DNA from: Adineta vaga
Lineage: Eukaryota; Animalia; Rotifera
DNA length: 64,000 bases
Assembly: GCA_021613535.1 (NCBI GenBank)
Contig: CP075496.1
Span: forward strand, 5,208,001-5,272,000
Reading direction: 5' to 3'
The translations under genes and the position numbers were made by a program. The notes under the pieces are model-generated. The model did no database searches and was not told where the DNA came from. It saw nothing but the letters and a program-made list of their open reading frames with translations. Below are positions 1 to 64,000 of the stretch, piece by piece. Position 1 is the first letter of the stretch. The number at the start of each line of letters is the position of its first letter.

Positions 1-477
1 TGCTAGAAGAACTTCTCTTTTGGCATGAACGATACAATGATAATAATGTTGCATTATATCAGGTATAGTAGAAATAATTGTTAATGGAATGACACCTGAT
101 GAAGCAATTAAAGATGGTGAAACACGACCACATAATGGATCACGTTCAAGTGTACATAAAACATTATGAAATAGTTTTAAAAAAAGATTACTCGGCCGAG
201 AAGGAAATTGTCCATATTCGGCAGCGAAATTTAATTCTTCGTCAGTGATGTCATTTTTAGAAAATTCATAATTAATTCGAGATCGTAAGTAAGGTAAGGG
301 TTTAGAAAAGAGAATTTCAGCTGCTTGTTTTGCACTTTGAATTGTCAATGATTCAGAAGCTAATAATGATGTGATTGTTTGTTTTATTTCAGTATTTGAT
401 CGTGGCAATTCCTGTACAGTATTGAGCATGTTTACGGGTATGGATGCAGATATTGAATTGGGCGTTAGATGAAACAT
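1..477 (-). CDS. 5' part of a fungal-type phospholipase D-superfamily protein; runs off the window edge; HGT candidate
   Basis: Absent from the ORF track because it has no stop in the window. Hand translation from ATG 477 gives 159 open codons: MFHLTPNS...AAEYGQFPSRPSNLFLKLFHNVLCTLERDPLCGRVSPSLIASSGVIPLTIISTIPDIMQHYYHCIVHAKREVLLA. This matches my recollection of fungal PLD-like proteins (PSxLFLxxYHDxLxTL...SPSLxGSSGVxPLTIISxIPDI...IVRAxxEVFLATN). No HKD motif is visible in the window. Confidence 0.7.
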   Translation of the reverse strand, partial: MFHLTPNSISASIPVNMLNTVQELPRSNTEIKQTITSLLASESLTIQSAKQAAEILFSKPLPYLRSRINYEFSKNDITDEELNFAAEYGQFPSRPSNLFLKLFHNVLCTLERDPLCGRVSPSLIASSGVIPLTIISTIPDIMQHYYHCIVHAKREVLLA

Positions 478-1058
478 GTTTCGATTTATATTCTTTTTTT
501 CAAGGACATATGAAAAATATATAGATATTCAATACTTTGTTTGAATGATTCAATCACAAACAGATGATATACTCAAAGATAGCAAGACGTCATCAACGTT
601 TTATCTAAAATAAACGTGAAGGATATGATGCGTCATTGGTGTATGATATATAAGTAAATAATAATAATATTGTTAAGGTGATAATAGAATATAAAGAAAG
701 TATAAAGAAAAGAACTAGAAAATATGGGCGTGACCAAAAGTTATGATTATAGTGCATTCAGTATAAATATAAAGAAGATGGTACGGTGAAATACGGGAGT
801 CATACTATCAGTTATAGATTGACTCTTTTGAATCTTGTCAATTTGTATTTAAATATCGAAACTTTTTTAGATAAGAAATTTGATGGAACAACAAGAGTTG
901 AATTTACAATTGTAATTCGTTTCTTTTTATTAACTATTTGATTAATAAAACAGAGATTTGTAACATATTTTTTCGACATAATTCATAGATATTAAATTGA
1001 GGAAGACACAAAAAAACATAGAATAAATTATTCGCTGGAATAAGATTTTTGTTTTCTA

Positions 1059-3174
1059 TCAATAAACCATTGATTGTTTGATGCTATTCGTTTTTTCATC
1101 GACACCAGCTTCTGTATCAGGTCGTTCTAAAGCTTCTTCTGGTAAATATCTTCCATAGATATATGTAAGTAATTTAAGCTTATCTTTTGCTTCCTGTTTG
1201 ATTTGATCCATTGAAATCGCCAACGCCAATTTTCTTCATAGTCAGGTGTAAATGCTCTATAGAAATTTATTATTGAAATCAAGTCCATAAGAAAGATTCA
1301 TGAGTAAACTTACGGATCATTCATTTGACAACCTTCTTCAAGATCAAGAACATCTTGAAAGAGTAAAACAGCAGTATTTGCAACACTTGCAAGTACTAAT
1401 CGTATTAAATCCCAATTAATATGACGTTCAGGATCACCTTCTTTCTGTAAATAATTGATCAATGTTTCTTTTTCTTTCGAACTAATATTATGACGAAACC
1501 ATGCAACTAAATATTTTCCAATGAGGAAGAATTGATTATTCATTTAAAAAAAAACAACAACAACTTGTTTTCTTACTTGTTGTGTTATTATCATGTGTAC
1601 CTGTATAAGCAATACAATTTGAAATATAATTATGTGGTAAATACATATTATTTGGGCAATGTACAAATGCAAAATGAAGTACACGCATACCCACAAGTCC
1701 AAATTTATCACGAAGATCAAATACTTCTTCTGTTAAATGTCCTAAATCTTCAGCAATAATTGGTAAATCATTACCCAATGCTTTTGTTGCTGCGGTGAGA
1801 AATTCATCACCTAAAATAAATCATTTGATAAGAATTCAAAAACATCGATATTCTAGTGCGAGAACATTACCGCAAGCTTTAATCCACTGTCCTTTCATTG
1901 GCGAAACAGCTTTGCCATCACTACCGATTGGAATAGCCCTTGAAAAGAAAAAAAAGATATTTAAAACACAAAATGGATGTGAATCAAAATATCATCCATC
2001 GTATATTTACCAATATGCTTCTAAACCACGAAAATGATCAATACGAACGACATCAACTGTTTCCAAACATTTTTTCAAACGTTTAATCCACCAATTAAAA
2101 TTCGTTTTGCGTAAATTGCCAGTCCAATCGTACAATCTATAAATAATCAAATTTGATTCAATTTATTCGATTCATTTCTTTTCGTTTTCACTTACGGATT
2201 GTTCCATAATTGTCCAGTTTCACTAAACGAATCAGGTGGAGCACCTAAATAACACAAGACAGAATAAAAATCCTATTCTTTCAATTGATCATTTTACCTG
2301 ATACTGCTCTTGGTAAAGATGTTTCTTCATCTAATTGAAATAATGATTGATTAGCCCAAACATCAGCACTATCATAATCAACATAAACTGGCATATCTGA
2401 ATAAGAAAAAAAAAAGTCTCTTTCTCGATCTTTTATCAACATTTTTCTTCTGATAAATTATACCTCCAAGAATAGTAACATCATGTTCATTCGCATATTT
2501 TTTCAATTGATCCCATTGTCGAAAGAAAATATATTGAAGAAATGTATGTTCATCGATAACGACTGCATGTTTGCGTCGTTTTTCTTCCAGAACCTGTTTG
2601 TCACGTTGTTTCAATTCTTTGGGCCATTTTGACCATGATTGATTATTTTGTTCAGCTTTAATTGCCATATATAATGTATAATCATCAAGCCAGTCATTTT
2701 CTTCTTTAGCAAATGTTTCAATTTCATTTCGAAATTTTTTTATATGATAATTTTTGTAATTATTATAAGCTCGATTTAAAACTTGATATTTCCATTGAAA
2801 AACTTTTCGAAATTCAATATGATTACCAAAACTCGGTCGATTCGATTCAATATCGGATTGAACAAGTAAACCATCTTCAACTAATTTTTCTAAACTAATC
2901 AATATTGGATTTCCAGCAAATGCTGATGTACCAGAATAAGGTGATGGTTTTTCACTTGCTGTTAATGGAAGAATCTATGAAATAACAAAGATATGAACTT
3001 CATTTCCAAACGAAGAAAGAAAAGAAATTGTCTTACTTGCCAAGTTTTTTGATTACATTCATAGAGAAAATCAACAAATTTATATGCTTCTTGTCCAATA
3101 TCACCTATACCATTAGGCCCTGGAAGACTGGAGATATGAACAAGAATACCTGATGTACGTTCGAGTTTGACCAT
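1059..3174 (-). CDS. malQ: 4-alpha-glucanotransferase / amylomaltase (GH77, MalQ-type), 9 exons; apparent 1-bp frameshift at ~1208
   Basis: Spliced translation gives RTSGILVHISSLPG, WQILPL...SPYSGTSAFAGNP, GDMPVYVDYDSADVW, SGAPPDSFSETGQLWNNPLYDW, VRIDHFRG, IIAEDLG, YTGTHDN and NWRWRF; the GH77 catalytic D/E/D motifs are present. Eight GT-AG introns (e.g. 3036-2975, 2463-2397, 1576-1507). The family-typical end (KLKLLTYIYGR) lies in a shifted frame ending at TGA 1059-1061; as assembled the frame stops at 1127-1129. Confidence 0.93.
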
Positions 3175-3504
3175 GATGATGAATATATGAAATGTACTTA
3201 AACTATAGATTGCATGTATGACGAAAGAATCGAAAAGAAAAAGAATGATTTTCTTTCGATCATCGAACTATAGTCTAATGTTTTACTATGAATAGACGAC
3301 TGAAGTTCATCTAGTTTAATTCGTTCCTAAAGATTTTAAGATTGTTCTTGTTTTGAGTACTGAACAAATGAGTATTTGTGTATATCTATAAACAGATTTT
3401 TTTTTATTTATTCTTCAATTCTAGTGAACTAGAACTAAAACAGTTTTCTTTCTTTTTTCTTTTTGAGTTACTATTGAAAAGAAAACGAAAACAAATAAAT
3501 GTTA

Positions 3505-4344
3505 TTATTTAAACCAGATTCGTGCAATCCATTGATGGACTTTAAGTAAATGTGAACCATTTTCATTCGCTTCTCCATCATCAGAATGTTGATGAATTAA
3601 TTTTTTCTTTGTATCTAATGTTGAACCTTGAACAAATTCAATTCGAAGATCTTTTATATCATTAAATTCGAATGTATCTTTGCCTATTCGACCAATATCA
3701 TCAATGATATGTTCATTTTTATTTTGATATATTTGTCGTCTTAGCGTTAATTCTTGTTCGAGTAAATGACGTATTGATTGTATATTCTGATTAGTTTCAA
3801 TTAAATCTTGTTTGTTACAAAAGATTAATAATGGTAAATGTTGATCTCGAAAATATTTATCATGAAGAATATGATAAAGATAATCGGAAACTAATTTACG
3901 ATTTTTCTCAATTGTTGTACTATCAATAACAAAGATAATAGCTTTTGCTGATGTTTTATATGCAAGAAAATTATATTGATTTTGTCGAGTATTGCTAGGT
4001 ATTTCGATAACATGAACTTTTTCGATTGGTCGATCAGAGGAGAGATAATCGAGTGTCATCGTACCATAATTAACTGACATGGAATAGAATGGTCGTTTCT
4101 CTAAATTCGATGTTAGACGATTGAAAAGAAGAGTTTTACCAGCTTTAGAAATGCCACATAGAAGTAGACATTGACCATGATGTTGAAATCGTTGGTGACG
4201 ACGTTGAATCCACCAAAGAATGATTAGTGTTAATAGTAGAACAAGTATTGATAGAAGAATTGTCCGTCGAAATGTTTGAGAAATTGGATCAATAAAAGGT
4301 TTATCGATATTTTCTTCAAAGGGTGTGGTATGAGGAGTAGTCAT
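3505..4344 (-). CDS. SRPRB: Signal recognition particle receptor beta (SR-beta)-like Arf-family GTPase, divergent, single coding exon
   Basis: N-terminal TM anchor (ILLSILVLLLTLIILWWI), P-loop GISKAGKTLLF, AIIFVIDS, YLYHIL, LLIFCNKQD, IRHLLEQEL and IGRIGKDTFEF. The G3 motif is degenerate (EIPSN). Confidence 0.82.
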   Translation of the reverse strand: MTTPHTTPFEENIDKPFIDPISQTFRRTILLSILVLLLTLIILWWIQRRHQRFQHHGQCLLLCGISKAGKTLLFNRLTSNLEKRPFYSMSVNYGTMTLDYLSSDRPIEKVHVIEIPSNTRQNQYNFLAYKTSAKAIIFVIDSTTIEKNRKLVSDYLYHILHDKYFRDQHLPLLIFCNKQDLIETNQNIQSIRHLLEQELTLRRQIYQNKNEHIIDDIGRIGKDTFEFNDIKDLRIEFVQGSTLDTKKKLIHQHSDDGEANENGSHLLKVHQWIARIWFK

Positions 4345-4742
4345 ATCTAAAAGAGTACATGAATATATGAGTTCATGCGCAAGTGTCGCTAGTCTACAGA
4401 AATGAGCATGCTATCTTCAACTAGATGGAGTTCTTATTTGAATGAACATCGTCCATGTTTTATATACCAGACAAATCACATGCGATGATTCCTTTATTTG
4501 AATAAACAATGATCTTTTAAGAAAAAAGCTTCATTTTATATGTAGTTTTCGAAAAAGTCATAGATTTTATTTGTAAAAAGAAAATTTTCATTTAGCGCTA
4601 GGTGTCAGATCGACGTAGTCACTATCGAATCAAACAAAGATTTGATGAAAGAAAAGAAAATAATAAACAATGTAAAGAATTTCCTTTCATACTGTTGTCG
4701 TTATCTTTAGATTTAATATCTTTTTATCGGAAAACAAAAAGA

Positions 4743-6190
4743 ATGTCACGTGATTTTATCGGAAGTAAAATTGCTATTATAACAAAATCTCAATGTCGTT
4801 ATGTAGGAACAATAATTGGTAAATTAAAAAGCTTAATGGTTTTTTTCTCTTGAAGAAAGTTCATTCCTTTTATCTAGGTATTGATGCACAAACATCATCG
4901 ATTGTTCTTGGAAGTGCAAAATGTTGTGGAACGGAAAATCGTACAGGATACATCGCAAATGGTCATAAATCTGGACAAATATTACCAATCGTACAATTTG
5001 CTAATAGTGACATTGAAGATTTAAAAATTGTGGATGAAGAACAAACACCTGAAACACCAAAACAATCATCTCAATCGATGTCTGCTGGGCCAGCACAACA
5101 ATCATCTATTCATGATGATCCAGCCATTGTTTCAGCTGTTGTAGGTGCAACAAATAAGGTTAATACATCGAATGCATCACTATCGAATCGATTGATACAT
5201 AATCTTCAACATATGAATTTATCCGATGATCAATCGAACAAATTACCAAAAAGTGAAGGTAAAAACATCATTATAAATCTCATATAATTGTAACTGTTGC
5301 ATGCATTCATTAATAGAAATAGATTGAAAACTTTATGATTGAGTTTCGTCTTCTTTTTAGAATCTCACTTACGTTCTAATTCAAGTGAAATAGGTGCATC
5401 ATGGTCTTTATTATCATCATCCGAATGGGAACGTAACAATAGTTCCAAACCATCGTCTCATCAACAATCAGATAATAAGAGTAAATTTTTCGATGATTTT
5501 ATCTCCAACAATAAAACAAATCAATCGCAATTTCATCGTTCTCATCAACGTTCATCTAATACACATTCTACTCAAACATCACGTGAAAATGGCAATAATT
5601 ACAATGGACGATATGATGACAATGGTATACCTGATCGACAACCATTCTTTTCCAATGATCGTCAATATCCTCAAAGACAACAGAATCGTCATCAAAATGG
5701 GTATCAAAACGGATATCAAAATGGTTATCAACAACGATATTTTTATAATAATCGTCGACCTCAAATGCCCAATCAACAACGACGTATCGGCGGCAATGTT
5801 GGTGGTGGTGGTGGAAATCGTGAAACATTTCAAAGTAATCCTAATGATTACGATAATGATTTTGATTTCGAAACAAGCAATCAGAAATTCAATAAACTAA
5901 CCAATGATGACGAAGTAACCCAACAAACTGATTCCGCATTAAAAGCACAAGTCGAGACTGATCATTCAGTTTCATATGATAAAAAGAGATCTTTCTTTGA
6001 TAATCTTGTTATTAATGAACCTTCCGATTCATCAACATCTCGTATGCATAATCGATCAAAAAATAGTGATACATTTGGTAGTGATGCATATCAACGATCA
6101 AATCCTCATTCGAATGGAAATGGTTATCGACGACAGAATAATAACTATCGACAACATAACAATAACAACGGATACCAATATCGTTATTAA
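4743..6190 (+). CDS. LSM14: LSM14/RAP55/Trailer hitch family P-body protein, 3 exons
   Basis: Lsm domain (FIGSKIAIITKSQCRYVG...GTENR...SDIEDL), DDPAIV, FDF motif (DFDFETSNQKF), FFD box (YDKKRSFFDNL) and TFG box (NSDTFG). Exons ~4743-4818, 4879-5258 and 5361-6190. Confidence 0.9.
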
Positions 6191-7806
6191 TCAACAAATT
6201 TTCTTTTTTTCTGCAGTGATTATTTCTCAACTTCGAAGGACAAAAAAAGAAACCATTTTTTAACTAATGATCTCCAACGTTTTTCTTTTCTTGCTTTCCA
6301 TTTCGTTTGTTTCTTTTGTATATCCTCTAGTGAGAGTGTGATCGAATGATTTTTCTTCTTCTTCTTCTTCTGGCAATAAGAAAACTTGATATGTATATAT
6401 TCAAGTATCTGCATTTATGACAAATGAATTGCCGGTTGAACATTTCTTTTTTGTTGTTGTTGTTTGTTTGTTCATTCATTTATTCTTCGTTTTTTTTCTC
6501 TCTCTCTCTCTTTATTAAACATACAGATGCATAGATATCTATGGGTGTGGTGTTTTTTTAACTTGATAAGATCTGTTCATTGATTTTGAAAAACCTCAAA
6601 GAAAAACTTGTATTCTATTTAATATCGTTGTTATTGTAGTAGTATGTCTTTTATTCTTTTTGTTGTGCACTTTCTTTACGTGTGTATGAACAAGAGAAAC
6701 AAATCTTGCGCAATGTAACCGGCTCAGGTGAATGATGAGAATTGGCAAGAAAAAAACTTCAAATTTATAATAAACAAAAAGTCTCACACACATCCGATAA
6801 AGAGAAAGAAATTGTTTATATATTTTTTTCTGTTCTGGTTGCTAAAATAGATATCGCTTGAGTTTAGAAAGTTAATTCAATAAGAGAAAAGTCTCGAAAT
6901 GAATATTGTACAACAGAAAATTATGGTCAATAGGCGAAAATGTAATCAAACATTCTTCTTTAGTTCTCAAAAGTATGCTATTATAAATAAGTATTGAATT
7001 CAGATTTTTGAACAAAACTTTTCAATAGAATAAAAAATGATATCTTGATCAGAAAAAACATTCATACTTATTGACAATTGTGATGATTGAGTATATCGAT
7101 AAATCTCATCTACAAAGGTTATTGATGTTAGATTACAATCATATTTCGATTGAATTAATACAGAACTGTATAAGGATTTTTTTTTCTATACATTCTTCCC
7201 TTTATCAACAATAAACATAATATCATCAAGTAAAACAATCATTGTGTATATCTTTATTGAATAAATTCACCTTGAAGACATTTAAATTAATCATTAAACA
7301 CGTTGTTGATAGTTCAGTTGAATATGATGATCATATGTCATTCGATCATATGAATCATTCACTCGACTATACGACTTACTGATTGAACAAGGTTGCATTT
7401 TGTCTATGTATATAGAAAAAAACCGAGAAAAACGTAATTATTCATCCATGAAGGACTAGACAAGTTTTTATATTTTATATTTCACTACTATCTGATACAT
7501 TGTATTTATCCTAAGGGAAGAAAATTCTATCATCAATATTTAGGACAAGTGTCCAATACAGTTCCATTTAATATCAAAAAAACATTTTTTTCAATCGAAT
7601 ATCATCGATATAATTGAACAGAAATGATTACATAAACTAAACATTTAAATGAAGTATTATTAAACAAAAGAGCCTTGTCTATCATACATATACCTGACAT
7701 TTCTGGCCTTGTTTTGTTATGTGTATATCGTAAATGGCTTCGTCTCTCTTCTATATATGTCTTTCTATATAAAATATTATCGATTATCATTATAACGATT
7801 GACATT

Positions 7807-9854
7807 ATGTTCGCTTCGAATTTAATCGCTGATGGTAATCACGCTTCTGCTACTGATAGAAACCTTGATTGTTATGAAATTAAAAATCTAAAAACAAATT
7901 CTCAACAATCTTTGTATACGACTCATACTAGTCCACCATTAGTCGCTCAATCAGATCCATGGCCACATCAAACAAGGACACATCGATCTGAAAGTACAAC
8001 ATCACAAGCATTTATTCCATCCGATCAATTCGATCCGACAACGTGGAATTTTTCATCGTCGAATATGAATACAAATCAATGTGGGAATAATTTTGACAAT
8101 GCTAATGAATCATTTGGAACAGATGTAATACTTAAACAAGCATTACCAGGAACTCTTGCGACACCAAATGGATGGCATAGTGAAATCGTTGGTTCATCAT
8201 CGTCAACATTTAAGAATGATTTTGATTCAAAATTACTCAATAATACAAATGGAAATGTATTTGAAAAGCATGAAGAATATAAAACATTGAATACATCGGA
8301 TGGTCCACCAGTGATATTTTCATCATCTAGTGAAACAAATCGATTTATTAATGAACTACCATCATCAGCATCATTAACAACGGCAACGAACTTCAATAAT
8401 AGTGCTTTTGCTGAATATAAAAATACGCATATTGATGAAAACTACGATCATGAACAAAAAACAGTTTTAACAGAAGAACAACGAGCTGCAATAGTAAATA
8501 TTGATACTCAACAACCGCCACCACTTATTATTCGAAAAAAAGCAACAGATAATGCAGTCACATATGAACAAAACATCTCTGTTCGATATTTACAACCACC
8601 AACACCACCACCACAAGGACCAATTATTATTCGTAAGTACACATTCAATGCAGATTGATTATATTCGATTTATTCATAGGTGAAATCCGTCCACCTCCAC
8701 CTTGTCCAAAATCTCCGATTCACGTATAACCTTATATGTTCTTTGGTTTCTAAAATATTCTCTTTGCATACTCTTAGATTCGACAACGACCAGCACCTAG
8801 TCGAACACCACCACCAATCGTGATGAAAAAACTTGAAAACATTTTGAATTAAAACTTCTATTGGATTTTCTTATTTAGATTTTCCGAGAAAGACCTCCAC
8901 CACGACCGCCTCGACCACCTTCAGCAGTCATTGAAAGATTATTACCACCTCCTCCACGTCCACCACGGCGATTGATAGTTGAACAATATGGACCATGTCC
9001 TTCTAAGCCATCTGATGTCTTTATCGAACGATGGTTACCGTATCGACGCTCTGATCAACGTCGAATTTTCTATGAACGAGTACCAACAGCTTACAGGTTA
9101 TATATATATATATACATCATCCTTAATCAATTCTTCATTTCTATTTCATACTGTTTTTAAAACTTTTAGACCACCATCACCGAATGTTCTTGTTATGCAT
9201 GGACAAGCACAAGCACGTATTCATAAGGAATTTATTAATCAAGGTGTTAGTCGTGTTGATCCCAATTATTATCTTCAACATTATGGAAATGAACTCAATG
9301 CAACACATTTATATTCTCAATACGGTCATATAATTGATGAAGCAAATCGCACTGTACCACGGCCACCACCACCGCCGTTACCACCACATCCTACTGTTGA
9401 ATTCCATACATCCCAACCACCTTATCCAGATAGCAATCAATATTCACCGTATCCAAACATGAATTCCCATCCGCCTTCTTCACTTATTTCAACAATTTGG
9501 GAAAGAATGAAATCGGCACCACCAATATCTCCATCGGCACCTTATCATCCTAATTATTCATCGTATGGCTATTCCGGACAACAATATAGTCCTAACAATC
9601 AATGGAATTCTTCACATTCTTACAATAATTATCCATCATATACTGGTGATCACAGAACAATACCTGGTGTTCCATCAACATGGTCTGCTCAAAATAATTC
9701 ATCATCTCCGTATCCTTATTCTTCTTCTTCGTATCAAACTACATCGACATTTTCACCGACACAAACAATTCAAGTAAAATCCGATGTCGAACTTCAAAAT
9801 GTTCTTTCTAATTTAACAAATGGACGAGTACCTACACCGTTACGCGCCCATTAG
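7807..9854 (+). CDS. Proline-rich protein of unknown function (VRYLQPPTPPP / IERWLPY family), multi-exon with two ~45-nt micro-exons
   Basis: ATG 7807. Spliced motifs include PPPLIIRKK, YEQNISVRYLQPPTPPPQGPIIIRE, IRQRPAPSRTPPPI, FRERPPPRP, PPPPRPPRRLIVEQY, PSKPSDVFIERWLPY, NVLVMH and GVSRVDPNYYLQHYG. The introns are GT-AG and keep the frame. Confidence 0.8.
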
Positions 9855-9981
9855 AACTTTGAAGAGAAATAGTCACTTACGAAGAAGTATATCTTCAATT
9901 TATTTACATGTTTCTTTCTTGAATAGAATAAGTTAAACATAGAAGATTTTTAGATAAGAAAAAAGAGAAAAACGAAACTAT

Positions 9982-11067
9982 TTATTTTGGTCGTTGATTT
10001 CGAGGTTGCTTAAGTATTTGTCCTTCTCCAGAAAATGGTTGAAACGTATTTGAACTACTCTTATCTCCTGCCGTAACTGTTTCTTCATTCATTGAACGTA
10101 ATGGTGTACGTATAAATTGTATGGTTCCATACTCATAATCATAATTAGGAATACCACGTGCTTGTTGCATGGCAACATTACTCTCTTGCTGTTGTTCTTG
10201 ATCTTTCGATCGTGTTTTTCCATTTAAACGATTACCTTGTCCATGAAATGGCATAAAGGTCAATGGACTTTTATAACTACTTGGAACCGATGATAAAGGA
10301 TCACCAGGAGTCATTGCCATAGAATTAGTTGTTTTAGGTGTTGTTGCAATATTTTGCGAAGATGTTGGCGTATATTTAGGTTCAACATAACCAACTGGTG
10401 GTGCAAAATCGACTTCCATATCACATTCAATAATCGATACAGCATCAGCTGGTTTCAATTCCAAAACACATAATTCATAATTGCGATTAAGATAATTTAT
10501 TGCTATTATATCACCTTTTGTTAAACAATTAAAATTTCTTAATGCTGTTTCTAAGACTGCTTTTGGATTCGATATATCAAGAAAATCTTTTGATTGTGGT
10601 TGAAAACGTACAAATTTAGCTGTTGGTAAGGTCACAGATTCTACACTAACTTCATCACCTTCTTGTAATAATAAATGATGCATCATCCAATTAGGTATAT
10701 AACAAGTTGTATTATCATTTGGAAGAAATTCTAAAACACCACAATGAATAATACGATCGAGTTTTTTATTTTTTAATTTAAATAACATAATGCCACCCTA
10801 GAAAGAAAGAAAGAAAAAGAACGTAGAAGATACAAAAAGGAATAAAATATGCAATGCAATGTAATTTACTTGTTCCACTAATTGTTCTAATGCTGCTTGT
10901 GGAAGAAGAATCTTGCCACCATTTTCAACATTAAGGCGTCCACGATCATGATCCGGTAAGAATGCAACTGAATAACATTGATAATCAGCTCGAAATGGTC
11001 CAGCATTAGCACCCATATCATGGCCACCAGGAAAATTTTGTCGAAAAAATTGATGATTAAAAAACAT
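9982..11067 (-). CDS. UFD1: Ubiquitin fusion degradation protein 1 (p97/Cdc48 cofactor), 2 exons
   Basis: YQCYSVAF, VENGGKILLP, MLFKL, HCGVLEF, CYIPNWMM, FLDISNPKAVLE, AVSIIECDMEVDFAPPVGYVEP, GIPNYDY and two SHP-box-like FxGxG motifs. Intron ~10869-10798. Confidence 0.96.
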
Positions 11068-11668
11068 GTTTATCGATGAAAGAAAAAACAATCTAAAATC
11101 AGATTTTATATTTTAAAATCATTGCAAGAAGACATTCATTCATCGTGTGCAAATTTTGTTTAACTCTTATAGTCTGACTTGCACAACGATGACAATGAGA
11201 ATATCCATTACTTATTTTTTTTAGATGAGTCAGATAATAGTTTCAATGACGCAGTGTCTTTTCCCATAGAAAATAACATATTTCATCATCAAATATATTG
11301 GTCTATTTTTTAAGAATAAAACTGCTTTAGTATAAAATTCAAAGTTTATTTAGTAAATGATATAAACTATTTAACACGATTGTTCTCAAAGTATATAATC
11401 ATCTGCTTGCTTGACAATCAATACGTCGCTAGTTTTGATTTCAATATTTCAACCAATGAAATTTCCGATGAAAAAATCCTCAGTGATGAAGTTAAAAATT
11501 CTGTCTCATCAATATATTTAATAGAGGGTGCTAGTAGAATATTTTCTAAACAGAAAATAGGTTGTGTCCAAGAGGAGACGATCGTGGCTGCTTATATCCG
11601 TTTCCTAGGATATAAAATTGAACAATAGAAATCAATAGATAATCTCTTTGTTTTCTACTCTTTTTCAG

Positions 11669-14600
11669 ATGTCTTCAATGCAAAAAAATCATCAACATCT
11701 TGTACGGCCATGTGCTGTATTTCTTGAACGTTTAAATGAAATATTTATTCCATCGAAACGTTGTAAAGTCGATGCTGATATTATTTATCGTTCATCCAAT
11801 GAACAAAATTCGATAGCTCATCATCATAATGAAGAATTATCTGTTGATGTTCTTATGTTACCAAATAATAAAGTTAAAATATCTTCATCATCAACATTTG
11901 ATGATATTCTTCCAACTTCATCGAATCAAATAAATATAAATGATGACATTAAACCCGTTGTACGTATACGTCCACATCAATCATCGATTGATTCAAATGA
12001 TTTTGAAAGTTCAACAGTCGCAGCACCAACTAAACAACGTTCAAATTCTCTTCGTCGTATTGAATCATCATCATCAAATAAATACGATAGTGATTCATAT
12101 TTATTTAATGGTACATTTGATTCTGATGATGAACTTGGCATGGATTTAAATGATGATGATTTAGCTTCAATAAATCATGTATTAGATTTTGATGATGATG
12201 ATGATATGTCAAATTTTGATGATGAAAATGCTCATTTATCATCGACAACAAATAGTAATCATGGACCTGGATATCATCCAATACAATTACCAGATTTAGT
12301 AATGGGTTCCATACGATCAGAGAATGGAGTCAAATCAGAACCATCATTTCAATATAGTGATTTATTTAATCGAAAAGGTCGAACATTTGTATGTGATGAA
12401 CGTGGTAATCGTGTTGTTTCAGTTAAACTTGAAAAGAATTCTGCAAAACGTTTAATTGATGCCATTGAAAGAAATTCAGGACGATTAGTATTGGAAGAAT
12501 GTCGACGAGGAGATTTACAAGCACATATTTTAAAAGTATGAAATAGAATAGAAAAAGATTTTACTTTAATGAAAATTTTTGTTTTGTTTTTAGGTTGTTT
12601 TTAAAGATGAACAAGAATTTTTTGATTTTAATCGTTCTGGAATTGTATCCAAACATTCATTTAAACAATGTCCAGAAATGTATACACGATTTTTGGAAAG
12701 TTTATTTGAATCGCAAACATATCCAAATGAAAACGAAACTGATCCACTTGGACCTGATGTATAATTTTCAAAAAAAGAAAATCTTAGAACTTTTTAAAAA
12801 TTAACTCTTGTCTTTTATAGGATACTGATCAATTAAGTCATACATATAGTTGTAAAGTACATGAATGTGGTGAAGCATTTACTTCGAAATCTGAAGCAAT
12901 TAAACATGCGAAAAAACATGCAGGTATAACAAGTTAACATTCTTTTCTTTTTCCTTGTTTTTAATTGATTTTCTTTGATAGAACTTGATCCATTTGATTT
13001 TGTTTGTGATCATTGTGGAAAGAAATTTCTTGGTATTGCCAATATGAAACGTCATTTACGTGTTCATATGGGTAGTGAAGGCAAAGATTTCGCATGTCCA
13101 CTCTGCCATTATCGAGGTTGTACTACGACACATGTCAAACGTCATATGGCTCATAAACATTTAGAAAAGTAAAAATTTTAACGAAAATAAAAAGATTTGT
13201 TTACAAGATCTTTATTCAATTTATTTATTTAGATCCATTCCTTGTCCCTATTGTTCATTTATGGCTGCAACAAATGCTGATTTAAAAATTCATATGGCAC
13301 GACGTCATTGGGATATTGAAGGATTAGATATTTTAAATAATTTACCTAAAACATATAAGAAAGAATGGAAATGTAATAAATGTGATACCGTATTTCATGA
13401 TTATTCCGTACGTACTAAATCATCTTGTTTCTCAAATAAGCAAATTACATTTATAATTTTTTTGTTCCTTAGGATTTTCAAAATCATATCTATAGTCATT
13501 CAAGTCAAACAAATAAATTTCAATGTAATCTATGTCCATATAATTGTAAAAGTTTCTCGAAATTAAAAGTATGTATGAGTTGTTTATATAAATCTTGTCA
13601 ATTGATTTCGTTTTCTTCTAGCGTCATATGCTCTATCATCAAGGTCAACGAAATTATGAATGTCCAAAATGTAATAATAAATTCTATCAAATGGAACATC
13701 TGAAACGTCATTTAACATCCATACATAAACTAAATATTCCACAAATTGGTCGAGGAAATCGTTTATTCAGTTCGGATATTTTAAAACGAGTAAATCATTT
13801 GATATTGGAATTATTCTTTAATTGAAATCTTCGTTTTAGCATTCAGATATGCCAAATATTCCTCCACCACATGGCACAGTTCCTCAATGTTATAAAGTTA
13901 TATCAAAATGTGTTTTTACCTGTCAAAAATGCCCATTTTCAACAACAAAACTTTATCATTTAAATGAACATGTTAAAAGTGAACATTTACAATTGGATGA
14001 TTCAGCACATGTGTGTACGTTTTGTTCATATATAACCGACAAGAAAACGAATCTTAAAGTAAGATTATGAGAGAAAACGAGAAGACGAAGTTTTCATTTT
14101 TTCTTCTTTTTTAAACTCTACTAGCGTCATTTACATCATAATCATGCTGGGCAATCCAACACACCTGTTCTTTTATCGAATGATGCTCTTTTATCCAATC
14201 CAAACACAAAGTATAATCAATCAAAAAATATTCTTTTTGTCAAACAAATTCGTTTTTCTTCTCGTTATTATTTCTAGATTTCAATGTGGACTTTGTCGTC
14301 GATATCAAAGTAATGTGGATGAATTCATCAAACATATCACCGAAAAACATCGTATGGATGTAAGTATACATTATTCATTCTTGAAACTAGAATTAATCGA
14401 ATTGTTTTCTTCAGGTTGTTATCTTAGATTCAGCGAATAATGGAAATATTCATCAACAAATTAAATCTCGTGGTCGTGCTGAAGTTTGTTGAGAAATATT
14501 GAAATGAATTGATTGTTTACAGCTATACATATATCTTGATTTTTGTTTAGTTAATCTGTGCAAGTAACAATTCAACACCATTTCGATTCGATGAATTCGG

Positions 14601-14772
14601 TGGTCTCGTTACGGTCATGAAAAATCCAAATGAAACATCATCACTAACGGCTTCGCAAATCAACCGACTAATTCAACAACAGATTTTCTCCTTCAGCAAT
14701 AAACCTAACACATTATTCGTTTCGCTTTCTTTCATTCTCTGTAAACACTACTTTATCAGTCAGTCCTTATAG
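11669..14772 (+). CDS. Multi-C2H2 zinc-finger transcription factor, multi-exon
   Basis: Repeated CxxC...HxxxH fingers across spliced exons, e.g. CDHCGKKFLGIANMKRHLRVH, CPLCHYRGCTTTHVKRHMAHKH and CPKCNNKFYQMEHLKRHLTSIH. Acidic N-terminal region. The 3' end is uncertain: the last exon reads to TAG 14770-14772, while another frame stops at 14702. Confidence 0.85.
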
Positions 14773-16169
14773 GATTGTATTTTGCATCTTTCCAAACACA
14801 CGCACATGTTCATTCAACTCGTTTTTTTTGTTTATTTGTTAAAAAAAAAGGCAAGTCAAGAGAAAGAAAATAAAACTGTTTCAATTCTTTTCTTTATTAT
14901 CATATTAATAAAAAAAAGAAGTCAATGTTTAAAGAAATCTTTGCGTGACTGCCATTATGATTTCAAAAGAAATGAATTTTTTTGTTTTTACAAAAGATTC
15001 TACTTTCTGTTCGTTCTTTTCATGAATTATAACTGTGTCAAATGCATTCAATATAATTCTATGGATTTCAATGAAAAGACACATCTTTTCATATGTCACA
15101 TCAACCACAAAAACAAAAGAAACTATTATATTATCCTAATGGAAAACCAATGGAATCCTTCAAATATCAATAATAAGTTTTTCTCTAATGAAATATTACA
15201 TGAATTTCACTATGAAAATGGAAAACTAAGAGCGAGATATTTTTCTAGGTTAAAAACAAAAATACCCAAACTGATTTTAGGAAAGAAAGTTTTCTTTGTT
15301 TCGATTAAAATAGGTTTATCTTATTAATGGATCAAGTAAGAAAACATGATCATTTGACATAAAGATTAAGGTAAGAAATAGACACTTTTGACAAAGAAAT
15401 ATAAATCCACAATTGTATATCAACTCAACTTTCTAATGAAATATAATTAGTATAACTAAAAACTGTCAGCTTCTTTTTTGTTTCCATTAAAAAGATTGTT
15501 TTCATGCTTTGCACATGCATCTCTTTTTATTTTGAATGTTTAACAAAAAAAATTGTCTCCTGATAAGCTCTCTTTTCATCGACGTCATATTGTCCAATAT
15601 AAATAATATGCTTCAAAATATGTTACATTCATTTACTGACAATTTAAATAATAAGTTAGAATGCTTACGTAACAATGTACGCATGTGTAAGTATATGTAA
15701 AATGCTATTTAGATATTACTTATAATAATGATTTATGAAAATGTAATTTCGACGTTGTCATCATCATCATCATTATTTTTTTGTTACTATCGACAGTAAC
15801 CATTATAGAAAACAGGAAATTAAAAAATTAAAGATATTTTCGCTTTTTTTTCAAAGTGCGTGTCAGTAAATGAGTCGCCCATTTACTTCTGTCATATACA
15901 GATATAAAACAGATTGTCTGTGATAATAGGAGAAAGAGAGAGAGAAACAGAAGCAAAAGAAAGTCCCAGATCGAAAAATGGATGTGTTTTTCTATCTGAA
16001 TACCCTGACATTTCTAGATCTTAGTTCTTCATTACTGTCAAAGTGACGAAGACAAGTCATCGGAAATATTCATCATAAATCGTACCTTCTCAATATAACA
16101 GGTCACATGTAGTCTCATTTCTTCGATTTTAGATCAAAATTTTTCTCTTCATTTCATCAATTTCAATTA

Positions 16170-18983
16170 ATGTCGAACGATATTTTTACTATATCATGGT
16201 TTGTTATTTTCGCTCTGGTTATATTAATTGCATTCGTTGCCAATTTAATCATTATCATAGCAATATTACGTGATAAATCCATGCATACATCAACATATTT
16301 CTATATAATTAATGTGAATATTGCCGATATTCTTCTTGTACTTAGCTGTTTACCTGAACGTTTAGCGGCTGTTTTTGGATCAAATAATGGATTTCAATTA
16401 GGAATGTTTACATGTAAGTTTTTATTTAAGAATTTTAGTCAAACGATTCGTTTGACAATGATATGTTAGATAAAAAGAAAAGAATAATTTCTATTTGCAA
16501 ATGGTGATTATAAATAAAACATCAACATGTCAAATGAAATATGTATAAGATTCATATCTATTAGAAATTTGAATGAAATAGAATACAAAAGACGAGACAG
16601 GTACTAAATTTAGAAAAAAGAAAAGAAATCTTTTCAATAGATATAAGTGATTATTTTATACGATGAATAAAATCTAGAACATTTTCTATTAGTAGTCTAG
16701 AATTTATTCATAGAATGGCAATATTTTATCACAAGAAATATGTTTTTGATAATTTTGAATAATTGAATTAGTCACCGAACGTTTTTATGTTAATCGTCAA
16801 GGATCGGAAATTTATGAATTCATATGCATTTATTTATATCATCTAAGAAAAAACAAGTATCAGTTGATCTTGTTAAAACGATTAACAGTTTTTAACAAAT
16901 ATGTACTCGGATAGAAAGTTAATTGACTTATCGAGAAATTAAGTTGGCAATTGATAATACAAGGTTTTAGGGAAGAAGTTCATCGAGAAATATACGAAGG
17001 AATGAAGATTGAGATGAATGCTATTTCTTCTCACATCTTCATTCAATCTTCAAAATATTTAGTACTCCATGTCATATTATTTTACCCATGATCCCTAATT
17101 CTCGATATATTTGTTCGTTTTCCATTTCGATAATTAACAGACACCATAAATATGAATTAATAATAATCATGATGGAATTTTCGAAGATGATTATACCATA
17201 TCTTCATATGATCTTTCCTATTCAAATTGCTAATAACAATAGATAATATCGAATATAAATAAGAAAAATGAGATAAGAGTAGAGTAGATTTCATTTAAAT
17301 ATTCGCAATAAACAACTAGAATTACATGTAGAATATAAGAGCTCCTTTTCGGACATAGTTTGTTGGATTAAATTTCTTGAATATTCTCTTTGTATTAATG
17401 CGTATATGGATGACAATTATGCGACCATTCATATTTTAGTTATTTATGATGTTTTGTTTTTAAATGTTCTTTTTTTCCTGCAACTAGTTCAATAAAGACT
17501 ATTTACTACTTCGATCATTAAAAGTACGGTAGTTTCTAATATTTACCAGAATGCCATAGATGAATTGTATCAGCAAAAAAACGTTTCTATCACCTTTAAC
17601 AATTATAAAACGATATTTATCAATTGTTATACATCTTTCGAACAAATTTGATTGATTAAAAAACGATTTTTAAGGATTAATATTGAAAGTTATGTTACGA
17701 TTTCTTTCTCAGGTTATTTACTTCCATTTCTTCAACAAGTTTCCATGCATGCTGCGTTCGCTTTCCTACTTGTTCTAACAATTCATCGATGTTACCCAGC
17801 TGGCGTACCACGATTTCTTCAAGGTAATATAATTCGTCGACAAATTCGAAATTATTGTCAAACATTATGTATAATTTGGGCATTTGCTATCATCATTAAT
17901 TTACCTTTATTTGCAATAACAAAATATGAGATACATCGTTTCAATGTAAGCATTACATTAGAAAGTCAAACAAACATGACTAGTATAATTGATGCACCGT
18001 ATTGTTTTACTGAAGCGGAAGAAACTTGGTCACGAACTTATTTAATCTTATTACTTGTTTTTACTTATATAATAACTGGAATATTTCTAATTGTTATTTA
18101 TGGACAAGTAATTCGAATTATTCTCACATCAAAAAAGTATTCACAAAAATCCTTAAACCATCATGATCATCATCATCATCGATTTCTCTCACAAAAGAAT
18201 GTACAAGATAAAGCGTATTCATCGAAATTTCTTTTTCGAACAAATCAACGTTATCCATTAAATCTCTTACATACATCAACAACACCATTAGTTCTATCCA
18301 AATCGACTGGACATCAAGATTCAAATTCTTCATCAACAAATTCTCATTCAACACAACATCTTCAAGTTATAATCATGTTATTTATTGTTATTCTCTTGTA
18401 TATTCTTCTTCTTTTACCATATCGTTTGTTAAATCTATTATATATTATTCATAATCATATGTTTCAACACACATTTATAAATGAAATTATGTTTCAATGG
18501 TTAATAAATATTGTTCGTTTACTTGTTTTTCTTAATTGTGCATTACAACCAATAACATATTTAATAATCTCCTCACGTTTACGACAAACTGTTTGGAAAC
18601 TTTTTCGTTCATATTATACATGTCATTGTCAATGGTCAGCAGAAATATCAACACCACGACTTGAAAAACATTATAAAAGTCATGTACGTCCCATTCGAAC
18701 ATATTCCTCTCAAAAATATCCACATAGAAATCCATTTGATTATCAGCTGAAACAAAATTTCAATCGTGATATGCGACCAGTTCAAACATCATTAAATAAT
18801 ATTCATTTACTTACTTCTCCAAGTTCACAAGGTAATCAATTGACAATATCTCGATCACCATCACCAGCTGTTCTATCAAATTTAACTTTATCACAATCAC
18901 TATCACAATCACCTATATATTTAACACAACAAACCCAGAAGACTCGCTATGTTGTTTCATTTACGAATGAACTAAGAAAATAA
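16170..18983 (+). CDS. Class A (rhodopsin-like) peptide-receptor-type GPCR with atypical motifs, 2 exons
   Basis: Exon 16170-16413 holds TM1 (AFVANLIII), MHTSTYFYIINVNIADIL and TM2 (SCLPERL). It splices over a ~1.3-kb intron to exon 17713-18983, which holds the TM3 Cys, HRCY in place of DRY, the TM4 W, TM6 LLLLPY and TM7 NCALQPITY. Confidence 0.9.
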
Positions 18984-19044
18984 ATGTATAAAGATCTTTT
19001 ATTTTGAAAAAAAAAATACACGAATGAAATGAAAAACTCAAGTT

Positions 19045-22000
19045 TTATTGACTGGATGTTGGACGACCTATATGATCTGCTAGACGTTTACGAAGCATAT
19101 CTTGTATGGGAGCAAATTGACGACGAAACTGTGGACAACGTTCTGATAGACCATGTAGAATTGTTTCATAATGTTGTAAACGATTGATTTGATTATCACG
19201 TGCTGTATTTAAAGCATCTGGTGTTTGATGAACTTTAACATATTTACCTTCTTTTATTTGTTCATAATATTTCGCACGCAATTGTTTTTCAGTTAATGTG
19301 ATAAACATCTAGGGAAAAGGAAAGAATTGTTTAAAGAATATGAATGAGAATAAATCGATGATATGTACGATATTCTTTCGAGAACTTAATTCACCAATGC
19401 GTTCATCAAGTTGAATATTTTCATTTGCTAACTGATCTCGTTGACCTTCGAGTTCAGTCATTTGTGCAACATGTTCTTGTTGAATACCACGATATTCATT
19501 CAACTGTTGGTCCAATTCAGCTGCTTGCTAAAACATCGGAATCGATTATTTTTCTCAATAGAAAATGACATTTACCTGAGTTGATTCACGAATTTTTCTT
19601 TGTAAATCAGTCAATTTTCTTTGTACAGTACTTTGCATAATAGCTTTATTTTGTGGTACTCGTTGTTGAATTTCTCCTCGAGTAACAATCGTATCTCGTC
19701 TTAATACACTTGCTTCCATATCACGTATTAATTTTTCTTGTTGTCGTAGTAATTGATCATAACGAACCTGAAGAAATTGAATTGATTTCCGATGAGATTC
19801 AAAGAAATATGAACTCACTTGCATACGATGAATTTCAGATTTCATTGCTCGAATTTCTCCTTGACCAGTTTCAGAATCCACAGCTGATTTCATTTCTTTG
19901 GCTAATTGAATCTTTCGTTCCCAAAACATAATTTGTTTTCTAAAATGAAATTGTTTTTCTACAATTTCAAATTAATTAAAACATACTCAGCTTCAACAAG
20001 ATTGGCTAATAAATTTTCTCGTTCTTTTCGTATTTCGACTAATTGTTCTTCCATATGTATTGCATCTTTTTCTGCAGTCTATTTTAATTAGAATATCACA
20101 TAGAAATTACAAACGAATTTGATGATTCAAATACGAACTTTTAATTCGCGAACAAAATCGCCTTCGGATAAAAGATTATTTCTTTCTAATGTTGTTTTAG
20201 TGGTTGATTCTTTGTAAATTAATTTATTTAAACGTTCTAAATCAAGTGTTAATAATTCCATTTGTCGTTTTAAATGTGCACAATCGGTTTCCATATTTGT
20301 AATTGTATCTAAATTCATATAAAAAAGTTTAATTATCGAAACTTTTCTTGATAATCTTTACTTTCTGTTCGAAGTTTTCTCGACATTAAAATCGTATATT
20401 TTAATTTCATTGAATCCGTTTCTTTTTCTAAAACATCTTTTTCATTTGTTAAACGAACCAATTCATTTTGTCCTTTCAACCAAGCTTGTTCTAAGTCAAA
20501 AATTTCTTTGCCCGTTTGTGCAATTGATTTTTGAAGATTTAAAACTTCTAATTCTAATGGTCCAAGTTCAACACCTCCAGCTTTTTCTTTCAAACTTTCT
20601 AATTTTTTATTCATTAAATCGATTTGATTTTGTTTTTGTTCAATTAATAAGACTCGTCGTTTAATTTCTTGTTCACTACGTGTGATTATTTGATTTTTTT
20701 CAAGTATTTGTTCATTATATTCTTTTGCTTGAGTTTCAAGTTGTTGAATATTTGTTAATAAATATGTTTTTTCCAGACGTGCACGAGATATATCATTTTC
20801 AACTTTGGATAAATTTCGTTCCTAAATAATCAAAAGAAAATGAATCAAAAGAGAAGACAAATAAATGATTACATACGATTTCACGTGTTGCTTCTTTAAG
20901 TTTAAAACGTCGTTTTGAACTATATTCAGCTGCTTTTTCTGCAGTTAATTGTTCTTGTACACGTTGATAGATATCATCTTCAAGTTTAACACATTCTTGA
21001 CTTTCTCTTTCAATCTCACGTCGAAGAATATCTAATTCATGTTGTTTTTCAGATTTTTCCTAAAGAGAAGAGAACATTATTCAATGCAATTCAATATTTT
21101 CATCTTACATTATTAATACGATCAAGCATATGTTGAGTTTCTTGAAGTGCTTTTGTATAAGTTGAAATTTCTTGTTTTGTTGTTTCTGATTTTTCAAGAC
21201 TTATTTCATGTAATTTCTCTAGATTTTGTATTTCATATTTTGTTCGATTGAGTACTAATGTAAGTTTTTCATTCAGTTCTTGTTCTTTGATTATTGAACG
21301 TTTATAAGATTCCATTTCCGTATGCATTGTATCGATACGTTGATTTTGTAATCTAAATGAACACATATCAACTGTATATTGATAAGATTTTGATAACTAA
21401 CCTGACAGCTTCATTCATTGTTGCTTGTGCTTCATCACGTCTTCGAATACCAATCAAACAACTGTTCCAATTTTGCATTAATTGTTTTTTTTCTAATTCT
21501 AATGTTTCTGATTCTAATCGTGCTTCGGTTAATGTATGTGTAATATTTTTTCTTTCTTCCACTAAACAAATACGAATTGAAATAGAAAAGTCAATTCAAA
21601 ATAGAATCAAACTTACTCTGAACTTTCAATTGATATTCATATTGTGCTATTTGTTCTCGAAGAACATCAGCTTGTTCAATAAGACGGTTAACAAAAAAAT
21701 CCTAATTTGTACAAAGATTCTAATATGTACGATAGAATAAGAAAACAAATTTACTTGTTCTTTTTTATCTGCTTCTAGTTTAGTTACTTCCGTATCGACT
21801 TTTTCTGTTGCTCGTCGCATTGTAGATAGATCACTTCTGACATCACCTTTTGCTTTATTTAAATAATATAATCGACGTTGAAGAACATCACGTTCTTTCT
21901 GTGTATCCAAAGCTTAAAAATAAATGTTTAGTAAATTTATGTTTATTTGTTTTCTTCTTCTTAGAAAAAAATACTTTGTTTCATTTGTGTGTCAAGTTCG

Positions 22001-22968
22001 TCTTTCTTTTTCAATTGTTTTTCTTTTGTCTGTCTCAATTCTTGATCAATACGTTGACGATCTTGATTGACTTCACCATAATGATCATGTTCTTTCTCAA
22101 GTAACATTTGATGTCTAGCTAATTCTTGTTGAAGATTATATAAAGTTACGCCAAGTGTTTCACGTTTTTCACGCATTTTCTAAATAAAAATATATTGAAT
22201 GAATGAAAGATTATAGAAAACAAAGAATTTTCTTCTACTTTAAGTTCATGGTCAGCTTCTCGTAATTGAATATTATATTTTTCGTCTTGTTTAAGTAGAT
22301 ATCCTTTGAGAGCTTTTTGATATGCAGCCATAAGTGGATGATTTGGATCCATAACGACCAGGGATTGTTCATCCTCTGTGGGTCCATCTTCTGTTAACAA
22401 GAAAAAAAAACAAGATTTTCTCAATAATATCAACTATTTATTGTATTCTAAATCGGACGAGTATGTTCATCTACATAAAGATAACTATTTCATAGACGAT
22501 CAAATTACTCAAATCATGATAATCTAAAGAAATATGGAAATATAATATCACACCATATGTTCTCATTTCTTATGTTGCTAAAATAACAAAATTAATCCGG
22601 CAAATCTCAAGACATATGAATGTATATATATATTAGAATTCTTTTCAATTGGAGAAAGTACATGTCGATATTCTCTCTGCAATTGATTTTCTATGATTAG
22701 GAGAAATACGATCTATCAGTTGTTAACAAAGTATGACATGAATATATAGTCGGCAATGAAATAAACATACGTAGGTCTTGTATACCATCGATTTGACTAT
22801 TTGGATCTGCATAATCTAATGGATAATCATCCTGATACGAATTTATATTGTTTGAACCGTTTGGATGTGCTAAATAAGAGATCAAATTGATTATCTTTCT
22901 AATCATTGAAATGAAATCAAACCTGGATCATCGCTAATCACATCGTTATCATCGTCATAGAGTGACAT
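19045..22968 (-). CDS. CCDC40: Coiled-coil domain-containing protein 40 (motile cilia 96-nm ruler), multi-exon
   Basis: Motifs LVVMDPNHPLM...QKALKGYL, RETLGVTLYNLQQELAR, DLSTMRRATEK, EKKQLMQNWNSCLIGIRRRDEA, GGVELGPLE and [38 protein letters not shown]. Putative start ATG 22968 (MSLYDDDNDVISDDP). Confidence 0.92.
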
Positions 22969-23061
22969 GTTTTCTTTAAATCAGTCTCTACTTTCGTTTT
23001 CAAATTCAAATACTTGCAACAAACGTTTGATGTTTCCCTTGGTCAATATATTGTTAATAGT

Positions 23062-23074
23062 GTTGCTTAGCAAC
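23062..23074. promoter_or_regulatory. Putative RFX-binding X-box upstream of CCDC40
   Basis: Near-perfect palindrome GTTGCTTAGCAAC, 94 bp upstream of the CCDC40 ATG. It fits the GTTGCY...RGCAAC X-box pattern typical of ciliary gene promoters. Confidence 0.7.
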
Positions 23075-23521
23075 GAAATTATTTTTTATTTTCAAAAAAA
23101 ATTCTTATTTATACGAAGAAAAATCTTTTCCACATTTTTCTTATATGAAATAAAATCAATTTCTATCGAAATTATTTCTTAATCTTCTCATTATAGATGT
23201 CGCTTTGACATATTTGTGCGATATGTATCGCCATTGTTTCCCGTTTGTGAACCTTCACTTATTTGTACATCTCCTATGTCTGCCGAAAAAGAACACATGC
23301 ATGTGTAGACATACACATCACACATGTTTCTTTCGAAATTTCGCATAGTATCCGTTTTCTTTTCTTAGATTTTAGATTCCCTTCTTCACTAATTATTAAC
23401 TTCAATCTTATACATATTTCTAATCAAGAAAACTTGTTCTACAATAGAAAACGCATCTTAGGAAAAAAGTAATTATACAAATAATCTGTTTTATTCATTG
23501 TATGATCAAAGTATCAATATC

Positions 23522-26500
23522 ATGTCTGTACCGAATAAATCTCTTGATAAAAATAAACGATATGCTGGTGTTAAAACAAATGATTTTGTAAACAAAACTC
23601 GAGCAAATGAAGCCAATCGATCAGCTGGTAGGTTAAATAGAAAATCAGTTCTTTTTCATTCTTTTTTTTTCTCGTTCAGTACGTCCTCAAGGATGGGCCA
23701 ATTTAGGAAAAATCAATAGTCGACGAATTCCACCACCAGCAAATGTACCTAGTTTAAAAAGTGAAATCGGTGTTAATTCACCAGTATTTGATCCACCATC
23801 GACTCCAAATCATGGTTGGACATCAGCAGAGAATACAACATTAACTAACGTTTTATCTAATCCAACACAGCAACAACTTGATTCAATTCCTGTTAGTGGT
23901 TCGACACCACCACCATTATTATCATCGCAACCACCTTCAGCAGATATTGACAAATCTCGTGCACCACCATCATGGAGTACTGTAACAGCTGGTGGTACAA
24001 ATTCGAATTTGACTGAACCACCACCAAATCTACTTGGTCTCAATGATTTTCCTCGTTTAGCAACGACGCCTGATCGAAGGTCTCAGCCAGAATCACCGGT
24101 AAATCTTCGACCAGCTAATCTTGCGACATGGAAAGAAGGTGGTGGAAGTCGTATTCAACCACTAGTCAACGATCTATCACAAATGATACCTAATAATCCT
24201 GGTGCTAATTTCTATCAACAACAACCAATGCCAAATGTGAGAATGTATCAACCACAAATGGTAAAATTGACACTATAATCTTTTTCTTTTTCTTTAACTT
24301 GTTGTTCCTTTTATTTTAGTGGTCATATAATCCATATCCACCGGTACCCTTACCGATGCATCAATCACAACGTGTTAATCATTTAAATGATTATAAAAAT
24401 CCAACAATATTACGAAATAAAGATATTGATGATTTATCAAAAATCACCGATAATACATGGGCAAATACAACTCAAGAAGTAAATTATGAAGAGAAAATTC
24501 GTTTTAGTGATGATGAAGATGACAATCATCGACGAGAAATATCCGAATCAAAAAATAAAACACGTCGAATGAAACCACAAATTTTACAACATTCACGTTT
24601 AATTCAAGATGATGAACATTTAAAACAAATGCAAGATAATAAAAATTCAGAATTAATTAATGCATTAACAATTGCTAAACAACGACGTGATGAACAAGAA
24701 CGTCATCTTCGTCATGAACAATTAAATTCAAATTCTGATGAACAAAAACAAATACCGGGATATCAAACACGACCGTTGTTAAATTCTAATGAACAAGAAA
24801 ATCACCATTCATCATGGCAACAAACAAATCGAGAAATATCGAATACATCTCGTACTCGTCACGATACAGCTAATAGTCAATCATCATTTGCTATGAAAAG
24901 TTGGTCAGATCAAATGGATTCGTTTAATTATTCATCTTTACATGAAAAGTAAGCAATCTGTTACATTAGTTAATCTTTTGGGAGAAAAATTTTCATGAGA
25001 AATATGTAAAATTATATATTATGTATTTAGATCTGGTGGACACATGGAAAATGAAGATACATCTCTAGCAAATAATTACAGTCGTTCTCCAAGCGAATCA
25101 AGTTTACCATCACCCCATGACAAGGAACAAGTATCACAAAAATCGAAGAAATTTCCTTTACCTTCGAAAAAGTCTCTAAAAACAAATATAAATCCAATGA
25201 AAAATTCGAATAAAAAATTAGTTAAATTTGACAGCACAGAATATTATGATAATTCGAATGATCAGTGGGATACATGGGATGAATCTATCGATAATCGTCA
25301 ACAACAACAATATCCGAATGATAATAATCAGCATCGTCGCCGTCAACAACAACAACAACTGAATTCCGATGATCTTTCAACACAAAAACCAAATCGTTTT
25401 AATAAACAATCTTCAACAACTAAAATACGTCAAAATGATCAACAACAAACAAGTAAGTTTTACTATTCTAAAGTTCTTCTTTCTCTTTTCATCAATTCAC
25501 ATTAGATCCTCGTACGAAATCCAATTCAGCCCCATTGAATAAAACGAATCCAATAACCGATAACAGATTGACTAATAATAAAAATCAACCACCTTGGCGT
25601 CTTCTTTCTCCAAATCGACCAAATGAATCCATTGATCCGGCATCACACGAGTCTACATCTTATAAATCTCAACAATCAAACAATGATCGTCGTCAAACAG
25701 AATCTTATCCACAACGAACAAATCTGAATGATCATAAACAACGATATCCACCTATTGATACTGCATCAATACCACCATTAATGAGTGTACGATCTGATCT
25801 ACCATTAACAACAGGTAAATCATATCAAACCACAAATCATACAGGTACATCTCATTATGATGATGAAAATGCTTATTATGATTCAAATATACAAACACAT
25901 CAACGTTATCAACATTCAAATTTACATAATCGAGGTTATACTGCATTGGGCTCATATGGACGTTATAGACGAAGTGGAACACTTCGTCAACAACAACAAT
26001 ATTCAACTTATAATAATGGAAATAATACATCTGTTGGTTCATCAGTACCTTCGACAAATAGTGGAACACGTCAGAAAAAGAATTCAGTCAATCGTTCAAA
26101 TACAAATAATAAAAAAATGACTTCATCATCATCTGAACAAACGAAACCATCAGTTGTTGATGAAATTAATTCTTCATCAGAGAAACAAAAGACACCTATG
26201 GAAGAAACACCTGTAATCAAACCACTTGAAACATCTATTCCATCTCCATCAATAGAAATGCCGACAAAAGAAATTGAAAAATTGAATCAATCGGTTAATG
26301 GAATTAGTGAACAGAAGACTGCATTAAAAACTGAAAATGAGAATAATGGCGATCAAAATGAAACGGAATCAACGACGAAATCAAATAAAAAGAATACAAC
26401 ATCAAATTCAAAACGACGAACGAATAAAGATCAACAAATATATCATCAAGATCAACGTTATCAGAATCAACAAGCTCCACGTCATAGAAATAATTATGCA

Positions 26501-27694
26501 AGATCCATGCAAGGTAAACGTCTTTACTATTCAAAACTTCGAAGTCATATTGAATAGAATAGACCGAGAATTTTATTCTTAGATATAGTAATTCATTCAG
26601 ATTTCAACATAATAAGATTATCTCCGATATAAGTACATAGTGCCGATCATTGAATGAGCGAATATCTTAGTGAAGAAGAGACTAATCGAATTAGAAAGTG
26701 ATGAGAATTTGCCGGATGAATGGAAAAGACCTTCATGTACAAATTTGATCTTTAAGATTGGTAGTCATAATCATGAAGACTGAATACTATTTGACCTTCA
26801 GAAAAATGCAAACAGATATCGTTTGAAGTTCTGTTCGTTAATTTGTATGAAAGAAAATAGTAGAAATAATCAAAATTTACCATATGTTTTTCTATCTTTC
26901 GGCTTTATTTCTTGAGATTTTGTTATCTGCAACAGATTGTAAGACCAATGAGACTCTATTTATCTTCCGCAAACATCATCTGAATCTAACAAAAACCAGA
27001 TAGTCCGTGTTTAGAATTCTACTTTCGTTGATTATATCATATTTTTAAATAATCAAATTTTTAGAATATGAATCCATGCAAATGACTGATACACATAACT
27101 ATTATGGTTCAACTCGTCGAACGGCACATAATGGTCGTAATAACCATATGCATGATTTATCCAGCAATTATTATTATGAACATCCTCAACAACAGTAAGA
27201 TTTCATTTTCAAATCTTCTTGATTTTAATTTTGAAAATATTTAGACATTACAATAATCGATATAATAATTACTCGAATGAACATTATTCACAATCATCAC
27301 GTCAGATTACAAAACGTTCAAAACGTGGTGGCGCTGGTAGTAATGGTGCATCAACAATAAATAATCGTCAACAAAAACAACATATAGTCAATGGAAATAA
27401 TAATAATACTAATAATAATAATTTTCGTCATCATTCAACAAGTGATAATGATCAAAAAGAAGGTGAAGAATGGGAAACAGCATCAGAATCAAGTACAAAT
27501 ATGCGTAATGGTCATTCTGATAATAATCAGCAAATAAATGAAATTAAATCAGTTCATCGTGGTAGAACACCACCGAAAAAAAGTTTTTCCAGTCAAAGGT
27601 AAAAACTTTTTCCTTTCAAAAAAAAGATTTACCATTCTAAATCATTATTTCTAGGCCACATGCGCGTCAGATTTTCAAATATACGAATGCATGA
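23522..27694 (+). CDS. PRRC2: PRRC2/BAT2 (Nocte) family protein, multi-exon
   Basis: BAT2_N-like LGKINSRRIPPPANVPSLKSE, DFPRL, NLRPANLATWKEGGG, WANTTQEVNYEEKIRFSDDED, EEWETASESS and KKSFSSQRP. Confidence 0.88.
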
Positions 27695-29597
27695 GAAATT
27701 CGAACTATAAGATATTTCTCAATCGTTTTTCTTCATTTTTTGTATTTTCACTTTTCTTTCTTTATTTGTCAACGCGCATACATATCATAAGACATGTACA
27801 TGTACATATATATATATATTTATATATGCATACATATGTATGAGTGTATCTTATTTTCTTGTTCTTTCAAGTTAGATAGGAAAAGTAGACGAAGTACACC
27901 TATACATATTTCTATATATATATATATATTTATTCAATATTCTCTGTTTTTCAATGAATCTCAACAAAACAAAAATCTATTGAAGCTTTTAAAGCTACTT
28001 TTCAAGAAGGAAAATATCAATGTTTTGTTATTTCTTTCTCATTTTGTTTCTTTTATATAATATACTGGTCATATTACTTTTTTTCTCGAATGATGATGAT
28101 GATGAATATCAATAATGTGTGTTGTTATTGTTGTTGTTTGTTTTCTTTTGCTTCTCTCTTCTTCTTCTTTTACTTTGTTTCTTAATCGAACAAACTATGT
28201 TTAATCATCTGTATGTTTCTTCTTTTTAGCCGTTGATGTGACATAATTGATCAAAATACATAAAAATCTCTTTCTTTCTCTCTCTCTCTCTGTGTTTGTT
28301 TTTCTTTCTTGCTATTTATTATTTGTAAATAGAATGCAACACAAAAAAATAACATAATTCTAATGTGCAAAAAAACAACATTTTAATGAGTGTGATTTTT
28401 GGTTTCGTTTTTCTTTTCTCGTCTCTATCTCCCTCCGTTTATATATTTAATCCTCATGCGTTTTGTTCCCGCCCAAGACATTGCAGGTTCTTTTTCTCTT
28501 GTTTTTTTCTCTCTTATCATGAAAAATAAAATGCAATCACAATATTTGTATCTATTCAATTTTTTATCATTGCGAAAGTCACTTTTAAAAGTTAGAATTT
28601 TTTCAACAAAGATCAGTCATAGCTTAAGATAGTCTTTTACATGGACGTACAGAACTTTGGATATGGTCTGTAGACATTTCATTATTTTTATAAATATATA
28701 GAGGCGATTTGAATGACGTACATTGGATCGTTCAAGTAAACGTTATAATTATGAGATTTGAGTACATTTAGTTGAATGATGGCAACTTGAAGGGTATTCA
28801 TTGTATAATGCTAGGGAATTCCTTCATTTCACCTAAATGATTCGATGTATCTAATACTGGAATCTAAACATCATCTAAATCATATCTTTATACTACCATT
28901 ACATCACATGCTGAAATAACTGAAAGATCAAAAATCTTTTATCTTGTTTTTCATCTTGAAATTATAGATTCCAATATTAGTATCAATATAATAATTAGAA
29001 TAAAAACATCCATTTACATTGAGGTAGAATGGTAATGCATTAAAACATCTATATATATATGATATTCTGAGAAAGGTTCTTCTATCAAGGAGTATATGTT
29101 TGTTATTTGAATTTTCAATGATCTTAAATAAGTAATATTTATATGCTATCAATTCTTACGTAAGAAAATAGTTTTATTTATATGTCATGTCAATAAACTA
29201 TGAAGAAAACGATTTTACAGATGCTTATTTAGAAACATATGTAGTAATTATATCGAACGATTTTAGTAATAAGAAAGTATCTCATTATATGTTTCTAACT
29301 GACTGAATCAATTCCAATCTAATTCGTTCTTTTTTTGTATTGATGAATCGAATTCATCTATTCAAGGTTTTCATTTCATTAAATTACAGACGATTAACAT
29401 TGAAAAGCTTCCTACTGTTATGTTATTTATTTCACATAGAAACAAACTAATTTTGTGACTTAGTTTCAAAAAACAAAACTTCCACGAAACATACAAGTAC
29501 TGTTACATTTGATATACAATACAGACAGAAGTTGATTATATACACATAGAAGTATGTCGTCGTTGTTATCAGCTATTCCTTATAGAAGAATGTTTAT

Positions 29598-29912
29598 CTA
29601 GTTATTGTCCACTTCAAGTAGTTGATTAAGAACATAGATATAGTTAACAGCTGTACGAAGTGTTTCAATACGTGATAGTTTACATTTATTTTCTACAGGT
29701 AACACTAAACGAAGTTGATGATAAGCTTTATTAAGTTTGAGCATGCGATTTTTTTCTCGTACAGTCGCTTCATCACGTTGTTGACCATTAAGTTTACGTT
29801 TTTTTCGTAACGTTGGTACTTGTAGTTGTTGATATATAGATGACGATGACGACGCCGATGATGATGATGACGATAAAATATTATTGTAGAGAAACTCTTC
29901 TTCGTTATTCAT
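29598..29912 (-). CDS. Group A bHLH transcription factor, single exon; subfamily unresolved (Mesp- or Ptf1/Fer-like features)
   Basis: QRDEATVREKNRMLKLNKAYHQLRLVLP...KLSRIETLRTAVNYIYVLNQLL. Confidence 0.9.
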   Translation of the reverse strand: MNNEEEFLYNNILSSSSSSASSSSSIYQQLQVPTLRKKRKLNGQQRDEATVREKNRMLKLNKAYHQLRLVLPVENKCKLSRIETLRTAVNYIYVLNQLLEVDNN

Positions 29913-31316
29913 TTCGATTACTTATGATTTACATAAAAATCAGTCGATGTCTCTACATATATATATACATAACTTTTTTCGATGTTAGATCTCTTTCTAA
30001 TCGAATCATTAAGTAAGTAATGATCTATGATGATGTAGAAATAACAACGAACATTGAATTGAATCAAACTCGGTAGTTACTGAGTGTTATTATATCTTAT
30101 AACGAGATGTAGAAGTATGAATCAATGAATTTATTCATATTTGTGAAGAGATTATTCTTCTTTTGTCGATTAACCTATTTATATCGTATGAATCGAGAAA
30201 GATGTTAAGTAATAGCAGAATTTTTCATTTGAAATCTACCAAATTATTCTTTGAAGATAGTTCGATAGCGATGTATTCTTTGAAGTTAAGTCAATCTTTA
30301 CAGATAGAAAACATATATGTTCTGTTAAACGAACCAATGAATACAGAGTCAATGAGTCTTTCGATTTTAATGTGCCTGAACGACATTTACGACTGAATTG
30401 TAATTGAATTTCTTTACTATTCATACAATTCTTTTCTTCCATTCTATACATCTGTCTACTCCCGAAAGCTAAATTGTACTCTTCAACAAGCTTTCTTTCT
30501 TTTTATTCTATAGGCTAACAGGTGTCACTGTCGTTACTTTTCCATTTTCATTCGATTCTTTCTGTCAACGAACTAGTATGTAAACATTGTAATACAATAA
30601 GAAATAATACTAAAAAGAAGAAATAGAAACAACATGGATCATGCATATTCGTTCGCATTCTTTCTTTCTCTTTTTCTTCTTTTGCTTATAAATATATATA
30701 TATATATACTCAAATAATCATTTTATCATCGAAATATGTTTGTAACAGTATTCATCTGACGCACACGCACATCTATGGTTTTCTTCTTCTTTACTTATGC
30801 ATTACTTTCAATCAGATTGGACATAGAGTGTGTATGTGTGTATGTCAATATTTTGACAGAATCAATCGTCTTCGTTGTTCTTCTATGCTTTAGGGTTACG
30901 CCTAGAGAGAGAGAAAAAAAAGAAAGAAACGAAATAAACTTCTTAAGCAAATGGTAATCATTCCCTATTACTCATAAGATTGACTTTTATTCTTTTGCTT
31001 CTCTATAACTATATCATTCATAAATATTCTGTACAGATCAAGTCTCAAGGAAAAGGTAAATGAGAGTCAAAGAAAACGGAAGTTTATATCTGTATATACA
31101 TATAGATGGATGATTTATTTCCTAGAGATTAGTATTCAGTATAACATTCAGGCATATGGATAATGTTGAACATGCTTCTATGCACACGTACGAAGGAAAG
31201 AACAGATCACAAGGGTAACATTTGTTTTGCATAGGAAGACGATTATTCTTCTTCGTCTTCTCCGGATTATCAAATATGAGCACTATGATAAACATATGTG
31301 AATGGATAAACATAGT

Positions 31317-31340
31317 TATATATATATATATATATATATA
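31317..31340. repeat. (TA)12 microsatellite
   Basis: Read directly from the sequence. Shorter TA, GA, GAA and CAA runs occur throughout the non-coding regions. Confidence 0.9.
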
Positions 31341-32212
31341 CTTTGTTCTATCCGTCATCGATATGGTACATCAATCGTAGAGAAAGTTAGTTCGAATACA
31401 CATATACATACATATCCACAAGCATTTTTGCATTTGTAATTGTTCATACACTTTGCTTCATCATCTTTCGATCATTAACATCTATTTCCCGTCTATACAT
31501 GACTGTTCTTCTATGTGTATGTGTGCACGTCATTCTATGCTTGAAGGCAAAATTTTATCATTCTTTTTGTTATGTGCAATTTTTTTTTCTTGGGTTAAAA
31601 TTCTGTGCAAGCACACAATTGCACAAACTGGTCGATTTTGTCTATCGTTCGTACTCGATGTCTGTTCGTTTAAGAGATGAAATGAATGAGAAACGAGAAG
31701 TCTCCTTCTTTCTTTTGACGTTCTTCCGTTCTTGTTTGAGAAATACATAAGAGTACCATTACTATGCCACGCCTTACACTCTTCAGGAAAGAATGAAGAA
31801 AAGAAGAAGAAGAAGAAGAAACGGACGATGGTGGCAAAGAGAAAATGTCATTTCCATTTCTTCGTCATTGCCATCTCGTCGTCGTCAGTTGTGTTCCACC
31901 ATCAGAATAGTGGACAATGGTCGGAATAAGTTCAGCACAGATGAACGTCAGTTTTTCTCTCACTCTCTTTTCTCTTTACCTGTCTTAGTGAACAAGAAGA
32001 GAACGAGAAAAAAAACAGTTGATTACTCTGGACATATGCATACATATATATTCGTATTCATCATACACGTTCTCGTTCTCTCTCTCTTTCTCTTTGTTGC
32101 TTTCTCATTCTATTCATTTTTTTCCTACTCTTTTAGACACGTCGTCAATACTGTTCAGTATAACGATTGAATTTAACTGATCAAATTCTTGTGGAAACGA
32201 AAAAAAGTTTCT

Positions 32213-35200
32213 ATGTGGTATCCGTCTCAACAGCAACAGCAGCAACATCATAGCTGCTATGGATATACTCGACATTATCCATCACACCAGCAACAACAAC
32301 AACAACAACAAAAAACTTATTTAAGAACTTCATATTATTGTAACACTGACGAATTATCCACTACTTGTGTCGGAGCAATCAATGATGAGAATGAATCATC
32401 AAACCATTGTCATACAACTTACAGTAGCAATGCTCACGGTAAAGAGAAATGCAATTGAAGTTTAAAAGAAATAATTTTTTCTTCTCTTCAACAGTTTTCT
32501 TTTACATATTCGAATAAGACTAATGATTTTTTGGAGTGTTATAATTTCATTTTACAGGTTTCACCACTTTCAAGGTGGAATAATAGTTGAAAAAGAGACG
32601 AGAGAGAAGGGGGAGGGGGGATAGATTGACAGGGAGAGAGCGATCGAAAGAAGAAGAAGTAGAAGAAAGAAAGAATGAATGAATGAATCAAGGTAGTAAC
32701 ATATGTATATGTAGGCACTTATATCAATGTTTTTATCATCATTGATTTACATGTGTGCATAAGAGAACAAATTGTTGCATCTCTATCTGTAGTTACAACT
32801 ACAACTATTCTCTCCTTCATCTTGCGCAATGATGATCTTAATGGACGAGAGCGACGGCGACGATGACATTTGTCGCGTTCGCAGCGCAAGTTATTCAATT
32901 CGGCTTCTCGTTTCTCTTAGCAAGTTGATCGCTAGATCAATCACATAGTTATTGCATGTCGAGATTCATTCACGCAATCGCATATTGCTATGTTCTCTAA
33001 GCACAAGTAAACGATGATAGAATCTAAATCGAATTATTACGACTTAGACGAAGTAAAAGAGAGAAGACATCGGTTGAGATTAAAGTCTCACATTCATCGA
33101 AATATATAAAACGAACAGATCTAACAGATGAAGAGAAATCAATCTTGGTCGAAAATATCCTTAAATTATATACTAAGTTTTACACGCCTATCGATGATGT
33201 AGTTTTTATAATAAGAAAGTGTTTCTTTCAACGTTCAATTATAACTTGATAACTACCATCATCTATCGAATAATGATAGAGATTGAATGTATCGATAAGC
33301 AAAAAAAGTATTCAAAGAAATCTAAATAAAGAAATTTCTTGAATAGAATCGACACATTCCATTGACTATAAATGTTAATGATGTGTCATGTTTTACTGTT
33401 CCCATGTGTAAAGATTAACAAAAAACAGCAAATGAAGATGCATTGTTTAATAATTAATCTCATTGCATTTTTAGGTATGTGGATATCAAATGCTTTTCTG
33501 CATCAGCAAAGAAATGTGTGCGTGTTTTTCATATATATAAGTTCGTTAGTTGTGTCTGTCGTGCTTTTGTTTATATGAATTTAAATGTAGTCAAACTAAG
33601 AATGAAAAAAAAGAGAATAAGAGGCAGTCAAAGTGTCGGGAATAATAAAAAGAAGCAGGAAAAAAACCTAAAGAAAGAAAAATGGTTTTGAGCGTTAGTG
33701 TTTCTCCCCCTTTCTCTCTTTATTTATCTGCGTAACTAGAATGTTTAGTGTGTTTTTTAATCGACGATACACAATTATTATTTATGACGGGAAAGTAGGT
33801 GGAATTGTCAGCTGTCTTTTTTGCGTTCATTTTTCTCTCTCCTGGAGTGTGAAAGGTTACTATTGAGTAATAGAAGTTGAGTGTACATACATTGAAGAAA
33901 GTGCATTAGAGAGAAAGAGAAAGGATGGGGGTAAGGAAAAGTGATATATCTATGTCCACACATATGAGAATATATCACAGTCGATTATTAATGCAATTAC
34001 CAACTGCTGTTTTGTATATATATGTATATGTATATGTTATTTTGAAATATAGTTATGTGTATATTTTGTTTTGGTAATCAGATGAGAAGAAAAGTATAGA
34101 AGAAGATTTTTTTTTCTTTCGCTATTTCGTTGATTTCGAAATGAAATGCTTTTATATTGAAAACTAATGAGTCATTTTAATAAATTTACTTTTATTTACA
34201 CAGTTATTTTCCTTCTTCTCTTTGTCGCTCATACGTTTGCTTCCCTTTCTCTGTCTTTCTTTTTCTTTTTTTCTCTTGACTTTTTTCCTTTTGCCTTCCT
34301 TCTAGTCGACGACTGCTCAAAGGACTGTTTTTTTGTCTCTTTTCTTCTTCTTCTTTTTTATATACGTGTCTTTACTAATACTGCCGTGCTCATTGTCATT
34401 CTATTTCGTCATCATCATCTGCATCTTATCTTTTTTCTAGTTCCTACTCCAAACTACTACGTGACTACTTCACTCAATCCATACGGTGATGAAATGTCGT
34501 CATATCAAACAACAACATCAACTCGAAAAGCACATTGGAATCCAGTCATTGTTGCGCCAACAAAAAATATGAATATGATCACACCTTCGATACCTGACGT
34601 TTCTTCTCCTCCTTCCTTATCACCAACATCATCTTGTTGGGATTGGTTACTATTTTCTCCTCAATATTATTCAGAATTGTATACTCCTTCACCAACATGT
34701 ATTCAGCATAAAAAGATTGATGAAGAAAATGAAGATAAGAATCTTGATTGGAATTTCTTAGCGACTTTACCGACATGTTTACTTGCTCTTCTCTATTTAA
34801 CACCGACTTTAATTCATACATCGGATGATGAGAATGATAGTGATCAAGAAATGAATTCTCTTCATTTAACAGACGAATCATCTTTACCGCTCAATCATAT
34901 TGAAATGAAATTGAATAATATTTCATCAAATTTATTAACATCTTTGAAAACGTCCAATTCGAATTCAAATCGTTCGTCAACACCCGATACAGATGATGGT
35001 TATCAATCAGCTAATGATGCTAGTCGAAGCGATTATTCTCAACCATCATCTGTACCATATGATCATCATAATAGTAAAGATGATATATCAATCAATGAAC
35101 ATTCGTTACCTACACCATTAATGCCACATCGTATATCATATGCAGCTGCTGTAAAACCGATCACAACATCAATAACAACGAAAGTCTCTTCATTACCGAT

Positions 35201-35483
35201 AGAAATTGGTAAATCCAAACAAACAATTAATAAAACATTATCAGGTATAACTGCAACAAATGATATATCGAATACTAATGGTCAAAAATTAAAATTTATT
35301 GCACCTCGTTTCGAACGTATGCATCATGCTAAACAACATTCATCTTTATTATCAATAACAACAACATCCGTAAAAACTTCTTCATCAACTGCATCTAATC
35401 GTACACAAACACGTTCAATGACTAATAATAATAATAATTATCATCAACGTAATCATATGATGAATTCAACGCGACGTCGTTAA
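32213..35483 (+). CDS. Uncharacterised low-complexity Q/S/T-rich protein, 2 coding exons
   Basis: Exon 1 32213-32438 (MWYPSQQQQQQ...SNAH, donor GTAAAG) joins in phase to exon 2 34441-35483 (acceptor TTCTAG; VPTPNYYV...). No recognised domain. Confidence 0.7.
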
Positions 35484-37853
35484 CTAAAATGAATAGTTTT
35501 ATTCTTCTGATTATTATTTTTCATTAACTTGAACTTCAATATTGAAGTAGCCAATTAACAAACAAATCTAACGTCTCTTTTCTTTTCTTTTTTTTTTCAT
35601 TTTTTTGCTCTTTTTCTATGTGTATTTCATTGTCGTTCGTATGTCTTTATTTGTTTCTATGTTGTATTAGAATCGAGTCAGTTAACATTAAAAACAAAAG
35701 CAAACTAGTTGATGAGATGAACCTCGACTATCGGTACTCTTATTTTTCAATTGAAGATGTCATGAACATTCTCAAGGATCAATTCTCAAGAGATATTTAT
35801 TAATTATTCGATAGTTACTTGATAATTCTCTTCTTTTTCCATCGTTCTTAACAAGAGAGAAGCAAAAAAAAGTAATAATATACATAATTATTTCTCCACG
35901 TTATATGTTAACATATATACAAAACGAGATTAATAATTTGTCAGAATTGTTTATGTCAGAATGTCTTCTGTTCACATCTGAATCAATTCTTTTAAACATC
36001 CGATGATTTTATCCAATGGCATAATATAATCGTTTATATTGACAAGGTGACATGTTACATAATCAGTTGTCAAAGAGAAAGAATATGTTGATAAATCGTT
36101 ATTACAACAAGAAGAAGGACAAATATTGAATGTCAATGAAAAATGGAACATTATGAAGTCAATCTTTGATTCAAGAGAACTGTTGTTACTAACTTTCAGT
36201 TAGTCTATTTTTGAGAGAGAGCGATAGAATATCATTAAATAAATCTTGAAATAATTTATGAACATTTGGATAATATTTCGTTGACGTCATAGTCTCGTTT
36301 ATCACCTGTTCTGTAAAAATTATACTCTATCTATGTATTTATTAATAAATAAGTGTAATACAATGACGAAAATTTGTTTTGGAAGAAAATATGTATTCAT
36401 TAATAAAAAGGATAATATGGATTAACAGATGTTCTTAGTAACTCAACCGTGAGAAGATAAATATTATTAGTAGAGTTAAAAACAAAGACGAAAAATTTAA
36501 CATTGATTTCTATCAAAAACAAAATCATTATTCTTAACTGTAATGATATACGTTTAGATGAATGACAATCATCAAGGATAAAAGAGAATTAATTTCGAAA
36601 AGACAAGACTATTTATTTTGCAATAAGATACTGTATAAATATAGTTGTAAGTTGTAAAATGTTATTGATTAATTATCTGAAAGATAACACTTCCGACTAG
36701 CAAACATGAAGCTTTATTTAGAATCTATTTTAGTTCAAACAATTGACTAGGTCATACCTATTTTTATGAAAAGTGTCATATGACATGAATATAACGATCT
36801 TTTTTTAACCTGATCGAATACAACAAATACAAATATGCTTTTTTTTGTATTTGTACTCATTTTATAGAATTATTTTAATCTTCACATTAATATGTTGAAT
36901 GGCGCCATTCATATGAAATCTCATCTATCAACAAAATTAATAATCTTAAAGTTGTCAACTTCAGAAATAAAATACAAAACATTTCATTACGTGTCAATGC
37001 AAATAATTAATCAACTGTGGGTGTTTAGCCCATACTCATTCTATTTTTCAAATATTAATGAAAAGAAAAACTAATCTATCCGAAGAAATAATATCCGGTT
37101 TTTTACTCCTCGGTAATCGCCGTTTCTGTGTTGAGTTTCTCGATATTTTTTCTGGTCTCCATGACTTAATATAAAATGCATATGGTCTATATGTCTGTCA
37201 TATTTTCATTCGATGCAGATTTTTATTTTCTTGTACATATCGGCAAGAGCGATTGATTGACGTCGAATATTTATCTACTCGAGTTTTGTTTTTGCCTAGT
37301 CTACACTAACAGTACATATCGAGGAAGAGATGAGTCTGGATTCTCAAATTAATTAATATGAATAACAGGTAGAAATAAAATCTTTATTCATGCTCGATTA
37401 CGTATTCTGTTTTACAATGTTTTTTTCTTCCCTTGTTTTTCTTTCCAATAAGACACAAAAAAACAATAATTAACTAAAGAATTTTTTTCTGTACGAGAAA
37501 AACAAGCCGACAACTAGCAGCTAACTGATTTTCTAGAACATATTTACGGCCATCTTCTAATCTCTCTACGAATTAGATACGCATACACGTCTATAGAAAA
37601 GTGCCGAACAGACTTCTAACGACAGGACATACGAAAGAAGAGAAAAATCCGATAGAAGATATTATTATATCAATTCATCCGACCTATTGCAACACGACCT
37701 TTTGTTTTGTCGAGTCTTCGTATTTTTCTCTGTCTCTATCTCTTTTCATGTCATTTATTCAATAGACAAATAACAGTAAGATTTTTTCACTCTTATAAGA
37801 ACAATGACATTTTCTATCATCAAATAGATTTCTTTTTGATTTCTTAAGTAACA

Positions 37854-38261
37854 ATGTTAAATTCTGCGACAGACGATCGATCACCATTCACAACAACAAC
37901 AAATAATCAACCAGCAAAACGCTTTGTTAATGAGCGATACCCAAAAACGTATTATGATGACCTTCCATCAACACCGCTTGATGTACATACAACACGGTCT
38001 CGTCGTCATCCACATTTTCATACACAACCAATAACATTAACAGAAATCAATGAAACGGATGAAGAAATTAAAAATGAAAATAATCATCAACAAGAATCTC
38101 AATCAACTACATCAGATGATTTCCAACGATTAGAACATTTAGCTTTATCCGAAAGTCGACGACGTTCAGCAAGAAAGAAATTACCATTAAAAAACTATCT
38201 CGAACGACAACGACTGAAAGCAGCTACACGAGAAGAACCTGGAGAGACCGAATCAAATTGA
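37854..38261 (+). CDS. C11orf96 (DUF4695)-like small protein, single exon
   Basis: RSRRHPHFHTQPITLTEINETDEE resembles the core I recall for vertebrate C11orf96 ([24 protein letters not shown]). YDDLPS and FQRLEHL flank it at comparable positions. Confidence 0.6.
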   Translation: MLNSATDDRSPFTTTTNNQPAKRFVNERYPKTYYDDLPSTPLDVHTTRSRRHPHFHTQPITLTEINETDEEIKNENNHQQESQSTTSDDFQRLEHLALSESRRRSARKKLPLKNYLERQRLKAATREEPGETESN

Positions 38262-38393
38262 AACTTTTTGTTTTTTTTAAATGTATATATTTAAATTTCT
38301 ATTCCATCTAAGTATGAAACAAAAATCGAGAGAACGAAAGTGAGAGTGACAGTGAGAGAGAGAGAGAAAAAAACGAAGAAGCACTTAAGTATT

Positions 38394-40190
38394 CTATCTC
38401 ATTAATACATTTCGATTATAATTTTCATATAAATTGTTTGAAAAATATTTCTGTTTGCCTGTAATTGTTGTTCGATGTTGTTGTTGCTGTTGCTGTAATT
38501 GTGTATTCATACGTGCTGTTGGTAATGCTGTAGATTGACATGAACTCGAGGGTGAAACAAGATATTGTTCACGATTATCCATAATATTATCTTCATGCAT
38601 TAGATTACTCATTAAGGGTGTTTGTAATTCAAATTGTTCACTTGAACATCCTCGTTCACGTTTTAATGATGTACTTCGTTGAATTAATCGCTCAGTAATT
38701 GTCTCATTCGTGCTTATAAAACGATTTTCCATATTCATTGCCGATTGACCCGATGGCGATGCAACCATTGCTGTTGGTATAGCATTTGTTGTTGTTGTTG
38801 TTGCTGTTGTTGTCGTTTGTGATGGAGTAAGTTGTCCTAAAGAATAGTTGAGTACGGCAAATATAAGCGGTATAAGTACAGAAAAATAGACGAGATAAAA
38901 ACGCATAGCAATAGGATAGATACACGCAAGTAAACAGCATGATAAGACAAGTAAAAAACGAAGAAACGATGATGAGCACCAATGTCCACATGATTGTAAC
39001 ATGATATTTGATGATGAGAGTGTTGTTTCACTTGTAGGTGTTGGTGATTCCGCCATTGGTGCTAAATTCAGACTACTACTTGGAATATTACTATTACTGA
39101 TGATACCGAGTGATGAAAGCATTGACATTGAATTCGGTATTGATAAAGCTTGTTGTCGATGATGATGTGACGATGAAATTGAAGATCGATTTCGACATGA
39201 AAAACATTTGCACATTTTACAACGTAAATAAATATAAAAAAGGCATTCAGAGAATAATTTCAAAAGAGCTATTGCTGATATGAATAATGTTGCTAATAGT
39301 GGAATTAAATTAAAGATAATACTTTGTGTTAATCGATTTTGATCGAACCATTCTTCAAGATAACTGATTTGTTTTGTTCCTGGACAATAAACTGGTTTTG
39401 GAGCTTTTTCATTTGAATCAATTGTGTAAAGTAATGGAATCGTTGCTGTAAATGATAATGACCAAACAAGAAGCACAAGACAAAAACAAAATCGACGAAA
39501 AAATTTACGTAAACAAAGACCACATGATTGTAAACATGAACGTATTGAATGATGTTGATCGGACGATGATGACGACAATAAACATAAGACAAAATTTGCA
39601 TGCATTGCAGTGATTGTATAAGCTAAAATAGATTAAAACTCATAATTTACAAACGAAATCTCGAAGGATTAGAACATTTTTCTTTCTGTCAATATCAATT
39701 ACTTTATTATTATTCTCAAAAAATCAACGAGAACAAATCCATTCAATATTTCTTATATGTTTAATGTCCGATTATAATAATCAGATAAGAAGAAAAAAAA
39801 GTCATTTCTTTAAATAAAAATTAATCTTATTTATTATATTTCCCGAAAATTAAGTAAATAGAATCTTTGATTTGTTTTGTGAGAGAAAATAAAAAAATAT
39901 TCCGTTAACATACCAAGTACAACAGTACACGATGTTTGTAAATAATAAATAGCTCGACAATTATTTTCTGAAAGTCCTCTTGAACGTAATGTTTCGACAA
40001 GATAATAAATGTACAAACAATTTAATAATGAACTTGATAAAGCAGCACTTGAAAAATAGAAATTTACGACATTACGATATGAACCGAATGCCATTAAAGC
40101 AGGAATGACCAAATTTAATACGACTAAAATCGACGTGGCCACCAGTTCGATGATTAGCCATGTCGATATATGATAAAACAAAAATGGCAT
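38394..40190 (-). CDS. Highly degenerate rhodopsin-like multi-TM receptor, 2 exons
   Basis: Exon 40190-39914 (TM1 ...VVLNLVIP, RNVVNFYFSSAA, CRAIYYLQTSC) splices in phase to exon 39622-38394 (TM4 VWSLSFTATIPLLY, ECL2 YCP, TM5 FNLIPLL, TM6 CCLLACIYP). DRY and NPxxY are absent. Confidence 0.7.
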
Positions 40191-43100
40191 TGACACGAAC
40201 GGTGTTCACCATCGACTCTTTTGTCCGTTCATAAGTCTTTACCAGGTCGAGATTTATCTGCAATAGATCGAGAAATAATCGACTTCTCTTTTTTTTTCTT
40301 TCTCTTTGACTAGACTATTTTTCTGATAGTTCTTTTGACAATGGCGACGATAAACTTCTACATATCGATTGATCGGCTCGAATACATTGATGTCCTTGAC
40401 ACATTACCACACACATACACTGCAGGCAGAAGAAATGGAGAGAGAGAGAGAAACTAATTCGATCCCGTTCCCGATTTAAGAAGTCGTGTTCTCGTTGCCA
40501 CAAAGAATAAGAAAAGAAAACTGCTCTTAGTCTAGATTGTTTTGTTCTCGTAAGACTCGAGGCGCATCCAAAGAAATGAATCGGCATGTAATTATGTTCA
40601 TTTCTCTCTTCTCCTATCTATATATCTCTTTCTCTGTTTCTGAACATTCAAAAAGAAAGAAGAAACTGAAAGAGAAACTCTATTTCGATCATGAGCAGTC
40701 TAGTCAAACTATCTATTAGTCATTTCTTTTTAAACAAACCACTATATTAGTGATATTATGTAGGGAATTACTAATGCGTGTTTAACTAGTTGTGGAAGAT
40801 TGGTAATGAATAAAGACTACTACTATATAATTTTAGCTTGACAGATTTCTTTTCTTATAACATTACCGAGCGAATTAGAAATATAAAAAAAAACTAGCCT
40901 ACAACAGACAATTAGTTAGCGAGGGAAAAAAACGGCAAGCGTATGTTAACGACGGTAACAATTGAATTTTTTTTTAATAAAAGAAAAAGGCAAGACTAAA
41001 TCTAAGTACGAATAGAATTGTAGGAAAAGAGAAAAAGAAAAATAGTCGGAGGCGATGAAGAAAAAGATGATTTACGATATCGTGAATCGAACTAGAGAAG
41101 TGAGAAGAACTGGAAATAATAACCATGACGAGAAAGAAATAGGATTGAAGTGGCAAAACTAGAGAGATAGAGACAAAGACATAAAGAGGAGTTCAGTTGA
41201 TTATTCGATATGCTCGTGTAATAGAACAGGATGAGACAAATGAATTAGAAAGAGAGAAGACGACACTTTTTTATTGACTAGGGCACATTGAATCGATTGG
41301 GTGAGAACGATCGAAGCGAAATGTTGCGTGGTACTCATTTATTTCCGGTTATAGTTTTATTTCGGAGACTACTAACTAACGAACACTCTTTATGCTCGTA
41401 TTCACATGAATATAACCTCAAGGTTAATGTCACAACTCTCGACACGAATGAATATGACAGTATTAAATTCAAATAAAAGAAAGACATAGAGGGAACATTG
41501 TCTATCTCGTACACTCAAATTAGTCAAATAAGACACGAACAAGATAGAAATACTTCTATTCTAAAGATTTCTCTATTATTTCTATCAAACTCGCTTTGTT
41601 GCATCCGATGATAGACGAGTGACGAACAAACGATCAATGATCCTTCTTTGTCTCTGAACGACGTTGCATGACATGTTTGTCGTAGAGAATACTTGTTATT
41701 ATTGTCGTCATTTTCCTTTTTTTCTGTCTATTACTTCTTCTCCTTTCGGCTTCTTCTTCTTCTTATTATTATTCTTCTTTCTCTTCGATTCGCTTATTGC
41801 GAACAATCAACCAAAACTTATTTAAACGTTAGATCTATCTATTCTATAGAATTGTTGTTACAAGTGACAACATAACACATACTCATATTCTATTCAGTAA
41901 ATAAACGAACAAATAGAATATTTATCAACATCGTTTTGTCCGTAAAAAATATAAATAGAAGAAAAATAAATAACAATCTATAGAACTAGAAGGCATCAAT
42001 ATATGATTATCATCATTTCTCCTTGATCGATACGCAACACTTAGAACACCTGTTGATATCCAAGGCATTTCATCGTTTTTGATTTCTCTCCTTCACTATT
42101 TTCATATCAATATTTCTTCTCGATATCCAGCAGCTAGAAAAGGAAACACGTAAAACTATATTCTCAGTAGGAAATCAGTATGAATTGTTTACAAATGAAA
42201 TATAAGATAACTACAAACTGAAAATCGATCGAATGATAGAATAATTAATTCCAATTCTAACAGGAAACGAAAAAAATGTGTTCTTGCGAAAGATGAAAAA
42301 TTTTTGTCAGTTGTAATCGATCTTTGAATTGGATTAAATAATTAGTTCGTTTAGAAACTATAGATTAAATATATATATATATATATGTGTGTATATACAT
42401 ATCGACTAATCTAATTTGAATAATGAGAAGCTTTGTTTTAAAAGACGAATTCCCCGAAAGCAAATTGTTGCTCTAATCAAATTAATATACAACGAGAAAA
42501 GAATAGCAGAAAATGTCAAATATGCTCTTCTCTTTTGTCTTAAAGAAAAATGTTCTCTTAGAAATACAGAATGACAATTTCAAGAGTTTTGCATTGTTTC
42601 ATCTAATAAGTATTGAGAGACGAAGAGATTGTTAGTATTGTAACTTCCGACAATGCGTCTCGGTTAGTTCAGCTGTAAGATGAATTCATCAATCAACTAT
42701 TGATCATAATTCACATCAAAGAACATTAACAGTTCTCAAAAAACCATTGATTATAATTACAAAACTATAAGAGATGTATTTTTTTGTCTCATCATTGATT
42801 TTCTCAACCAAAATAGTCAACATTATGATATATATATCATAGAAGCAAATAAATTCATAGATTATCAATAAATCTTACCTTCAGATGTTTTGTTAATATG
42901 AATAATATATTGATTAATGATCAGAACGACAAATTCATATTTGTACAAAAGTCAAACTGAAATAATTGATACTATAAATACAACTGTTGTCATGATTATT
43001 TACACGCTCTCTTCTCTATATCTATCGATAGAATCATAATAACAACAGCCAAAAAGCATCAAAGAATGTTTCATACTCTGCAAAATAGTTTTGTTTGTCC

Positions 43101-43655
43101 TTGAGTTTTTCCTGTTATATACGTAGAAAGATTACTAGTTTAAAAAGATTGATATCTACTCTTGGAATAGATTTTAATTATGAATAAAAATATGAAATAG
43201 GGTAATCCCTCTTGGATCAAAAGATCTATATCAAGAGTAAAATCAATCAACATACTAACATCGACACATAACGGTTTATCTATTCTATTCTGTTCTGTTA
43301 CAGAATAAAAACTGTTGCCCAAGATGGTTTTATTGAACTTTTTTCGAGAAAAAAAATAGGAGCTCGTGTTACGTCGCAATATTATTTCTATTCATATAAG
43401 GAGGACGTTCTTTTCTTTTTTATTCAAATAAACAGCGCAGTATTCAATATAAAAAAAAGGAGTGTATATGTATGCACAAAATAAGAGAAAGAAAAAACAA
43501 GAAAGAAAACGGCAAATTGAAAAAAAAAAGAATTTCAAAACTGATTTGTTTTTTTTTCATGTATTTGTATATATTGTATGTAAATTCTCTCGTTTTTCAC
43601 AAAGAGAAAATCATCATCTAATGTTCATGTATTTGCATATGAATTAGGTGTCAAA

Positions 43656-46411
43656 TCAATCACTGTTAATCAATGATTCTAGAAGAAAAATCGATGAATA
43701 AGAGATCAAAAGAAAAGAAACATCAGATAGAATCAAATCATCCAACCTGTTTTTATTTGATGATCGGAAGTTGACCAGATTCGAACTGTAGTATCATCGG
43801 ATGCTGAAGCGAATAGTAGAGGTAGTATAGGATGCCAGGAAACACAATTAACAGTACGTGAATGACCAGAAAAGATCATTATTGGACGTTCCTGTCTTCG
43901 ATGCCATAAATAAACTTTTGAATCTATTCATTGAAGAAGAATCGAAGAAAATAAACATACTAATAAATGAGAAAACAAACCTTCACTACCACTTGCAATG
44001 AATTCTTCGTTAGGTCCACCAAAGGTTGCATGATTAACATAATGTCCTTGTGTTACACCTTGATATTTACGAACTAATTGTCGATCATGTAAATCCCAAA
44101 GATGAACACCCTTTGAAAATAAATAATACATAGAAAGACAAAGTCTTTTTTATTTTGTAATCAACAATACTTGTGTAGCAATATTGAGAAGTGCTAAACG
44201 ACCATCTTTACTAACAGTAAAGGACATTATTGGATGATCTTCATGAATACTAGATAATAATTAAATAGAAATTTCATTTCAAAGAATTCTATTTTTTTCT
44301 ATTCTTACATTTGTTGATCAGTTAAACTATCAAATTTATAAGAACTTATACGTTTTTGTGCATCAGCTGCTAGTATTATTCCATCAGTGGTTACATTTAA
44401 ACATTGTAAACGAACACCTTCCCAACTATCAATAACATTACCATCAATATCCTACAAAAGATAGACATCAATCTCTAAATGACAACTCTTGTTCATTTCT
44501 AATATTCATACACAGTAATAGAATTGTCCACGTGATCCTCCACAAACGAATCTTGTTCCACATGGTAACCAAGCAGCACATGTCAAACTATCATCTGTTG
44601 TATGATTTATGCGTGATCGTTGTTCTTCTCTCTACAATATGAAAGATTCATTTTGTGTTTTTTATCTCTTTCAAAATCAGAACGAATCATTTCTTACATG
44701 AATATCCCATATCCATATTTCGTTACATTCATCTGTACCACATGCGATTATATATCGACTAAATGGACACCAAGCTATACAACCAATTCCAAATGAATGG
44801 CCATCAAATTGCTTTCGTAGTTTTACTTCATATGTTTCCTTTAAGAAGAAGAAGAGGTATAAAAGAATATTTGACACTTTTTCTTTCTTTTACCATATCA
44901 ACATCATATATGAGCAGATTACCATCTTTTGAGCCAGTAGCTAGTTTAGTACCATCGGGAGAAAATTTACAAAACCATACTTCATCCGAATGATCAGTTA
45001 ATGTTCGAATAGTAACACAGGGTAATGTTTGCCTAGAAAAGAATTAAAAATAAAACTCTGATGTATGTTCTTTCATAATAGATCAACTGAAGTTTTTATC
45101 TAATAATCGATTTGAATTATTCTATAATTAATTAGCACGTACTTAGTACAAGCATGATCTTGAAGTAACGATACATCTTCAATCGATAATTTGCCAGGTT
45201 TAATATGATATGTACAACGGTCTTGTTGAAATTCGATCGCTTGTGATAATAATGTTTCCAACCGTTTTGGTGGTAACATTATATTTGGTGGGAAATATTC
45301 TAATAAATAATAAAAATAGGATTTTATAAGACCATTTTGAATAGATTTTCTTCTCATAATAAAACTGTTCTACTTCATTATTCAATAATCAATTTTCGTG
45401 CGAAAAAAACTATTCGATTGTAGAAAATTACTTTGTAGTTTTTCCATTAAGTTTTCTCTTGATGCAAAACCTTTGCCACTCCAATTTGCTGCTTTACACA
45501 TATCTTTCATAGAATTAAACATCAGAAATCTAAAGAGAAGAAAACCTAGTTAAAATCAATCTATTTTTGTTGATCATTTCAATACGCTGTTAATTGATGA
45601 GTTCGTTCGATACGAATATTTAATGTTCGAATTTCATTTCGTAAACAGAAAAGTGCCTCCATAGCTTGATTATCTTCAATTAATTCAAAATATTTCTGTT
45701 CAAGAATTAAATATTTCATTTGCTAAAAGAAAATCAAATATTTATCGTTTTACTTAATTGATCAATTTATTTACCAATATGCCATCGTTTTCTTCAATAT
45801 ACTGTTTCAATTGATCAAGTGCAACAAGTGCCTAAAAATCAACATATCACTAATAAGCAAAAGAAATTTCAAATAGAATGCTTTTACTTCTGTCCATTTG
45901 CCTGACATAATAAGTTCACGAAAATTGGATGCCTGTTCATTTTCAAGTATGCAACCACTTTCTGTTATAAGACTTTCAACTGTATTACTGAAATGAATAA
46001 ATATTTTATTGTAAAATGAATATGAAGACGTTGCTTTTTTTCTCTGTCATACCCTAATCCAATACTTTGTAAATGTTGTCCAATGAGTCTTAGAATTTCT
46101 TTTTGACTGTCGGTAAATACTTGTGAATTTAATTGATTCGAATTAGTTTGGGTTGATGTTGAGGTGGAATGATTTGTATGAGTGTTTCCATTGCAATGTT
46201 GTGATTGTTGTTTAAGTCGTTCAAGATGATTAGTTGTATCAGTTGAATTGTTATCAAGGGAAGGATTTGAAGTTGTGGGATTTGTAGAATGCATCGTTTG
46301 AGTAGAAGGAGAATTGAAGTCTTTGGTTAATGATGTAGTAGAAGGATTTAGACGCGCTCGTTTGGGTGGTGGACACCCTGCAACGTCTTCGTCTGAACTT
46401 GATGAGGCCAG
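43656..46411 (-). CDS. WDR26: WD repeat protein 26 (CTLH/GID E3 ligase subunit), multi-exon; start proposed at CTG 46411 (first in-frame ATG 46294)
   Basis: LisH-like [115 protein letters not shown] and [12 protein letters not shown]. The stop is at 43656 if the terminal intron 43746-43679 is spliced, otherwise at 43733. Confidence 0.93.
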
Positions 46412-46470
46412 TATTGTTTGAAGATTAACAATGAATGACTCATAGGGAAAATGTTGGAATACGAAAGCAT
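46348..46470 (-). promoter_or_regulatory. Out-of-frame upstream ORF (ATG 46470, second ATG 46443, TAA 46350-46348) overlapping the proposed WDR26 CUG extension
   Basis: Frame MLSYSNIFPMSHSLLIF...NERV*. It covers CTG 46411 and ends 53 nt before ATG 46294. It is a uORF only if the transcript starts upstream of it. Confidence 0.45.
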
Positions 46471-47925
46471 ACGGCCAGCGTGAGAGAAAAGAGAGAGAGA
46501 GAAAGAAAAATATAGAGAGAGGAGAGAAAACAATTGCACGTTGTAATCGATATATATATATGTGTGTGTGTATATTCGTATGTAGAAAAGCAGATCAATG
46601 AGAATCTTTGAAATGGTAGAGGATTCAAATATCTAAATAGAGAAAAGCAAACGCTTATTGTGTTTGTCCTTCAAACGAACGAACGAAACGATTTCAAACG
46701 ACAGCAAGCAATCACATGGTTCAGAACGGACGAATAGGTAATCAGTGATAATGAAAAGAAAAAATAGGGTGACTTTAAAAAATTATTGTCGAGAATAGTT
46801 CAGGAGAAAGTAAATAATCAAAAAAAGTTAACGGCGGTCAAGGAAACATTTTCTCAATGGTGGAAAATTTTCTCCAATCATATGGAAGCTCCAACACGAG
46901 ATATGTTTGAAGATTATACTTAAACTATTGGATAAATCATCATGTTGATTTATTATCTGTGATCAATAAATTCGACTGTTTATTTTCTTGAAATTTATTT
47001 TAAAAAAGTCGATGTCTTTTATGTCATTTTTTTCAGTTTATTGCAAGGTTTTCAACAATATACAGTTGTCTCAAGTTACCACTTTTAACAAAAAAATCTT
47101 TCCTTGAATATTTAGTGTAATCACAAGACATTCAATCATAGCTCTTGACAATTTTCAATTACATAGACTACTGCGAGAATTGAATATAGCACTTCAAACG
47201 ATTCCCTTTAGGTTCAGTTGATTGTTTTCTTTAGATTATAGGTCTACTGAAAAGATAATAGTAACAACGACGGATATAATGCATAAACGTAAAGAATGTT
47301 AGTTTTATTTAACTTATGTTTACATCGTACTCTTTTCAATAGATTACAATGTTAAATCTATTAGATTTTCTCTCTCTTCATGATTTAACTGTTTTCTCAT
47401 TATAATTTCAAAGAATGCTATTGAATTCTAACAATATATTGTCATCTTTAGTACAAACTAAATTGCTAAACAAACAGAATAGAATCGATAAGTATATGGA
47501 TTCATGTTAATATGTATTTCAAATAAGAACAACGATCGATTCTTTAGATAAAATATATTATTGATTTTAACGCATGAACTTTTATAGTATTTATTAGTAG
47601 TGCTTCTGCAAATTGAACTAATAAAACAAACAAATATCTCTTTTTTTTGTCTTGTCTGTTCTACGACAATCGTCAGATGTCACTATGTTGAAAAGAAAAT
47701 CTTTTCTTTTTTTTCTACGTAGGGTTTACATGAATCTTATAATGATGGAAAGTCATTAGAGTACATTGTTTTCACAGAACATAGGATTTTTTTTGTACTA
47801 TTTGAACTTTGTTTGGTACCATTATTCTTCATTCGTAGAACGAAATCTGAAATTAAACTTTCTTCTAATTTCTAGAACAGTTAAATGAAAATTAATTAAG
47901 AAGATTCGACGAATTTGTTGTGTAA

Positions 47926-51027
<3,102 letters not shown>

Positions 51028-51630
51028 CTCTCCTTTTAACTATGAATTTCTTCCCCAAACTATCTCTTCCCTTCTTTATCCAAGATCTTCAACTACATAG
51101 AAAATATTATTCATAAAGAGGATTAACATCAATCGATATGATAAGTTCTATAGAGTTACGGTGATTTACACAGTACACTTTGTTCTAGGCCAATGTCTTT
51201 CTTTCTTTATTTTTGTTTCTGTCATTGATGTAATAGAAAAACGAACAGTTTTATATAAAGATCTCCATTTTCTTTCTTTTATATATATATATGTCATTAT
51301 GTTTTATGTATTTCATTATTTTGTCTATTTAGTTCTGTTTTTTTTCCGTAGCATCTAGCTCTATTAATAATCATAAACTAGCATTGATTCGATTTCGTTT
51401 GTTTTTCTTTAAAAAAAAATTTTTAAACAGGCAAAATAAAGCTTATTCTAACAAATAGAAAATCTCTGTATTCGAAACTAAACGTATCGATTGTAATCAA
51501 TTGCAAGCGACATCTGATCAAAAGTAGAAGAAACATTTCTTTTTCCTTTGTTTTCAAAGATAGTACTTTACTTGTATGAGAGAACTATTAGTTACATTAT
51601 TTCAAGTTAAGTTAGATTAATTGATTATCC

Positions 51631-54020
51631 ATGACTGTCGAAAAGAATAAATTACAGGTAAGAAGACGTCATATTCATTGAATTATTAAACAAGATCTTT
51701 CTATTAGTTAGCAAATATCAAAGATTTTCATTTTCTCAAAACGATCAGTCGTGGTGGTTATGGGTATGAATAAAATTGATAAAGAAAAGATCTTGTATTC
51801 GTTTCTGTTCGTTTCATTAGTCGAGTTTATTTAGCTACAAAAAAAAGTGATGAAAATCAAATAAAATATGCCATTAAAGTAATTAATAAACAAGATATAC
51901 GTAAAAAGAATTTGATTGATCAAAGTATTTCTGAAGAATCAATATGAATAATATACATTTCATTGAATTTTTGTTTTATTATTAGTTCTGAATGAACGTG
52001 ATGCATTAGCAACAATGCATAGTCAGTTTGTTGTTCGTCTTTTTTATTCTTTACAAAGTAAAGAACATATTTATCTGGTTATGGAATATATGATCGGAGG
52101 AGATTTAATGTCATTTTTATGCATTAAACATATTTTGGAAAAACATGAAGCACAATTTTATGTTGCAGAAATAGCTCTTGCACTTGATTATTTACATCGG
52201 AAAGGTGTCATACATCGGTGAGGTTAAAAAACGAATATAAATTCAATTGAAGAATCCTTGCATTTTCTTTAGAGATTTAAAACCAGATAATGTTTTGATA
52301 TCAACAAGTGGACATATTAAATTAACTGACTTTGGTTTATCAGAAACACGAAATAGACGAAGTAAATTTGAAATTGCAACGTTCAAGTATTGACAGATTT
52401 ATTGTTGCTTCTTTTTAAATAGAATTATCAGTAGCTGATGTTATTGGTACACCATCAGTATGTAAACTACGAGCTTTTCGGACACCTGGTCAAATTATAT
52501 CTTTAACATCTGATTTTAGCTTTGTAAGATATTTCAGTTATTTTTTGAACGAAATCTTTATTTTTCATCATTTGAATTTAGTCATCGAGTGAATCAGATT
52601 CTGATCCATTTTATTCATCAGCATCCATGGAAAATATTTATTCAAACAATAGTTCTTATCGTTCATATTCCTCATCACGTCCAATTGATTGTAGTTTACG
52701 TGTTTATCGTCCAGCATTACCTGCATGTATTCCTGAAAACGAACCATTATCATTAGGAACTGATGAATTCGATGAGCACAATGATACAAATCCAAGCAAT
52801 TCATCCGATTTTCTTTTTTCTAGTCCAAATAAACGTTCATCAAATATATCTCAAACAATCAAACAACAACCACGAATTTATCCGAAAACAATCTCACGAT
52901 TACTTGCTTCATCACCAGCTCATCACAATCAACATCGATTATTTCGTGGAATTGGTCGAACAGTAACTGCAACAACGACGGTAGCAAGTATTTCTTCATC
53001 GAGTTCACCATGTTTATCACCCATTCGATATTTACTCGATATATCACAAAATAATGAAAGTCAATCGAATGAAAAATTAATTAATAATGATGAAAATATC
53101 AATTCAATACCAACAGAAGATTTACAAATGAATCAATTGCCATTTCCAATGGATGATAGTTCATTAAAAGTATAGAAATCATTTTCTTTTTTTTGAGAAA
53201 ATCTCTATGATATTTTTCTATTAAAGTCTGTTTGTCTTGCCCAAAATTATTCAAGTGGTCGAATTTCAACTGATATAACAACAAATACATCAACTCGAAG
53301 TAGTTTTTTCAAATCACCGATACTTTCAAATGTATCAGGACCTGTTTTGGGTACACCAGATTATCTTAGTAAATTCTTAGTGATTCATTTACTTCATCTG
53401 ATTAATAACTATTCTAGGTCCAGAAATTTTATTACAAGATGAAAATCATAGTATATTAATTTATTACTCTTTTAAATTGATATGATAAGAATCTTTGTTT
53501 TTCTTTTAGCTGCAGCAGTTGATTTTTGGGCACTTGGTGTATGTTTATATCAATTTCTTGTTGGCATAACACCATTTTCAGATGATTCTCCACATGCAAT
53601 TATATCGAATATATTAAATTATCGACTTGTATGGCCTGAAGATAATGATGAAGAGGATACTCAATTATCTGAAGATGCAATAAGTGCTATCAAAGGTTTA
53701 CTTCATTATGATGCAACGTCACGATTTCAATTGAATGGTGATTCATTTCTTTATAAATTCAATGATCATCTTGAACAACTTTCTCTATTCGTATTTAGAT
53801 TTGAAAAAAGAACCTTTTTTTAATACAATTGATTGGGATAATCTTTCGAATATGCCAGCGCCTTTTATTCCAGTACCTGATGATGATTCTGATACATTCT
53901 ATTTTGAAGGTATGAATTGATTTTTATCAAAATACATTTCTTTCTAATTATCACATTTATTTAGCTCGAAATAAAGCGATAGGTTTCGATGAAGAATCTA
54001 TCGATTACATCGTAACATAA
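51631..54020 (+). CDS. MASTL: Greatwall/MASTL serine/threonine kinase (split kinase domain), multi-exon
   Basis: [48 protein letters not shown] and IKLTDFGLS. The Greatwall-type [15 protein letters not shown] is followed by a long insertion, then [29 protein letters not shown] and the tail [19 protein letters not shown]. Confidence 0.93.
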
Positions 54021-54336
54021 TAAAATTTTGATTCTACAATGATTTCTATTACAGTGGACTATCGTCTAGTTATTTTTCTTGTATTTAACGCTCTATCTTT
54101 CGTACATAAATTTCGATAAAGAACTGTCGTTTCCTATCAATTTTCCTTCTTTTTCTTCTTCCTCTCTTTCTTTTGTCTTATATGTACGTTCTACTGTTCT
54201 TATTTGTTCAATTCTATGCTTATTACGCGCATGTGTGTTAGATTAAATAATAAAAACAGAAACAATTGATTGACACATTTCTTTCTTCTTTTGATCGAAG
54301 AGGCTGGTAGTCATAGTTTATTTTAACATAAATGGC

Positions 54337-57300
54337 ATGTCACGTAAAGAAAGAAAGAAGGAACAAGAATAAAAAGTTCACATTATAATTTTTAAATACT
54401 TGCATTTAAATACATGAATACATTTGAAAGTAAAAAAAATTGATTTAGTTAATTGAACTACAATGTATTGATTTAGATCGTCGAGATTTATCACGTTTGG
54501 GTGAAGATGACGAACAATTGACATTTGATGAACATACTGACATAGCTTATTATGATGATGATGAACAACAAGAAGAACCAGATCCATTTGAAGGACTTCA
54601 AGAATTTGCACCAAATGTCAAAATGGATGCAAATGAATTTCGTATGTTATGTGATCATGTAGAAAATAGTTTATCTGAAATAGATAATTCAATGTTTGAA
54701 TTGATTGACTTAAAAGATAATTTACTTTTACAATTCTTACCAGCAAATGTATCCACACGAATAACATTAGTTATTTCACGTTTATATCGTGCCTATTCAT
54801 TATCTCAAATACCTTTGCATGAACTCGTTCGTATTGTTCAATTGTACAGTCAACCATTTGATATGAAAAGTACAGTAATCAAGAGATTCTATGAAAGTAA
54901 TGAAATCAAAAAACGAATGCTCAATGCTGCATTACAACGATTAACATTGATGGAAGGAAACAATAAACGATATCAACAAACGAGATGTGTTAATAATTGG
55001 GAGAAAATGTTAGTGAAATGTTAAAATTTACATGTGAATGAAAGTATTCTTTCTTTTTCAGGTATATTCGATTAGCATTACCTAGATCAAATGTTCGTAA
55101 ATGGAAATTTCGTTTGAAAACTTTTCGAGAAGTACGAACAAAAAGATTTCAACGATTTTTTTATTGAACTATTCGTCAATTTTCGTTGTAGACATCTCAA
55201 CTTGGCTATGAACATGTAATTGAATGGTTGAATTCTAGTGTACCACGTCCAGCATCTGAAAATGAAATTTTATCTCGAGGAGAACCAATGGATGAGGAAG
55301 ATGAATTTGGTGATCTTGATCAAGTTGAATCATCAGCTGATCAAGGTAGTATACGAGAAATTGATGATCAACAACAAGTTTGTGTTGAAATTTCTTGGAT
55401 ATATCATGAAAAAATATGAAGTATCTTATTGTCGTAGGGTTCCGATTTAGATGATGAAATTGGAAGTGATAATGAAGGCAGTTTTCTAAGTAGTGCAGGA
55501 AAACAACGAACAAAGAAAGCAAATGGATCAGGAAAAAGTGAACAAAAAGAACCTGAAATGAAACAAATTGATGTGGAAATTCAAGCAACAGTTGATTTTG
55601 ATAATCAAGAAACGTCCACTGGCGATGTTCTTTCAACAAAGTAATGAAAGAAAAGATCCGTTCACTAATTAATTCTTTTTTTCTAGGGCACTAATTATAC
55701 GTGTTTATCGACCTGTTGGACTTGAAAAGAAAACATTTCAATGTATTATTCATACTCAAGAACAGAATTATAAAACAACCGTCTTCACGTTTGATGTATG
55801 CATTCTCTAATCAATATATATATATATATGTCTATATAGTTATGTCAATCTTTTAATGATCAATTTTAGAAATCAAATACGTTGAAAACTGACGATGTCA
55901 AAACGCCGGAACGAGGAAGTAGTCGACGAAAAACACGAAAAACGATCGATACAAGTGAATTTTCAACTTTTTCCAACAAAAATGAATGATATTGTTTGGA
56001 ATTTTTAGGAACAAAAAGTCGAAATGAGAATACTCCAACTCAAAGTGAAAATGATATCAATACTATTGATAGACAACAATCTGATGAATTAGTTATTCCA
56101 ATGCCAGCTGTTCTGAAACGACGATCGTTACTGGATACTGGTACTGATCCTGAAGCGATCAATGTTGAAGTTTTGGGTGATGGAAAACTCTGTGGATCTG
56201 TCGTTCTTTCACCTGAAGATTTACGAATGCTGGTAATATGATTGTTTACCTTTGATTTTCATGAATGAATAAAAAATAAACTGATTGTTTAGGATCTTCC
56301 AAATTTACATAGTCCATCATCGGCACCTTTAGTAGTTATTGATGATAGTACAACGAATGAACCTGAATCCACACCTAGAACTACTCAACTTGAATTCGAA
56401 GAATTGTCGTACGATCTTTATAAATCCTGGATCTCACGTACACCACAAACGTTTACGATTTACAATGAAAAACGTGAATCTATTGCCAAATTACCTTTAC
56501 ATATGTTTTGGTATAATCGAGTAGAAATAACTCATGCAACAAAGTGTACAAGTATGTAATGGAAATATTCTTGTCTCGCTCGATCATATCTCTTTGTAAT
56601 CGGTTAATTTAGTGACTGCTCCATTGAAAGTTCGTGCACCAACAGCAAAGACAATTCCATATACTCCAACATCACCTCCAATGGAAATATCTGACAATAC
56701 AATTTCCTTAGTAGTTGTTCCTCCAACAGAAGATATGGAAGTCGAAGATACCATGCCAACATTTGATACGACAGAAGATTCGGATGAACAAGTTGAAATG
56801 GTAAAAGCATCGTACGAAGATAAAATTGCTCGACTTCATGAAAGTTATCTGTATGTTGTAAAGAAGTTATTTTTCCCTTTTAAAGGAATAGATAATACTC
56901 ATCTATTTAGAGCGGAAATTTATCGCTTACGAAAACTTCTCAGTGAATCACCGTCTCGACGATCAGACCAGATGAACGAAGTATCAGAATTTGAAGAAAA
57001 TATTCAAGATATTATTGGAGATGAATCATCAGGTGTTATGATACAGTACATAAAATTATAAAAAATCACTTCAAAAAAGATCTAATATTCTCTATTTTAG
57101 ACCACCAACACGATCACAATCGAAACGTGAGATTAATATCGAACATCATCAAACACCCAATTATGGTAAAAATCTTTCAAATAGTGTAAGTTCTTCCTAA
57201 GAAAACATTATGGTATTTGTTTCTTGAGATTGAAAATGAAAAAGGATTTTGTTATTCTAGTTTCTCGATCGGTATCAAATGTTTTTGGAACGAAGTGCTG

Positions 57301-57875
57301 CTAATCGCCGTCAATTGACAAGTAAAATTGAACAGGAAACTGCTCAAACAATGGAACGACAAATGGAAATTCAACATCGATTACATAAACCTGATCAACA
57401 TGTTGAACGTTATGACGGTAGAATTTTCTTTTAAAAACTACTTCATCTTCTATCAAATACGATCTCTTTTTTAGATTTATGTTTACCAGCAGTTTTTATG
57501 CCTTTTCGTTCCGGTAATGTATTCAATCCAAGAGCCTATCGCTTCTTTCATCCCACTGGTAAAGAATCTTTCTTCTGTATCATTTTGCATTTTTAATATA
57601 ATCAAATTTATAGGTACAACAGATCCTCGTCTCACTCAGACACCGACAATATTCAAACTTCCACCACTTCCATCAGGCTCTGTAATTTTCAGTTTTTTTC
57701 TTTCATTTCTATTTAATTTTTTTCTAATTCATAGGTATCTGTCTTGAATCTTTTTGAATTAAGTCGATGCTATGATGGTACTGTGGATAAAGATCAACCT
57801 GTTGATCAATCAATGAATCAACAAACAGCACCATCTCGACCATCACCATCTCCAACAAATCAACAAACACATTAG
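54337..57875 (+). CDS. Uncharacterised multi-exon protein (helical N-terminal region, acidic linker, possible C2-like beta region, conserved-looking C-terminus)
   Basis: A 7-nt first coding exon (ATGTCAC|GTAAAG) joins in phase to MSHRRDLSRLGEDDEQ.... Successive ORF-track fragments link through GT-AG introns. The C-terminal region reads CLPAVFMPFRSGNVFNPRAYRFFHPTGTTDPRLTQTPTIFKLPPLP...SVLNLFELS, with stop TAG 57873-57875. Confidence 0.75.
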
Positions 57876-57941
57876 AACAATAAAATCGCCTTCAATTTGT
57901 ACCGAGTTGTCTTTCTTTGTATTTTGATTTTAAAAAAAGAA

Positions 57942-58711
57942 TTAATTTACATGAAAACGATATTTATTCATGCTTCGTTGTATACTCTCCAGTGCTTTAG
58001 AACGAGATGACGATGAAGGTGTATAACGAACTGCTGTTGACATATTTGACTTATCTGTTGTTGCAAACGTTACAAGTTGTTTTTTGTTAAAAGGTTGTAA
58101 CTAAAGACATGATCGTTAAGAAAATCGATTTCCTTTTCAAATTTACTTACAGGTGGTGATGGTGTGTGTGGTATATTTGGTGGAAAATGATTTTCATTCG
58201 AATTTGTCAATGTATATAATGTTACTTTCTTTTCTGAAGGACTATCGGGAGGCGTTAGATATCTCGTTGATTTAAGTTGTTGATAATCATTAGTTCTATA
58301 TGATAATTGCCTGTCATTATCATCATTGTCAGGTATCTTCCTGTTGTCGGTACTTAGATAATACATTTCCGTTATTGTTTTATAGGAGATAGATGATTTT
58401 CTTTTTTTACTGATTAATTCCGGTGATGCTCGACAAGTGCCAACCTCGACATCCGTATTCTTAATATTAAAATGATATAGTTCAGGTCCATGCCAAGATG
58501 AATTAGAATCTTGTTGAGTTGTTGGTAATGATGTTGGTTTCAATGAGTTGTATGAAAGTATTTGTTTCTCATTACTTGCTTCTAAATAATACACTTCTAT
58601 CTTTTGATTCGAAGAATTCCGAGGATTTTCTACATTGGTTGGTATTGAATGATGTTCCTCAGAATAAGAATTCCGGTTTTCTGCTGATTGAAATGAATAC
58701 ATTTCTGGCAT
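57942..58711 (-). CDS. Uncharacterised S/T/P-rich protein, 2 exons
   Basis: ATG 58711 (MPEMYSF). A GTAAGT donor after TPSPP and a CTTTAG acceptor near 58101 give LQPFNKKQLVTFATTDKSNMSTAVRY...MNKYRFHVN*, extending beyond the ORF-track stop. Confidence 0.65.
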
Positions 58712-58994
58712 AATCGAAGCGAACAATTATTTGAAAGTTATTTTTTATTTTCTTTAGTCGAAACCTTTTGACGACTTTATTAGTTAACAAATAAGTCATA
58801 TGTAAGAAATATGAGCAGTAAGAGGAAAAGAAAAAAATATATGACGCTTCGTCAATAGAAACAGTACAACACTTTAGATTTGATTTACACAAAGATGATT
58901 ATGTTTCAAGAAGTCAAGAAAGAAGAAAAAAAAATAGCGCTCTTCGATCATTAATTATTACTTTTTTTTCGTCTAACATATCTTTCTTTTACTC

Positions 58995-59751
58995 ATGTCA
59001 TTCGATAGAAAAACTCCTGATTTAGGTCGAATTTCTATTTATGATATAGAAACGGATAAGATCAAATTATCTTCAACAGATATTCAGTTGAAAAAACATA
59101 CAGGTTATGATGATGAACATTTAAAACGATTAAAATATCTTTTTCAACAAATTACTGGTCCACAAATAAATACATTAGACATTGAGCATTTTGAATCAGC
59201 AGCAAGATCTATGTGTCGATCATTGACAGAATCTCATGAAGCACATCATTTAGCAGAAATATTGTTTAAAGCATACGATAAAAATACGAATGGTGCAATT
59301 GATTTTGCAGAAATGATTGACTTTGTATGGTAATAAGAGTATATAAAAACAAAGAAAAGAAAAAAGGAAACACAATATAAGTTTTAGGACAGTTGTCGAT
59401 GCACCACGTGAAGAACAAATTGTTGGTTTATATCAAGCTTTACAAGGATCTAATAATAAATTATCAAAAGATCGATTAATCGAATTTACAACTATATTAA
59501 AAGATGATTTTCAACCAAAAATTTCTCTGATTGACAAGAAAACTCAAGGTCAATTGAAGTCATTAAATACTGATGAAGATATTCAAAATCGAGTTGATGA
59601 ATGTCTTTCTTACTATCGTCAACCATCGGATGGTCTTAATTTAACTCAAGTGATTGAATATTTCCTAGGACGAAAAGATCCAATAATAAGTCAAATAAGA
59701 ACTCGATGGAATGCTCGAATAAAACGTTATGAGAAAAAGAATCGAAAATAA
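58995..59751 (+). CDS. EF-hand protein (NCS/recoverin-like architecture), 2 exons
   Basis: LKKHTGYDDEHLKRLKYLF resembles the NCS-type N-terminus. One canonical EF loop (FKAYDKNTNGAIDFAEM); the other EF loops are degenerate. No N-terminal myristoylation Gly. Intron ~59325-59387. Confidence 0.75.
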
Positions 59752-62700
59752 GATCTGATTTTGTAAGGAATAAATTTCAACGAGACTAATCTGCTTGAAG
59801 ATAAGAAGAAGAGAATTGAATGGTTGTCTCAGTGATAAGATAGTTATAGAGTTATTGTATTCAAGCGTAAAAAATCAGCAGAATAAGTAAGTTATTTTCA
59901 GAAGTCTGATTCTATAGTCTCTTCATTAAAACATTAAAAGAGCCGATAAAATCTTCTAAAAAATACCAAATGTGCAAGGAAGGAAGTTCAACCTTCCGTA
60001 AAACTTTCAATCGGATATGATAAGAATTTCAAGTAAACAATCTCGTATTTATGTTGTTATTTTCTTTTTCTTCTTCTTTTTTCTTCTTGTTCTTGTGTCA
60101 CTTGAATATTTTCTCTACTAATCAGATGCTGATATAATCATCTTTTGACGAACTATGCCTAGTGTTCGATTGAAACATTGATTTGCATGTCAAATTTATT
60201 TGTAATCATGCGACAAATAATCTCATTCATCAGATTCAATCAATAATGTCATTTTGCCCTTATGTATATCGAAGTACCAAGATTTCGTTTCATAAAAAAA
60301 ACAGACAATTAAATGTCATTCCAATCAATATCTATGCTATGAAAATGAGCTAATAAGATTCAGATTCGTTTCTTATGATCTACTTGTTCTTCAAGGTAAA
60401 AATAATATATATTATCTATTCATGAAGTGTGACTTTGATTATATGTAGAGGCGTAATGAAGTAGTTTTCCTTTTTTCTGTTTCGATGTGTGTATTCAAAT
60501 AATATAGATAACAAAAGAAAGTCTCGGCAGTTATTATTAATTAACATACTCAAAGGCATTGTATGATTAATGAGAGATATAATATTATTTCATCTATAGT
60601 TCTTTTTCTTTTGCAAAAGAAGAAGAAATGAACAATGTTAGATTTGCTTCTTTTTCTTTTCTTTATTTATTTTTTAAAACAATTCGATCAATAAGGAATT
60701 ATATTTTCTAAATTAACGAATATTGATCAATAGAAAAAGAAGAAATAATTGATTTAATAATGTAAATATAAGTAAACAAAACACACACGCACAGACAGAA
60801 AAATAATCATGATTAATCATCGAGTCTAATTTTATGATATGTCAATGTTTTCTGAATGGGAAAATCTCTTCGTATTGACAGACTTGTGACACTTCGATTA
60901 TTTTCTTATCTTTATTGTTCATATGTCTTCTCTGTCGATCAGCCTTTTTCCTGATGTTGTCAACAAATCTCCATACAATTGTATGTCAATGTTGACTAGT
61001 GATTTAAAGATTTTTCTTTTTCAGATTTACTAATGATATTTGTTATATTCGATTGTTATATGAAGTAAATTACATGTTGGAAACAAGAAAAAAACATATG
61101 AATAGATTATGTCTACGTGTTCTTTTTTCTTTTCTCTTCACACATTTGCTTTTATATATTTAATAAATATTGAGATAACAACATTGTTCAATTCTAGTTA
61201 TGCATACAAATATCTATTAAATATTTTTGTCGGAAAAATTTTCTTCTTCTTCTTCTTTTTATATGAACGCGTGCATCTTGTATTTGCATGTGCCATGTAA
61301 ATCTCTATACTACTATTGATGGTGTCTATGTAGAGCGACTTCTTATTCACTTTAATGTTCGCTTGCACTAGAGAAAGAGAAACCATCTAACGTTGCCATG
61401 TTCAATCTTCACTCTCTACTTCTTTTTTTATGACGGCAATCTGAGAAAAGAAAGCGTAGAACAAGAAGACGAAGCAGTAGGAGCAACAACAGAAGAAGAA
61501 GAAGAAGAACAAGAAAGAAACATAGGCAAAGAACGAGAAACAAACTCGCTCTTCGTTCATTCATTTAGCAACCGCGTAAATCAAATAAGGCAAGACTTTG
61601 AGACTTCTTTTCTTTGGCATGTGTTGTCGTTGAGAGAACTGAAACGAGAACCAAAATATGATGTGTTCAAAACCGTAGATGATGATCAGAGAAATCGATC
61701 AAAAGCAGATCAACGTTAGATAGACATAAATGCATTAAAAAACATCACTTTCCTTTTGCTCTCGACAATGACGAACAATATTCATCTAATCGATTCTAGA
61801 GGTTGTCTTCTCTATGTATTTTCATTTAGTATATGCAGTAGTAGAAATAGTCGAAGAAGCGAGACAAAAAAAATAAAGAAAAAAAACTAGTTTCCGCTTT
61901 GGACTCGCGTTTTATATGAATGTGTATTCATGCAGCCAACCGCTACCATCACAATCAGATAGAATCGTAAGTCTATAAGACATGAACACTCATTCACTTG
62001 CATCGGACGGAAAGAAGTATTGTAAGTATAGATTCTCCGATCAAATAATGATAAGCATGAGAGTTCTTACATTATTTTTGACAAGAAAATATTCTTTTTA
62101 ACTGGACAGAATATATATATTTCTTCGAATGTCTTTATCAATATGAATGCGTGTTCATCATGTTAATGATGGCATGTGAGACCGTGCATAATATATGGGT
62201 AGCCAGAGAAGGCACGGCTCACTTGAGACGGATATCCGGTTGGTTTCTCCCGTTTGAAGGGAGAGAGAGAGAGAGAGAAAGAACGAGTCAACTTCAAAAA
62301 TGAACTCCTAAAATATAGAATAGAGCAAACTTTTCCATATGGTAAGTTAATTTTAACTCAAATAGAAAGACATATTCAAATATCAATCGATATTCCTTCA
62401 AAACCAATTATTAAATTAGCTTTTGTTCGTTTTTAATCACAAATTTTGTTTTCTATCTACATCGATCGCATGCCGATAGAAAATCTATTCTATATCGATA
62501 TTTTTTTTTTCTATAGAATTTGTTTTTATTTCATTGCCATTCAAGCTTGAATATCAATATCCAATAAGAACGATTAGTTCGTTGAGTAATTTTTCAAACA
62601 AGAAGTATTAGTTATTTCCTTCTCATAGTTTTTACATTAATAATCGGAATAAGAAAAAAAGAACTTAAGGGTAAACATTAATTCCCAAGTGAACATTCAT

Positions 62701-62798
62701 ATTGAAAAAACGACAGACAGAGACAAAAAGAAAAGAAATTATAGAAATATATATATATATATATCTTTCAGATCAATAAAGCAATGTTCTTTGATTAA

Positions 62799-63731
62799 AT
62801 GGCACATTTTACACGTTTTGTTTTATTTGAAGATAAACTTAGTACAAAGTATGAAATAAAATTAATACGACAAGAAAAATGAAATTTCGTCTTTTATTTT
62901 TTTCTATTTAGTTTATTTACATTTATTCTTCCAAGTTCATTTCTATTAGGAACAGAAGAAAAACTAACAACACGAGAATTTATCTGTCGACATGTACCAT
63001 TCGTATTAACATTTGTTAAAAATGGTGATCAAATCAATGCATTTCTACTTCATCGTAGTCGAGATACTGAACGACTTGAAATGACACTTGATCTAAGTAT
63101 TACTCTATTATGTCGAGAACATTTTACACGGAATGAATCATTTACAGAAAAGAACTGTAAATTTACGAATAAAGTTACTTTACATGGACGAAAATCGTTT
63201 ACATCAGTTAATCGTTTATGTTCCGTCGAATATATGGATGAACGTGGAAATATTCAATGTGAACTTGAAATTAAAAATCTTTCGATATCATATATAACTG
63301 AAGTTCAATTAAGTCCACAATTAATCAATCCTCAATATGCACACGTTATTCAACCAATGCACAATCGTCAACCAATCGATGCAAAAATCGAAACACCTTC
63401 ATTCTTCTATTCCAATTATGAATGGAATATTGTTATTCAACCTAAACTTGATAGTGTTGGACAACTTGGACATTTTCGTATGTATCTTCAACGTTTAACT
63501 CAATGTGATTATTCTATTAAACTATCTTATCGTGTTAAATTAATTGCTGGAACGTACACATGGGATTCGTATCAAGAACGTAAATCAGCTAATCCAAATG
63601 ATACGAATACATATGAAATCAATTATACGGATGTTCATGGTCTATGTCGACCATTTCGTATTGATCGTGTTCGAGAATTACTTCAAACAGATGGAAAATT
63701 TACGGTGACAGTTGAACTCAAAGATGCTGTT
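62799..63731 (+). CDS. Uncharacterised invertebrate MATH/TRAF-like domain protein; 3' end probably beyond the window
   Basis: Exon 1 MAHFTRFVLFEDKLST (donor GTATGA) joins in phase to exon 62912-63731: LFTFILPSS...LDLSITLLCREHFTRNESFTEKNCKFT...ETPSFFYSNYEWNIVIQP...FRMYLQRL. A GTAAGT donor at 63732 suggests further exons. Confidence 0.75.
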
Positions 63732-64000
63732 AGTAAGTATATTGAACAAAAATCATATTTCGATATTGAATAAATCCGGAAGAGGAAATCGAGAAATTTG
63801 AGAGACTTACATAAATACGATTTTAATTACTAGTTTTATGAGAAGAATCTCAAAAACGGAAAAGACTAATGATAGGATGTTTTCATCATTAAAGAAGTCA
63901 ATGTTGAATGTATTAGATTAAACAGCATGTCAAATATATTCTGCACGAACATCAATAGATTAATTGTTTTGATCAACATAAAAACGAAACAAATGTTTAG

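What the first reader, a model, noticed from the sequence alone, without database searches (positions are those of the whole stretch)
46294..46597. WDR26 appears to start at a CUG codon, giving an NLS-like N-terminal extension similar to the non-AUG extension of human WDR26
Seen: on the minus strand the WDR26 frame is open for 100 codons upstream of the first ATG (46294), back to TGA 46597-46595, with no ATG in it. Exactly 39 codons upstream is CTG 46411 in strong initiation context (A at -3, G at +4: ACAATA-CTG-G). It encodes [26 protein letters not shown]..., which is GC-richer than the flanks and contains a PPPKRAR monopartite NLS-like motif. Recalled, needs verification: human WDR26 has a non-AUG (ACG)-initiated extension with a similar Ser-run/acidic/PPPRKKPR motif. 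Inference: near-cognate initiation of WDR26 may be conserved across bilaterians, producing nuclear (long) and cytoplasmic (short) isoforms of this CTLH ligase subunit. Automatic annotation would truncate it.
Basis: partly seen in the sequence, partly recalled or inferred. Interest (0 to 1): 0.8.

Follow-up and report, generated by a model that had tools for sequence, protein, structure and literature searches.

The report
CUG-initiated long form of rotifer WDR26
The rotifer gene for WDR26, a subunit of the CTLH ubiquitin ligase, almost certainly begins translation at a CUG codon 39 codons before its first AUG, adding a conserved nuclear-import-like tag that is also found upstream of the first AUG of WDR26 in a shark and many other animals, so this unusual start looks very old.

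Summary
There is no direct proof of translation yet.

- **Transcript:** Spliced RNA contigs run colinear with the genome from the first intron up to 46824. No upstream exon or indel supplies an in-frame AUG.
- **Coding signal:** The second gene copy on another chromosome keeps the first 23 codons after CTG 46411 identical in amino acids, although 10 nucleotides differ. All 10 changes are synonymous.
- **Start codon:** In 18-19 distinct bdelloid sequences the CTG, A at -3 and G at +4 never vary. In two lineage groups a TAA sits three codons upstream, leaving only CTG or the neighbouring ATA as a possible start.
- **Alternative start:** The first AUG is also invariant, so a shorter form is plausible.
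- **Bdelloid extra:** An out-of-frame AUG exactly 32 nt upstream, in weak context, opens a uORF that overlaps the CUG in every bdelloid copy.
- **Deep conservation:** The same LASSS / acidic / PPxK(K/R)xR(L/V) module lies just before the first AUG of WDR26 in a shark and about 15 unnamed groups of sequences (extension-only profile comparison: 92.7 % probability, E 4e-7). CTG encodes that L in both non-bdelloid groups whose DNA I could read.

Nuclear targeting and the two-isoform switch are inferred, not shown.

The parts
46409..46411 (-). CUG initiation codon of the long WDR26 form (context A at -3, G at +4)
   Evidence: It is invariant, with its context, in 18-19 distinct bdelloid sequences and in two non-bdelloid groups. 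Conservation starts sharply here. An in-frame TAA lies 3 codons upstream in L008/L014/L013.
46295..46411 (-). 39-codon N-terminal extension (from CUG to the codon before the first AUG)
   Evidence: The frame is open with no ATG. Over the first 23 codons pS is 0.53 and pN is 0 against the second copy, while the other two frames give pN 0.17-0.19. Indels in the Ser run come in whole codons.
46382..46405 (-). Ser run plus acidic cluster, SSSSDEDV (residues 3-10); casein-kinase-2-type sites by inspection
   Evidence: Conserved in bdelloids (A1) and as SSS-[DE]-S-E-[DE] in non-bdelloid sequences (A5). The kinase assignment is inference from the S-x-x-D/E rule.
46349..46372 (-). Basic motif PPPKRARL (residues 14-21), an NLS-like element of monopartite type
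   Evidence: P14, K17, R18 and R20 are invariant in bdelloids. PPxKKxR[LV] is invariant in 14 non-bdelloid sequences. Import function was not tested.
46292..46294 (-). First in-frame AUG, probable start of a short form lacking the motif
   Evidence: This Met is an invariant column inside an otherwise poorly conserved, indel-rich stretch. One lineage copy that lost the extension keeps this AUG.
46348..46443 (-). Out-of-frame uORF (31 codons) starting at the uAUG 32 nt upstream of the CUG and ending at TAA 46350-46348, between the CUG and the AUG
   Evidence: The uAUG sits at exactly -32 with a pyrimidine at -3 and A at +4 in all bdelloid sequences. The uORF stop falls at +61 to +67, always before the main AUG. 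The uORF peptide is not conserved. The uORF is absent from the non-bdelloid loci.
46468..46470 (-). Second uAUG, in frame with the uORF (27 nt further upstream)
   Evidence: Present in the clade of the window copy, absent in the clade of the second copy.
46595..46597 (-). In-frame TGA that closes the frame upstream
   Evidence: It lies inside the transcribed leader.
46053..46824 (-). Exon 1 as far as RNA contigs reach (leader of at least about 413 nt before the CUG)
   Evidence: X1 record 1 and X2 record 3 are spliced contigs colinear over 46053-46475 and 46580-46824/46804. The stretch 46476-46579 was only masked as a repeat: it is 103 and 105 contig letters against 104 bases.
43429..46824 (-). 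WDR26 transcript: 14 exons, 13 GT-AG introns of 52-132 nt; 619 codons from CUG or 580 from AUG; stop at 43658-43656
   Evidence: Joints and frame check. Exon 6 matches only WDR26 in the PDB (8qbn_7, E 1.6e-13). Exons 7, 8 and 13 hit Pfam WD40.

Best explanation
CTG 46411 is the start codon of a long form of WDR26, read as Met by initiator tRNA. Scanning ribosomes that pass the weak upstream AUGs start there and make a protein beginning (M)[20 protein letters not shown]. This is an acidic, CK2-type Ser cluster followed by a monopartite NLS-like basic motif. Ribosomes that miss the CUG, or that translate the overlapping uORF and reinitiate, start at AUG 46294 and make a form 39 residues shorter without the motif.

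The extension corresponds to the non-AUG extension already described for vertebrate WDR26, so it probably dates back at least to the bilaterian ancestor. The uORF at -32 is a bdelloid addition that probably sets the long:short ratio.

**Shown:** the transcript structure, the coding-type conservation, and the invariance of the CTG, its context, the uAUG and the AUG.

**Inferred:** actual initiation at the CUG, nuclear import, and the switch.
For: **Transcripts**
- Spliced RNA contigs from two runs of one study, plus a run filed under another study and organism label but identical in sequence here, are colinear with the genome through the CTG.
- Two of them continue to 46824 and 46804. There are no gaps or indels in 46053-46475.
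- The transcript of the second copy is likewise colinear upstream of its CTG (loose end at 46416, matching).

**No AUG available**
- There is no in-frame ATG between the upstream stop and the CTG in the window copy (62 codons) or in the second copy (14 codons).
- The spliced-leader exon has 58 genomic copies and contains no ATG.

**Coding signature**
- Over the 23 codons, 10 of 10 differences are synonymous, whereas both other frames show amino-acid changes. The simulation gave 1/200000.
- Across 18 sequences the variable sites by codon position are 8/4/12.

**Start codon**
- CTG, A at -3 and G at +4 are invariant.
- TAA at -3 codons in L008/9/10/17, L014 and L013 leaves only ACA-ATA-CTG open.

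**Isoform logic**
- The first AUG is an invariant column.
- The uAUG at -32 is invariant, in weak context, and its uORF always ends before the AUG.
- In one lineage the copy related to the window's has lost the extension while the other copy in the same assembly keeps it.

**Depth**
- The bdelloid-only profile A1 retrieved P0041, P0042 and P0045.
- Their DNA has CTG-GC with A at -3 and no in-frame ATG upstream.
- About 20 further first-exon ORFs, including one named for the shark Pristiophorus japonicus, carry LASSS...PPxKKxR[LV] 3-31 residues before their first Met.
- Extension-only profiles align with probability 92.7 % and E 4.1e-7.

**Literature:** vertebrate ACG/CUG extension (PMC3105428); human peptide (PMC5834625).
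Against: - There is no direct evidence of translation: no ribosome profiling, no proteomics, no N-terminal data for any rotifer.
- Contigs show the dominant path only. A rare spliced or trans-spliced 5' end cannot be excluded, and the true transcription start is unknown.
- A uAUG 32 nt upstream should capture some ribosomes, so the long form may be minor.
- The codon before the CTG (ATA, ATC or ATT) is also a near-cognate.
- The seven variable codons just upstream of the CTG also vary least at the second position. This looks coding-like, although stops in three lineages argue against translation there.
- Most non-bdelloid sequences are unnamed ORF calls without DNA in hand.
- The shark model is annotated from an upstream ATG.
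- Ivanov et al. judged the fly and vertebrate extensions to be independent.
- A predicted hairpin downstream of the CUG has no covariation support.
Confidence: 0.8

Rival explanations
1. The extension is translated, but initiation is at the neighbouring AUA (46414) or at both codons, not specifically at the CUG.
For: ATA, ATC or ATT precedes the CTG in all bdelloid sequences and in L046/L047, and it lies inside the three codons left open by the TAA in L008/L013/L014.
Against: This codon varies (ATA/ATC/ATT) and in L048 it is AGC, which is not a near-cognate. In the non-bdelloid proteins the residue there is S, T or I. That pattern fits conservation of an A at -3 of the CUG rather than of a start codon. 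From general knowledge of near-cognate efficiencies, CUG is usually the strongest near-cognate and AUA or AUC among the weakest.
Confidence: 0.07
2. The conserved stretch is a 5'-UTR regulatory element (RNA or DNA) and is not translated; the protein starts at AUG 46294.
For: The nearby non-coding blocks (uAUG block, promoter-like element) are also conserved at nucleotide level. No translation data exist.
Against: The changes are confined to synonymous sites in one frame only. Indels come in whole codons. The peptide motif is kept while codons differ between rotifers, L046 and L048 and across many sequences. There is no covarying RNA structure.
Confidence: 0.06
3. A minor transcript splices or trans-splices an AUG-bearing exon into this frame, so the extension starts at a normal AUG.
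For: Bdelloids trans-splice more than half of their mRNAs (PMC1925144). A conserved acceptor-like site exists in the leader at 46640-46633. Contigs drop rare variants.
Against: - The SL exon has no ATG.
- Any acceptor upstream of the CTG meets in-frame stops: TGA 46597 here, TAA 15 codons upstream in the second copy, and TAA 3 codons upstream in three lineages.
- There is no AG between -32 and the CTG in any sequence.
- The AG of the GAG site is lost in L005, L012 and L027. The AGs after the CTG are absent in L005.
Confidence: 0.04
4. Translation starts at the uAUG 46443 and shifts frame into the WDR26 frame.
For: The uAUG is invariant and lies 32 nt upstream, one nucleotide out of frame.
Against: There is no conserved slippery site between -32 and the CTG. 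In three lineages the target frame holds TAA until 3 codons before the CTG. The uAUG is missing in the non-bdelloid loci that keep the extension.
Confidence: 0.01

Closest known systems
Vertebrate WDR26 ACG/CUG-initiated N-terminal extension (Ivanov et al. 2011, PMC3105428)
   Same: It is the same gene family and the same position, directly upstream of the first AUG of exon 1. It also uses a near-cognate start. The Ser/acidic plus PPxK(K/R)xR(L/V) module is seen in a shark WDR26 model and matched by the bdelloid profile.
   Different: - The rotifer extension is 39 codons. The human one adds about 9 kDa according to the paper.
- Bdelloids carry an invariant overlapping uORF that the two non-bdelloid loci lack.
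- The paper did not report the extension outside vertebrates and flies, and it proposed independent origins.
- The human sequence itself was not compared here.
Drosophila WDR26 AUU-initiated extension (same paper)
   Same: A non-AUG extension of the same gene in a protostome.
   Different: It uses a different codon and is reported as absent in mosquitoes.
FGF2 and c-Myc CUG-initiated long forms (textbook cases, from general knowledge)
   Same: A CUG upstream of the AUG adds an N-terminal segment. In FGF2 that segment carries the nuclear-targeting signal, giving nuclear long forms and cytoplasmic short forms.
   Different: These proteins are unrelated. Localisation of the rotifer forms is untested.
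SV40 large-T 'CK2 site + NLS' module (from general knowledge)
   Same: The layout is the same: an acidic Ser cluster about 10 residues before a Pro-flanked basic NLS. In T antigen, phosphorylation of that cluster speeds import.
   Different: This is a resemblance by inspection only. No kinase or importin data exist for WDR26.
C/EBP alpha/beta uORF-controlled choice of start sites (from general knowledge)
   Same: A short out-of-frame uORF placed next to alternative in-frame starts decides which isoform is made, through leaky scanning and reinitiation.
   Different: Here the uORF overlaps a non-AUG start and ends between the two starts. No experiment has been done.

Membership tests
WDR26 / Gid7 (CTLH-GID E3 ligase subunit) | A WDR26-specific segment between the CTLH/CRA region and the propeller | tested here: met
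   Exon 6 (51 aa) matches only WDR26 in the PDB: 8qbn_7 residues 273-323, E 1.6e-13.
WDR26 / Gid7 (CTLH-GID E3 ligase subunit) | C-terminal WD40 propeller | tested here: met
   Pfam WD40 scores above its cut-off on exons 7, 8 and 13.
WDR26 / Gid7 (CTLH-GID E3 ligase subunit) | N-terminal LisH and CTLH domains | tested here: inconclusive
   Single exons are too short for Pfam. The LisH-type stretch [10 protein letters not shown] is present, and relatives carry precomputed PF17814/PF23627.
Conserved non-AUG-initiated N-terminal extension | An in-frame open stretch upstream of the first AUG, with no in-frame AUG and closed by a stop, inside the mature transcript | tested here: met
   frame; colinear spliced RNA contigs; SL without ATG.
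Conserved non-AUG-initiated N-terminal extension | Protein-coding type of conservation in the extension | tested here: met
   10 of 10 differences are synonymous, pN 0 against pS 0.53, and the other frames are not conserved. The simulation gave 1/200000. The peptide is kept across 18 bdelloid and about 20 other sequences.
Conserved non-AUG-initiated N-terminal extension | A conserved near-cognate codon in good context at the 5' edge of conservation | tested here: met
   CTG with A at -3 and G at +4 is invariant. Stops 3 codons upstream occur in three lineages.
Conserved non-AUG-initiated N-terminal extension | Direct evidence of initiation (ribosome profiling, N-terminal peptide, two protein bands) | not testable with these tools
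   No rotifer data of this kind were reachable. Only human evidence from the literature is available.
Orthologue of the vertebrate WDR26 extension | Sequence similarity of the extension alone, at the same position in the gene | tested here: met
   hhalign of the bdelloid extension profile A4 against the non-bdelloid profile A5 (which includes the shark) gives probability 92.7 % and E 4.1e-7 over 22 columns. In every case the module lies just upstream of the first Met of exon 1.
Orthologue of the vertebrate WDR26 extension | The same start codon position as in human and other vertebrates | not tested
   No vertebrate DNA was read. The human sequence was deliberately not fetched. The paper gives ACG/CUG without coordinates.
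Classical monopartite NLS | A basic core K-(K/R)-x-(K/R), here in the form P-x-x-K-R-x-R | tested here: met
   By inspection of alignments A1, A4 and A5. The rule itself is recalled from the literature on NLS classes.
Classical monopartite NLS | Importin-dependent nuclear import | not testable with these tools
   This needs a localisation experiment.

The most novel reading that the evidence does not exclude
The CUG start of WDR26 is one and the same feature from rotifers to vertebrates. The same codon and context and the same (M)ASSS / acidic / PPxK(K/R)xR(L/V) N-terminus would then have been kept since the bilaterian ancestor. That would make it one of the oldest conserved non-AUG starts, and it would contradict the published view that the extensions arose independently. 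Bdelloids would have added an invariant overlapping uORF as a switch between an NLS-bearing long form and a short form of this E3-ligase subunit.
Probability: 0.6. Interest if true: 0.72.

Novelty: new member of a known kind. Interest (0 to 1): 0.62.

Why it matters
WDR26 shapes the giant CTLH E3 ligase assemblies and recruits nuclear substrates. In humans it is a neurodevelopmental disease gene.

A start codon that gene finders cannot see removes a conserved, probably regulatory N-terminus from every automatic annotation. The database ORF and protein calls retrieved here, including the named Rotaria models, begin at the AUG or at arbitrary upstream codons.

If the CUG start is shared by rotifers and vertebrates, three things follow:
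- The long form is an ancient, selected proteoform rather than translational noise.
- The module can be studied in any animal model.
- Bdelloids offer natural variants to work with: an overlapping uORF, and one copy that lost the extension.

Tried and rejected
- **Splice acceptor at GAG 46439.** Rejected. The RNA contigs are colinear. The AG is replaced by AA in L005, L012 and L027, while the ATG beside it is kept. None of the gene's 13 introns ends in GAG.
- **Acceptors just after the CTG (CAAG, TCAG).** Rejected. They are not conserved (second copy, L005), and the codons before them show whole-codon indels.
- **Assembly indel bringing ATG 46443 or 46470 into frame.** Rejected. There are no gaps in three RNA contigs over 46053-46475. 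The length differences of one base lie in the microsatellite 46476-46579, upstream of both ATGs, in a stretch without any ATG.
- **Spliced leader donating an AUG.** Rejected. The SL exon has no ATG.
- **Frameshift from the uAUG.** Rejected. See the rival explanations.
- **Hairpin downstream of the CUG as an enhancer.** The window sequence folds well (z -2.9). The 15-sequence consensus is weak, with one compensatory pair. Left open, not claimed.
- **Pfam and PDB searches of exon 1.** Nothing useful.
- **Earlier notes of this scan near the locus, or on non-AUG starts.** None.
- **Supplement of Ivanov et al. and the Pouchkina-Stantcheva SL paper.** Not held.
- **Naming the unnamed sequences through cluster look-up.** No names.
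- **Joined spliced protein.** Exons were searched one by one by reference. Joining was done only inside a script to check frame and length.
- **Human material.** No human sequence was fetched or compared.
Full report
**Observation.** On the minus strand the frame of ATG 46294 is open back to TGA 46597-46595 and holds no in-frame ATG. CTG 46411 lies 39 codons upstream in the context ACAATA-CTG-G and encodes [23 protein letters not shown]. The extension has 47 % GC, and its first 23 codons have 55 %. The rest of exon 1 and the leader have 33 %, and the window has 30.5 %. The gene is WDR26. Exon 6 matches only WDR26 among solved structures (8qbn_7, E 1.6e-13), and exons 7, 8 and 13 are WD40 repeats.

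The genome has 100.8 Mb in 6 contigs, and the window lies on contig 4. Earlier notes of this scan call it Adineta vaga, which I did not verify. Named relatives of this exon come from Adineta steineri and Rotaria species.

**Transcript structure.** Contigs of four runs were laid on 43400-47200. Three runs gave contigs of 2.0-2.5 kb that skip 13 GT-AG introns, so they derive from spliced RNA. The resulting model has 14 exons. It codes 619 residues from the CTG or 580 from the AUG, with the stop at 43658-43656.

- These contigs are colinear with the genome over 46053-46475 without gaps. In two runs they continue to 46824 and 46804.
- The hole at 46476-46579 is only repeat masking: 103 and 105 contig letters against 104 bases.
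- The dominant mRNA therefore has a leader of at least about 413 nt. It contains the in-frame TGA and no in-frame AUG.
- No indel brings ATG 46443 or 46470 into frame.
- The loose end at 46416 is the sequence of the second gene copy, whose transcript is likewise colinear upstream of its CTG.
- Contigs cannot exclude rare variants or give the true 5' end.
- Bdelloids trans-splice many mRNAs (PMC1925144). However, the leader exon, found 58 times in the genome followed by GT, has no ATG.

**Comparison with the second copy.** A diverged copy lies on contig 1.

- The CTG is kept there. The next 23 codons give the same peptide although 10 nucleotides differ, and all 10 changes are synonymous (pS 0.53, pN 0). 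In the two other frames pN is 0.17-0.19.
- In a simulation, 1 of 200000 sets of 10 random substitutions kept the peptide.
- Upstream of the CTG, amino-acid-changing differences appear at once. The frame is closed by TAA 15 codons upstream, with no ATG in between.

**Other bdelloid sequences.** An exhaustive protein search with exon 1, look-ups of the encoding contigs and a metagenome scan gave 18-19 distinct sequences.

- In all of them CTG, A at -3 and G at +4 are invariant.
- The core P-[PA]-[PA]-K-R-x-R-[LV] and the acidic Ser cluster are kept.
- The length changes in the Ser run are whole codons.
- Variable sites by codon position are 8/4/12.
- In L008/L009/L010/L017, L014 and L013 an in-frame TAA sits three codons before the CTG. 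Only ACA-ATA-CTG remains open, with no AG in it. An acceptor or an upstream start is therefore impossible there.
- The first AUG is an invariant column in an otherwise fast-evolving, indel-rich stretch.
- In one lineage (L031-L035) the copy related to the window's has lost the extension. It keeps the promoter-like element, the uAUGs and the AUG. The other copy in the same assembly keeps the extension.

**The overlapping uORF.** An ATG exactly 32 nt upstream of the CTG is invariant in all bdelloid sequences. It is one nucleotide out of frame and always has a pyrimidine at -3 and A at +4. Its reading frame ends 61-67 nt after the CTG, always before the main AUG, using TAA, TGA or TAG in different lineages. 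Its peptide is not conserved.

The neighbouring G that would make a GAG acceptor is lost in three lineages while the ATG stays. The conserved feature is therefore the uAUG, not a splice site.

I read this as a switch. Ribosomes that start at the weak uAUG bypass the CUG and may reinitiate at the AUG. Those that leak past the uAUG can use the CUG. This is inference.

**Beyond bdelloids.** A profile of bdelloid sequences alone retrieved two AT-rich relatives (P0041, P0042) and a GC-richer one (P0045).

- Their DNA (L046, L047, L048/L049) shows CTG-GC with A at -3 at the L of LASSS. There is no in-frame ATG between it and the upstream stop. In the L046/L047 pair, conservation begins a few bases before the CTG.
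- A second profile search found about 20 more first-exon ORFs with L-A-S-S-S, an acidic run, and P-P-x-K-K-x-R-[LV]. This module lies 3-31 residues before a first Met that mostly reads MQ(A/S/T)NG. One of them is a model named for the shark Pristiophorus japonicus.
- The residue before the L is S, T or I and the sequence further upstream is unrelated. That fits conservation of an A at -3 rather than of protein. This is inference: DNA was available only for L046-L049.
- Profiles of the extension alone, without the LisH part, align with 92.7 % probability and E 4.1e-7.
- Rotifers and a vertebrate bracket the bilaterians.

Ivanov et al. 2011 described an ACG/CUG-initiated extension of vertebrate WDR26 and an AUU-initiated one in flies, and thought they arose independently. 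A human extension peptide has been reported. GENCODE had not annotated the human form by 2022. I found no paper in the held library that reports the extension in other invertebrates.

**Mechanism and limits.** The best reading is a CUG-initiated long form carrying a CK2-type acidic Ser cluster and a monopartite NLS-like motif, alongside an AUG-initiated short form. This resembles the CUG forms of FGF2. Human WDR26-CTLH acts on nuclear substrates (PMC7616709), which makes a nuclear-targeting form plausible.

- Initiation at the CUG, nuclear import and the switch are not shown.
- The ATA before the CUG cannot be excluded as a start.
- A predicted hairpin after the CUG lacks covariation support.
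- Most non-bdelloid sequences are unnamed.
- The human sequence was not compared.
- The joined spliced protein was not searched. Exons were searched separately by reference.

Noticed in passing
window 46830-46882 (minus strand): A 53-nt element lies just upstream of where the RNA contigs end. It occurs only at this gene and its second copy in the genome. It is 83-94 % conserved about 400-550 nt before the CTG in other bdelloid lineages, including the copy that lost the extension. It is probably the core promoter or start-site region.
   Followed up: partly
window 46712-46717 (minus strand): A minimal 'start-stop' uORF (ATG directly followed by TGA) sits in the leader. One-codon uORFs occur at a similar distance in L008, L014, L005 and L006.
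   Followed up: partly
window 46633-46640 (minus strand): A conserved pyrimidine tract plus TTTAG followed by ATAYTT lies 150-270 nt upstream of the CTG in 10 of 16 loci, in both gene copies. It looks like a 3' splice site and may be the spliced-leader acceptor. If used, the leader would start at 46632 and still contain the in-frame TGA.
   Followed up: partly
G000 contigs 1, 2, 4, 5, 6 (e.g. L043-L045): There are 58 copies of the 22-nt spliced-leader exon followed by GT, and none of the reversed control. Many sit in head-to-head pairs about 130 nt apart and in clusters on contig 5.
   Followed up: no
window 46435-46443 (minus strand): The invariant uAUG is embedded in the palindrome ATGAGTCAT. 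This is the classical AP-1/GCN4-type bZIP site. The palindrome is broken in L005, L012 and L027 while the ATG is kept.
   Followed up: partly
L031-L035 (metagenome and assembly contigs): In one bdelloid lineage the copy related to the window's has lost about 75 nt, including the CUG and the whole motif. It keeps the AUG start and the leader elements. The other copy in the same assembly (L036) is intact. This is a natural 'short form only' allele.
   Followed up: partly
window 46476-46579: A compound microsatellite (CT, TA and CA runs) in the leader differs in length between the assembly (104), run X1 (103) and run X2 (105).
   Followed up: no
L029, L037 (clade of the second copy): A run of 6-8 His codons has expanded between the basic motif and the first Met in some lineages.
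   Followed up: no
window 47962-48369 (plus strand): The divergently oriented neighbour begins with an ORF carrying a [21 protein letters not shown] stretch. This looks like a GH13 alpha-glucosidase or amino-acid-transporter heavy-chain type protein.
   Followed up: no
P0050 (unnamed, 123 aa): This is a variant of the module (LESSEDEDFGG...PPPPKRSRF) whose ORF call begins only 7 residues upstream with M. It could be a lineage where the extension is AUG-initiated, but no DNA was available to check.
   Followed up: no
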